DNA of 52,626 bases from Thermodesulfobacteriota bacterium (lineage in GTDB: Bacteria > Desulfobacterota_D > UBA1144), in the NCBI GenBank assembly GCA_036340075.1, contig JAYYZJ010000007.1, positions 1 through 52,626 of the forward strand, given 5' to 3'. The position numbers and the translations under genes are program-made. The notes beneath the pieces are model-generated. The model had not been told where the DNA came from, ran no database searches, and was given only the letters and a program-made list of their open reading frames with translations. Numbering within the stretch: the first letter of the stretch is position 1; each line of letters starts with the position of its first letter. Shown in pieces: positions 1 through 52,626 of the stretch.

Positions 1-1
1 T

Positions 2-187
2 TTTCATGATGAAGTTGAAGCATCTGCTGAAAGAAACATTGATTACAGAACAAAATATCATACAACTGGTATTTCTGTAAAACCAATATACAACATTGTT
101 TTAAAAGCTGACTATACAAGATATCTCGATGGAGCAAGAGACGGAGACTATCGAGCACTAAACTTAGGCATAGGTTATATATTCTAA
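2..187 (+). CDS. 3' end of an outer-membrane beta-barrel (porin-like) protein, truncated by the window edge
   Basis: Manual translation of frame 2: ...YHTTGISVKPIYNIVLKADY...ALNLGIGYIF*. Alternating hydrophobic strands and a terminal aromatic-x-Phe BAM signal. Confidence 0.75.
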   Translation, partial: FHDEVEASAERNIDYRTKYHTTGISVKPIYNIVLKADYTRYLDGARDGDYRALNLGIGYIF

Positions 188-208
188 GTTGTAAAAAAAT
201 ACTCCAAG

Positions 209-262
209 ATCCATGGCCCTATTCCTTCTCTTTGACGCAGCCGTTAATATAGGGCCTTGGAT
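209..262. repeat. GC-rich inverted repeat / RNA hairpin between the porin and FMN-binding genes
   Basis: ATCCATGGCCCTAT (209-222) pairs with ATAGGGCCTTGGAT (249-262), 13/14 matches, 26-nt loop. Confidence 0.7.
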
Positions 263-291
263 TTAACTTAAAATATAGTAAAAAGAATATA

Positions 292-813
292 ATGTTTAGA
301 TTTATTACACTTTTATTGATTTTATTTTTAACCGTAGAAAGTCATTCCACTGTGTGGATGACCATACCTGAGGCACTTGATACATATTTCCCTAACTATA
401 AAGTTAAAAAGGGAAAGATTTATTTAAATAAAAAAACTATGGCGAGATTGGAGAAAACAACCCGTTCTGAATTTAAGGATAAGATTTATACATATTATGA
501 AGCTTATAAAGGCAACAAAAGAGTTAATACTGCCTTTGTAGATACTCATATATTAAGGACTAGAACTGAAACAATTTTTGTTGTTTTTAATAACAAAGGC
601 AAAGTACAAAGTGTAGAAGTATTAGCATTCTACGAACCTGAAGAATATATAATGACAAAAAAATGGCTTAAACAGTTCGATGGGAAGAATTTAAGGCAAA
701 AACTAATACCAAGAGAGGACATTATTGAAGTTTCTGGTGCAACAATATCATCACATGAAACTACTAAGGCAATAAGAAGGACTATGGGTCTTTATAATTT
801 GCTTTACAAATAA
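292..813 (+). CDS. Exported FMN-binding (flavinylated, RnfG/NosR-like FMN_bind domain) protein
   Basis: Signal peptide; C-terminal VSGATISS flavinylation motif; YEPEEY...WLKQF segment. Confidence 0.8.
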   Translation: MFRFITLLLILFLTVESHSTVWMTIPEALDTYFPNYKVKKGKIYLNKKTMARLEKTTRSEFKDKIYTYYEAYKGNKRVNTAFVDTHILRTRTETIFVVFNNKGKVQSVEVLAFYEPEEYIMTKKWLKQFDGKNLRQKLIPREDIIEVSGATISSHETTKAIRRTMGLYNLLYK

Positions 814-830
814 GTTATTATTATTGTGTT

Positions 831-1325
831 ATGAGATTCTTTGTTACAAAAGATATAAACAAAAATTTTCCACTTAAACTTATTGTTTTATTTTCACTAG
901 TATTTTTTATTGGATTAATAATTACCAATTTTCTTTTTATGTGGAAAATAGGATTTACTCCTGGATCTGTGACTGAATATTATTTAGGTAATCCAGATAT
1001 TTTTAGAGAACCTAAAAGCTATGGCTCGCTGGTTGAAGAAACACACTTTCATCTTTTTGCTATGGGAATAATCCTGATGACTTTAAATCATTTAATGCTT
1101 TTTAGTAATCTAGATATTAGATACAAAATATTGATTATTGTTATTTCGTTTGCTTCTTGTCTTCTGGATATATCGTCTAGTTGGCTTGTACGATATATAT
1201 CCAGCAGTTTTTCTATTCTCAAAGTTGCATCAATGATAATTCAACAATTATTTTTACTTATCTTAATAGGTGTTATTGCAAACTCTATATTCATGCAAAA
1301 AAATAAGGAGGTAACATACGAATGA
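831..1325 (+). CDS. 4-TM membrane protein with membrane-proximal histidines (possible heme b protein)
   Basis: Four hydrophobic segments; ETHFHLFAM and LNHL motifs. Confidence 0.6.
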   Translation: MRFFVTKDINKNFPLKLIVLFSLVFFIGLIITNFLFMWKIGFTPGSVTEYYLGNPDIFREPKSYGSLVEETHFHLFAMGIILMTLNHLMLFSNLDIRYKILIIVISFASCLLDISSSWLVRYISSSFSILKVASMIIQQLFLLILIGVIANSIFMQKNKEVTYE

Positions 1326-1669
1326 GAAAACTTTTACTAGTTGTATTTCTGTTTGTACTCACTTTTCCATGCTACGCGGATTTTCAACCTCTAGAAAAAG
1401 AGGTTAATTCATTACGCTCTAAACTTTCTACAGTAAATCAAATAAGCAAGATTGATTTAGAGAAATCGTTAAATCTGTTGAAAGAAAAAGCTTCATTAAT
1501 AGAAAATGAAGTAGCTAAAAGTGATATAACAGGCGATTGCGATATCCTTTTAAATAAATATGTATATAAGAACGAAAAGGATAATGTACCTAGCGATGAA
1601 GTTGATTACTGGCTAAAGCACATAGTTGACGATTTAGCTATGTTTAGAAAAATTGGAATAGACAAATAA
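1322..1669 (+). CDS. Small exported helical hypothetical protein
   Basis: SD AAGGAGGT, ATGA overlap with the upstream gene, signal peptide ending CYA-D. Confidence 0.75.
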   Translation: MRKLLLVVFLFVLTFPCYADFQPLEKEVNSLRSKLSTVNQISKIDLEKSLNLLKEKASLIENEVAKSDITGDCDILLNKYVYKNEKDNVPSDEVDYWLKHIVDDLAMFRKIGIDK

Positions 1670-1693
1670 GCAGTTGAACTGCTAATTTTTTTT
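1669..1693 (+). terminator. Probable intrinsic terminator
   Basis: AGCAGT-TGA-ACTGCT hairpin followed by AA and T8. Confidence 0.55.
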
Positions 1694-1739
1694 GTTATTA
1701 TTTAATCTAGATAACTTATATCCATAATGGCCTTTATCT

Positions 1740-2516
1740 ATGAGTACAGCGTTTATTGCATCATTTACAGTAATTTTTAGAGAATCTCTAGAAGCAGTTC
1801 TTATTGTAGCTGCTATCTATGCTTATTTAACCCAAATAGGTGAGAGTCAAGCTAAAAGGATTATAAACTATGCATGGATTTCTGCCTTATTTGTAGGCGG
1901 ACTAACGTTTCTCTTAGCAAATTATCTTTTTAATCTAACAGCAGAACATGCTGAAATAGTAGAAGGTGTAACTAGCATTATTGCATCAATAGTTTTGTTC
2001 TATGTTGGAGTTTGGTTTATATCGAAAGCTGAAGCAAAGAAATGGAGAGAGTATATTGAATCAAAAGTACAGTGTGCTATTTCAAAAAGAGATTTAACAG
2101 CTTTGTTTATGGTTGTCTTCTTTGCTGTATATAGAGAAGTCTTTGAAACAATTCTTTTTTATCAGGCTTTATTAATTCAGTTTGATAGAGAGTCAATCTC
2201 ATACGGCTTAATAGTTGGTCTTGTAGTTGTATCAATAATTTCATATCTAATACTTAAAATGGCTTTTGTGGTCAACTTAAGACATTACTTCATTGGGACC
2301 AGTATAATGTTATTTCTTTTATCATTAAGCTTCCTTGGATATGGTATCACGGAGCTACAAGAAGTCGGAATGGTTTCAACCACTTTAATATTATCGATTC
2401 CTCGTGTAGAGATTTTAGGGTTATATCCAACTATGGAAACTAGTCTACCTCAGATGATTTTACTCTTATGTCTTACATATTCTGTCTATCTATCCTTCTT
2501 TAAAAAGACTGCTTAA
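1740..2516 (+). CDS. FTR1/EfeU-family iron permease
   Basis: Two RExxE motifs (FRESLE, YREVFE), about 7 TM helices, ELQE.G and LGLYP motifs. Confidence 0.93.
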   Translation: MSTAFIASFTVIFRESLEAVLIVAAIYAYLTQIGESQAKRIINYAWISALFVGGLTFLLANYLFNLTAEHAEIVEGVTSIIASIVLFYVGVWFISKAEAKKWREYIESKVQCAISKRDLTALFMVVFFAVYREVFETILFYQALLIQFDRESISYGLIVGLVVVSIISYLILKMAFVVNLRHYFIGTSIMLFLLSLSFLGYGITELQEVGMVSTTLILSIPRVEILGLYPTMETSLPQMILLLCLTYSVYLSFFKKTA

Positions 2517-2560
2517 TTTGTTTTATTGACAAAAATTATAATTACAGTTTACTAACTAAA

Positions 2561-3439
2561 ATGAATTTAGGAATAGCTTTACCAATTTTAGAGAATATCA
2601 ATGTAGAAGATCAGCTTAAGATTGCAATTAAAGCTGAAGAGCTTGGCTTTAAGTCTGTTTGGGCAAGTGATCATGTAATAATACCAAAGGAGTGGGAAGG
2701 CAGATTCGCTGATATTTTCCCCGATCCCTTCATTATACTTACAGCAATCTCAGAGAATACTTCTACCATTAGAATTGGTACTAGTGCCGCAATTCTACCT
2801 TATAGAAATCCTATAATTGTCGCTAAAATGCTTTCTACTTTGGATCATCTTTCTAATGGTAGATTGATTTGTACGGTAGCAATAGGATGGATGGAAGAAG
2901 AATTTAGAATACTAAATGTACCTTTCGAAGAAAGAACACCAAGAACTTTAGAGTACATTGAACTTATAAAAACCTTATGGAATAGTCACCCTTCGACCTT
3001 TAAGGGAAAATTCTATTCTTTTGAGGATGTATCTTTCTATCCGAAACCTAAGCAAAAGAAATTGCCCATTTGGATGGGTGGAACTTCCGATGAAGTAATA
3101 AAGAGATCTGTAGAATTTACAGATGGCTGGCAACCCATATGGTTCACACCTCAGGAGTTAAAACAAAAGATTAATTTCTTAGAGGAACACGCGGATTCAA
3201 AAGGATTAAGTATTGATAATTTTGATATTTCAATAAGAAACAGAATTTTAATTACAGATAAGAAAGAAGATAATCCTAATAATTTTATAATAGGTCAAAA
3301 AGAAGAAGTATTTAATCATATTTTGGCATATAAAGATTTAGGAATATCAGAAGTTGTATTAGACTTCTTGTCGCCTGAGTTTGATGAAACAATTAAAACA
3401 ATGGAAATTTTAAGTAAAGAACTTCTACCTAATCTTTAG
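2561..3439 (+). CDS. Luciferase-like (LLM) oxidoreductase, probably of the F420-dependent class
   Basis: AEELGFKSVWASDHV, DPF, LPYRNP..VAK...TLD.LSNGRL, GWMEEEF, PKPKQ..PIWMGG motifs. Confidence 0.85.
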   Translation: MNLGIALPILENINVEDQLKIAIKAEELGFKSVWASDHVIIPKEWEGRFADIFPDPFIILTAISENTSTIRIGTSAAILPYRNPIIVAKMLSTLDHLSNGRLICTVAIGWMEEEFRILNVPFEERTPRTLEYIELIKTLWNSHPSTFKGKFYSFEDVSFYPKPKQKKLPIWMGGTSDEVIKRSVEFTDGWQPIWFTPQELKQKINFLEEHADSKGLSIDNFDISIRNRILITDKKEDNPNNFIIGQKEEVFNHILAYKDLGISEVVLDFLSPEFDETIKTMEILSKELLPNL

Positions 3440-3863
3440 CATTATTAAGACGGTCAATTAAACCAGACCAATATTTAAACCAGTATGATCCATCTTCCTG
3501 TCCTTTAAGTTCTTTTTGTGCATACTCAATAGCTTCTTCTTTAGTTCCCATGAATTTAATAAGTTGTTCGGTCGCTGCATCTAGCTCTTCGTCTTCTATA
3601 GGAATATTATCAAGGGCAGATTGGACAAATTTACCTATCTCTAATAGTGAGTCATGCAAATCATTTTTTTTCTGATCAACATTTTCGCCTAAATCTATTG
3701 ACTCCTTACCCAAGATTTCCTTGGCTCTTGTTAAACGAGTTAGATAGTCATCTACTGACTGTAGACCACGAATTGCATTATTAAGCTCTTTAATGAGGTA
3801 TGTTAGAGTCCTTGAATCTGAGTGACTCTCCTCTATAAGTTTACTCTTTGATAAATCTGACAT
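3429..3863 (-). CDS. Acidic helical hypothetical protein
   Basis: 144-aa ORF with a GGGGGT SD-like element; follows the DUF1460 gene on the same strand. Confidence 0.75.
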   Translation of the reverse strand: MSDLSKSKLIEESHSDSRTLTYLIKELNNAIRGLQSVDDYLTRLTRAKEILGKESIDLGENVDQKKNDLHDSLLEIGKFVQSALDNIPIEDEELDAATEQLIKFMGTKEEAIEYAQKELKGQEDGSYWFKYWSGLIDRLNNAKD

Positions 3864-3879
3864 ATGAACCCCCAGTTAT

Positions 3880-4638
3880 TTAATCGTAGTACCTGTAAAC
3901 AATTATACCTGGCTTGTCTTTTATGTATTTAAAAAAATCTACATCAACAACTTTCCCTTCTATGCTGGATGCATGTCTAAAGTAATCTTTGCCATTTTTG
4001 TAAATAAGAATACCCACATGCGATACATCAAGTCCTTCTTTCTCTGAATATATTCCAATATAGTCGCCAGAAGTAATTTTTTTTACATATGCAGGGGTGA
4101 TAAATTTTGATTTTATATATGATATTTCCACTTCCCTTATTGGAATTCCCTCAAGAAATACTGAGCCGTCACTTTTCAGATTAAGTTTCTTTTTTACTGT
4201 TGTAACTTTATTTACTCGGATATCTTTTGTTACATCCATAATCCCTTTAACATTTAAACTCCAATCATAAAAAAAATGGTTTCTTGTCTTAAAACTTACA
4301 ATTCCAGCTTCATACCTAGTAAGTTTAAGTCTATCAACAAAATCATAATAATCACCAGATAATGCTAAAGAGTGGACATAATCTATGTAAGTAAAACAAT
4401 CCATACCTTCAAGATTGATAACAAATTTTTCAGGGGTATTTTTGCTGCCAATCAAAGTATTGCTTTTGTAGGGAACTCCTAAGTAGGCTCGGGAGCAGGT
4501 TTCGATGGAGTTGCATTCTGCTTGTTTGGTTACAGAACTTGAATACCGTTTTTCATATTCATCTGAATTAGAGTTATATACAAAGGGGAACAGTAAGAGA
4601 ACACCTATTAAAATATATATGTTAAAGTATTTTAGCAT
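3880..4638 (-). CDS. DUF1460 / NlpC-P60-like N-acetylmuramoyl-L-alanine amidase
   Basis: LGVPY, DCFTY (catalytic Cys), RNHFF.DW, GLDVSHVG, HASS. Start moved to ATG 4638, which gives a signal peptide (MLKYFNIYILIGVLLLF). Confidence 0.85.
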   Translation of the reverse strand: MLKYFNIYILIGVLLLFPFVYNSNSDEYEKRYSSSVTKQAECNSIETCSRAYLGVPYKSNTLIGSKNTPEKFVINLEGMDCFTYIDYVHSLALSGDYYDFVDRLKLTRYEAGIVSFKTRNHFFYDWSLNVKGIMDVTKDIRVNKVTTVKKKLNLKSDGSVFLEGIPIREVEISYIKSKFITPAYVKKITSGDYIGIYSEKEGLDVSHVGILIYKNGKDYFRHASSIEGKVVDVDFFKYIKDKPGIIVYRYYD

Positions 4639-4639
4639 T

Positions 4640-5077
4640 ATGATAGCAATTCTGAGGGAAGATTTAAAAAAAGCAATAACATCTAAGGACAAGGTAGCTA
4701 CAAATGCTATAAGAAGTGTAATTGCGGCAATTGGAAACGAGGGTAAAGATGCTGAAAATAGTGAAGAAAAAGTTATTAAAACTATAAATAAAGAAATTAA
4801 GAAAAGAAAAGACGCAATAGCCTTATATAAAGAAAATAATAGAGATGATTTAAAAGATATAGAAGAAGGTGAGCTTAAAATTCTTGAAAAATATCTTCCT
4901 GAACAGATGTCTGAAGAAGAAGTAAAAAAAGAGGTTCTAAGAATCTATGAGAGCATGCAATCTGCGGAAAATGTAAACATGGGCATATTAATGAAAGAAT
5001 CCGTTAAACAACTATCAGGCAAAGCTGACAATGGAATGATAAGCAAAATAGCAAAAGAAATAATTTCAAGTAAGTGA
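4640..5077 (+). CDS. GatB/YqeY domain protein
   Basis: MIAILREDLKKA...KEIKKRKDAI..Y...R.DL...E..E...L..YLPEQMS...GKAD. The ORF-track extension to 4505 overlaps DUF1460 and is rejected. Confidence 0.9.
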   Translation: MIAILREDLKKAITSKDKVATNAIRSVIAAIGNEGKDAENSEEKVIKTINKEIKKRKDAIALYKENNRDDLKDIEEGELKILEKYLPEQMSEEEVKKEVLRIYESMQSAENVNMGILMKESVKQLSGKADNGMISKIAKEIISSK

Positions 5078-5089
5078 GAATTAAAGCAA

Positions 5090-6859
5090 ATGGAATGGCA
5101 ACTAAAGGACCTTTACAGCAATATAAATTCGAAAGAAATAGAAAAAGATTTTCAAAAACTTGAGAGAGCAGCAAAGAAATTCAATACAAAATACAGCAAA
5201 AAGATTACTAACAATGCTAGGCCTAAACTTATTTTAGGGTCAATTAAAGAATTGGAAAAAATATACGAAGGTCTAGGAAAAATTTCTTCCTATGCCTCAT
5301 TGCTATTCGCTGTAGATACCAATGATCCTAAAATATCGAAATTTTATCAAAGCTCTAGCGAAAGAATATCTTCCATTAGAAAGAATTTACTATTCTTTTT
5401 TTTGAATTGGAATAATATTAAGACTTCGGACGCAAAAAGAATTTATTCTTCTCCTTTGTTGTCCCCCTACTCTCATTTGTTAAAATCTGAAAGAAAATAT
5501 AAAGACTTTATGCGTACAGAACCTGAAGAAAGAATTCTTGATCAAAAATCACTTACTTCTTCTAGAGCTTTTAACAGACTATTTGATCAAACGATAAACG
5601 ATATTCGTTTCAATATGGAAATTAATAAAAAAAATAAGATTATGACTGAAACCGAGGTCCTTGCTTTGTTGTATAGCCCACAAAGATCTATTAGAATCAA
5701 GGCTGCAAAATCATTAACAGAAGGTTTAAAGTCTGAGAGAAAACTTTTAACTTTTATATTTAATCAGATAATTAGTGATTACAAAATCACTAATGACATC
5801 AGAGGTTATGAGAGACCAATACAACCAAGAAATCTATCAAATGAGATATCAAACAAAACTGTTGATGCTTTAATTAACACTTGCAATAAATACAATTCTA
5901 TTCCTCAAAGATATTTCAGACTAAAGAGTAAGATATTGAAGATTAAAGACTTTAAAGATTATGATAGATATGCTCCATTAAGCCAATCGACAAAGAAATA
6001 TACTTATAAACAGGCACAGAAAGTAGTTTTAGAATCATTTGAAGAGTTTTCACCTAAAATGGCTCAGACAGCTTCTCTTTTCTTTGATAAAAAATGGATT
6101 GATTATTCACTTAGAAATGGAAAAAGAGGAGGAGCATTTAGTCACTCTTGCGTACCATCAGTTCATCCTTATATAATGATGAACTTTACTGGAAAAATTA
6201 GAGATGTAATGACTCTTGCGCATGAACTTGGTCATGGTATTCATCAATATCTTTCAAGAAAAAATGGATACTTTCAACAAAACACACCTCTTACTACTGC
6301 AGAAACTGCTAGTGTTTTTGCAGAAATGCTAGTGTTCAATAAACTTTTATCAAAAGAAAAAAATAATAAGGAAAGAATGTATTTAATCTGTTCAAAATTA
6401 GAAGACATATTTGCCACTGTATTCAGACAAATAGTTATGACGAATTTTGAATTAGAAGTTCATGATAAAAGAAAATTACAGGGAGAATTATCATCTGAAG
6501 AATTCGATAGAATATGGACTAAGACTAATAAGAAAATGTTTGGAGCATCAATTAATATTTCTGAATTTTATAAATGTTGGTGGATGTATATTCCTCATTT
6601 TATTCATTCCCCATTTTATTGCTACTCTTACGCTTTTGGTGAATTATTGGTTCATGGACTATTTGCTCAATACAAAAAAGAAGGATCAAAATTTATAGAT
6701 AAGTACATAACTCTTTTGTCTTCTGGGAGCAAGGACTCTCCAGAGGTTCTTGTAAAAAGGGTTGGCATAGATATAACAAAGGAAGATTTTTGGGAAAGTA
6801 GTATGTATCTAATGAAAGACTTATTAAAAGAAGCAGAGCGCTTGTTTAAAGAAAAATAA
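5090..6859 (+). CDS. pepF: Oligoendopeptidase F (M3B family)
   Basis: W.L.DLY N-terminus, GKRGGAF, TLAHELGH zinc motif, AETASVFAE, IPHF..PFYCYSY. Confidence 0.92.
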   Translation: MEWQLKDLYSNINSKEIEKDFQKLERAAKKFNTKYSKKITNNARPKLILGSIKELEKIYEGLGKISSYASLLFAVDTNDPKISKFYQSSSERISSIRKNLLFFFLNWNNIKTSDAKRIYSSPLLSPYSHLLKSERKYKDFMRTEPEERILDQKSLTSSRAFNRLFDQTINDIRFNMEINKKNKIMTETEVLALLYSPQRSIRIKAAKSLTEGLKSERKLLTFIFNQIISDYKITNDIRGYERPIQPRNLSNEISNKTVDALINTCNKYNSIPQRYFRLKSKILKIKDFKDYDRYAPLSQSTKKYTYKQAQKVVLESFEEFSPKMAQTASLFFDKKWIDYSLRNGKRGGAFSHSCVPSVHPYIMMNFTGKIRDVMTLAHELGHGIHQYLSRKNGYFQQNTPLTTAETASVFAEMLVFNKLLSKEKNNKERMYLICSKLEDIFATVFRQIVMTNFELEVHDKRKLQGELSSEEFDRIWTKTNKKMFGASINISEFYKCWWMYIPHFIHSPFYCYSYAFGELLVHGLFAQYKKEGSKFIDKYITLLSSGSKDSPEVLVKRVGIDITKEDFWESSMYLMKDLLKEAERLFKEK

Positions 6860-6868
6860 GTGATAAAT

Positions 6869-7414
6869 ATGATACAGGTATCCAATGGAAGAAAAAAAGG
6901 TTTCAAATTAAAGGTACCAAACAATAAATTAGTAAGGCCAAAAACAAGCATGGTAAGAAAGATGATTTTTGACATTTTACCATCTGTTCAAGGAATGCGT
7001 GTTTTGGATGTATTTGCTGGTTCCGGCTCATTAGGAATTGAAGCACTAAGCATGGGAGCTAAACATTCTACTTTTATAGACAATAATCCTGGATCAATCA
7101 AATGCATTAAAGACAATATAATTAAATGCGAATATCAAGGTGAATCTACAGTAATAAAAAAAGACTATGCTGAAGGATTAAGGACAATGATTAAAGAAAA
7201 ACACAAATTTAATTTAATTTTTATTGATCCACCATACTCCTACTTTGATGAAAAAACAGTTAATGGTATTATTAGAACTGCTCTAAAATTAACTGCTAGT
7301 GGTGGTATAGTTGTTTGCGAACATCCTAAAAAAGAGGAAATTAAAATTGAAGTCGAATCTGTTAGAGTTAAGGAGTATAAAGACAAATTTGTAACATTTT
7401 GTTGGTCTAAATAA
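6869..7414 (+). CDS. rsmD: 16S rRNA (guanine966-N2) methyltransferase
   Basis: VLDVFAGSGSLGIEALS, FIDPPY; adjacent to coaD. Start is ATG 6869 or GTG 6860. Confidence 0.9.
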   Translation: MIQVSNGRKKGFKLKVPNNKLVRPKTSMVRKMIFDILPSVQGMRVLDVFAGSGSLGIEALSMGAKHSTFIDNNPGSIKCIKDNIIKCEYQGESTVIKKDYAEGLRTMIKEKHKFNLIFIDPPYSYFDEKTVNGIIRTALKLTASGGIVVCEHPKKEEIKIEVESVRVKEYKDKFVTFCWSK

Positions 7415-7415
7415 G

Positions 7416-7904
7416 ATGAAGAAAAGTGTGATTTATCCTGGCAGCTTCGATCCATTCACATATGGACATATGAATATTATAGAAAGAGCCTCTGGTTTAT
7501 TTGACGAAGTTATTATTGCAGTAGCAGTTAATTCAAGTAAGAATTCTATTTTAACTATCAATCAAAGAGTTGAAACAATAAAAAAAGTTTTCAATAGAAG
7601 TAAAAAGATTAAAGTAGATAAATTTGAAGGTCTTCTAGTTCATTATGCAAAGAAAAAGAAAGTTAATACAATACTGAGAGGGATGAGAACTGTTCAAGAC
7701 TTTGAATATGAATTACAAATGGCAACCTCTAACAATAAACTTGATTCTAAAGTTGAAACAATCTTTATGGTTGCCGATGCAAAATATTCTCATATTAGTT
7801 CTTCTTTAATCAAAGACATTATAAAGTTGGGTGGCGATGCTAGTGCTTTCGTGCCTAAAATTGTAGAAAGGGAATTAAAAAAAGAATTAAAAAAGAAAAA
7901 GTGA
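7416..7904 (+). CDS. coaD: Phosphopantetheine adenylyltransferase
   Basis: YPGSFDPFTYGH, RGMR...DFEYE, ISSS. Confidence 0.97.
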   Translation: MKKSVIYPGSFDPFTYGHMNIIERASGLFDEVIIAVAVNSSKNSILTINQRVETIKKVFNRSKKIKVDKFEGLLVHYAKKKKVNTILRGMRTVQDFEYELQMATSNNKLDSKVETIFMVADAKYSHISSSLIKDIIKLGGDASAFVPKIVERELKKELKKKK

Positions 7905-7908
7905 TAAA

Positions 7909-9099
7909 ATGAAATTATCAAAACTTGCTAAAACTTTAAAACCTTCTGCTACCTTAGCTATTACAGCTAAAGCGAAAGAATTAAAAACTCAAGGCATAGA
8001 TGTAATTGGTTTTGGTGCAGGAGAACCAGATTTTGATACCCCTGTTAATATTAAAGAGCAAGCTAAAAAATCTATAGATTCTGGTTTCACTAAATATACC
8101 GCTGCTGGTGGTATAGTCGAACTCAAAGATGCAATTATTAACAGGATTAAAAACGACTATGAATTAGATTACAAAAGAAACGAAATACTTGTTGGAGCAG
8201 GAGCAAAACATGTTTTATACAATCTTTTTCAGGTACTAATTGATTCTGGTGATGAAGTATTAATTCCTTCTCCATATTGGGTCTCTTATCCAGAACAAGT
8301 TCGAATTGCTGGAGGAGTTCCTGTAATTATTCCAGGCTCACAAGAATCTAATTTTAAAATTACCAAAAACCAAATAGAAAAATTAATCACAGACAAAACT
8401 AAAGCTATTGTTTTAAACTACCCATCTAATCCTACGGGAACAACTTACGATAAAGAAGAATTAGAAGGTTTTGCTGAAATTGCAATTAAAAACAATCTAA
8501 TCATTATTTCCGATGAAATATATGACAAAATAATCTATAGAGAAGAAAAACATATTTCTTTCCCTCAATTGGGTGACGAAGTTAAAGAAAGGACAATTTT
8601 GGTCAATGGTGTTTCAAAATCTTACTCTATGACAGGTTGGAGAATAGGATATGCTGCTGGAAATTCTAATGTAATTTCAGCAATGAATAATCTTTGTGGT
8701 CAATCAACTTCAAATCCTACTTCAATATCTCAAATGGCTGCAATTGAAGCTTTTGCTGGACCTCAAGAGCCAATACAAAAAATGCTAATAGAATTTAAAG
8801 AAAGAAGAGATTTTATTACTTCTGCATTAAACGAAATCGATGGAGTAAATTGCGTTATACCTGAAGGAGCTTTTTATGTTTTTCCAGATATTTCAAACTT
8901 CTTTGGAAAAGAATACAATGGAAAAAAAATAACAAATTCTATGGAGATATCTGATTTTCTTCTTGATGTAGCAAAAGTTGCTGTTGTGCCAGGTGTAGAA
9001 TTTGGGTCTGATAATCACATAAGAATTTCATATGCAACCTCAATGTCCGATATCAAAGAAGGCATGGAAAGAATCAAAAAAAGTTTATCTCAATTATAA
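7909..9099 (+). CDS. Aspartate aminotransferase (PLP class I/II)
   Basis: GEPDF, NYPSNPTG, SDEIY, SKSYSMTGWRIGY. Confidence 0.92.
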   Translation: MKLSKLAKTLKPSATLAITAKAKELKTQGIDVIGFGAGEPDFDTPVNIKEQAKKSIDSGFTKYTAAGGIVELKDAIINRIKNDYELDYKRNEILVGAGAKHVLYNLFQVLIDSGDEVLIPSPYWVSYPEQVRIAGGVPVIIPGSQESNFKITKNQIEKLITDKTKAIVLNYPSNPTGTTYDKEELEGFAEIAIKNNLIIISDEIYDKIIYREEKHISFPQLGDEVKERTILVNGVSKSYSMTGWRIGYAAGNSNVISAMNNLCGQSTSNPTSISQMAAIEAFAGPQEPIQKMLIEFKERRDFITSALNEIDGVNCVIPEGAFYVFPDISNFFGKEYNGKKITNSMEISDFLLDVAKVAVVPGVEFGSDNHIRISYATSMSDIKEGMERIKKSLSQL

Positions 9100-9104
9100 T
9101 ATTG

Positions 9105-9177
9105 TGGAGCCGAAGGGGATCGAACCCTCGACCTCTTGAATGCCATCCAAGCGCTCTCCCAGCTGAGCTACGGCCCC
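9105..9177 (-). tRNA. tRNA-Ala(GGC), CCA not encoded
   Basis: Reverse complement GGGGCCGTAGCTCAGCTGGGAGAGCGCTTGGATGGCATTCAAGAGGTCGAGGGTTCGATCCCCTTCGGCTCCA; cloverleaf with G3:U70. Confidence 0.97.
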
Positions 9178-9243
9178 TTTCTTTAATAAAGAAATATAAT
9201 TTGTTAGAATATAGTCATCTGAATTTTTTTCAATTGGGATATA

Positions 9244-10518
9244 ATGAAAAAGGTAAATATAGGAATAATTGGCTTAGGAACTATTGGTTCCGGTGTCTAT
9301 AAAATACTAAAGCAAAGAAAAAATCATATTAAAGAAATATATCAAATAGATATAAAGATAATAAAATGCTGTGATATTTCAAATAAACCAAAAAGAAGTT
9401 TAAATATTCCCTCTTCGATTTTTACCAAAAACTTTAAAGATGTTCTGGAAGATAAAAATATTGAAACTGTAATAGAGCTTATAGGCGGGACCTCTATAGC
9501 ATATTCAATATCCAAAGAAGTACTTAAGAGTGGAAAAAATTTAATTACTGCAAACAAGGCATTGCTTGCTAAACATGGAGATGCTCTTGCTAGCCTTGCG
9601 AAGAAATCTAATCAAAACATTGCTTACGAAGCCAGTGTTGGGGGTGGAATTCCTTTAATTAATACAATTCAAAGCTCGGTACTGATTAATGAAATAACTT
9701 CTTTTCAAGGAATTATGAATGGAACATGTAATTATATTTTATCAATGATGTCTAAAGGGATTGAATTTAAAGACGCTCTTAAATCTGCTCAAGCAGCTGG
9801 ATTTGCAGAAGCAGACCCTACTTTAGATATTAATGGTTACGACACAGCTCACAAGGTTTCTGTTTTATGTAAAACATGTTTTGGATTAAATATAAATTTA
9901 AAAGATTTCTTTATTGATGGCATAGAGAAAATTACTTCATATGATTTAGAGTGTGCTCAAAATCTAGGTTATAAAATTAAACTTTTGGGTATAGGCAGGA
10001 TAGTAAAAAATTCTATTGATGCAAGAGTTCATCCTACACTTGTTGAAAATAGCAATCCTCTTGCTAATGTTGAGAATGAATTCAATGCTGTCTTAATTAA
10101 TTCTAGAAATTTAGGGCCTATAATGAGTTATGGTTATGGGGCAGGAATGCTTCCTACTGCTTCTGCAGTTGTGTCAGATATTATTAGATTATCAAGTAGC
10201 AATTTTGAATCAAATCTTAACAAAAATAAGATGCGAATAAATTCAATGGATAAGCTGGAGAGGAAATTCTATTTGAGAATTAACTTAGAAGATAAAAGTG
10301 GGAATCTAGGAAAAATTACTAGCATACTTGGAAAAAGCAAAATAAGTATAGAAAAAATAATTCAAGACAATATTCCTGCTTCTAAAAACAAAGTGCCGGT
10401 AATTATTTTTATCAAAAAAACTAAATTCCAGACAATTAATCGTGCTTTAGAGAAAATCAAAAAACTAAAGCTTGTATCTAGTCGTCCTCTGCTTATTCCA
10501 GTAGAGGATATTTCTTGA
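9244..10518 (+). CDS. hom: Homoserine dehydrogenase with C-terminal ACT domain
   Basis: GLGTIG, TANK, EASVGGGIP, NGTCNYIL, GFAEADPTLDI.G.D..HK. Confidence 0.95.
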   Translation: MKKVNIGIIGLGTIGSGVYKILKQRKNHIKEIYQIDIKIIKCCDISNKPKRSLNIPSSIFTKNFKDVLEDKNIETVIELIGGTSIAYSISKEVLKSGKNLITANKALLAKHGDALASLAKKSNQNIAYEASVGGGIPLINTIQSSVLINEITSFQGIMNGTCNYILSMMSKGIEFKDALKSAQAAGFAEADPTLDINGYDTAHKVSVLCKTCFGLNINLKDFFIDGIEKITSYDLECAQNLGYKIKLLGIGRIVKNSIDARVHPTLVENSNPLANVENEFNAVLINSRNLGPIMSYGYGAGMLPTASAVVSDIIRLSSSNFESNLNKNKMRINSMDKLERKFYLRINLEDKSGNLGKITSILGKSKISIEKIIQDNIPASKNKVPVIIFIKKTKFQTINRALEKIKKLKLVSSRPLLIPVEDIS

Positions 10519-11582
10519 AAGAATTAGATGTAGATTATAGAAATTTGGTTTTAGATAATATAAGAGAAGGAATATTGATATTAGATTCTGAATTAAATTT
10601 TGTATTTATTAACCAAGAAGCAGAAAATATAATTGGGATATCTAGTAATCGTATTAAGAAGACAAACGATTTAAATCTTTTAGATGAACAGGTAATAGAT
10701 TTAGTAAGGAAAACTCAATCCGACTTGGAAACAAGATATATAAATGAAATTAATTTTAATAATTTATTTAATAAAAATAATATAATCTCACTTTATATAA
10801 AACCCATTTTGGATTATCAATCTCGGAATCCTCAACTTGAATATATATTGATTCAATTTAGGAATCTGGAAGCTATGCATCTTTTGAATAAAAAAAAGCA
10901 ATATGACGAAGAAGAAGAGATTATGAGCCAACTGTTTTATGGGTTAGCCCATGAAATAAAAAATCCCTTAGCTGGAATAAAAGGAGCTGCCCAATTAATT
11001 AAAAAGGAAAAGAATTCGAGTGAGAAAACAAAGGAGTGTTCGAACATTATAGAGAAAGAGGCTGTAAGATTAGCCAATCTGGTTGACACATTTAATCATC
11101 TGCAGCCACATTCTGAAGACACATATAGCAAAGTAGATATTAATAATCTTTTAAATGAAGTAATAGAAATCTGCTCTAAAGATCAAGAAAAAAAGAAGGT
11201 TTCTCTTTTTGTTTCTCTAGAATTAGAATCTGCTGTTATCTTCTGTGACAAAGAACTTTTAAGAATAGTTCTTCTAAATGTTTTGAAAAATGCATATGAT
11301 TCGATAAAAAGTAAAGGAGAAATAAAAATTAATACTAATAGAATTACTGATTTTAAAGTAGACAAAAAGAGCTTCTTTCTGATAAGTGTCAATGACAACG
11401 GTAAAGGAATAGAAAAAGACAAACTAGATAAAATTTTTCAGCCCTTCTTTACTACAAAGAAAAATGGACAAGGATTTGGCCTGTTTTTAAGTCAAAAAAT
11501 TATTAATAAGTTCGGAGGCTTTATCGAAGCGTCTTCTAACGGAAATGGTGCTACTTTTAAAATCTATTTACCTATTAATTAA
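10515..11582 (+). CDS. PAS-domain sensor histidine kinase, NtrB-like
   Basis: N-terminal PAS, GLAHEIKNPLAGIKGAAQL H-box, N box, DNGKG, FFTTK, GQGFGL; TTG start. Confidence 0.88.
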   Translation: MKELDVDYRNLVLDNIREGILILDSELNFVFINQEAENIIGISSNRIKKTNDLNLLDEQVIDLVRKTQSDLETRYINEINFNNLFNKNNIISLYIKPILDYQSRNPQLEYILIQFRNLEAMHLLNKKKQYDEEEEIMSQLFYGLAHEIKNPLAGIKGAAQLIKKEKNSSEKTKECSNIIEKEAVRLANLVDTFNHLQPHSEDTYSKVDINNLLNEVIEICSKDQEKKKVSLFVSLELESAVIFCDKELLRIVLLNVLKNAYDSIKSKGEIKINTNRITDFKVDKKSFFLISVNDNGKGIEKDKLDKIFQPFFTTKKNGQGFGLFLSQKIINKFGGFIEASSNGNGATFKIYLPIN

Positions 11583-11626
11583 TCATTAGAAATATTAATT
11601 GGGTATAATTTTATATAATAAAAGTT

Positions 11627-13060
11627 ATGAGCGACTCTATTTTAATAGTTGATGACGAAGAAAGTGTAAGGACCGTACTAGATCTTCATTTGAAAGATTT
11701 AGGATACGAGACTAATGGTTCAACAAAATTGTCCGAGACCTATTCTTTGTTAAAAAAAACTGAATTTGAATTAATTCTTCTAGATATTAATCTTCCCGAT
11801 GGAAACTCATTGGATTATTTAGATAAAATTAAGAAATTAGCAAATAACGCTTCAATTATTGTTATTACTGCCCAAGATACTATGAATAACGCCATAGAAG
11901 CTATGAAGAATGGTGCATATGATTATTTATCAAAACCTTTCGAGTTTGATTCTGACTTTGCCCTGACAGTAGAAAGAGCAGTTAAAAATTCAATCAATAC
12001 AAAGAAAATTCTCTCGCTGGAGAAGGATTTAAGCAATAAAGATTATCAAGAATCTGAAATTATAGGAAAATCTCCGGAAATAAAAAAGATTTTTAAAGAC
12101 ATTGGCCGAATCTCTCAGTCTGAACATACAGTATTGGTAACTGGGGAATCTGGTACAGGTAAAGAGCTTGTTGCAAAAGCAATACATTCTGCAAGCTCTA
12201 ATTCAAAAGGAAATTATGTTCAGATAAATATAACTGCGATTCCTAACGATCTACTTGAAAGTGAACTCTTTGGATACGAAAAAGGAGCATTTACTGGAGC
12301 TGATACTAAAAAGATTGGTAGGTTTGAAGAAGCGAATGGAGGCACTATTCTTCTAGATGAAATTGGTGATATGTCTTATTCGGTTCAAAGCAAACTATTG
12401 AGAGTCTTAGAGGAGAGAAAGTTTTATAGATTAGGTTCCCAGAAACCTGTCAAATTCGATTGTAGAATTATTGCATCAACAAATAAGAATTTAGAAAAAG
12501 AAGTTGAAAATAAGAACTTTAGAGAAGATTTATTTTTTAGATTAAATTCCATCAATATAGAAATTCCTCCTTTGCGAGAGAGAAAATCTGACATACCTCT
12601 CTTGATAGATTTTTTTCTTAATAAATATTCTGACTTAAAAGATTCTACCAAATCAATAGATAAGGAATTTTTAGAAGTTTTTCTAAAATATGACTGGCCA
12701 GGCAATATTAGAGAGCTTGAGAATTCAATAAAGAAAATAGTTTTAATGGTTCCCGATAACGAACTTACTGTTGATTCAATCAAGGAACATTTAGGAAAAC
12801 TCCTCGAAAAGACCGAGTCGATAAACAATAATGTCGACTACAGAAATTTAATAGAAAATTTATTTAATGACAAAAATATACCTGAGACCGGTATATATGA
12901 ATTTATAATTAATCGCATAGAAAAACCTATGATAGAATCTCTATTAATCAAAAATAATGGGGATTTAACTTTAACTTCAAAACAGCTTGATATATCTAAT
13001 GCTTCTCTAGACGAAAAGATAAAAATATTAAAGATAGATAAAACTCTTATTAGGAAATAG
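11627..13060 (+). CDS. Sigma-54-dependent response regulator, NtrC-like
   Basis: Receiver (DDE, D-phosphoacceptor, KPF), [36 protein letters not shown]; atypical C-terminal HTH. Confidence 0.92.
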
Positions 13061-13712
13061 CTAACTTCTTAATTGTTTTTTTTGCACAGTTATTTTGTGC
13101 TATCTTTTTACTTTTACCTGTTGAACTACAATACTTTTTGTCATTTATATAAACTGAAACATGGAAAATCCTTTTATGTGCAGGACCTTTTTCTTTAGTC
13201 GTTTTGTAAACTGGAAGAGTTCCAAATTCTTTTTGTGAGACTATTTGAAGAATCGATTTGTAGTCTTCTTCTAAAATATTTGAAAAATCTTCACTGAAAA
13301 GAAACCTTTTAAGAAACTTCTCAGCTTCTAGAATTCCTGAGTCTACATATATAGCTCCAACTATAGCTTCAAACAATGCTGACAAATTTGACTCTTTTTC
13401 TCGGCCTCGTGATTTCAATTCTCCCTTACCCAAAAGAATATATCTGTTAAGTGATAGTTTTTTGGCTATCTTGTAAAAAGATTTTGAGCTAACTATTTGA
13501 TTTTTTAATTTAGAAAGTTTTCCCTCATTGTAATCTGGAAAGTTCTTAAAAAGATACTTAGCGACCAAAAGCCCTATAACAGAATCCCCTAAAAATTCTA
13601 ATCTTTCGTTGTCATCTTTACCATTTTCATATCCATATGATTTATGCGTTAAAGATCTCTCAAGTAATAATTTATCTTTGAATTTGTATCTTATTCTATC
13701 TTCTAAATTCAT
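13050..13712 (-). CDS. rnc: Ribonuclease III
   Basis: NERLEFLGD signature and C-terminal dsRBD. Confidence 0.97.
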   Translation of the reverse strand: MNLEDRIRYKFKDKLLLERSLTHKSYGYENGKDDNERLEFLGDSVIGLLVAKYLFKNFPDYNEGKLSKLKNQIVSSKSFYKIAKKLSLNRYILLGKGELKSRGREKESNLSALFEAIVGAIYVDSGILEAEKFLKRFLFSEDFSNILEEDYKSILQIVSQKEFGTLPVYKTTKEKGPAHKRIFHVSVYINDKKYCSSTGKSKKIAQNNCAKKTIKKLAIS

Positions 13713-13771
13713 TAGCCTAATCTATCATAAAAGTACTATAATTTCTTAATAAAATTAACAATTTTAATGAT

Positions 13772-13800
13772 TTGCAAATAAAATCTTAATGCTGTAAAGT
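13772..13800 (+). promoter_or_regulatory. Candidate sigma-70 promoter of the AAA-VWA locus
   Basis: TTGCAA-17 nt-TAAAGT. Confidence 0.4.
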
Positions 13801-13837
13801 TACTTAGTATTAAATATATCCCGGATTAATTGAAATT

Positions 13838-14782
13838 ATGTCTAACACATTTGAGTTATTAAGAGAAGAAATGGATGAGTTGGTAGTAGGACACTCGGAC
13901 GTAAAAACAGCCTTATTGCTTGGGATAATTTCAAGAGAACATATCTACATACAAGGTCCTCCTGGTACAGCGAAGACTATGCTTTCTGAGATTATATCAA
14001 AATCAGCTGAACTTGATTTCTTTTTTTATCAAATGCATAGAGATACTAGATTGTCCGAATTGGTTGGCGACTTAGTTATTTCAAGAGAAGATACAAAAGA
14101 TGGTGAATTAATTCGACAAGACATTATAAAAGGCGGTATTCTTACTTCCGAAATATGCTTACTTGATGACATTTCTAGAGCGCCAGGTGAATCTTTAAAT
14201 GTTCTTTTAAGAATATTAAATGAGAGAAAGTATGGAGAAGAATCAATTCCTCTTCTTACCGCAATTGCAACAAGTAATCCGACAGCAGATGAATATTACA
14301 ACGAACCTTTGGATCCTGCTAATTTAGACAGATTTGTTATTCAAATCAATTCTAATGGACTCTCTTATGAGAAACAATGGGAAGATGTAAAGAAAATTGT
14401 AAGTTTGTATTCAGCAAAAAATGGCTCTTATGATTATGTAACAAAAGTAGGAAAAGATGCTCTTAATGAGAGCTACGAGCGGTTTGAAAAAGTAGTGGTT
14501 CCCGTAAATGTTCAAGAAGGTCTTGTTAATTTTGTTACCTGGCTAGTGGAAGACCAGAAGCTGAATGAACAGAATTCAGTAATTTCTGATAGGACATTTC
14601 TCGTAAAATCCATTAAAGTTATTAAGGCAAGCGCTATTCTAAATGGAAGAGATCAGGCAGATCTTTCTGATCTTAAAGCCTTAAAATTCATATTAGCCTT
14701 TCGTATACCAGAAGAACTATTTCAATTAGCAGAACAGAAACTTGAGTCAATAGAGAAGCAAAAAAAAAAGACCAAGAAGTAG
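13838..14782 (+). CDS. MoxR/RavA-type AAA+ ATPase (0-frame product)
   Basis: Walker A GPPGTAKT, Walker B variant CLLDD, LNER, sensor-1 ATSN, LDRF Arg finger, ISDR sensor-2. Confidence 0.88.
   Translation: MSNTFELLREEMDELVVGHSDVKTALLLGIISREHIYIQGPPGTAKTMLSEIISKSAELDFFFYQMHRDTRLSELVGDLVISREDTKDGELIRQDIIKGGILTSEICLLDDISRAPGESLNVLLRILNERKYGEESIPLLTAIATSNPTADEYYNEPLDPANLDRFVIQINSNGLSYEKQWEDVKKIVSLYSAKNGSYDYVTKVGKDALNESYERFEKVVVPVNVQEGLVNFVTWLVEDQKLNEQNSVISDRTFLVKSIKVIKASAILNGRDQADLSDLKALKFILAFRIPEELFQLAEQKLESIEKQKKKTKK
14760..14770 (+). other. A10G slippery sequence (contains A_AAA_AAG), candidate -1 frameshift / transcriptional slippage site
   Basis: 0-frame CAA AAA AAA AAG ACC AAG AAG TAG; the -1 frame is open from 14746 through 15957. 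Confidence 0.7.
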
Positions 14783-15957
14783 AAAATAAGAAAGATCGGC
14801 CTGGTCAAGATTACGAAAAAGATTCTGAAAATAAGGAATTTGGCTCAAACCAAGATAAGGATTCTGATATAACAGAAGAACAAATTAATGAAGCTTCGGA
14901 TGCTTTCATGGAAGCTCTCGAGGAATTAGAATCTAATTTAACTAGTCAAGATAATTCTAAACCTATGGAATCCGAAGACAAAATACCTACAAATCCTAGC
15001 AATCAGAGTGAAGATGATGGTGAAGGTGATATTGAGAATGCTCCACTCTCAGAGAAGATATATGCTACAAAATCTAAAAGATCTGGAGAGTCTGATACCG
15101 CCAGAACTGGTACATTAGATAATTCAGAAGTTGCTCAAAATGTACAAATAGTCATGAAATGCTTGGAAGGTAACATACAAAGAAGTTTAGCTAAGAAAGG
15201 AACCCATCCTGGGGGCCTACCTAGAAGGTATAAAAGAATGAACTCTTTCTATGAAATAGAAGATGTTGATCCAATGGATGCAACAATTTGGACAAAAAAT
15301 CTTTCTCCTCTACTTCCTCGAGTTCACCAGAGGGAAAGGGAAATGATGGGAGGAGAAATAGCCATTCTAAGAGATATAAGCACCTCTATGATGGGAGTTT
15401 ATAGCGAATGGTCATCTTCCGTAGTCAAGGCTGTAGTAGAACTTGCTAGAACCAAAAGGATGAGGGTTGGGTATATAGAATTTAATCATAAATCATTTAA
15501 GACAATTGTGGAGGAGAAATTTTTCACAAAAGAATATGAAACTATATTGCAATCTGCAAATAAAACAGAGTGCTCTGGAAATACAAACTATGAAGAAGCT
15601 CTTAAAGATGCAATATCGGATTTTAAAGGTAGGGGTTTGAGAAACAAGCACATACTATTTATTACAGATGGTATTCCTACCTCAGGTGATACCGAAGTAG
15701 TCAGAGAAAGAGAAAGAGCAAAGAAACTTGGAATATGTATACATTCTATATTTATTGGTTCAAAGAATTTTCCTGCAATTCTTAATACAATTTCCAAAGA
15801 AACTTGGGGTTCTCAATTCGTTGCTTATGAAAACCAACATGGGAAAATAGTTATAGAAAGAAAAGAATCTAGTATAAATTTTCATGTTCCTAAAGGAATA
15901 GTTCGTGAAGGGGCTACGAATTATAATAAGAATCTAGATCCTCTCAACTTCATCTAA
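14770..15957 (+). CDS. Acidic linker plus VWA domain; probably the C-terminal part of a frameshifted AAA-VWA fusion (first in-frame ATG at 14908)
   Basis: MIDAS DISTS, GNTNY, LFITDG. Upstream in-frame extension DQEVENKKDRPGQDYEKDSENKEFGSNQDKDSDITEEQINEASDAF has no stop. Confidence 0.8.
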   Translation, partial: DQEVENKKDRPGQDYEKDSENKEFGSNQDKDSDITEEQINEASDAFMEALEELESNLTSQDNSKPMESEDKIPTNPSNQSEDDGEGDIENAPLSEKIYATKSKRSGESDTARTGTLDNSEVAQNVQIVMKCLEGNIQRSLAKKGTHPGGLPRRYKRMNSFYEIEDVDPMDATIWTKNLSPLLPRVHQREREMMGGEIAILRDISTSMMGVYSEWSSSVVKAVVELARTKRMRVGYIEFNHKSFKTIVEEKFFTKEYETILQSANKTECSGNTNYEEALKDAISDFKGRGLRNKHILFITDGIPTSGDTEVVRERERAKKLGICIHSIFIGSKNFPAILNTISKETWGSQFVAYENQHGKIVIERKESSINFHVPKGIVREGATNYNKNLDPLNFI

Positions 15958-17087
15958 TCCTTAATTGTAACCATATTGTCTCTATTCATTATTTCATCAG
16001 AATATTTATAACCTAAAACTTTTTCTATATCTTTTGATTTCATACCCTTGATTTGATTAATCTCTTCAGAATCATAAGAAATGAGACCTTTTGCAATCTC
16101 TTTCATTGTTTTAGAATTAACACATATAACTTGTGCTCCCTTGAGAAACTTACCTTCTACTTTTAATACACCTGAAGGAAGTAAGCTTTTTCCTTTTTGA
16201 ATTATTGCATCTGAAGCACCCTGGTCTATTATTAGTCTGCCCGAAGATTTAGGTCCTATACCTATCCATTTTTTTCTATTTTTAATCTTCTTAGAACTAG
16301 GCATTATCACTGTTCCAACATCTTCATAATTAAATATTCTCCGTAATTCATCCTTAGCTGTTCCATTTGCGATAATTGTTGGTATTCCGAATTTTGATAC
16401 TTCTAAAGAAGCCTCTATCTTGGACTTCATGCCACCAAAGGATATCTCTTCAGACGTATCACTTATTACAGTAGAATCGAATTTATCTTCTTTAATTACT
16501 TGGATAAGTCTTGCTTGTTTATTTTTTTTTGGATTAGAGCTATAAAGTCCATTTGTATCAGTAAGCAAAATTAAACAGTCTGCGTCCATCATTGATGCAA
16601 CTTTAGATGCAAGAATATCATTATCACCAAACATTATTTCATCTACAGATACAGTATCATTTTCATTTATAACAGGAACTATTTTCATTTTTATCAATTC
16701 CAAAATAGTGGCACGTGTATTTAAGAACCTTTTTCTATTAGAAAAAATATCGTTTGTTAGCAATAATTGGGATACGTCAACTTTTTCCTTTTCAAATGCT
16801 TTAATGTAATAACTCATTAGCTTTAATTGGCCTAATGATGCTATGGCTTGTTTTTTTACTATATTGATTTTTTTTATATTTAAAGAAAAAAGCTCGTTGC
16901 CTGCGAGAATAGCACCAGAAGAAACAATAAGACAATCAATATTTTTTGAACGAAGATACTTTACAGATGAAGCAAGGAATTTAATTCTGGAATAACTTAT
17001 TCTTCCAGACTTGTCAGCTAGAGCTTTAGATCCTATTTTAATTACAACTCTTTTTGCTTTTTTTAGTATATTCTTTATATCTTCCAT
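15954..17087 (-). CDS. proB: Glutamate 5-kinase with PUA domain
   Basis: VIKIGS, VSSGA, PVINENDTV, FGDND, GGMKSK, SLLPSG. Confidence 0.96.
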   Translation of the reverse strand: MEDIKNILKKAKRVVIKIGSKALADKSGRISYSRIKFLASSVKYLRSKNIDCLIVSSGAILAGNELFSLNIKKINIVKKQAIASLGQLKLMSYYIKAFEKEKVDVSQLLLTNDIFSNRKRFLNTRATILELIKMKIVPVINENDTVSVDEIMFGDNDILASKVASMMDADCLILLTDTNGLYSSNPKKNKQARLIQVIKEDKFDSTVISDTSEEISFGGMKSKIEASLEVSKFGIPTIIANGTAKDELRRIFNYEDVGTVIMPSSKKIKNRKKWIGIGPKSSGRLIIDQGASDAIIQKGKSLLPSGVLKVEGKFLKGAQVICVNSKTMKEIAKGLISYDSEEINQIKGMKSKDIEKVLGYKYSDEIMNRDNMVTIKD

Positions 17088-17126
17088 TATTCAAATATAG
17101 AAGTATAATTAGTCAAAGTCTATAGT

Positions 17127-17200
17127 GCGGGAATAGCTCAGTTGGCTAGAGCATCTGCTTGCCAAGCAGAAGGTCGCGGGTTCGAGTCCCGTTTCCCGCT
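17127..17200 (+). tRNA. tRNA-Gly(GCC), CCA not encoded
   Basis: GCGGGAATAGCTCAGTTGGCTAGAGCATCTGCTTGCCAAGCAGAAGGTCGCGGGTTCGAGTCCCGTTTCCCGCT; U73 discriminator. Confidence 0.97.
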
Positions 17201-17207
17201 TAAACAA

Positions 17208-17702
17208 CTAATTATTTTCTATAATCTTGTTGAATTTTTTACTAAAATCTTCTCCAAAGTATTTCTTGACTAAGTTATTATTAATTGTCTTGTATTCCAC
17301 AATTCCCCTAGTTTTTGCTGTTGAATCTGAAATTATTTCTACTTTAACTTTGACTATATTGTCTTTATATTCAATTACTTCCCCTACAACCTTAAGATCA
17401 TTATCAACTTGAATTTGTGACAAATACTCAACTGACAGAGATTTGGTAAATCCGAGCTGCCTAATGTCATTAAACATTGACCAAAACCCTATTTCGTCAA
17501 TGATAGTTGCTTGTATACCTCCATGAATTACAGAAGGGAATCCTGAATATAGATTCGATAGATTAAATATTGCATAAGTGGTGGTATCTTCATATCTTAT
17601 ATCTAAGTTTAGACCTATTGGGTTAGTATCAGAGCATACAAAACAATTATAATTATCTATTGATTTAAAGAGATTTCTTAAGTCAGCAAAGAGTGTGTTC
17701 AA
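17208..17702 (-). CDS. PaaI-type hotdog-fold thioesterase
   Basis: CFVC...NPIGL, HGG..ATIIDE. Likely start is TTG 17702, just after the gyrA stop and preceded by AGGA. Confidence 0.85.
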   Translation of the reverse strand: MNTLFADLRNLFKSIDNYNCFVCSDTNPIGLNLDIRYEDTTTYAIFNLSNLYSGFPSVIHGGIQATIIDEIGFWSMFNDIRQLGFTKSLSVEYLSQIQVDNDLKVVGEVIEYKDNIVKVKVEIISDSTAKTRGIVEYKTINNNLVKKYFGEDFSKKFNKIIENN

Positions 17703-17703
17703 T

Positions 17704-20136
17704 TTATTTTTCCTGTATCTTTGCAACTGCAACTACTTTAATTGTATCGTCCACTTTCATTAACCTAACTCCTTGGGTAGCTCTCCCAATTATTGAGATG
17801 TCAGACGCTTTAAGCCTAGTTGCCTTACCAATAGATGATAATAAAATTATGTCCGAATCATCGTCAACTTGAAAAGCATTTACTATAGATCCTGTCTTTT
17901 CCGTAATTTTCAAAGTAGTTACCCCTTTACCTCCTCTTGATGTAAGCCTATATTTTTCAATCTCAGTTCTTTTTCCAAAACCATTTTCTGTTACTGTTAA
18001 AATTTGCGAATCTTTGTTTTTTATTACTTCAGAACTAACTACATAATCATCTTTATTCAAATTAATACCTCTAACTCCCATACTGTTTCTTCCTACTGAT
18101 CTTACATCTTCTTCATTGAAACGCACTGCTTGTCCCATTCTTGATGAAATTATAATCTCGTCTTCACCTGATGTAGTTTTTACAGAAATTAACTCATCAT
18201 CATTCTTTAAATTGATTGCTATAATCCCATTAGCTCTAGGTCGCGAATATTCTTCTAATTTAGTTTTCTTAATAACACCTCTTTTTGTGCTCATGACTAA
18301 GTATCTATCTTGTTCAAAATCAGATATCGATACACATGCTTTTACAGTCTCTTTGTTTGATAGATTTAAAAGATTATTTAATGACCTTCCACGAGCTATT
18401 AAGCTTGCTTCGGGTAATTCATACACTTTTCTCCAAAAACATTTACCTAGATTTGTAAAGAAAACTATATAATCATGAGTAGATGCAACAAAGACATTTT
18501 CTGCAAAGTCATCATTTTTACTTGTTGCTCCAGTCTTTCCAACCCCTCCTCTTCTTTGACTTCTATATGAAGTCAAAACTGTTCTTTTGATAAAACCTTC
18601 GTGTGTCAAAGTAACAACCATATCCTCTTTCTTGATTAAATCTTCGACTTTCATTCCACCCAAATCTCTATCATCAATAATAGTTTTTCTATCATCACCA
18701 TAATTGTTAATGGTTTCTTGAATTTCTGAAATCATTATTTTGTTTATCTCATTGTCATCGGAAAGAATCTTATTTATTTCTTTAATTCTTTTAATTAAAA
18801 GTTTTCTTTCTTCTAAAATTCTCTTTTGTTCCATTCCAGTAAGTCTCTGAAGTCTTAGTTCTAATATAGAAGTAGATTGCGTCTCTGAAATCTTCAAATC
18901 TTTCATTAAAGCTTGTTTAGCATCAGCTGGTTCTTTTGATTTTCTAATTATTTTAATAGTTTTATCGAGATTATCTAAGGCTACTTTGAACCCATCCAGA
19001 ATATGCAACCTTTCTTCTGACTTATGCAACTCAAAGAGAAATCTTTTTGTTATTACTTCAAATCTATGATTAATAAAGCATTGATTAATCTCTTTTAAAT
19101 TTAAAAGTTTAGGCTTACCTTTGTCTATTGCCAGCAAGATAATTCCAAAACTAGTGCTCATTGGAGTTAGAGCAAAAATGTTATTCAATAAGACATTAGG
19201 GTCTTCTCCTCTTTTTGGATCAATAACAACTCTAATTCCATCTCTATTAGATTCATCTCGTATATCTGAAACACCTTTTAATTTTTCGTCTCTTACTAAA
19301 TCTGCAATTTTTTCAATTAATTTGCTTTTATTTACTTGATAGGGAATCTCCGTGATTACAATCTTATTAGAACCAGGTTCTATATTTGCTACGCCTCTGA
19401 GCTTTATTATTCCTTTTCCTGTTTTATAAGCTTGTTCAATAACATCTTTCGACCCATGCACAATACCACCAGTTGGAAAATCCGGCCCTGGAATAATTTT
19501 TAAAAGTTGATTTATTGTTATTGATGGGTTTTTTATTTGTTCAATTATTGCTGATGATAATTCTTTAAAATTATGTGGAGGTATATTTGTTGACATACCA
19601 ACTGCGATTCCCGATGCTCCATTCAATAAAAGAGTTGGAATTTTTGAAGGGAGAACTTTAGGTTCCTTGGTTGACCCATCATAATTCTCACCAAAATCTA
19701 CTGTTTCTTTGTCTAAATCTTCAAGTAATTGAGATGAAAGTTTTGAGAGTTTAACTTCCGTGTATCTCATTGCAGCTGCAGGGTCTCCATCTATCGAACC
19801 GAAATTTCCCTGACCTTCAACAAGGGGGTATCTTAATGAAAAATCCTGAGCCATTCTTACCAAAGCTTCATATAACGCTGAATCACCATGCGGATGAAAC
19901 TTACCCATAACGTCTCCAACAACTCTTGCAGATTTTTTATAAGATTTATTAAAATCTAAACCTAAATCTTTCATCCCGTACAGAAGCCTTCTGTGAACAG
20001 GCTTAAGACCGTCTCTGACATCAGGCAAAGCTCTACCTATTATTACACTAAGAGAATAACTCAAGTAAGAGTCTTTCAACTCATCAAAAATTTCTGTGGG
20101 CTTAATATGTTCTTCAGTATGTTCTTCAGACGAAAT
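17704..20136 (-). CDS. gyrA: DNA gyrase subunit A (start extended to ATT at 20136)
   Basis: [29 protein letters not shown], GyrA-box QRRGGVG, beta-pinwheel repeats. Identity is secure; the start codon is inferred. Confidence 0.95.
20106..20129. repeat. Perfect 12-bp tandem duplication in the gyrA 5' end
   Basis: TATGTTCTTCAG x2, encoding EEHT/EEHI on the minus strand. Confidence 0.9.
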
Positions 20137-20203
20137 AGTTAAACTCCAATACTAAACATGAAAAGTAAAGTTATTATACAACTTAATTCTATAAAATTGA
20201 AGC

Positions 20204-21214
20204 TTAAATATCTATGGTTGCATCTTTCCTAGTTAAGATTTCCAAAAGAATTTTAGGATTTTTGTTCTTGTAAAGAATTGCGTAAATTGTCTCTAAAATA
20301 GGTAGTCGAATTCGAAACTTTTTGATTAACCTGTATACTGCCTTGGTTGTAAAATAACCTTCAGCAATTGTTGGCCCAGAATTAATAATTTTTTTAAGCT
20401 TTTTCCCTTTCCCAAGCATAAAACCTAAATTTCTATTTCTGCTCTTATTCCCATAAGCAGTTAATACCAAATCACCAATCCCTGCTAAACCAAGAAATGT
20501 TGTTTTTTTCGCACCCATCAACTCTGCTAAAATTCTAATTTCATTTAAACCTCTCGTTATAAAAGTGGCTTTGCTGCTTTCGCTAAATTCTAATCCATCA
20601 AAAATACCAGCACCAATAGCAATGATATTTTTCATTGATCCGCCTATTTCAAGACCTACCACATCATTGCTTGGATAAACTGCAAAATATTTATTATGAA
20701 AAAGATTCTTTGCCTTTATTAATGAATCCGGATTATATGAAGCCATTGATATTGCAGTAGGTAATCTATTGGCTACATCTTTAGCAAAACTTGGACCAGA
20801 TATTGTTACATATCTGCTTTTGGTATAAGGAACTGAGTCATTAAATACTTCATAGATAGTTTTCATAGAATCTTCTTCAATTCCTTTTGATGTATTAATT
20901 ATTAACACACCTCTCTTAATATTATTCTTGATTTGCATCAAAAAGTTTCTCGTATATTGGGCTGGAAGAGAAAAAACTAAATAATTTGTATCAAATAATC
21001 TTTTATCTTCTAAGGAAATAATTGGATTAATGCGTTTTGGCAATTCTATTCCGGGTAAAAATAATTTATTTTTTCTTGTTTTCTTTATCGAGGTAAATAC
21101 TTTTTCTTCTCTTATCCACAAATTAACATGGTATTGATTCTCAGCTAATACTTTTGCTATTGCAGTTCCCCAACTTCCAGCACCAAAAACAGTTACAACT
21201 TTTTTTGACTTCAT
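20204..21214 (-). CDS. gpsA: NAD(P)H-dependent glycerol-3-phosphate dehydrogenase
   Basis: GAGSWGTA, SKGIE, SGPSFA, KNIIAI, GLAGIGDL, SRNR, AEG. Confidence 0.96.
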   Translation of the reverse strand: MKSKKVVTVFGAGSWGTAIAKVLAENQYHVNLWIREEKVFTSIKKTRKNKLFLPGIELPKRINPIISLEDKRLFDTNYLVFSLPAQYTRNFLMQIKNNIKRGVLIINTSKGIEEDSMKTIYEVFNDSVPYTKSRYVTISGPSFAKDVANRLPTAISMASYNPDSLIKAKNLFHNKYFAVYPSNDVVGLEIGGSMKNIIAIGAGIFDGLEFSESSKATFITRGLNEIRILAELMGAKKTTFLGLAGIGDLVLTAYGNKSRNRNLGFMLGKGKKLKKIINSGPTIAEGYFTTKAVYRLIKKFRIRLPILETIYAILYKNKNPKILLEILTRKDATIDI

Positions 21215-21258
21215 AGTAAAGTATATTATATTTAAATTTCAAGGAATAGATAGGAAAG

Positions 21259-21435
21259 ATGTTAAGAAGAGATTATAAAGGATCAGCTGTTGTTTGTTTA
21301 ATACTTTTTACTTTGTTTGGTATAGGTATTTCAAAAGCATCACATGCTGATTTAGGAATTTACCTTAAAGTGCTAGCCGCAATTATAATTCTTGGTGTTT
21401 TTGTTGGTGTAACGACACACCTTTCAAAAAAATAG
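21259..21435 (+). CDS. Small 2-TM membrane protein (58 aa), absent from the ORF track
   Basis: MLRRDYKGSAVVCLILFTLFGIGISKASHADLGIYLKVLAAIIILGVFVGVTTHLSKK*; AGGA SD; fills the gpsA-mutase gap. Confidence 0.7.
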   Translation: MLRRDYKGSAVVCLILFTLFGIGISKASHADLGIYLKVLAAIIILGVFVGVTTHLSKK

Positions 21436-21442
21436 TAAACAA

Positions 21443-21847
21443 TTATTTTGATTTTACATTAGTATTAATCCACTCAATCATTTCAGCTGTTGTGGTACCA
21501 GGTCCAAAGATTTCTTTGACTCCGCAATCTTTTAATCCTTTTATATCTTCTTCGGGTATAATTCCTCCACCAAAAACTACTAAATCTTCAAGTCCTTTCT
21601 TCTTTAAATCTTTAATAATTTCTGGAAACAAAAAATTATGCGCACCTGATAACAAACTAATTCCTATAGCATCAACATCTTCTTGTAATGCTGCTTCTGA
21701 AATCATCTCTGGTGTTTGATGAAGACCTGTGTATACAACTTCAAATCCAGCATCTCTTAATGCGCGAGTTATAATTTTCGCTCCTCTGTCGTGTCCATCA
21801 AGTCCAGCTTTTGCTATTAGAATTCTAATTTTGCTTTTATTTGACAT
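21443..21847 (-). CDS. Stand-alone cobalamin-binding subunit of an acyl-CoA (methylmalonyl-CoA-type) mutase
   Basis: AKAGLDGHDRGAK (DxHxxG), S.LSGAH, GGGIIP, FGPGT. Confidence 0.93.
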   Translation of the reverse strand: MSNKSKIRILIAKAGLDGHDRGAKIITRALRDAGFEVVYTGLHQTPEMISEAALQEDVDAIGISLLSGAHNFLFPEIIKDLKKKGLEDLVVFGGGIIPEEDIKGLKDCGVKEIFGPGTTTAEMIEWINTNVKSK

Positions 21848-21862
21848 ATCAAACCTAAAAAA

Positions 21863-22216
21863 TTAATTGTGTTTTAAAACAAACTCCTTATTGAAAGCGT
21901 TTACTGATTTTGATCTTATAGAAAATCTGAAATCTACAATTTCTCTAGGTGACAAATAATTACCTTTTCTTGTACTTATGTCATAAGTTGTAGCTTCAAC
22001 AATATTATCTTTATTGTCTTTAACGATATACTTTAATTTAACACTTTTCACTTCTTTTGAAGAATTATTTACTACTCTGCCTATATACTCAAGGGCACCA
22101 TTTTCATTAACTGTTTCCAATATTGGTCCGTAAAAACTTATCTTCGATTTCGATTCAAAACTATCACAAGATATAAACAAGAATAAGCTAAATAAAGATA
22201 TTAATAAGGGTTTCAT
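21863..22216 (-). CDS. Putative lipoprotein with Ig-like (FxLYD-like) fold
   Basis: Lipobox FISC; G.V.N.S...V.SV...Y...D..N.V pattern. Confidence 0.65.
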   Translation of the reverse strand: MKPLLISLFSLFLFISCDSFESKSKISFYGPILETVNENGALEYIGRVVNNSSKEVKSVKLKYIVKDNKDNIVEATTYDISTRKGNYLSPREIVDFRFSIRSKSVNAFNKEFVLKHN

Positions 22217-22956
22217 TTTTTATCATCTAAATTAATTATATTAGTTTTATCTCCGTTGTTTGTGTCTTTATCATCCTTATGATCATGGATAATGTCTTCA
22301 AGCAATTTGTGCATTATTTTTATAGCACCCAGAGAGCTTGATTTAAGATACCCTTTTTCGGGCAAATCATCTCTTTTCTTCCTAACCCAAAGATAGAAAA
22401 GAAAAGCTTGATTATTAAGAATTAGATATAAAAACAAATAAAAAATTCCATTATTCGCTAATACATTTGTGAGAATTGGTATAGTGCTAGTTTCAATCCT
22501 AACTATTCCAAATGGAGTTGTATCTCCAGGTACAAAAAATGGTTTTATAGCTACATATTTGTTATTAAAGAAATACTTAATCTTTCTATTAACTTCAGCA
22601 GTATCATTCTTAGTAAAATCATCATTAACTCCTGCATCAACTACACCCTTTTTGATGTCAGATTTAAAATAAATTGTTAAGACTTCTGGAGGATTCACCC
22701 CGAATGCATTTGTAAGTTTCTGAACCCCTATTCTTTCATCAAGATATTTAAAAAAATCATTGGAAGAATAATTATTTTGATTATCCTTAAAATAATTTGT
22801 AGCCTGCTCAGCAATTATAGAAGCATAGCCTTTTGTTTGTATTTTGTTTGTTTCTCTTCGTTGATTAAAATTGAAGATAAATAATAGAAAAATTAAAGAA
22901 AGTATTAGTAATTGAATCAAAGCAATTACTGTAAATCTTTTTAAAAAATACATCAT
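22213..22956 (-). CDS. Two-TM membrane protein with extracytoplasmic domain and short cytoplasmic tail
   Basis: Hydrophobic segments near aa 8-30 and 170-192; KPF...PFGIVRI resembles the end of a Cache/PAS-like sensor domain. Confidence 0.7.
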   Translation of the reverse strand: MMYFLKRFTVIALIQLLILSLIFLLFIFNFNQRRETNKIQTKGYASIIAEQATNYFKDNQNNYSSNDFFKYLDERIGVQKLTNAFGVNPPEVLTIYFKSDIKKGVVDAGVNDDFTKNDTAEVNRKIKYFFNNKYVAIKPFFVPGDTTPFGIVRIETSTIPILTNVLANNGIFYLFLYLILNNQAFLFYLWVRKKRDDLPEKGYLKSSSLGAIKIMHKLLEDIIHDHKDDKDTNNGDKTNIINLDDKK

Positions 22957-23390
22957 GCAGTTTTCGAGAGTTTCTCTATAGAATCTATAACTCTTTTATC
23001 TGAAATTCTTTTATCTGATTTTAGAAGCATGTAAACCATTCCAACAAAATCCTTTCTGACTTCATCAGATAAATTTCTATACAAATCTAGAAGCAATTTC
23101 TCTGAAGAAGTAATTGGTTCATTTAAATTGTTTTTTATATTTTCTTTCTTTAAAAATCTAAGTAATTTTTGTTCTTTGGCGGTATTCCATACTAAGTCAT
23201 AATCTACATCTAAAGCTTCTGCTATTGCAACACACTTTTGTTTTGACGGTGCATCGACTTTAGCAGTTTCAAGTTGATGAATATAAACAGTCGAAACATT
23301 AACTCTAGAAGCAAGCTGCTCTTGTGTAATTTTTTTATTTTTTCTAATTTTCTTTAGAAAATCAGCAAAAACTTTATCAGAATTAAGCAT
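22953..23390 (-). CDS. XRE-family HTH transcriptional regulator
   Basis: LKKIRKNKKITQEQLASRVNVSTVYIHQLET...IAEALDV. Confidence 0.9.
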   Translation of the reverse strand: MLNSDKVFADFLKKIRKNKKITQEQLASRVNVSTVYIHQLETAKVDAPSKQKCVAIAEALDVDYDLVWNTAKEQKLLRFLKKENIKNNLNEPITSSEKLLLDLYRNLSDEVRKDFVGMVYMLLKSDKRISDKRVIDSIEKLSKTA

Positions 23391-23396
23391 TTGAAT

Positions 23397-23425
23397 AGAA
23401 TACTGTTTTTTTAGATTGTTTTCAA
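23397..23425 (-). promoter_or_regulatory. Sigma-70 promoter, probably giving a leaderless XRE mRNA
   Basis: TTGAAA-17-TATTCT-6-ATG; no SD. Confidence 0.6.
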
Positions 23426-23439
23426 TTAAAGAATTAGAA

Positions 23440-23512
<73 letters not shown>

Positions 23513-23558
23513 TAACAAAATAAACTTAAAGTTTATATAAAATAATTTGTTAATCAAG

Positions 23559-23588
23559 AAAAACTAGAGCTCTATAAAGAGCTCTAGT
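23559..23588 (-). terminator. Intrinsic terminator of the porin gene
   Basis: Perfect 11-bp stem ACTAGAGCTCT-ATAA-AGAGCTCTAGT followed by a U run on the minus strand. Confidence 0.85.
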
Positions 23589-23601
23589 CTAAATTTCTAT
23601 A

Positions 23602-24735
23602 TTAGAACGATACTATGTACTGCAGAGATACTGTATCCTGGGTTTTGTTCTGTGCAGTTTCAGTAGATGGAGACAAAGTCATTACTTGTCTTCCAAATAC
23701 TTCATGGTTTGCAAAATCTCTTCTAAATTCTGCTCTTAAAATTCCATGCTCACCTATCAGAAATTGTGGGGTAATAGTTAAACTTTTAAGTGTTGCATCA
23801 TCTTTTCCTTCGTCCCATGATCCTTTACTTGTTACACTTCCAAATGATAACCTAGAACCATCTTTGTCCTTGAAGTACTCACCTCTTAAAGCAATAGAGG
23901 CTCTGTCTGAATGATCATAAACTAGATAGCCTGCGTAACCATACCAATTAGCAGTATGTTTCGAATTATCAGTTCTAGTTTCTCCTGCATCATCTTCTTG
24001 TGCATAAACACCATTAAGCGTCAATGATAAATTAGAACCAAGAGGCATTCCAAAAACAGCAGTATACGTTTGTCTTATTGCTGAATCATTTGCAGTTTCT
24101 GGTCCATAATTCATGGCAAGAAAGATTGAAGCATCGCCTAGTGCCTTTCCTACAGCAGCTTCAATTGTTTTACCTTGATTTTCTCCTTCGTCATAAATTA
24201 CATCCGAACCATTACCAATTCCTAAATAAAATTCATCTACAAGGTTGATTTCTGTTGGCTCATATGAAGCTCTTACACCTGTATTTTGGAAATTAATTGA
24301 ATAACCAAAAAGAAAGCTTCGTGTAATGTTAACATTGTCTGCTGGATTGATAACTTCGTTACCTAACATAGTATCAAAATGACCAACCATCAATGTTGCG
24401 GCACCAACTGGCAACATGCCATAAGCTTGGTGAAGAAAGAAATCTGTACCTGATCCATCTACATCTTGAGCAATACTTCCAAAGAGTGCATCAATTACAA
24501 AATAGTCGTTAGATACACCTAATTGAGCAGATGGTGTCATAGTATAATCATCATCACTAAAAGTATGGAAGTTGTTATTCTCATCTTCATTGTCACCCAT
24601 ATTATAGGTTGTAGCAGTATGTACATAACCTGAAAAAGTAAGTGGTATTTCAGATGAGGCACCCTCTTTTGCAAAAGAATTCATACCCGAAAACATCAAT
24701 GCAAAAGCAAATAAAGTTAAAAAAAGTTTTTTCAT
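23602..24735 (-). CDS. Outer-membrane beta-barrel porin (BBP2/DUF1597-like)
   Basis: Signal peptide, LHQAY, GHFDT.LG.E, N.N.TRSFLF, TGVRA, R.EYF.D..G, RAEFRRD, terminal F; strong SD AGGAGGAG. Confidence 0.85.
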   Translation of the reverse strand: MKKLFLTLFAFALMFSGMNSFAKEGASSEIPLTFSGYVHTATTYNMGDNEDENNNFHTFSDDDYTMTPSAQLGVSNDYFVIDALFGSIAQDVDGSGTDFFLHQAYGMLPVGAATLMVGHFDTMLGNEVINPADNVNITRSFLFGYSINFQNTGVRASYEPTEINLVDEFYLGIGNGSDVIYDEGENQGKTIEAAVGKALGDASIFLAMNYGPETANDSAIRQTYTAVFGMPLGSNLSLTLNGVYAQEDDAGETRTDNSKHTANWYGYAGYLVYDHSDRASIALRGEYFKDKDGSRLSFGSVTSKGSWDEGKDDATLKSLTITPQFLIGEHGILRAEFRRDFANHEVFGRQVMTLSPSTETAQNKTQDTVSLQYIVSF

Positions 24736-24771
24736 ATTCTCCTCCTCTTAATACAAATTTAACTTTATAGT

Positions 24772-24788
24772 AGCAATTTGCGTACCAA
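24772..24788 (-). promoter_or_regulatory. Sigma-54 (-24/-12) promoter of the porin
   Basis: TTGGTACGCAAATTGCT versus consensus TGGCACG-N4-TTGCW; GG-N10-GC spacing is exact. Confidence 0.85.
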
Positions 24789-24825
24789 GTAGAAGAAAAA
24801 GGGTAAAAATGTCTAAAAAGATAAG

Positions 24826-24856
24826 AAAAAAGGAGCTAAATCTCTTATTCTAGCTC
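24826..24856 (-). terminator. Probable intrinsic terminator overlapping the MFS stop codon
   Basis: GAGCTAGA-ATAAGAGA-TTTAGCTC then CTTTTTT on the minus strand. Confidence 0.5.
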
Positions 24857-26185
24857 TTTTCCTTTAGTTTCAGGAAGTGTAAGTAGAACACATAGGGCAA
24901 AAAGAGCAAAGACTGAAGCTGCCATTAACGCTCTACCATTACCAATAATTTCACCATTAAACAAGAAGCCAACAGAGGTGATTGCGATAAAAGCAAAAAG
25001 TGGTGGTGCAATTGCTGATGCTCCACGACCTACGTTATAGCTAAAACCTTGTGCAGTTCCTCTGGCTCTAGTTGGGAAAATTTCTGAAAAAATTGCACCA
25101 AAACCAGAATAGAAGCCTGTATTAAAGAATCCAAGCAAAGGTGCGAGGATTAGAATTAAAGCATCGAGAGAAATAAATCCCAAAAATTCCTGTACTCTGA
25201 CTACGTTACCAAACACTGGAACCAATAGTGCTACTATTATTAGGTATGATGCAAATGTAAATTTTCGGCCAAACTTGTCACTAATCATTCCAAAAGATAT
25301 ACAACCAAGTATGGCTCCTATATTAAGCGGTATAGTGAAACCAAAACCTTTTACTAGACCTAAGCCTGCTCCTCCTTCTTCAATAGGACTTGCAAGATAA
25401 TTCGGTACGAAATAACTAAGTCCCCAATATGAAATCATACAAAAACTAGTAAGAGCAGTGGCTTTGATTAACAATGGTCTTAAGTCACCTTTGAATATTT
25501 GTAAAAAAGTAAATTCCTGTGTAGTTTTTTCTCTTTCTTGAGAACTCTTTTTCCATATTTCAGGCTCTTCACAAACTCTCCTAACATAAAAAACCAAGAT
25601 CGCTGGAAGCACTCCTAGGAAAAATAAGAATCTCCAACTTTCTACAGGAAAATCTTTCTCAACAAAAGGCAACATATTTAAATTAAATGTAGTAATAGGA
25701 AGAACAAAAGTGGCTAGAATCGCGGCAAGGATAAAACCAAATCCCCAACCACTTTGAACCATTCCAACTACTTTTCCTCTATGTTGTTTAGGCCAACTTT
25801 CAGCAACTAATATTTCACCGGAAGCCCATTCTCCTCCCATTCCTAACCCTAGCAAGAATCTACATAGAACAAACAACTCAATTGTTGGGGCAAAAGCTGA
25901 AAACATTGTAAATAAGGAATAAATAAGAATGGAATACATGAGAGCTTTTACTCTGCCAACATAATCTGAAATAACGCCAAAAACAATTCCTCCTAAAGCT
26001 GACGAAGCCAATGTAATGCTAAACAAGAAAGCTGCTTGAGGACCTGACAAATTAAAGGTTTCGGCAATAAATTTAAATGCAAAGACATAAAGTAATAAGT
26101 CCATTGCATCTAAAGTCCATCCAAGAAAAGCTGCAATGAAGGTTTTCCATTGCTTAGAATTGATATCTTTTGTCCAAGACAACAT
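24845..26185 (-). CDS. MFS transporter (organic/aromatic acid:H+ symporter-like)
   Basis: GWTLDAMD, G.ISDYVGR motif A, GLGMGGEW, E.WP...RG, SDKFGRK, LPETKG. Confidence 0.92.
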   Translation of the reverse strand: MLSWTKDINSKQWKTFIAAFLGWTLDAMDLLLYVFAFKFIAETFNLSGPQAAFLFSITLASSALGGIVFGVISDYVGRVKALMYSILIYSLFTMFSAFAPTIELFVLCRFLLGLGMGGEWASGEILVAESWPKQHRGKVVGMVQSGWGFGFILAAILATFVLPITTFNLNMLPFVEKDFPVESWRFLFFLGVLPAILVFYVRRVCEEPEIWKKSSQEREKTTQEFTFLQIFKGDLRPLLIKATALTSFCMISYWGLSYFVPNYLASPIEEGGAGLGLVKGFGFTIPLNIGAILGCISFGMISDKFGRKFTFASYLIIVALLVPVFGNVVRVQEFLGFISLDALILILAPLLGFFNTGFYSGFGAIFSEIFPTRARGTAQGFSYNVGRGASAIAPPLFAFIAITSVGFLFNGEIIGNGRALMAASVFALFALCVLLTLPETKGKELE

Positions 26186-26191
26186 CAAATC

Positions 26192-26265
26192 ATCTTACAA
26201 AATTAAAATTTATTAGTCAATCATAACTTTTATCCTATTGAATTAGGGAAAAACGTAGTTAAAAT
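26192..26265. promoter_or_regulatory. Back-to-back sigma-70 promoters, both apparently leaderless (MFS and miaB)
   Basis: Minus strand: TTGACT-17-TAAGAT-6-ATG(26185). Plus strand: TTGAAT-16-TAAAAT-6-ATG(26272). Confidence 0.65.
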
Positions 26266-26271
26266 TTCAAA

Positions 26272-27576
26272 ATGGAAAAATTGTCTGTATTTATAGAGAC
26301 ATATGGATGTCAAATGAATGAATATGATTCTGATAGGATTCTTAATTCATTGTCTGCAAAACCAGTCAAAGACCCCTCACTTGCTGATGTAATAATAGTA
26401 AATACTTGCGCTATAAGACAAAAGGCGGATCATAAAGCAGTTAGTGCTCTTGGAAGATATAAGAATCTAAAAGAAGTAAATCCTGACTTAATAATAGGTA
26501 TGGCCGGATGCGTTGCACAGCTATACGGAGACAAATTAATTAAAGATATTCCATATCTTGATTTCGTGATTGGACCAAGAGGAATCCCGAAGCTAATGAG
26601 CTTGGTTGAAGAAATAAAAAATTCTACTAAAAGAAAGAAAATAGAAACTTCAATGGATGTTGAGGATGTCTTTGAAGTGAGTCCACATCATCAACAAGGA
26701 AAAGTTACTGGATTTGTTTCAATTCAACAAGGTTGCAATAAAAAATGCGCTTATTGCATTGTCCCTACAGTAAGAGGACAAGAAGTTAATAGACCCTTAA
26801 AAGACATACTAGAAGAATCTAGATTGTTGATTAATCAAGGAGCTAAAGAGCTTACATATATTGGCCAAACTGTAAACTCATGGAAATATGAAGGAAAGAG
26901 ATTTCATGATCTCCTTAACTATCTCCAAGAACTAGAAGGTTTAGAAAGAATTAGATTTACAACTTCATTTCCTAGAGATATAACTTCAAAGATGATTGAT
27001 TCTATGAAAAACAATTATAAGATTTGCAGACAACTTCATCTACCTGTTCAGTCTGGATCCAATAAAATTCTAAAATCTATGAACAGAACCTATAGTATCG
27101 AATGGTACAAAGAGTGCGTGTCTAAACTAAAAGAAGCTATGCCCGACTTAAGCTTATCAACTGATATTATTGTTGGATTCTCAGATGAAAGTGAAAACGA
27201 TTTTGAAAAAACGATGAAGTTACTTGAGGATATAAAGTTTGATACAGTTTATTCATTTAAATATTCAATAAGGCCTGGCACTCCTGGAGAAGAAATGACA
27301 AACCACGTTTCTGATCAAGTTGCAACAGAAAGGCTAAAGAGATTGCAATCATTTCAAAGAAATATTACTTTTGAAAGCAACAAAAGAGATATAAACAAAA
27401 CGTTTCCTATCCTAATAGAAGGCAACAGTAGAAATAATCCTGGTGATTTATTTGGAAGGACTACGCAGAATAAAGTTGTAAATGTTAAAAATCTGGAAAC
27501 CGAATTTATTGGCGAAATAGTTGACGTGGAGATTCAAGAAGCTCACCAGAACTCCCTAGTGGGCAATTTAGCTTAA
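26272..27576 (+). CDS. miaB: tRNA-2-methylthio-N6-dimethylallyladenosine synthase
   Basis: TYGCQMN..DS, NTCAIR, GCVAQ, CNKKCAYC radical-SAM motif, TRAM domain. Confidence 0.96.
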   Translation: MEKLSVFIETYGCQMNEYDSDRILNSLSAKPVKDPSLADVIIVNTCAIRQKADHKAVSALGRYKNLKEVNPDLIIGMAGCVAQLYGDKLIKDIPYLDFVIGPRGIPKLMSLVEEIKNSTKRKKIETSMDVEDVFEVSPHHQQGKVTGFVSIQQGCNKKCAYCIVPTVRGQEVNRPLKDILEESRLLINQGAKELTYIGQTVNSWKYEGKRFHDLLNYLQELEGLERIRFTTSFPRDITSKMIDSMKNNYKICRQLHLPVQSGSNKILKSMNRTYSIEWYKECVSKLKEAMPDLSLSTDIIVGFSDESENDFEKTMKLLEDIKFDTVYSFKYSIRPGTPGEEMTNHVSDQVATERLKRLQSFQRNITFESNKRDINKTFPILIEGNSRNNPGDLFGRTTQNKVVNVKNLETEFIGEIVDVEIQEAHQNSLVGNLA

Positions 27577-27637
27577 TTACCCCCGCTTTTTTCAATAGAT
27601 AGAATTAAATACAGTTTGATGTTATCATGATTTTTTT

Positions 27638-28486
27638 ATGTATTTTCAGGATGTCATATTAAAACTTCAAGAATTCTGGGCTAAAAATGGTTGCGTTATT
27701 CTTCAGCCATATGATTTAGAAAAAGGTGCAGGAACTTTTCATCCTGGCACTTTCTTAAGATGTTTAGGTAAAAGTCCTTGGGCTGCTGCATATGTAGAAC
27801 CATGTAGAAGACCTACAGACGGAAGATATGGTGAAAATCCAAATAGGATGCAGCATTATTATCAATTTCAAGTTGTAATCAAACCCTCTATTAAAAACAT
27901 ACAAGACTTATATTTAGAAAGTCTAAGAGAACTAGGAATTGATACAAAGAAGCATGACATTAGATTTGTTGAAGATGATTGGGAGTCACCGACCTTGGGC
28001 GCATGGGGACTTGGATGGGAAGTATGGTTAGATGGAATGGAGATTACTCAGTTTACTTACTTCCAACAAGCTGGTGGTTTTGACTTGGAACCTATAACTG
28101 TTGAAATAACTTATGGAACCGAGAGGATTGCAATGTATTTGCAAAAAGTCCAAAGTGTTTATGATTTAAATTGGTCGAAACAGATTAAATATTCTGATAT
28201 ACATTACCGGACTGAATATGAGTTTTCTAAATATAATTTTGAATTAGCCAATATAGAAATGCTAAAGGTCTTCTTTGATGAGTCAAAGAAAGAATGCGAA
28301 AATCTTATAAAAAATAATTTACCACTTCCAGCTTACGATTACTGTTTGAAGTGTTCTCATTTATTCAATTTGCTAGATGCAAGAGGAAGTATAAGTGTAA
28401 CTGAAAGAGCAAGGTACATATTAGAAATTAGAAACCTTGCTAAAGAAACTGCTGCACTTTATTTAAAGATATATGAAAAAGAATAG
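27638..28486 (+). CDS. glyQ: Glycine-tRNA ligase alpha subunit
   Basis: [35 protein letters not shown]. Confidence 0.98.
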
Positions 28487-30566
28487 TCAGAATTACGATT
28501 TTCTTTTAGAAATATTTACAGAAGAAATTCCTGCAAGACTTGTGAACGAAATCGGTTTACAGCTAGAAAAGAGTTTTGTCGATGAAATGGCTAAAAACTC
28601 AATAAATTACTCCAAAATAAAAACCTATTATACACCTAGAAGAATAGTCGTACTTATAAATGGTTTAAAAAGTAAGCAAAAGGATTTTGAACAGTTCATA
28701 CTAGGTCCTCCAAAAAAGATCTCTATGGATAAAAATAATAAGTTATTAAAACCAGGGTTGTCTTTTGTGAAAAAGAATCAAATCAAATCAAATCAAATTA
28801 AGATAACAGAAAAAGAAGGAAGTGAGTTTTTATCAGTAAATAAAAAAGTAAAAGGTCTAAATACAAAAGATTTTTTAAGAACTGCAGCAATACAATCTAT
28901 AAAATCCATTAAAAATAAAAAGTTTATGCGATGGGGTGAGAGCGAATTTCATTTTATTAGACCAATAAAAAATATTTTTGCGCTTTTTGGTAGAAGTCAA
29001 ATAAAAATTAACATCGAAAGTATAGATAATAATAATATTATTTTTGGACACAGATTTTATAGCGAAAAAGGAAAGAAGATTAGTTCAATAGCCCAATATT
29101 TTAATTACATGAAGAAAAGCTCTGTAATACTAGATTTCGAAGAAAGAAAAGAAATAATTATCAATCAAATTACAAAAATAGAGAAAAAGAATAAATTTTT
29201 TGTTGAAAAAGATGAGGATTTATTAAACCATGTCGCGAATCTAACTGAATATCCGAATGTCTTACTAGGTGAGTTTGACAAGAGTTTTCTAAAGATACCA
29301 TCAGAGGTGAATATTTCTGTTATGAAGAACCACCAGAAATATTTTCCTGTATTCAAGAATAAAGCATTAACTAGGTTGGATTCGAATTTTATATTTGTTT
29401 CTGGCTCTCCCTTTCTTAATAAAAAAGTGGTGATTTCTGGTAATGAAAAAGTTATTAGAGCTAGATTGAATGATGCTAAATTCTTTTATGAAGAAGACAA
29501 AAAAATTGGATTAGAGAAATTATCAGAAAAACTTCAATCAATAACTTTTATTGATGGAATTGGGACCTATAAAGATAAATCTAAAAGAATTTTTGATATT
29601 AGCCAGAATCTATCAAATAAACTGAAAATAAAAGATGATGATATAGAAGGTAATTTGGAAGATTCCTGTAGACTAATTAAGGCTGATTTGTCATCTCAGA
29701 TGGTATACGAATTCCCAGAACTTCAAGGAATTATGGGTAAATATTATTACCAAAATTCAAATAAGACTGTTTCTAAAATTATAGAGGGTCATTATCTACC
29801 TCGCGGTAGGAGTGACATGCTTCCTAAGGAGACTTTGTCTCAAATAATTAGCATTGCGGACAAAATTGACACCATTTCTTCCTGTTTCTATCTAGGTATG
29901 AAACCAACAGGGAGCTCAGATGCATATGGACTTCGTAGGAACAGTATAGGTATAATTAGGATAGCCGAGAATCTTAACAGAAATATAGATTTAATTGAAA
30001 TCTTAAATTTTTCAATCGCCAAAGTAGAAGATAGTGGCGAAAATAAAATCAGTGAGGAAAACAGAGAAAGATTATTAGTTTTTTTTAATGAGAGAATTAA
30101 AAATTATTTCGTTGAGAATGGATTCAATGTAAACATTATTAATTCACTTGTTAATAATGGATTAGAAAATAAAGACGTAAAATCAATTAATGACAAGGCG
30201 ATAGTCTTGAAAAGATATCTAGATGACAGTAAGTTGGATTTTATAGTGGAAACATTTAAAAGATTAAAGAATATAACTAAAGACAATTCCGAAACAAGTA
30301 TAAAGAAGAGTCTTCTTAAAAATAATTTCGAAATCAGCTTATATGAAAACTTGAAAGGTCTTGAAGAATCCCTTTCTTTTGAATCAATCAATAGGAATCC
30401 CGAAACATCTTTAAAAAAGATTCTCGATACAACTATGCCATTGACCAGATTTTTTGAAAATGTATTAGTAATGGACGAAGACGTTCAGTTAAGACAAAAC
30501 AGACTCAATTTGCTTACAAGAATAAAAAATAAAATTTCTGGATTTGCCAATTTTTCAGAAATCTAA
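28473..30566 (+). CDS. glyS: Glycine-tRNA ligase beta subunit
   Basis: [41 protein letters not shown]. Confidence 0.96.
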
Positions 30567-30577
30567 GGGAGAACTAA

Positions 30578-33316
30578 ATGGCTACTAAAAAGAAGAATTT
30601 GAAAAAACTTGTTTATTTTTTTGGTAATAAGAAAGCTGATGGAAATGGTTCAATGAAAGAAGTTCTAGGAGGCAAAGGAGCTGGGTTGGCGGAGATGACT
30701 GAAATAGGAATCAATGTTCCTCCTGGATTTACAATTTCTACTAATGTTTGTAAAATTTTCTATGATAATAACAAAAAGACACCTAGAACAGTAGCTTCGG
30801 AAATAAAAGAAAATCTACTAAAGCTTGAAAAACTAACTGGTAAAGGCTTTGGAAACTCAAAAAATCCGCTTCTAGTTTCTGTTAGATCAGGTGCGATGTT
30901 CTCTATGCCTGGCATGATGGATACAATTTTAAATCTTGGGTTAAATGATAAAACGGTCTTAGGTCTTAGTAAAAGAACTAACAATCCGAGATTTGCATGG
31001 GATGCTTATAGAAGATTTATTCAGATGTTTTCGGATGTGGTATTAAAAATTGACAAAAATCTATTCGAAGAAATGCTAGAAGAGCTAAAAGCAAAAAAGG
31101 ACGTTAAACATGATATTGACCTTGATGATTCAACATTAAAAAATTTGGTTCAAAACTATAAAAAAATTGTTAAATCAAAAACTGGTTCTGAGTTTCCTCA
31201 GAACCCATTAGATCAATTAACTAAAGCCATTGATGCAGTATTTTTATCGTGGAATAACAAAAGAGCAATTTTTTATAGAAAAAAATACAATATTCCTTCA
31301 GATATTGGTACTGGTGTTACAGTGCAATCAATGGTCTTTGGGAATATGGGAGAAGATTGTGGTACTGGAGTTGGATTCACTAGAGATCCTTTATCAGGAG
31401 AAAAAGAACTTTTTGCTGAATATCTACTAAATGCTCAAGGAGAAGATGTAGTTGCAGGAATAAGAACACCTAAAAACATCAAGACTATGCAAAGAGAAAT
31501 GAGAAAAGTTCATATGCAGATAGAGAATACTGCAAAAATTTTAGAACGACATTTTCATGATATGCAAGACTTTGAATTTACTATTGAAAATGAGAGCCTA
31601 TATCTCCTGCAAACAAGATCAGGAAAAAGGTCTGGAATTGCAGCTGCGAAAATTGCTTGTGATATGGTAAAAGAAAGACTTATAACTAAAGAAGAAGCTG
31701 TTCTAAGAGTTGAACCTGGACATCTTGAACAATTTCTTTTTCCAATTTTTAATCCCGATGACAAAAAGAAATTTGAGGTCTTAACAAAAGGGCTCGCTGC
31801 TTCACCAGGTGCAGCATCTGGAAGAATCGCTCTTGATGCACAGACAGCTGTAGAAATGAACAGCAAAGGAACAAGTGTGGTTCTTGTTACAAAAGAAACT
31901 AGTCCTGATGATATACATGGAATGGCAGCTTCACATGGAGTTCTTACTGCTAGAGGTGGGAGAACAAGTCATGCAGCTGTTGTGGGAAGGCAAATGGGAA
32001 AAGTATGTGTAGTAGGCGCAGAAGAAATCAAAGTTGATTTAAGAACACGTTCTATAAAAGTCAGAGATAAAATTATTAAAGAAGGAGACTATATTTCAAT
32101 TGATGGTTTTGATGGAAATGTTTATTCAGGAGATATTCCTGTTGTTGCTTCTGAAGTTATCCAAGTTATGCAAGGCAATATGAAAGAAAGAGCCTCTGAA
32201 AGATATTCAATTTTCTCAACAATTTTAAAATGGTCAGATAAATTTAGAAGATTAAAAATAAGAACTAATGCTGATGTACCTGAAGATGCAGAGGTCGCCA
32301 TTAAATTTGGTGCAGAAGGAATAGGACTCTGTAGAACAGAACACATGTTTTTTGCTGAAGATAGAATAAAAATCATGCAAGAAATGATTCTGGCTAATTC
32401 TCTCAAAGATAGAGTTGTTCATCTTGATAAACTTTTACAGATGCAAAAAAAAGATTTTATAGGACTTTTTACAGCAATGAATGGTTTACCTTGCACAATA
32501 AGATTACTCGATCCTCCGCTACACGAGTTTCTTCCAAAACGTGAAGATTTAATGTTAGAAATTAAAGAAATGGAAATTCAAGGAACACCTTTAAAGGAAA
32601 TAAATGAAAAACGTAGTCTATTAGAACGTGTAGAGGAGCTTCACGAATTCAATCCAATGCTTGGTTTACGTGGTTGTAGGCTTGGCATAACAATGCCGGA
32701 AATAACCAAAATGCAAGCAAGAGCAATTTTTGAAGCAGCACTAGAAGTATCCAAAAGGAAAATTAAAGTTAATCCTGAGATTATGGTTCCTTTAGTAGGC
32801 ATGGTCTCAGAATTTAAATTTCAAAAAAATATAATACAAGAAGTTGCAAAAGACGTTCTCGGCGCAAAAAAGATTAGTTATATGATTGGGACGATGATAG
32901 AAGTACCTAGAGCTACCGCAGTTGCCAATCAAATAGCCAAAGAGGCTGAATTCTTTTCTTTTGGAACAAATGACTTAACCCAAACAGTTTTTGCATATTC
33001 CCGTGATGATTCCGGCAAATTTATAAATACCTATATGGATACAAAAGTTGAGATTGAAGGAAAATCTGTAGAGATACTAGAGAAAGATCCATTTACTAGT
33101 ATTGACGTTAATGGTGTAGGTGAATTTATGAAAATTGGTCTTGAAAGAGGTAAATCTACAAGAAAAAATTTAAAAGTTGGGATTTGCGGAGAACATGGTG
33201 GTGACCCAAATTCTATAGATTTTTGTCATCAAATTGGTCTTGATTATGTTAGCTGTTCTCCATTCAGAGTCCCTATTGCAAGGCTTGCAGCAGCCAGAAT
33301 AGCACTCAAAGATTAA
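30578..33316 (+). CDS. ppdK: Pyruvate, phosphate dikinase
   Basis: LGGKGAGLAEM, SMPGMMDT, GGRTSHAAVV phospho-His, GICGEHGG. Confidence 0.98.
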   Translation: MATKKKNLKKLVYFFGNKKADGNGSMKEVLGGKGAGLAEMTEIGINVPPGFTISTNVCKIFYDNNKKTPRTVASEIKENLLKLEKLTGKGFGNSKNPLLVSVRSGAMFSMPGMMDTILNLGLNDKTVLGLSKRTNNPRFAWDAYRRFIQMFSDVVLKIDKNLFEEMLEELKAKKDVKHDIDLDDSTLKNLVQNYKKIVKSKTGSEFPQNPLDQLTKAIDAVFLSWNNKRAIFYRKKYNIPSDIGTGVTVQSMVFGNMGEDCGTGVGFTRDPLSGEKELFAEYLLNAQGEDVVAGIRTPKNIKTMQREMRKVHMQIENTAKILERHFHDMQDFEFTIENESLYLLQTRSGKRSGIAAAKIACDMVKERLITKEEAVLRVEPGHLEQFLFPIFNPDDKKKFEVLTKGLAASPGAASGRIALDAQTAVEMNSKGTSVVLVTKETSPDDIHGMAASHGVLTARGGRTSHAAVVGRQMGKVCVVGAEEIKVDLRTRSIKVRDKIIKEGDYISIDGFDGNVYSGDIPVVASEVIQVMQGNMKERASERYSIFSTILKWSDKFRRLKIRTNADVPEDAEVAIKFGAEGIGLCRTEHMFFAEDRIKIMQEMILANSLKDRVVHLDKLLQMQKKDFIGLFTAMNGLPCTIRLLDPPLHEFLPKREDLMLEIKEMEIQGTPLKEINEKRSLLERVEELHEFNPMLGLRGCRLGITMPEITKMQARAIFEAALEVSKRKIKVNPEIMVPLVGMVSEFKFQKNIIQEVAKDVLGAKKISYMIGTMIEVPRATAVANQIAKEAEFFSFGTNDLTQTVFAYSRDDSGKFINTYMDTKVEIEGKSVEILEKDPFTSIDVNGVGEFMKIGLERGKSTRKNLKVGICGEHGGDPNSIDFCHQIGLDYVSCSPFRVPIARLAAARIALKD

Positions 33317-34869
33317 TTAGCCATAGAGGTCGCTCTAACTTCCCTGACTACTGTAATCTTAACATTCCCTGGATATGCGACTTCTTCTTCTATCTTCTTA
33401 GCAATATCATGTGAGAGTATGGTAGCTTCATCATCATTAATTTTATCGCTTTGAACCATAACCCTAACTTCCCTACCCGCTTGAATTGCAAAACATTTGT
33501 CTACACCATTAAAAGATGAGCCAATATCTTCAAGCTCTTTAACTCTTTTAACATAAGATTCGTATGATTCTTTCCTAGCTCCTGGTCTAGCAGCAGAAAT
33601 TGCATCAGAAGCTTGAACTAAAACTGTATAAAGGCTTGACGGGTTGTCAGAATGAGATGATTCAACAGCATCAATTACCTCTGGCGGCTCATTATATTTT
33701 TTTACTAAATCTGCACCTATATCTATATGGTTTCCTTCTATTTCATGATCGACTGATTTTCCTATATCATGAAGAAGTCCTGCTCTTTTAGCCAATTTTT
33801 GATCCAAACCTATTTCTGCAGCTAAGACTCCACAAATTTGTGCAACCTCTAAGGAATGATCTAATATATTTTGAGAATACGAAGTTCTATATTTCATATT
33901 TCCCACTAGTCTAACAAGCTCTGGATTCATATTGCTAATCCCAATTTCTAAAATAGCATCTTCGCCCAGTTGATGTATTTCCTTTTGGAGTTGTTCTTCA
34001 ATCTCTTCTACAATCTCTTCGATTCTACCTGGATGTATCCTTCCATCATCTAGTAATTTTTTAATTGATCTTGAAGCAATTTCTCTTCTAATGGGATTAT
34101 GAGAAGAAACTGTAACAACTCCTGGCGTATCATCAATAATTATATCAACACCTGTTTTTAATTCTATAGTTCTAATGTTCCTTCCTTCTCTCCCGATAAT
34201 TCGTCCTTTCATATCATCACTTGGCAATTCGACCACAGAAGATGTTTTCTCCGATGTATATGAAGCAGCATATTTCTGAATCGCGAGTGCAATAATATTC
34301 TTTGCTTTAGCCTCTGCTTCTTCTTTTAAACTTTTTTCAATCTCTTTAATTTTTCTAGCTGAGAGTATCTTTGCTTCATCCTCAACACTTTTAACTAACT
34401 CTTCTTTCGCTTCCTCTCTAGTTAGTCCTGTAATTTTCTCTATTTGTACCTTTGCATCTTCGAGGATTGTATTTAGTTCCTCCTCTTTATTTCTGTATTT
34501 TGCTTCTAACTCTTGACAGTTTTTTTCTTGTATCTCTAATTGAGCTTCTCTTTTTGTATTCTCTGTTTCAACAGTTTTTAATTTTGCTTTTTCATTTGTT
34601 AAAAGCTTTTCTTTTTCTTGCATAGAAGCCTTAATTGTTTCGACTTCTTCATTTACTTTTTTAATCTGTGATGATCTAAATTGCTTAGCTTTTTTTTCTG
34701 CTTCTTTAGATAATCTTACAGCTTTGCTTTTTGCTGAAGAGATTATCTTGTCAGATTCGTTTTTTTTATTATTTATGTCCTTTATTAAACTATTCCTGGA
34801 TAAAACCCAGAAGAACCCTAATCCTCCTAAGAAGCACCCTATCCCAATAGCTATATACATTATATTCAT
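33313..34869 (-). CDS. rny: Ribonuclease Y
   Basis: N-terminal TM, coiled coil, KH (KGRIIGREGRNIR), HD (LLHDIGK), ARPGAR. Confidence 0.97.
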   Translation of the reverse strand: MNIMYIAIGIGCFLGGLGFFWVLSRNSLIKDINNKKNESDKIISSAKSKAVRLSKEAEKKAKQFRSSQIKKVNEEVETIKASMQEKEKLLTNEKAKLKTVETENTKREAQLEIQEKNCQELEAKYRNKEEELNTILEDAKVQIEKITGLTREEAKEELVKSVEDEAKILSARKIKEIEKSLKEEAEAKAKNIIALAIQKYAASYTSEKTSSVVELPSDDMKGRIIGREGRNIRTIELKTGVDIIIDDTPGVVTVSSHNPIRREIASRSIKKLLDDGRIHPGRIEEIVEEIEEQLQKEIHQLGEDAILEIGISNMNPELVRLVGNMKYRTSYSQNILDHSLEVAQICGVLAAEIGLDQKLAKRAGLLHDIGKSVDHEIEGNHIDIGADLVKKYNEPPEVIDAVESSHSDNPSSLYTVLVQASDAISAARPGARKESYESYVKRVKELEDIGSSFNGVDKCFAIQAGREVRVMVQSDKINDDEATILSHDIAKKIEEEVAYPGNVKITVVREVRATSMAN

Positions 34870-34878
34870 ATAATCCTC

Positions 34879-35472
34879 CTAATTAATTCTAAGAAATCTT
34901 CTCTCGGTAAAAACTTTGTTAATTTTAATATCATGACTTTCTCCGAATGGATAGTTCAAAAACTGGAAATCAAAAATTGTCGAATAAATCCTATCAGCAG
35001 GTATGTTTTGCAATTCTTTGTCATAAAAACCTTTTCCATAACCTAATCTATGACCTAGAGAATCTATAGCTAATGCTGGGACTATAAAAATATCTATACT
35101 AGGTGAATCAACAAATTTACTGCTCATTGGTTCTTCTATTCCGAAGGAACCTGGAGCCAGGTCAGATATTGATTTAGTCTCGACGAATTTCATAGTATTA
35201 CTGACTATCTTCGGATAAAAAATATGCTTATTAAGTCTTCTTAACTCGTAGTCAATACATTTTATATTAACTTCTCCGTTAACAGGACTGTATAAAGCTA
35301 TATTCTTAACATTGTTACGTTGAGGGAATATGTGGTCTAATAAATCCTTACATATTCTTTCAGACTTGATAAGCGCAATAGAACTTTCTATCTTCTTTCT
35401 TTTTTGTCCTATATTAGCTCGCAATGCAGACTTACTAAGGTAGTCTTGATACGATTGATGATATTCTCTCAC
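34879..35472 (-). CDS. ygfA: 5-formyltetrahydrofolate cyclo-ligase
   Basis: K..LR, FGIEEP, VPALA.D..G.RLGYGKGFYD, HD. Start uncertain (GTG 35472 overlaps zapA). Confidence 0.9.
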   Translation of the reverse strand: MREYHQSYQDYLSKSALRANIGQKRKKIESSIALIKSERICKDLLDHIFPQRNNVKNIALYSPVNGEVNIKCIDYELRRLNKHIFYPKIVSNTMKFVETKSISDLAPGSFGIEEPMSSKFVDSPSIDIFIVPALAIDSLGHRLGYGKGFYDKELQNIPADRIYSTIFDFQFLNYPFGESHDIKINKVFTERRFLRIN

Positions 35473-35689
35473 GATCCTTATCCTCTTTTTCCTTCAAGGA
35501 CAGAATTTCGTAGACAGCATTAACAAGAAGTAAATTTGATATTTCTAGAGAAGAAAAGGTTTGTTCTTCTAACTTATGTTCGGAATACTTATCGTTAATA
35601 TATTCCTCAATCTGTTTTAAAAGCCCATCATCACACTCAGTCTTAAACTTCAGTGTTTGCTTTAAATGACTTAAATGTAATTCTTTCAC
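35435..35689 (-). CDS. zapA: Cell division protein ZapA-like
   Basis: Size, beta-beta-helix-helix pattern and position between a ZapB-like gene and ygfA; sequence divergent. Confidence 0.65.
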   Translation of the reverse strand: MKELHLSHLKQTLKFKTECDDGLLKQIEEYINDKYSEHKLEEQTFSSLEISNLLLVNAVYEILSLKEKEDKDRERISSIVSRLP

Positions 35690-35898
35690 TAAATATCTAA
35701 ATCTCTTACTACTTTATCTAATTCGCTAAGAACAACAGCTATTTCTTCTTTGTAAGCTTTGTTCTTGTTTTTTAAATCAAGACAAGAACTATTTAATCTC
35801 TCAACTTCATTTTCTAAATTTGAAATCTTGTCTTCTAATCTTATCTTCTGCTCTACGGCATCCTTAACCTTTTTATCAAGGATATCAATGATATCCAT
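35689..35898 (-). CDS. ZapB-like coiled-coil protein
   Basis: 69 aa of heptad repeats (L..KV..AV....L...L..E...L) directly upstream of zapA. Confidence 0.65.
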   Translation of the reverse strand: MDIIDILDKKVKDAVEQKIRLEDKISNLENEVERLNSSCLDLKNKNKAYKEEIAVVLSELDKVVRDLDI

Positions 35899-35946
35899 GA
35901 TATAATTTTATCCCATAGCAAGCAGTTTACAAGCTGAGTAATAGAT

Positions 35947-37005
35947 ATGATTGAGGAAAAAATTCGAAAAAAATTGGAAGATGCTCAAAATGAGCTTGAA
36001 AAGATAGATATACAACTAGCATCTTCAGATTTGGACTCAAATCTAATTAAGGAACTATCAAAAAAAAGAGCCAATATATCAGAGATAGTTGACGACTTCT
36101 TGAAGCTCAAAAATATAGAATTATCAATAATTGAGAACAGGAAATTAACTGAAGATAAGGAGCTGAAAGAGCTAGCAGAAGAGGAATTGGTAAATCTTGA
36201 GAAGGAATTAGAGATTATTGAAAAAAGAATTAGATTAGAGTTCACATTGAAAGATCCTTTGGATTCCAAAGATGTAATAATGGAAATTCGAGCTGGAGCT
36301 GGTGGCGACGAAGCTGCTCTTTTCGCAAGTGATTTATTAAGAATGTATTTGAGATACTCCGAGAGAAAAGATTGGTCAACAGAAATAATAAATAAAAGTG
36401 AGATAGGTTTAGGTGGAACAAAGGAAGCAATAGTTTCTATATCCGGAAAAAATGTATATTCATATATGAAATTTGAAAGTGGTGTTCATAGAGTGCAAAG
36501 AGTTCCTTTGACTGAAACTAGCGGTAGAGTCCATACTTCAACTGCGACTGTTGCCATACTTCCTGAAGCAGACGATGTCGAGATTAAAATAAATGAGAAA
36601 GATTTAAGAATTGACACTTATCGAGCGTCTGGAGCTGGGGGACAGCATGTTAATAAAACTGATTCTGCTATAAGAATTACTCATGAGCCCTCTGGAATAG
36701 TAGTACAAAATCAGGATGGGAAGTCACAACATCAAAACAAACAAAGAGCAATGCGAATATTAAGAGCCAAGCTATTTGAGGACGAACAGGAGAAACAAAA
36801 ACAAAGCATGTCAGAAACTAGAAAATCATTAGTTGGTGGGGGAGATAGAAGCGAAAAGATAAGAACATATAATTTTCCACAAGGTAGAGTAAGTGATCAC
36901 AGAATTAATCTTACTTTGCATAAAATTGATCACATTCTTGATGGAGACTTAGATGAACTTAACTCCGAATTAAACAAAAACTACCAGAGCGAAATGGGAG
37001 AATAA
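35947..37005 (+). CDS. prfA: Peptide chain release factor 1
   Basis: GGDEAALFA, PxT motif (VPLTE), GAGGQHVN. Confidence 0.97.
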
Positions 37006-37008
37006 TAG

Positions 37009-37803
37009 ATGGAGTTTATGTTTACAGTTCCCATTTTTTACATAATATCTTTTATTTTAAGTTTGTATTTCGTAATATCAGGTAAAAAAGATTTTTCATC
37101 TACAAGTAATTACTTTTTTATTTCAGCATTTTTAATTCAGGCAGTGTTAATAGCATCAGAGAGAATCCAATACACTTCCGGAGATATAGAAACTGTACTT
37201 TTTTTAATAGCTTTTATTATTTCCTTAGGAAGCTATTTGCTTATAAGGCCTAGAATTGATAATTTGTATTCTCTTTATGTATCACCAGTAGCATTTATTG
37301 CAACAATCCCTATTCTTTTCTACTCAAACAATTTAGAAAATATAACAGCAAATAATAATCTTTTAGTTTTTTCACATGTAGTCCCTAATTTACTTGCTCA
37401 TACGATGCTGTTAATAGCCACAATTTTTAGTTCTATGTTCTTATTCCAATACAAAAATATTAAAAACAAAAATATCAAGAAAATTAGCAGACTCCCGAGC
37501 ATATCCTTAATAGAAAAGATTAATTTTCTTCTTATTGTTTCATCTTTCCCTCTTATGTCTATAGGCCTCGGATTGGGTTTTGTTCTATCTAAGAAGCAAA
37601 TTGGGTCTTATTGGTTTGGTACCGTTTCATCCCTTTCTGTCACTTCTTGGAGTATATTTTTTATTTTAATTATCTTAAAATCAGTATACAAAATTAGCGC
37701 ATACAAGACTTCACTATTAACTATTGTAGGATTTATAACTATAATATTAGGCTATGTGTTTATGCACTTGCTTGAGTTACCTTCACATAATTTATTAGGT
37801 TAA
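37009..37803 (+). CDS. CcsA/HemX/YpjD-like heme-handling membrane protein
   Basis: About 8 TM, His in LVFSHV, LFQ...K.K....LPS...E..N....FPL...L.LG; the canonical WWD motif is degenerate. Confidence 0.75.
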   Translation: MEFMFTVPIFYIISFILSLYFVISGKKDFSSTSNYFFISAFLIQAVLIASERIQYTSGDIETVLFLIAFIISLGSYLLIRPRIDNLYSLYVSPVAFIATIPILFYSNNLENITANNNLLVFSHVVPNLLAHTMLLIATIFSSMFLFQYKNIKNKNIKKISRLPSISLIEKINFLLIVSSFPLMSIGLGLGFVLSKKQIGSYWFGTVSSLSVTSWSIFFILIILKSVYKISAYKTSLLTIVGFITIILGYVFMHLLELPSHNLLG

Positions 37804-37806
37804 ATA

Positions 37807-37846
37807 TTTTTGTGAGAAGAATATGCAATACTCCTTCTCACAAAAA
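37807..37846. terminator. Hairpin between convergent genes (possible bidirectional terminator)
   Basis: TTTTTGTGAGAAG / CTTCTCACAAAAA perfect 13-bp inverted repeat with a 14-nt loop; no classical 3' U-tail. Confidence 0.6.
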
Positions 37847-37848
37847 CT

Positions 37849-38610
37849 TTAAAGCATATTGTGTCCGCCATTAATACTTAGATTTGTACCAGTTATCCAA
37901 GAACCTGCAGGCGAGCATAAATAAAGAACTGCCAAAGCAATCTCATCTGCATAACCAAATCTTCCTAAAGGTATTTCATCTTTAATTCCTGCTAAAAGAT
38001 CCGGTGGAACAGTATGAAGCATATCAGTTTCAACAAAACCTGGAGATATTGCATTAACTCTAATGTTATCTTTTGCAAGCTCTCTCGCTAAACTTCTTGT
38101 AAAACCATACATACCGCTTTTAGTAGCTGCATAATTAGATTGACCTATATTACCAGTCTCACCAATTATTGATGAAATATTGATAACAACTCCAGATCCT
38201 GCATCCCTCATATGTGGCACAACAGCTTTAGACATATTAAATAAAGCACCAAGATTTGTATTTATAACCTCGCTCCACTCTTCTTGAGACATTCTGCTAA
38301 AAGTAATATCTCTATTGATTCCAGCATTGTTTACTAGAAAATCAATCTGTCCGTATTGCTTAATAGCTTCTTCTCCTAAAGCTTGGCAAGCATCAAAATC
38401 TTTAACATCAGCTTGAACAATTATCGCTTCAGAGCCTAAACCAGCAATTTCTTCAGCTGTTATTTCAGCCGCTTCTTGATTGCTCACATAATTCAGTACT
38501 AATTTTGCACCAGCTTCTGCAAATGCTAAGGCACACTGTTTTCCTATACCTCTAGAACTTCCTGTAACAACCGCGACTTTGTCTTTAACATCATACAAAT
38601 TTTCAATCAT
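37849..38610 (-). CDS. SDR oxidoreductase, acetoacetyl-CoA reductase (PhaB)/FabG-like
   Basis: TGSSRGIG, NNAGINRD, GQSNYAATK, LSINGG; strong SD AGGGAGGT. Confidence 0.85.
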   Translation of the reverse strand: MIENLYDVKDKVAVVTGSSRGIGKQCALAFAEAGAKLVLNYVSNQEAAEITAEEIAGLGSEAIIVQADVKDFDACQALGEEAIKQYGQIDFLVNNAGINRDITFSRMSQEEWSEVINTNLGALFNMSKAVVPHMRDAGSGVVINISSIIGETGNIGQSNYAATKSGMYGFTRSLARELAKDNIRVNAISPGFVETDMLHTVPPDLLAGIKDEIPLGRFGYADEIALAVLYLCSPAGSWITGTNLSINGGHNML

Positions 38611-38718
38611 TATTAAAAACCTCCCTTTACTGCATTCATTATTCTATACAAAAAAGAATTATTTATCTACAAATTTCCCTCTATTATCATCTTCGAAATC
38701 GTTTAGTATTATTTCAAT

Positions 38719-39549
38719 ATGAATAGTTTTGTTAAGTCCCATGGGCTAGGTAATGATTATATAGTAATAGACAAGAAGAAAATCACTTTTAATCTCAATA
38801 TTGGCACTATTCAAAAAATTTGTAATAGAAATTATGGTATTGGGTCAGATGGATTACTGGTTTTAGTAGAATCAAAGAGAGCTGACTTTGGATTAAGGAT
38901 ATTCAATCCAGATGGTTCCGAAGCTGAAAAAAGCGGAAATGGCTTAAGAATTTTCTCTAAATTTTTATATGATTACAGATATACAAAAAAGACCTCCTTT
39001 ACTATCGAAACAAAGGGTGGCGTAGTGAAAAGTGAGCTAAAGAATACGAATCTCGTTCGAGTAGAAATGGGAAATGCTTCTTTTGAACCAAAAACAATTC
39101 CCTATAAAGCAAAAAAGATTTCTTCTACAGGAGAAAAGATAAAAATTCGAAATAAAAATTTTGTTTTCACACCAGTTACTGTAGGAAATCCTCACTGTGT
39201 AGTATTTAGAAATTCATTAAACGCTAAAGAACTAAAGGAGTTTGGTTCGATATTGGAAAATAATAAAAAGTTTCCTAATAAAACCAATGTGCAATTTGCA
39301 AAAGTTATTTCAAGAAATAGAGTAAAAATTGAAATATGGGAAAGAGGTGCGGGATACACTTTAGCATCAGGTAGTAGTTCATGCGCGGTTGTAGCTGTAG
39401 GTTACAAAATGGGGCTACTAAATAAAAGAGTAAAAGTTGAAATGCCTGGTGGTAATTTGATAATTGAGATTGATAAAAACTTTAATTTAATCATGGAAGG
39501 TCCTGTTGAAGAAGTTTGCACTGGAAAAATTACCTTCACAAAATCATGA
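38719..39549 (+). CDS. dapF: Diaminopimelate epimerase
   Basis: HGLGNDY, GIGSDG, NPDGSEAEKSGNG, GNPH, ERGAG.TLASGSS. Confidence 0.9.
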   Translation: MNSFVKSHGLGNDYIVIDKKKITFNLNIGTIQKICNRNYGIGSDGLLVLVESKRADFGLRIFNPDGSEAEKSGNGLRIFSKFLYDYRYTKKTSFTIETKGGVVKSELKNTNLVRVEMGNASFEPKTIPYKAKKISSTGEKIKIRNKNFVFTPVTVGNPHCVVFRNSLNAKELKEFGSILENNKKFPNKTNVQFAKVISRNRVKIEIWERGAGYTLASGSSSCAVVAVGYKMGLLNKRVKVEMPGGNLIIEIDKNFNLIMEGPVEEVCTGKITFTKS

Positions 39550-40778
39550 GACTAGCCTTAAAAGCAAAATGTATTATTTTCAATAAGCGTAATCCTATAT
39601 ACGACTCAGCGATAATTGTTAACAATGAAAAAATAGAGAAAATTCTGCCCAATAAAGAAGTAAATACAAAAACTTACAAAGTAATAAACTTGGAAAACTG
39701 TGTTTTATCTCCTGGTTTTATTAATGCTCATATACATCTTGAATTAGGTTGGATTAAAAAGGAGATATTGCCATCTAACTCTTTCACTGATTGGCTTAGT
39801 CAAATTATTGAAATAAAGAAAAGAGGATATAGAAAGAAAGAAGTAATCGCATCTACAAAAAATGCGTTAATCGAATCTATAAATTCTGGCGTGACGACAG
39901 TTGGAGAAATTAGTTCCTATGATGGTGCAGATTTAAATGAAATAGAAAAGAGTGCGATTAGGACAGTTTATTTTTTAGAAATTTCTAATTCAACCATATC
40001 AAGAATGAAGAGTGTATTTCTACAAGAACTTATAAAACGATCTCAAAAAAATGATATGTTTAATTTGAGGTTGTTTCCTCATTCGATTTATTCATTAGAC
40101 ACGAAACTTCTAAAAGAGATATTTGATATTTCTAAGGAGAAAAAAATCAAATTGGGAATCCATTTGAGTGAGAGTACCGATGAAGTTAGATTGATTTCGA
40201 ATAAAAAGAATAATTTTACTGATTTTATATTCCCAAATCTCCCTAAACCGACAAAAATAGAAAGCAAAAAAGATTCTCCTCTCCTTTATATTGAAAATTT
40301 AAATAAAAGGAATATTTTTAACACACTTGTCCACATGAACAATCTGAGCAATAGGGATTTAAAATTAATTAGTAGGAAGAATCTTCCTATAGTTCTGTGC
40401 CCTAGGAGTAATCTCTTTCTTAATCAAAAACTTCCGAATCTCAATTTCTTTTTAAAATATGAGAAAGTTGGTTTAGGTACAGATGGTTTATCTAGCAATT
40501 TTTCTATAAACTTTCTCGACGAGATAAAATTTTTATATTTAAATTCGAAAGAATTTATAAAGAAAGATTGTGAAAAAATAGTGCTACAAAAAGCTACCCT
40601 CGGTGGGGCTAAGGCTTTAGGAATAGATAAAACTGTTGGGAGCATTAAGATAAATAAAAAAGCTGATATTGTTGCATTTAAGATGAAAAATTCTAACCCT
40701 TATATGTCAATAATTGATTCCAATAAAAACGATCTTGTTATGAGCATGATAAATGGCAGTATAGTTAGGTTGAGATGA
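39546..40778 (+). CDS. Metal-dependent amidohydrolase, candidate aminodeoxyfutalosine deaminase
   Basis: PGFINAHIHLEL, PHSIYS, HLSES..E, CPRSN, GTDGLSSN; ATGA overlap with the dapF stop. Confidence 0.8.
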   Translation: MRLALKAKCIIFNKRNPIYDSAIIVNNEKIEKILPNKEVNTKTYKVINLENCVLSPGFINAHIHLELGWIKKEILPSNSFTDWLSQIIEIKKRGYRKKEVIASTKNALIESINSGVTTVGEISSYDGADLNEIEKSAIRTVYFLEISNSTISRMKSVFLQELIKRSQKNDMFNLRLFPHSIYSLDTKLLKEIFDISKEKKIKLGIHLSESTDEVRLISNKKNNFTDFIFPNLPKPTKIESKKDSPLLYIENLNKRNIFNTLVHMNNLSNRDLKLISRKNLPIVLCPRSNLFLNQKLPNLNFFLKYEKVGLGTDGLSSNFSINFLDEIKFLYLNSKEFIKKDCEKIVLQKATLGGAKALGIDKTVGSIKINKKADIVAFKMKNSNPYMSIIDSNKNDLVMSMINGSIVRLR

Positions 40779-41598
40779 GATCAATCTCAATCATTTGATT
40801 AATCAAACCTTTTTTTAATGAAGCTTCATACATATAATTAAGTGCATCCAAACCCCTATCCTTTAAATCCAGAGTATCGTTATTGACATACATTAAAACA
40901 AACTCTCGTGCTGTGTCCCTTGAAACACCTCTACTAAACTCCATTGCATAATCAAGGGCTTCATCAATATTTGATAAAGCATAAACAATGCTTTCCTTTA
41001 TCATCCTAGAAGTTTCAACTTGTATTTCCTTGTCTAAAGACCTATTAACAACATTTAGTCCTAACGGTATAGGTAAACCGCAATCATTATTCCAAAGTTT
41101 TGGAAGATCAAGTAAAAGGCTTAATCCTAAATCTTTAAAGGTAATTTGGCCCTCATGGATAATAAGACCTGCATCAACTTCTGAATTCATTACTGCGGGA
41201 ATAACATCATCAAAATTATATTCTATAAAAACTGCATCATCACAATACAACTGGAGCAGGAGAAAGGCAGAAGTTAACTTCCCAGGTATTGCAATCTTAA
41301 TATTTTTTGTGGATTTTATTTGTTTTTTTGAAACTACTATAGGTCCATACTTGTCTCCCATACTAGCACCACAATCCATAATTCTATAATTTTTATACAA
41401 ATGCAAATATGCGTGAGCAGACACTGCTGTAGTATCAAGTTCATTATTCATAGCCATCTTATTAAGACTTTGAATATCTTTTACCACATGAGCAAATTCA
41501 ACAATTGGGGAATTAATTATGCCTTTTGAAATAGCATAGAACATAAAAGCATCGTCGGCATCAGGACTATGACCAAGTGTGAGATTTTTTTTAGACAT
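40765..41598 (-). CDS. mqnD: 1,4-dihydroxy-6-naphthoate synthase
   Basis: GHSPDADDAFMFY, DI..LN, YGP, IIHEGQ, LPIPLG, YVN. Confidence 0.92.
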   Translation of the reverse strand: MSKKNLTLGHSPDADDAFMFYAISKGIINSPIVEFAHVVKDIQSLNKMAMNNELDTTAVSAHAYLHLYKNYRIMDCGASMGDKYGPIVVSKKQIKSTKNIKIAIPGKLTSAFLLLQLYCDDAVFIEYNFDDVIPAVMNSEVDAGLIIHEGQITFKDLGLSLLLDLPKLWNNDCGLPIPLGLNVVNRSLDKEIQVETSRMIKESIVYALSNIDEALDYAMEFSRGVSRDTAREFVLMYVNNDTLDLKDRGLDALNYMYEASLKKGLINQMIEIDLIST

Positions 41599-41601
41599 AT
41601 T

Positions 41602-42399
41602 CTAAATCTTTTTATTAAAACTATTTTTTTGCCAATTTGCAAATTTAGAAGAAAGATTGGCAAATAAATTTATTCCTTCTATGTGTTCTTTCTCTATCTT
41701 GTAATATATCTTTTCCTCAAGATATTGTTGAGCAAGTTTTTTATCTATATTGTATCCTGTTTTTATTAAAAAGTTATCTATAATCTTATTTGTGGATTTT
41801 GACCCATTCTCGTAAGAACTTTTTAGGCAATCAAGTTCAAATTTACTTGGTGACTCATATATATAATTATAAGTACCAAACGTGAAAGGTAATCCCGTTT
41901 CCTGATACCAAATTTCACCTAAATCATATGTTTTGATTCCAGACGGAGAGGACGAGAGCATCTCTAAGCTTAAATCGCCAATAACTATGTATCCCGTATT
42001 ATTTTTAATATCCATACCTAAAGTTGGCGAGCCTACACAATACTCTACCTTAGTTTTTAAAAAGGCTTCTTGAATAACTCTAAATAATATATTTGAGCTT
42101 TTAGATCTGCTATCCTGCACTATTGTATCAATCTCTTTAAGTTTAGATTTTGAAACCAATAAAACACTATCTACCTTCCCATACGAACTTATACAATAGT
42201 TTTCTAGAGATATTGTATTTGTAGTAGATAGATGATCAGCAATGGAGAGCAAAGATAAAAATACTTCTTTGTCAACTAATGGCTGCAATAATGAGGATGG
42301 GAAATAATTAGATGTTTGATAGTTATCTATATAGTTATTGTCAAACGAATAAGTTAGTGGTTGTGAGTTTAAAAAAGGTACCGTTCCAAGCTTCTTCAT
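41602..42399 (-). CDS. mqnA: Chorismate dehydratase
   Basis: FLNSQP, G.VDSV, IGD, DLGE.W...TGLPF.F; adjacent to mqnD. Confidence 0.85.
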   Translation of the reverse strand: MKKLGTVPFLNSQPLTYSFDNNYIDNYQTSNYFPSSLLQPLVDKEVFLSLLSIADHLSTTNTISLENYCISSYGKVDSVLLVSKSKLKEIDTIVQDSRSKSSNILFRVIQEAFLKTKVEYCVGSPTLGMDIKNNTGYIVIGDLSLEMLSSSPSGIKTYDLGEIWYQETGLPFTFGTYNYIYESPSKFELDCLKSSYENGSKSTNKIIDNFLIKTGYNIDKKLAQQYLEEKIYYKIEKEHIEGINLFANLSSKFANWQKNSFNKKI

Positions 42400-43440
42400 C
42401 TATAATTTAAAATCAACAAATGACCACTTCTTTGGTGTAAATATCATCTTATGTATTTCAAGTGCAAAATCATCAGTCATCCCTGCAATAAAATCTCTAC
42501 AATCATTTCTATGTGATTCGCTTTCAAATTTATACAATTCTCTTAGTTTCTTTTCATTAGAAAGAAAGAACTTGTATAAATCAATTAATATTTGTTTAGC
42601 CTTCTCAAAATTTATTATTATCTTTTCTTGGTGATATACATTCTGGAATAAAAAGTCTCTCATTTGCCCAAGATTTCTTTCTAGTCTACTAGAGATAATT
42701 ACAGACTTGTACGAGTTTTTTACTGTTTCATTTACAGTGTCAGAAACAACTTTCGATATTCTTTCGGAGTGAGTTGAGCCAAAGAATTTTATTAAATTTA
42801 CGGGTATATCATTTTTTTTAATTAAAGAAGACCTTAACGCATCATCTAAATCATGAGTGAAATATGCAAAAATGTCAGAATATCTAACAACTGCTCCTTC
42901 TAAAGTCATTATTTTAATTTTTTTATTAACTATCGGACCTTTTCCTTTAGAATGTTTTGATATTCCATCTTTCACTTCTTCAGTTAAATTCAACCCTTTT
43001 CCTTCGTTTTCTAGAATCTCAACTATTCTAAGACTGTGCATATAATGCTTAAATCCTCCTGGATGAATCTTATCTAAAGCTTGTTCTCCCGCATGCCCAA
43101 AAGGAGTATGTCCTAAATCATGGCCTAAAGAAATTGCCTCTGTTAAATCCTCATTCAATCCTAAAGACTTAGAAATTGTTCTTGCAATCTGAGCTACTTC
43201 TAATACATGAGTCAATCTTGTTCTAAAATGATCTCCATACGGTGCTAGAAAAACTTGGGTTTTATCTTTAAGTCTTCTAAAAGATTTTGAGTGAAGAATT
43301 CTATCTCTGTCTCTTTGATATTCAGTCCTAAAGGGACATTTTTTCTCTTTTTTTGCTCTACCTATTGAATTAGAGCTGAATGCTGCATGTTCAGATAGAA
43401 TGGTAAGTTCGTCTGCTTCTAATTTTTCTCTGATAATCAT
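42400..43440 (-). CDS. dgt: dGTP triphosphohydrolase-like HD protein
   Basis: RDRDRILHS..FRRL..KTQVF, RTRLTH, HDLGHTPFGHAGE, IAGMTD. Confidence 0.93.
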   Translation of the reverse strand: MIIREKLEADELTILSEHAAFSSNSIGRAKKEKKCPFRTEYQRDRDRILHSKSFRRLKDKTQVFLAPYGDHFRTRLTHVLEVAQIARTISKSLGLNEDLTEAISLGHDLGHTPFGHAGEQALDKIHPGGFKHYMHSLRIVEILENEGKGLNLTEEVKDGISKHSKGKGPIVNKKIKIMTLEGAVVRYSDIFAYFTHDLDDALRSSLIKKNDIPVNLIKFFGSTHSERISKVVSDTVNETVKNSYKSVIISSRLERNLGQMRDFLFQNVYHQEKIIINFEKAKQILIDLYKFFLSNEKKLRELYKFESESHRNDCRDFIAGMTDDFALEIHKMIFTPKKWSFVDFKL

Positions 43441-43441
43441 T

Positions 43442-44200
43442 TTATTTTCTTACTAATATACCTTGTTCTAATAAAAAATTTTTAACATCGTTAATCGTAT
43501 ATTCCTCAAAGTGAAATATAGATGCGCAGAGTGCTGCGTCAGCTTTACCCAAAGTAAATGCTTCTGCTATATGATTTAATGTACCTGCTCCACCTGAGGC
43601 AATAATAGGTATTGTCATTTTTGTACTTAACAAGTTAAGAATTCCAATATCATATCCCATCTTAGTTCCATCTCGATCCATGGAAGTCAATAATATTTCT
43701 CCTGCTCCATTTTTTTCCATTTTAGCAATCCACTCTATTGCATCAATCCCAGTTGGGTTTCTTCCGCCATGTGTGAAAACTTCCCAAAGTCCTTCTCCTT
43801 TCTTTTTAACATCAACTGCTACCACTATACATTGTGAACCAAATTTTTTAGCTGACTCTATTACTATATTTGGTTCATTCACGGCTGCTGTATTAATAGA
43901 AACCTTATCCGCTCCTGCTTTAAGTAATAGATTGATATCATCCGTATTCCTTATTCCTCCTCCTACTGTTAATGGGACAAAAACTTTATCAGCCGCTTTT
44001 TCGATAGTATCAATCATAATATTTCTATTTTCATTGGAGGCAGTTATATCAAGAAAAGTTATTTCATCCGCACCTTCATTGCTATATTTTTCTGCAACTT
44101 CGACAGGATCTCCAGCATCTATAAGATTTATAAAATTTACTCCTTTAACTACTCTACCTTTATCAATATCCAAACAAGGAATTATACGTTTAGCTAGCAT
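43442..44200 (-). CDS. hisF: Imidazole glycerol phosphate synthase, cyclase subunit
   Basis: [33 protein letters not shown]. Confidence 0.98.
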
Positions 44201-44921
44201 TCTGAAATTTCCTTATAGAATCTTGTAGATTAATTTTGTTTTCATAAATTGACTTACCAAGAATAGCTCCGTAAATTCTTTTGTCATTCATTGAGTCAAT
44301 CTGCTGCAAATCTGAATTATCTTTGATTCCTCCTGAAATGATTACGGGTATATTTGAGATTTTAAGATATTTCTCAATTAGGTCTTTATTAAACCCTTCC
44401 AGAGTTCCATCTCTATCAACTGAAGTTAAAACAATCAAAGAAACTTTTAAATCATTAAGTTTTTTTAACACATCTTGTAAGTCGATATCAATTTTGTTGT
44501 TCCATCCTTTTATTGCTATTTTGTTATCTTTTATATCTAGCCCTACAGCAATGTTCGTTGGAAAGTTTTTACATGCTTCTTCAAAAAAAGCTTCATCAGT
44601 AAAAACAGATGTTCCCAAGATAACTCTTCTAGCGCCCAAAGAAAGATAGCTTTCGATTGTATCTAGATTCCTAATTCCTCCACCAATTTGAAAATCACAA
44701 GCTTTATCTTTAAGAATATCTTTAATTACTTCGAAGTTTACACTCTCTCCTTCTAGTGCTCCATCTAAATCTACCAGATGAATAAGAGATGCTCCTTCAG
44801 ATATCCATTTAACTGAAACATCCACGGGATTATTCGAGTAAATAGTTTCTTTTTCAAAGTCTCCCTTAAAAAGTCTTACACACTTTTTATTTCTAATATC
44901 TATTGCCGGTATAAGTAACAT
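44190..44921 (-). CDS. hisA: ProFAR isomerase
   Basis: [28 protein letters not shown]. Confidence 0.96.
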
Positions 44922-44967
44922 ATAAATACATTTTACAAAAATTAATTAATAAATTAAATTTAATTTA

Positions 44968-45378
44968 ATGAAGTATTGGCTTACCAAGTCAGAACCTTAC
45001 AAATACTCATGGGAGAATATGCTTAAAGACAAGGTTACCTACTGGGATGGAGTAAGGAATTATCAAGCAAGAAATAATCTAAAAAGCATGAAAAAAGGCG
45101 ACAAAGTGTTCTTTTACCACAGCAATGAAGGAAAGGAAATTGTTGGTATTACTGAAGTAATCAAAGAGTATTATCAAGACCCAACTACAAAAGACGAAAG
45201 ATGGGTCGTAGTAGACTTAAAAGTTAAAAAAACACTTAAAAGGTCTATTTCCTTGTCTGAAATCAAGGAGGATCCAATATTATCCAAAATGCCTTTGATT
45301 AAGCAATCTAGATTATCTGTCATGGAAATTGAAAAAAAGCATTTTGATAGAATAATTAAGAAGTCGAATGAGAAATGA
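44968..45378 (+). CDS. EVE domain protein
   Basis: YWL.KSEP, WDGVRNYQARN, FFYHS, SRLSV. Confidence 0.95.
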   Translation: MKYWLTKSEPYKYSWENMLKDKVTYWDGVRNYQARNNLKSMKKGDKVFFYHSNEGKEIVGITEVIKEYYQDPTTKDERWVVVDLKVKKTLKRSISLSEIKEDPILSKMPLIKQSRLSVMEIEKKHFDRIIKKSNEK

Positions 45379-46324
45379 TGAAAAAACTTTAATTAAAGGC
45401 ATGTTAAGCGGCAATCGAGTTAGTCTGTCTAAACTTATTAGTCTAGTTGAAAGCGATGCGTCTGCAATTTCCAGAATAATCGAAACAACAAAGGGTGTTC
45501 CAAATAAAGTTTGTGCGATTGGTATTACTGGTCCTCCAGGTGCAGGAAAAAGCACTTTAACAAATCGAATTATAAAAATCTTTAGAGATAAAGGATTAAA
45601 AATTGGAATAATTGCGGTCGATCCGAGTAGTCCTTTTACTGGTGGTGCTGTTCTTGGAGACAGAATAAGAATGCAGGATCATGCGCTGGACAATCAAGTC
45701 TTTATAAGAAGTATAGGGAGTAGAGGTGATTTAGGAGGACTCTCTAATGCAGCAAGTGGAATAGTGAAACTTTTTGATATATTTGGTATGGATATAGTAA
45801 TTATTGAGACAGTTGGAGTAGGACAAACAGAATTAGATATTATCAAGATATCTGATTGTGTACTTGTTACGTTGGTACCAGAAGCAGGAGATGGAGTACA
45901 AGCAATGAAAGCTGGTTTAATGGAAATAGGCGATGTATTTGTAGTCAATAAATCTGATAGAGGTGGGGCTGAAAAGCTAGCAAGAGAGATTGATTATATG
46001 ATTTCATTAAAGCAATCATCCTCTGATTGGAAAACTAAAGTACTGACGGCGCAAGCTGAGAATAATATTGGTATGGAAGAAATTGTGAATGAAATTGAAT
46101 CATTTATAGAATTTGAAACTGCTAATGGAAATTTAACTAAAAAGAAAAATGAAAGACAGATTTCTGAAATTGATAACATATTGGATAGAAAAATTAAATC
46201 GGAACTAAAGAAAATTAAGAATGTAAAAGAAGTAAAAAAGTTAATGGATAGATTAAAGAAAGGAACTTTAGAACCAGAAGAAGTTGCTGAATTAATATTT
46301 GATCTACTTAAAAAAAATAATTGA
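45368..46324 (+). CDS. meaB: Methylmalonyl-CoA mutase-associated GTPase
   Basis: GITGPPGAGKST, DPSSPFTGGAVLGDRIRM, ETVGVGQ, KAGLME, NKSD. Confidence 0.95.
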   Translation: MRNDEKTLIKGMLSGNRVSLSKLISLVESDASAISRIIETTKGVPNKVCAIGITGPPGAGKSTLTNRIIKIFRDKGLKIGIIAVDPSSPFTGGAVLGDRIRMQDHALDNQVFIRSIGSRGDLGGLSNAASGIVKLFDIFGMDIVIIETVGVGQTELDIIKISDCVLVTLVPEAGDGVQAMKAGLMEIGDVFVVNKSDRGGAEKLAREIDYMISLKQSSSDWKTKVLTAQAENNIGMEEIVNEIESFIEFETANGNLTKKKNERQISEIDNILDRKIKSELKKIKNVKEVKKLMDRLKKGTLEPEEVAELIFDLLKKNN

Positions 46325-47730
46325 GAAAAATTCTTATTAGTGAAACTCTTGATGAAATACGAGTTGCTGTTGTTGACAATTCTAGATTAAGAAATTTTTT
46401 TATAGACAACAATAGAGAACAAATATCGATAAGAGGAAATATTTACAAGGCGAAAAGGAACCTTAATGCAAATGGGATAGAAGCATCTTTTGTAGATATA
46501 GGTCTTGGAAAATCCGCATTCTTATCTAAGAATAATCCATTAAAAGAAGAAGTGGGGGAGGAAGACTTTAAGGTACACGAAATATCACAGAATGATTTTA
46601 TAATGGTTCAGGGAATTAGCGACTATGACCCTAGAAAAGCTCCTAAAGTATCAGATTTTATAACTTTACCTTCAAAATTTTGTGTAGTACTAAGCAAGCC
46701 AGGGTTTCTTGGCATTTCGAAAAGAATTGATGATGAAAAAAAGCGAACCAGACTTAAATCTCTTAAAAAAATGACTAATAGAAATATTGGAATTATTTTG
46801 CGAACATCCTGCGGCAATCAGACTTTAAAAGAAATAAAGCAAGATATCTCTAAAACAAAAAAGAAGTGGAAAGAGATTATGAGCTTGTTCAAAACAAATT
46901 CCTCTGTTGGCTTGCTACATCAAGAAGATAATATTATTGATGGAATTTTTAGAGAATTTCTTAATAATGATACTAAGGAAATTGAATTCGATTCAAGAAA
47001 AATTTATTCCTATTTTAGGAAAAAATTAAATAAAAACAAATCCGAGATAAAATTAAAGATAACCAATAAGAAAGATGACATTTTTAGTAAAAATAGAATT
47101 GATAAAGAAATAGAAAAGATATTTCATAAGAAATTAAACTTAAAAAATGGATCTTTCTTGCTTATAGAAGAGAAAGAGGGGTTAACCGTAATTGATGTAA
47201 ATTCCGGAAGGAGTCTTAATAACAGAAAGGAGTCAAATTTTACTGTCAATATTGGTGCAGCAGAAGAAATAGCAAGACAGATTATTTTAAGAAATCTAAG
47301 TGGAATTATATTAATAGATTTTATTGATTTACATAAAAGTAAAGAAAAGAAAAAATTATTTAATGTCTTTAAAAATGCTATGAAACAAGACAAATCAAAA
47401 CATACTATTTTGCCAATATCAAAATTTGGAATAATTGAAATGACTAGACAAAAAATTGGCACTAGAACTACATCTCTTGTTAGCGAAAGTTGCGCTCATT
47501 GTTTTGGATCTGGGCTTGTAACAAGAAAAGAACTTGTATGTTATCAATTAATAAGGGAAATAGTTAGGACTAGCAAGCAAAAGAAAAATAAAATCAATAT
47601 TAATGTGAACTCAGACTATATTGATACTATGCATTCGATAATTGATATAAATAAGTCAAATAAAGACATCAAAGATTTGGAAATCAAAATCAAGCAAGAC
47701 GACTCTATAGAAAAATATAAAATAATTTGA
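46321..47730 (+). CDS. Rne/Rng-family ribonuclease (RNase G-sized)
   Basis: GNIYK, FVDIG, IDVNSG, QIILRNLSGIILIDFID, EMTRQ, CxxC zinc link. Confidence 0.92.
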   Translation: MRKILISETLDEIRVAVVDNSRLRNFFIDNNREQISIRGNIYKAKRNLNANGIEASFVDIGLGKSAFLSKNNPLKEEVGEEDFKVHEISQNDFIMVQGISDYDPRKAPKVSDFITLPSKFCVVLSKPGFLGISKRIDDEKKRTRLKSLKKMTNRNIGIILRTSCGNQTLKEIKQDISKTKKKWKEIMSLFKTNSSVGLLHQEDNIIDGIFREFLNNDTKEIEFDSRKIYSYFRKKLNKNKSEIKLKITNKKDDIFSKNRIDKEIEKIFHKKLNLKNGSFLLIEEKEGLTVIDVNSGRSLNNRKESNFTVNIGAAEEIARQIILRNLSGIILIDFIDLHKSKEKKKLFNVFKNAMKQDKSKHTILPISKFGIIEMTRQKIGTRTTSLVSESCAHCFGSGLVTRKELVCYQLIREIVRTSKQKKNKININVNSDYIDTMHSIIDINKSNKDIKDLEIKIKQDDSIEKYKII

Positions 47731-47763
47731 TGAATTCGTACTTATATATTAAATTTATATGCC

Positions 47764-48189
47764 ATGGATATTTTTAAAGTTGGCATAATGTTTCACATTG
47801 GAATTGCGGTTTACGATGCCGAAAAAACTGCTAGGCTTTATGTAGATACACTTGGCCTAAAAATTGAGCATGATGAAACCTCAGCTGACCAGGGGGTTAG
47901 AGCAATTATGCTTGTTCCTGAGAACGATTCTAGTTCAACAGCGATAGAACTTCTTGAGCCTGTAGTGGAAGATTCTTCAATTTCTAAATTTTTAGAAAAA
48001 AGAGGAGAAGGTATGCATCATGTTTGCTACCTTGTAGAAGACATCTCAAAAGGAATAGAGCACTTAAAATCTCAAGGAATTGAAATGATTGATCATGAGC
48101 CTAGAGAAGGTATCAACAAAACAATAGTAGCATTTGCTCATCCTAAAAGTATGAATGGTGTTTTGATCGAATTAGCGCAAAAGATTTAA
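47764..48189 (+). CDS. mce: Methylmalonyl-CoA epimerase (VOC family)
   Basis: HIGIAV, QGV, IELLEP, KFL.KRGEG.HH, F.HPK..NGVLIEL. Confidence 0.92.
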
Positions 48190-48371
48190 TTCTCTTCTTT
48201 CTTGTTCTCGCTATCATCTTCTTTCGAGTTCTCATCTTTCATGGCTTTTTTAAAACCTGATATTCCCTTACCCAAAGAAGAGCCTATGTCGCCCAACTTT
48301 TGCGGACCAAAAATAAGTAATACAATCAATAAGATTATAATAAGCTCTGTAAGACCTATGTTTCCAATCAT
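48186..48371 (-). CDS. tatA: Twin-arginine translocase TatA
   Basis: [20 protein letters not shown].....FKKA; SD GGAGG. Confidence 0.95.
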
Positions 48372-48389
48372 TTATGCCTCCAAAATTTA

Positions 48390-48418
48390 AAACTAACTCA
48401 ACCAAGATAGGGTGTCAA
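48390..48418 (-). promoter_or_regulatory. Sigma-70 promoter of tatA
   Basis: TTGACA-17-TAGTTT. Confidence 0.6.
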
Positions 48419-48460
48419 TTCTCATCTTTAATATATAATAGAATACAATATAATTAGATT

Positions 48461-49609
48461 GTGAAAGTCCTCATTTATACTCATGAATTCCCCCCATTTC
48501 AAGGTGGCATTGCTACATCAGCTAAAAAAATTGCTGATATTATTGCCTCTAAAAATGAGTTGGTAGTTTGCTGTCCTTCTTATTCTCTCAAGAAAAAAGA
48601 TGAATCTTCTTATAAAATAAGAAGAATAGATTTTCCTGGAGGCAAAAACTTTAAGAAAATTCCTCTATTCCAATATCTCATAGGTCTATCTAATCTAAAA
48701 GATACAATCAACAAGTTTAAACCGGATAAAATTATTTATCTTGGAGAAGAAGCGGAAATCGTTGGGGGGCTATACAACTCAAAAGAACCTAATCAAATTG
48801 TTAGAATTGCTGGTTCAGGGATAGAAACTATAATTAAAAGTCAAAATCCAATAAAGATAATTCCAAAATATTTATTAAAAAGATTATATAGAAATACAAA
48901 CACAATTGTTGCTGTTAGCAAAAATACTAAAAAACTAATGAAAAATTATGAAGATTTTTTCCAGAAAGAAAAAGTCAGACTTATCTATAATGGAATCGAA
49001 GAAGATTTTATTAATAAAAAAAAGACAAACAGCATTAGGAAAGATTTGGGTTTTGGAGAAAATGATTTTCTTCTTCTAACTGTAGGAAGATTATTACCAA
49101 GGAAAGGTCAAGATTTTGTAATAAAAGCTTTGTCTGAAATTGAAAATCCTAATATAAAATATATTTGTGTTGGTGAAGGAAGATACCTAAAATCCTATAA
49201 AGAACTAGTTGGTTCTCTCAATCTTCAAAACAGAGTTGTTTTTGTAGGAGGAGTTTCCAATAATAAGATTCATCAATATTATGATGCCGCTGACATATTC
49301 ATTCTATGTAATCGTACGTGGAATTCAAAGATAGAGGGTCTTCCGAATGTAGCCATAGAAAGTATGGCAAGGGGGGTGCCTGTAATTGGATCAATCGATA
49401 GTGGAACTGAGGAATTAATTTTAAATAACAAAACGGGTTTCTTAGTTGACCCATATGAAATAAGTGACATAAAAAATAAAATTAATCATGCATATAATAC
49501 AAGAAAAGACTTATACACAATGGGTGAATTAGCTAGAGGTTTTATAAAAGAAAATTTTAATTACAATAGAATGAAAGAAGAGTACTTAAGGTTGATAGAA
49601 AATGAATAA
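48461..49609 (+). CDS. GT4-family glycosyltransferase
   Basis: EFPP..GG, YNG, VGRL..RKG, EGLPNV..E.MA.G.P. Confidence 0.92.
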   Translation: MKVLIYTHEFPPFQGGIATSAKKIADIIASKNELVVCCPSYSLKKKDESSYKIRRIDFPGGKNFKKIPLFQYLIGLSNLKDTINKFKPDKIIYLGEEAEIVGGLYNSKEPNQIVRIAGSGIETIIKSQNPIKIIPKYLLKRLYRNTNTIVAVSKNTKKLMKNYEDFFQKEKVRLIYNGIEEDFINKKKTNSIRKDLGFGENDFLLLTVGRLLPRKGQDFVIKALSEIENPNIKYICVGEGRYLKSYKELVGSLNLQNRVVFVGGVSNNKIHQYYDAADIFILCNRTWNSKIEGLPNVAIESMARGVPVIGSIDSGTEELILNNKTGFLVDPYEISDIKNKINHAYNTRKDLYTMGELARGFIKENFNYNRMKEEYLRLIENE

Positions 49610-50213
49610 GATAAAAATTTGTGGTCTTACTAATACTAACGATATCAGTCTATGTAATGATTTGCCTATAGACTTTATAGGCTTTAATTTTTATTCTAAA
49701 AGCAAAAGATTTATTTCAATTAAAACAGCAGAAACTTTAATTAAAAATCTTTCAAAAGATATCTCGAAAGTTGGGATATTTGTTAATGAAAACGTTGATA
49801 CAATAAACCATCATATTAGTGAATTAGATTTAGATTATGTTCAACTACATGGCGACGAAACTCCTGAAGAAATATATAAGCTAAAATGTAAAACTATAAA
49901 AGCTTTCTCTGCACTTGATTCAAACTTGCCTAAAAAGGTAATAGATTTTGATACAGACTATTGGCTTTTTGATTCAGCCAACAAGGAAGAAAGAGGAGGA
50001 ACTGGCAAGACATTTGATTGGTCTATTCTTTCGGATATTTCTCCAAAGGAAAAAATGATTCTGTCTGGGGGAATTAATGAATCAAACATTTTAGATGCTA
50101 TAAATAAAACAAGAATTAATATTATTGATGTATGTTCTGGGGTCGAATTGTCTCCGGGCTACAAAGATGTTAAAAAACTCGAATCTATTGTAAGATTAGT
50201 TAAAGATGTCTAA
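49602..50213 (+). CDS. trpF: Phosphoribosylanthranilate isomerase
   Basis: KICGL, GFNF...[24 protein letters not shown]. Confidence 0.96.
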
Positions 50214-51414
50214 CAAAGTGAAACATTATCCTGATAAAGATGGAAGGTTTGGTGACTATGGAGGAAAATTTGTCTCAGAGACATTAATGCCTGCACTAGA
50301 TGAACTTGAAAGAAGTTATAAAGATATTAAAAACAAAAAAGACTTTAATCTTGAAATTAGCTCCTTATTGAAAAATTTTGTTGGGAGGCCAACTCCTTTA
50401 TATTTAGCCGAAAGAACTTCCGAGATGATTGGTGGAGCAAAAATTTATCTTAAAAGAGAGGATCTTGCTCATACCGGTGCTCACAAGATCAACAACACTG
50501 TGGGTCAAGCAATTCTGGCAAAGCTTATGGGAAAGAAGCGTATCATTGCTGAAACTGGGGCAGGACAACACGGAGTAGCTACCGCTACTGTATGTGCTCT
50601 TTTGGGTCTTAAATGTGAGATATATATGGGTCTACTCGACACCTATAGACAATCAGTCAATGTACAAAGAATGAAGCTGTTAGGAGCAAAAGTCATTCCA
50701 GTTAAATCTGGTTCACAAACTCTTAAAGATGCATTAAACGAAGCATTACGTGATTGGGTTACAAACGTAAAAGATACTTTTTACATAATTGGTAGTGTTG
50801 CCGGTCCACATCCTTATCCAATGATAGTTAGAGATTTCCAATCTGTAATAGGAAAGGAAGCTAGGAAACAAATTTTGGGTATTGAATCAAAATTACCCGA
50901 TTTGTTAGTCGCTTGTGTTGGTGGAGGGTCAAACGCAATTGGCTTATTTTATCCTTTCCTAAATGACAAGAATGTAAAAATGGTAGGAGTTGAGGCGGGA
51001 GGAAATGGAATCAGTACTGGATTACACTCAGCAAGTATTTCTGCTGGCACAGTTGGTGTATTACATGGTAGCAAAACTTATATTTTACAAAATAAAGATG
51101 GGCAAGTAACTGAGACTCATTCAGTTTCGGCAGGACTTGATTATCCAGGAGTAGGACCAGAACATTCATATCTTAATGACATAAAAAGAGTTAAATATAC
51201 ATCGGTAAATGATAAGCAAGCAGTTAAAGCGTTAAAATACTTTTCAGAGAAAGAAGGAATTATTGCTGCGCTAGAAACTTCACATGCTCTTGCTTATGCT
51301 CTTACTGCTGCGTCTAAGATGAAAAAGAATCAAATAATAATTGTAAATCTTTCGGGACGAGGAGATAAAGATTTAGAATCTGTAAACAGTTTTCTGAAGA
51401 AAAATAAAATTTAA
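50206..51414 (+). CDS. trpB: Tryptophan synthase beta chain
   Basis: [35 protein letters not shown]. Confidence 0.98.
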
Positions 51415-51416
51415 TA

Positions 51417-52214
51417 ATGAAGCTACTAGAAACTATAGAAAAAGCTAAGCAAGAACAAAGAACCTGTTTGGTAACTTATGTTACAGCAGGTGACCCAGAT
51501 GCCAGTACATCGCTAAAAATTTTAGAAGTACTGTCTCAAAATGGTTCTGATATTATTGAACTTGGAATTCCCTTCTCTGATCCAATCTCAGATGGTCCGA
51601 CAATCCAAAAAGCAAGCGAGCGAGCTCTTTCTAATAACGTAACAATTTCTAGTGCGCTTAGTATAGTAAAAAAATTCAGAACCAAAAATGAAACCCCGAT
51701 TATACTTTTTGGTTACTATAATCCATTTCTTAAATATGGATTAGCTAAAATAATGAAAGATATAAAAAAGTCTGGTGGAGATGGGATTCTGATAGTCGAT
51801 TTGCCACCTGAGGAATCTTATGAGGCTCAAAGTGCAGCAAATAAAGCCGGGATTGAATTAATCTATTTGATAGCGCCAACGAGTACAGAAAAAAGAATTA
51901 AAATTATTTCGGAACTCTCAAATTCATTTATATATTTAGTCTCAGTAACAGGGGTTACTGGTGCAAGAAAAATGCTTGATAAAAATCTTAAAAACTTCAT
52001 AAAAAATATTAAGAATAGAACTAAAAAGCCTATATGCGTGGGTTTTGGCATATCTAATTCAGCTCACATAAATCAACTGAAAAATATTACCGATGGAATA
52101 ATAATAGGTAGTGCAATTATTAAAAAAATTGAAAAAAATATTAATAAAAAGCCCTTAATCTTAAAAGAAATCTCAAAATTTATATTAAAAATAAAGAAAG
52201 CTACTTATAAATAA
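51417..52214 (+). CDS. trpA: Tryptophan synthase alpha chain
   Basis: ELGIPFSDP..DGPTIQ, DLPPEE, GVTG, GFGIS. Confidence 0.98.
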   Translation: MKLLETIEKAKQEQRTCLVTYVTAGDPDASTSLKILEVLSQNGSDIIELGIPFSDPISDGPTIQKASERALSNNVTISSALSIVKKFRTKNETPIILFGYYNPFLKYGLAKIMKDIKKSGGDGILIVDLPPEESYEAQSAANKAGIELIYLIAPTSTEKRIKIISELSNSFIYLVSVTGVTGARKMLDKNLKNFIKNIKNRTKKPICVGFGISNSAHINQLKNITDGIIIGSAIIKKIEKNINKKPLILKEISKFILKIKKATYK

Positions 52215-52308
52215 AAGACTTTAATAGTCTAAAATTATATGGCAACCTATATATTCTGTTGGCTGCTTTTAAGGGTAGCGCATTATTTTAATATTAAGAG
52301 GTGACAAT

Positions 52309-52626
52309 ATGCAATTATTATTTAAAACTCGTTCCGCAGAATATACTGGAGAAGGAACTCTACCAAATGGAACTTTTGATGATACTTCCACTTGGAAACC
52401 AATGACAAGATATCTTGAAGATGGGGCTGTCAATTATCCAGACAAACCCATGTTTAAAATTGCTAATGCTGAGGGACAAGTAGTCGAAACTTATTCATAC
52501 AAAGAAACAAATGAAAAGGCCAATCAAGTTGCAAATGGCTTGATAGATAAAGTTGGTGTTAAGAAAGGTGACAAAGTTGGTATGTACATGCTTAACTGCG
52601 CTGAATTCGTTTTATCTATTCTTGCT
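52309..52626 (+). CDS. AMP-binding (acyl-CoA ligase-like) protein, 5' part, runs off the window
   Basis: Manual translation MQLLFKTRSA...YPDKP...YSYKE...ANQVANGL...GVKKGDKVGMYMLNCAEF; SD GAGGTG. Confidence 0.85.
   Translation, partial: MQLLFKTRSAEYTGEGTLPNGTFDDTSTWKPMTRYLEDGAVNYPDKPMFKIANAEGQVVETYSYKETNEKANQVANGLIDKVGVKKGDKVGMYMLNCAEFVLSILA

Follow-up and report, generated by a model that had tools for sequence, protein, structure and literature searches.

A poly-A run conserved among Dadabacteria is a probable recoding site joining a MoxR-type AAA+ ATPase to a linker and a VWA domain

The present analysis indicates that the ORF located at 13838-14782 and the open frame located at 14746-15957 of the window (the whole stretch of DNA analyzed, 52,626 nucleotides) very probably form a single gene, recoded at a conserved run of ten adenines (A10), a conclusion drawn from sequence comparison. 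Standard decoding would yield a 314-aa MoxR ATPase containing only an AAA+ module. A net -1 change of frame within the A10 run would yield a 706-aa protein made of the AAA+ module, a KKK stretch, an acidic, disordered linker that includes a conserved helix, and a VWA domain bearing a MIDAS; its predicted junction reads ...IEKQKKK|DQEVENK.... We propose that a fraction of the transcripts receives one additional A through RNA polymerase slippage. On the model of MoxR/VWA pairs and of ChlI/ChlD, most subunits of an AAA+ hexamer would be the short form, and the long form would contribute an adaptor in the shape of its tethered VWA domain, the short:long ratio being set by the slippage rate. The production of both proteins, their relative amounts, the stage at which slippage takes place and the formation of mixed rings are inferences.

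The zero-frame ORF (13838-14782, + strand) encodes a MoxR-type AAA+ ATPase of 314 aa (Walker A GPPGTAKT), which is the product of standard decoding. The C-terminus of this protein reads ...EKQKKKTKK, i.e., the Lys run K309-K311 followed by the three-residue tail TKK and the stop, and the ORF ends with the codons CAA (14759) AAA AAA AAG (14768-14770) ACC AAG AAG TAG (14780-14782). The putative recoding site is the A10 run (14760-14769, + strand), which forms with G14770 the heptamer A_AAA_AAG (14764-14770) in the zero-frame phase; 10 nt separate this run from the end of the ORF, where the TAG (14780-14782, + strand) ends the short product. The last stop of the -1 frame before the run is a TGA (14743-14745, + strand), and this frame is then open from 14746 to a TAA (15955-15957), i.e., over 403 codons. 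Therefore, any shift into the VWA frame must fall between 14746 and the TAG at 14780. Past the run, the -1 frame encodes an acidic and mostly disordered linker (14770-15354, + strand), a part supported by the alignment with in-frame homologues, the dN/dS ratios and the AlphaFold2 model of the in-frame homologue from locus L024. Its sequence (DQEVENKKDRPGQDYEKDSEN...) includes DQEVENK and DSDITEEQINEASDAFMEALEELESNLTSQDNSK upstream of Met(14908), a helix that is conserved (EASDAFMEALEELESNL, at about 14890-14940) and, as a second conserved feature, the motif HPGGLPRRYKRM. The first ATG of the VWA frame (14908-14910, + strand), which is the likely start for a gene caller, sits within this conserved helix and has only GGA upstream. 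The linker is followed by a VWA domain (15355-15810, + strand; residues 204-355 of P0001) with an intact MIDAS (DISTS at 15373-15387, later T and D), then by the C-terminal tail of the long product with its TAA (15811-15957, + strand), which overlaps by 4 nt the stop of the convergent gene proB. A sigma-70-like promoter match (13755-13784, + strand) lies upstream of the ATPase start; its 10/12 matches are weak consensus evidence, as the number of such sites in the region is not above that of shuffles. No promoter-like or terminator-like site was found on the + strand between the two ORFs. The coordinates given in the preliminary description for the A10 run, the TGA at 14743, the frame open to 15957 and the ATG at 14908, together with the linker sequence and the weak GGA, were all recovered on the sequence, and its products of 314 aa and ~706 aa, with the junction ...KKKDQEVENK, are right as translations.

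The A10 run is the sole A/T run of at least 10 nt in the 52.6-kb window, in which dinucleotide-preserving shuffles expect 8.3 +/- 4.5 such runs. Long A-runs are thus depleted in the window and A10 is the exception. When the homopolymers of the whole window (A/T of at least 7, G/C of at least 6) were surveyed for frame switches, only the A10 run was found to join the end of one long open frame to the start of another. Taken alone, such a run is within chance in a window of 31.7% G+C, and its significance comes from its conservation in relatives.

This conservation was analyzed in 80 loci, one per Dadabacteria species genome, of which 79 could be analyzed, L016 being cut by the end of its contig. 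Each of these 79 loci carries the run at the AAA+/linker junction, with nine (n = 9), ten (n = 53), 11 (n = 16) or 12 (n = 1) adenines. As in the window, a -1 shift is needed in 66 loci; a +1 shift is needed in two (L008 and L070), and 11 are in frame, i.e., they have a single ORF of ~700 aa that retains the run. The preliminary description had proposed to test whether the frame break and the poly-A are conserved at the same place, which is borne out. Continuous fusions devoid of poly-A, which it had opposed to its proposal, were not found among these loci: the fusions that exist (11/79) keep the run. However, the putative recoding site is not special to this locus but family-wide, the run being kept in all three genomic phase states. 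After the run, each locus has exactly one long frame of 386-414 codons (two are cut by contig ends), while a stop closes both remaining frames within 0-25 codons. Out-of-frame relatives have their zero-frame stop 3-8 codons past the run, except L070 (16 codons). The -1 frame of most non-marine loci that are out of frame has, as its last stop, a TAA overlapping the first adenines of the run, which confines the shift to the run itself. Only seven state changes were counted over the 80 rows on a quick-search tree with many unsupported forks; since the loci are related by descent, locus counts do not amount to independent events. At the protein level, 119 of 120 ATPase homologues (61-93% identity) end in a K-run plus a short tail, and 330 proteins of 551-2000 aa (E 1e-3 or better) are in-frame homologues. 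Tectomicrobia-like and other lineages include short forms ending in KKK or KKN beside in-frame forms. The DNA-level evidence on the run is that of the 80 loci.

Three consecutive AAA codons are present at the run in 62/62 non-marine loci, against ~10/62 expected from the proportion of AAA among the Lys codons of the same ORF (51%). In L047 (64% G+C), in which AAA and AAG are found in a 4:16 ratio elsewhere, the run reads GAC AAA AAA AAA ACT. This excess of AAA over the locus's own Lys codon usage indicates a selection on nucleotides and not on Lys alone. KKK is also kept as protein in 110 of the 118 in-frame homologues that were parsed, and in the L024 model it belongs to the last helix of the AAA+ lid. 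Therefore, part of the conservation of the run could be due to protein-level constraints.

The peptide encoded by the shifted frame just past the run, KKK.D...SEF[DE]...SEARKTFFQALKELKENI, aligns with the linker of in-frame homologues. Furthermore, one metagenomic protein of 695 aa (P0424) contains ...QDKKKKPDDQL..., i.e., exactly the product predicted for its clade. The pairwise dN/dS ratios (0.04-0.17 over the 130 codons that follow the run and 0.006-0.10 in the VWA part) argue that the linker and VWA region is under purifying selection.

These data bear on three other explanations of the locus. It could consist of two independent genes, the VWA gene starting at ATG 14908 or being reinitiated after the TAG at 14780 and the openness of the upstream frame being meaningless. 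This would agree with public annotations, which separate a "MoxR-like ATPase" from a "hypothetical protein / vWA domain", and with the common occurrence of a separate VWA partner gene for MoxR ATPases (NorQ/NorD in PMC9976466; PMC13036017). However, judged by alignment, the ATG at 14908 is not a conserved start, even within the marine clade: at the position of the window Met, eight of the 17 other loci of this clade have Leu or Thr and most loci of other clades have Phe, and this Met lies inside a conserved helix shared with in-frame homologues. The first ATG, GTG or TTG wanders from 4 to 128 codons past the run in 69 out-of-frame sequences, and GGA is the only signal upstream of the window ATG. 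Moreover, the 46 codons that precede this ATG are open in 18/18 marine sequences, show an excess of change at third codon positions (30, 20 and 41 variable columns of 46 at positions one, two and three) and have undergone a clean one-codon deletion in L013. Stops in the linker frame and a conserved start at 14908, which the preliminary description had associated with two independent genes, were not observed, as the -1 frame opens at or inside the run and stays open over 386-414 codons in 66/79 loci. Given also the 11 in-frame loci and the 330 longer homologues, we consider two genes to be highly improbable.

Replication slippage could instead toggle the fusion at the DNA level, the assembled A10 being then the OFF state. 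Run-length variants do occur among assemblies: the A9-type 316-aa proteins P0410 and P0412, the loci L008 and L070, the in-frame P0424, and L023 (A12) next to L025 (A11). They indicate that some DNA-level slippage happens or is mis-assembled. However, frequent ON/OFF switching would scatter states among close relatives, whereas the state is fixed over long divergence (17/18 marine loci at -1 and 1/18 at +1; 33/33 loci of another clade at -1). In addition, no protein of at least 551 aa, and thus no in-frame one, exceeds 68% identity to the window ATPase, against 465 short-form sequences gathered in 11 marine-clade clusters. The dN/dS of the VWA frame is 0.1 or less in out-of-frame clades, and in-frame lineages keep the run in high-G+C genomes too. 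Phase variation is therefore very unlikely. Homopolymers being error-prone, the frame break might also be due to a sequencing error, or else to the recent decay of an in-frame fusion into a pseudogene. This is hardly credible, since the same out-of-frame layout is found in 66/79 species genomes, many of them complete-chromosome assemblies, the exact 314-aa protein of the window is encoded on 42 contigs from several independent sources, the downstream frame is under purifying selection, and no second homopolymer frame break is found in the 52.6-kb window.

Within recoding at the A10 run, RNA polymerase slippage is somewhat more likely to be the main route than -1 ribosomal frameshifting, both routes predicting the same protein. 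Purely translational recoding, in which ribosomes would slip -1 on A_AAA_AAG (14764-14770) and polymerase slippage would be negligible, appears rather unlikely. The heptamer is correctly phased in the window, the marine clade and the A11 clade: the run is in phase 1 with a G next in 18 loci, and in phase 0 with 11 adenines and a G next in 15 loci. As it is in phase in two of the three main out-of-frame clades, ribosomal frameshifting stays a candidate, and -1 slippage on this heptamer is possible as a contributor or as an alternative. The base next to the run is a G in 82% of the 80 sequences, and the frameshifted chlD genes have been described as cases of ribosomal frameshifting (PMC9227772). 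However, the largest clade (33 loci) reads AAA AAA AAA A followed by G, T or C, without in-phase AAG, and there are also A9 runs with C or G as the next base. The conserved property is the presence of at least nine adenines, whatever the phase (0, 1 or 2) or the next base (G, C or T), and such a number suffices for transcriptional realignment (PMC3711429). From -36 to +45 around the run, the only strongly conserved nucleotides beyond it are the G at +1 and the C at +3. RNAalifold gave no consensus structure downstream of the run in four clades, the predicted folding of the 100 nt that follow the window run is not better than that of shuffles (z = +0.30), and no Rfam family matches the site, in agreement with the preliminary description, which had noticed no strong hairpin there. 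No conserved Shine-Dalgarno-like element was seen upstream of the run. Finally, the +1 and in-frame loci also retain the run, which fits a polymerase adding or dropping adenines better than a ribosome slipping in one direction. The preference of the preliminary description for transcriptional slippage is a reasonable hypothesis.

A broader proposal is that the A-run acts as a family-wide, heritable dial of subunit stoichiometry: all lineages would make both isoforms by polymerase slippage, and changes of a single A in the genomic run (between the in-frame, -1 and +1 states, with ~7 switches on the tree) would reset the major isoform without loss of the other. We advance it tentatively, as nearly as probable as not. 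If it were true, the MoxR machine would require rings of mixed composition, in which the tethered VWA arm is sub-stoichiometric, and this site would also operate outside Dadabacteria, as suggested by the Tectomicrobia-like short forms that end at KKK/KKN beside in-frame forms.

The ATPase belongs to the MoxR class, as it exceeds the curated cut-offs of MoxR-type AAA+ and lid families: bpMoxR (74.3 bits, cut-off 27), AAA_5 (69.2 bits, cut-off 22), AAA_3 (44.6 bits, cut-off 27) and AAA_lid_8 (37.7 bits, cut-off 22.8). Its nearest solved structures by sequence are 2r44 (E 1.3e-20) and RavA (7e-15), and a fold search with the AlphaFold2 model of the in-frame homologue L024 returned 2r44 first (TM-score 0.73 on target), then RavA and MCMs. 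The assignment to a RavA/ViaA-like branch stands for the MoxR family but not for RavA itself: the score with the equivalog NF010054 is 68.9 bits for a cut-off of 681, and the ATPase part has 314 aa while RavA has ~498 aa with a LARA domain. A chelatase subunit was also rejected, with 19.8 bits for PF01078 (Mg_chelatase, cut-off 20.3) in the Walker A region only; L024 reaches 20.4 bits with this family, restricted to residues 18-55. So was a cobaltochelatase-type protein (TIGR02442, 28.4 and 15.7 bits for a cut-off of 779). The -1 frame matches VWA (38 bits, cut-off 23.8) and VWA_3 (37 bits, cut-off 27), and also VWA_CoxE and VWA_2, above their cut-offs. The MIDAS motif is defined as DxSxS...T...D; its pieces in P0001 are DISTS, NTNY and TDG, and its D, S, S, T and D are invariant across 41 in-frame homologues. 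Against PDB sequences, the linker-VWA frame gave a single weak and meaningless match (heme oxygenase, E 0.007). A PADLOC scan for defence systems gave weak IetA-like matches in the Walker region of the ATPase and none for the VWA part. The whole-chain AlphaFold2 model of L024 has a pTM of 0.46 and a disordered linker and is therefore uninformative on how the VWA part sits against the AAA+ part.

The neighbours of the gene in the window are rnc, an NtrC-type regulator, proB, a thioesterase gene and gyrA, the flanking rnc and proB being on the opposite strand. The convergent proB is the only conserved neighbour (69/80 loci). Upstream genes vary by clade, and YceG, rhomboid and OMP genes are found near the locus in relatives. 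A search for CobN/ChlH that covered the window neighbours and the 3-kb regions flanking L024 and L036 gave nothing. Genes of the nor, cbb or ldc type are not adjacent to the locus, and the beta-propeller gene that is the third gene of the MoxR-vWA-beta-propeller ternary system is absent beside it. This varied context gives no clue to the cellular target of the MoxR/VWA product.

To our knowledge, conserved recoding is rare in chromosomal, non-mobile bacterial genes. Here it would affect a core-looking gene of Dadabacteria, an uncultured class that is widespread in marine and terrestrial environments. In many metagenome gene calls, and in at least 68 of the 79 species genomes analyzed, one gene would appear as two, a "MoxR ATPase" and a "hypothetical/vWA protein" that is truncated and begins at an arbitrary position. 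The run kept in in-frame, -1 and +1 genomes would provide a natural experiment on the evolution of slippage-set isoform ratios, and the locus a clean test case of RNA polymerase slippage versus ribosomal slippage. It would also be, beside chlD, a second and independent AAA+/VWA family in which AAA+-only and AAA+-linker-VWA chains come from one gene, suggesting a general need to fix the motor:adaptor ratio or to couple assembly.

Recoding at A-runs is known for chlD and dnaX, and for MoxR-VWA genes it is apparently new. No description of such recoding in MoxR-VWA genes was found in our literature searches, and the main text and supplement file 2 of Antonov 2013 (PMC3711429) contain neither "MoxR" nor "ATPase" nor "von Willebrand" (supplement file 1 being outside this search). 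The closest likeness is with frameshifted chlD, from which a short AAA+-only product and, after a -1 shift at a poly-A, a long AAA+-linker-VWA product are made (PMC3711429, PMC9227772, PMC5009743). In both cases the site is directly after the AAA+ module (7-11 adenines for chlD), annotation gives two adjacent genes, and in-frame fusions exist elsewhere; the purpose proposed for chlD is to obtain two subunits of one AAA+ machine from one gene. In E. coli reporters, the -1 recoding at the poly-A of Mg-chelatase genes reached 63%, 40% and 10% with 11, 9 and 7 adenines, respectively (PMC3711429). The gene studied here differs from chlD by its MoxR-type AAA+ module, the in-frame lineages that keep the run, the lack of CobN/ChlH nearby and the lack of a detected downstream RNA structure, whereas chlD signals are described with such a structure; the association with CobN/ChlH is however not universal even for frameshifted chlD (PMC9227772).

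As to dnaX, -1 frameshifting occurs on A_AAA_AAG in E. coli, Thermus relies on transcriptional realignment at a 9-A run, and the long product of some dnaX genes is made only through recoding (PMC3711429). As with tau and gamma, long and short AAA+ isoforms would share an N-terminal ATPase, with a slippery A-run after which the alternative frames stop within a few codons, and the zero frame encodes the long or the short form depending on the lineage, the other form being obtained via slippage. However, the functions are unrelated (clamp loader versus MoxR/VWA), and E. coli dnaX has strong upstream and downstream stimulators, of which none was seen here. The locus also resembles the MoxR-vWA-beta-propeller ternary systems named in the description of bpMoxR (PF20030), the best Pfam match of the ATPase, by the VWA partner next to the ATPase, but differs from them by the lack of a third, beta-propeller gene. 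Lastly, like NorQ/NorD, CbbQ/CbbO and RavA/ViaA, it associates a hexameric ATPase of the MoxR class with a VWA partner containing a MIDAS and a disordered linker. The NorQ6:NorD1 stoichiometry reported for one of these pairs (PMC9976466) gives a reason to make much ATPase and little of the VWA-bearing chain. In these systems the two partners are encoded by separate genes with their own starts, whereas here the VWA part would be covalently joined to a copy of the ATPase in a recoding-dependent manner.

The MoxR-type ATPase gene and the VWA-encoding frame that follows it very probably constitute a single recoded gene giving two isoforms, an AAA+-only product and an AAA+-linker-VWA product. The ATPase ORF (13838-14782, + strand, 314 aa, C-terminus EKQKKKTKK) ends with the codons CAA AAA AAA AAG ACC AAG AAG TAG. 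The ATPase/VWA junction carries an A10 run (14760-14769, + strand) and a heptamer A_AAA_AAG in zero-frame phase (14764-14770, + strand). The final stop of the -1 frame (TGA, 14743-14745, + strand) lies upstream of the run; this frame then comprises 403 open codons ending at TAA 15955-15957, and its earliest ATG is at 14908 (+ strand). The ORF, run, TGA, frame open to 15957 and ATG were all re-found where the preliminary description had placed them. The ATPase ORF matches the Pfam families bpMoxR (74 bits), AAA_5, AAA_3 and AAA_lid_8, each above its cut-off. The Pfam VWA domain covers residues 204-355 of the shifted frame; the window carries its MIDAS residues, which do not vary among 41 homologues. 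The Walker B position of the ATPase (14164-14172, L109-D110-D111) reads LLDD, whereas the usual motif is hhhhDE; both Asp are invariant in alignments of 23 and 41 rows. The VWA stop shares 4 nt (15954-15957) with the stop of the convergent proB gene, and the convergent NtrC-type regulator and rnc genes overlap by 11 nt (13050-13060), which fits a streamlined genome.

The shifted frame is predicted to be translated from the run onward. Its peptide matches the linker of in-frame homologues position by position. Both share KKK-x-x-D..., an acidic segment containing SEF(D/E) and a strongly conserved helix SEARKTFFQALKELKENI, which is EASDAFMEALEELESNL in the window. ATG 14908 encodes the M of this helix. 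Most loci of the other clades have Phe at this position, and eight of the 17 other marine loci have Leu or Thr; the conserved start at 14908 that would point to two independent genes was therefore not found. The first ATG, GTG or TTG occurs 4 to 128 codons past the run across 69 out-of-frame sequences. Pairwise dN/dS ranges from 0.04 to 0.17 over the first 130 codons past the run and from 0.006 to 0.10 in the VWA part, dS being saturated in several pairs. Among the 46 codons separating the run from ATG 14908, 30, 20 and 41 columns are variable at codon positions 1, 2 and 3, respectively, and one marine relative (L013) shows a clean one-codon deletion between the run and the position of this ATG. 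No promoter-like or terminator-like site was found between the two ORFs on the + strand. Furthermore, P0424, a metagenomic protein of 695 aa from the cluster of locus L036, reads ...QDKKKKPDDQL..., the trans-frame junction predicted for the L036 clade. The aligned linker, the selection on the frame and the unconserved ATG all uphold the proposal of one gene joined at the A10.

Among the best 120 ATPase homologues (61-93% identical), nearly all are 307-327 aa long and 119 end with a Lys run and a short variable tail, a pattern characteristic of a conserved frame break; the exception, P0117 (425 aa), continues beyond the junction. When one genome per species was scanned with the ATPase protein alignment, 80 loci were obtained from MAGs assigned by title to Dadabacteria (a class within Thermodesulfobacteriota in the NCBI taxonomy) or Thermodesulfobacteriota, many of them complete chromosomes. 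Eight loci (L001, L003, L014, L039, L047, L052, L059 and L079) carry a Dadabacteria-type gene (61-93% identity) under the titles Spirochaetales/Spirochaetia, Hydrogenedens or Ignavibacteriales, which are probably taxonomic mislabels of MAGs. Run counts concern 79 loci, L016 being left out as it leaves its contig. An A-run is present at homologous codons in all of them (A9, n = 9; A10, n = 53; A11, n = 16; A12, n = 1). The VWA frame is reached by a -1 change in 66 loci, as in the window, and by a +1 change in two (L008 and L070), so that the frame break and poly-A suspected in the preliminary description do recur in relatives. The 11 remaining loci encode both parts in one in-frame ORF (about 700-715 aa) and keep the run, for example as TCT AAA AAA AAA CTC or, in L047 (64% G+C), as GAC AAA AAA AAA ACT; no run-less continuous fusion was found in the 79 loci. 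After the run, each locus has one long frame (386-414 codons), the other two stopping within 0-25 codons. Most out-of-frame loci outside the marine clade have, as the final stop of the -1 frame, a TAA whose two A's begin the run; the frame change must therefore occur inside the run. In the 62 non-marine loci, AAA accounts for 51% of the Lys codons of the same ORF and three AAA codons are found at the junction in 62/62 compared to about 10/62 expected from codon usage, these loci being phylogenetically related and not 62 independent events. On this comparison, the run is conserved at the nucleotide level.

A sequencing error at the A10 is made very unlikely by the presence of the exact 314-aa protein on 42 contigs from several sources; a 349-aa ATG-started VWA call is found on seven, and public annotation gives 'MoxR-like ATPase' and 'hypothetical protein / vWA domain'. 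A pseudogene is made very unlikely by the selection on the downstream frame. The run length could also be switched at the DNA level, as single-A differences among close relatives might indicate: L023 (A12, in frame) differs by one A from L025 (A11), L008 is A9 within an A10 clade, L070 is A10 within an A11 clade, and P0410 and P0412 are A9-type 316-aa proteins of the marine clade. Run length is therefore labile. P0424 is an in-frame form in a clade otherwise in the -1 state, and the title of the L023 contig gives a coverage of 5; some single-A variants may be assembly noise. However, on an AAA+-domain tree from a quick maximum-likelihood search (80 rows), phase states require a minimum of seven changes compared to a shuffled mean of 16.6: the marine clade includes 17 rows in the -1 state and one in the +1 state, a second clade 33/33 rows in the -1 state, and another 8/9 rows in frame. 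Phase state is thus, as mapped here, stable within clades. Moreover, the search for longer proteins gave no fusion whose identity to the window ATPase exceeds 68%, against 465 member sequences in 11 marine-clade clusters of ATPase homologues. A DNA-level switch is probably not the explanation, and the dominant picture is of an out-of-frame genome fixed over the long term, its downstream frame being under selection.

A net -1 change in the run would lead from M1-K311 to D (14770) and beyond, giving a product of 311 + 395 = 706 aa with the junction ...IEKQKKKDQEVENK; RNA polymerase slippage and ribosomal frameshifting predict an identical protein in the window. The family-wide constant is a run of at least nine A's, whose phase varies (0, 1 or 2) and which is followed by G (65/79), C (11/79) or T (3/79). 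It is also kept where the genome is in the +1 or the in-frame state. No downstream consensus RNA structure was found in any of four clades and the 100 nt past the window run are no more stably folded than shuffled sequences (z = +0.30), in keeping with the lack of a strong hairpin noticed earlier. There is no Rfam match at the site, and no flanking nucleotide conservation except G at +1 and C at +3. A polymerase adding or dropping A's would always produce long-frame mRNA together with short-frame mRNAs. Since the run is kept across phases, next bases and +1 or in-frame states, without a stimulatory element, RNA polymerase slippage is favoured, and within recoding we consider it the likelier mechanism. 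Ribosomal -1 frameshifting on A_AAA_AAG, which is in phase in two clades, may contribute. As stated in PMC3711429, poly-A sites of Mg-chelatase genes, assayed in E. coli, give 63%, 40% and 10% of trans-frame product with 11, 9 and 7 A's, the A9 of Thermus dnaX serves transcriptional realignment, and E. coli dnaX uses ribosomal frameshifting at A_AAA_AAG. PMC5009743 reports 12-50% of corrected transcripts for long poly(A) runs of insect endosymbionts and a single AAA_AAA_AAA in E. coli coding sequence.

The junction A10, described earlier as the longest coding-strand homopolymer noticed, is the only A/T run of at least 10 in the window, where dinucleotide-preserving shuffles contain 8.3 +/- 4.5; the other A/T runs reach 9 at most. 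This genome therefore avoids long A-runs, the junction being the exception, and this depletion suggests selection against slippery homopolymers in a genome of 31.7% G+C. No other homopolymer of the window lies where one long frame stops and another begins. The second longest, a T9 on the + strand (16522-16530), falls within proB (- strand), where it reads as an in-frame A9 on the coding strand and shows no frame break; T9 runs also occur on the proB side of the locus in a few marine relatives, though not demonstrably at the matching position. An A8 is located in the NtrC-type response-regulator gene (11752-11759) and an A9 near the corresponding place in five marine relatives (L007:904, L008:910, L010:906, L013:939 and L015:883).

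The slippery junction could be more widespread. KKK is found at the junction of 110 of the 118 in-frame fused homologues that were parsed (out of 120 listed), including Tectomicrobia/Entotheonella-type proteins (52-57% identity). A search seeded with P0242, a short ATPase 51% identical, retrieved many 310-325-aa proteins of Tectomicrobia/Entotheonella-like and other lineages (P0437-P0477) that end at or just past KKK or KKN (for example ...LLRKKKNNA, ...LVEKKN and ...LDEKKK); such lineages also have in-frame fusions carrying KKK at that position (P0158-P0241). More distant representatives (at most 51% identity) are mostly in-frame fusions without K-run. Protein sequences alone thus suggest that the slippery junction extends beyond Dadabacteria, and it is probably older than this class.

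The AlphaFold2 model of L024, a naturally in-frame homologue of 703 aa (41 alignment rows, mean pLDDT 69, pTM 0.46), predicts a confident AAA+ module (residues 1-319) with KKK in its last helix (300-319), an acidic, disordered linker that includes two helices (349-375 and 438-455) and a VWA fold at about 505-680. The best match of its AAA+ part is the MoxR structure 2r44 (TM-score 0.73 on target), followed by RavA and then MCMs, a ranking with which the sequence search for solved relatives agrees. The neighbour genes are housekeeping genes varying between clades, convergent proB alone being widely conserved (69/80 loci). None of the examined neighbours is a CobN/ChlH, beta-propeller, nor or cbb gene, and the context therefore names no target. 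By analogy with ChlI/ChlD and with the MoxR/VWA stoichiometry NorQ6:NorD1, as given in PMC9976466 and PMC13036017, we infer that the ring may contain mostly short subunits and one or few long subunits bearing the VWA adaptor.

This kind of gene is known from chlD and dnaX. Our literature searches on MoxR-VWA frameshifting and on transcriptional slippage in AAA+ ATPases or von Willebrand proteins gave no description of this case, and the available part of Antonov 2013 (PMC3711429; text and supplement file 2) mentions no MoxR or ATPase clusters. The earlier assignment to a 'RavA/ViaA-like branch' holds for the MoxR type, given Pfam and structure, but a RavA orthologue is ruled out (68.9 bits vs 681). 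Frameshifted chlD is the closest case: it shares with the window gene the domain logic, the site position, the kind of slippery sequence, the misannotation as two genes and the existence of in-frame fusions elsewhere. However, the window ATPase is below the chelatase cut-offs (PF01078, 19.8 vs 20.3 bits; TIGR02442, 28 vs 779 bits) and above those of MoxR, and its AAA+ family is therefore different from that of chlD. Furthermore, dnaX, like the window family, includes genomes with the long form in the zero frame and genomes with the short form.
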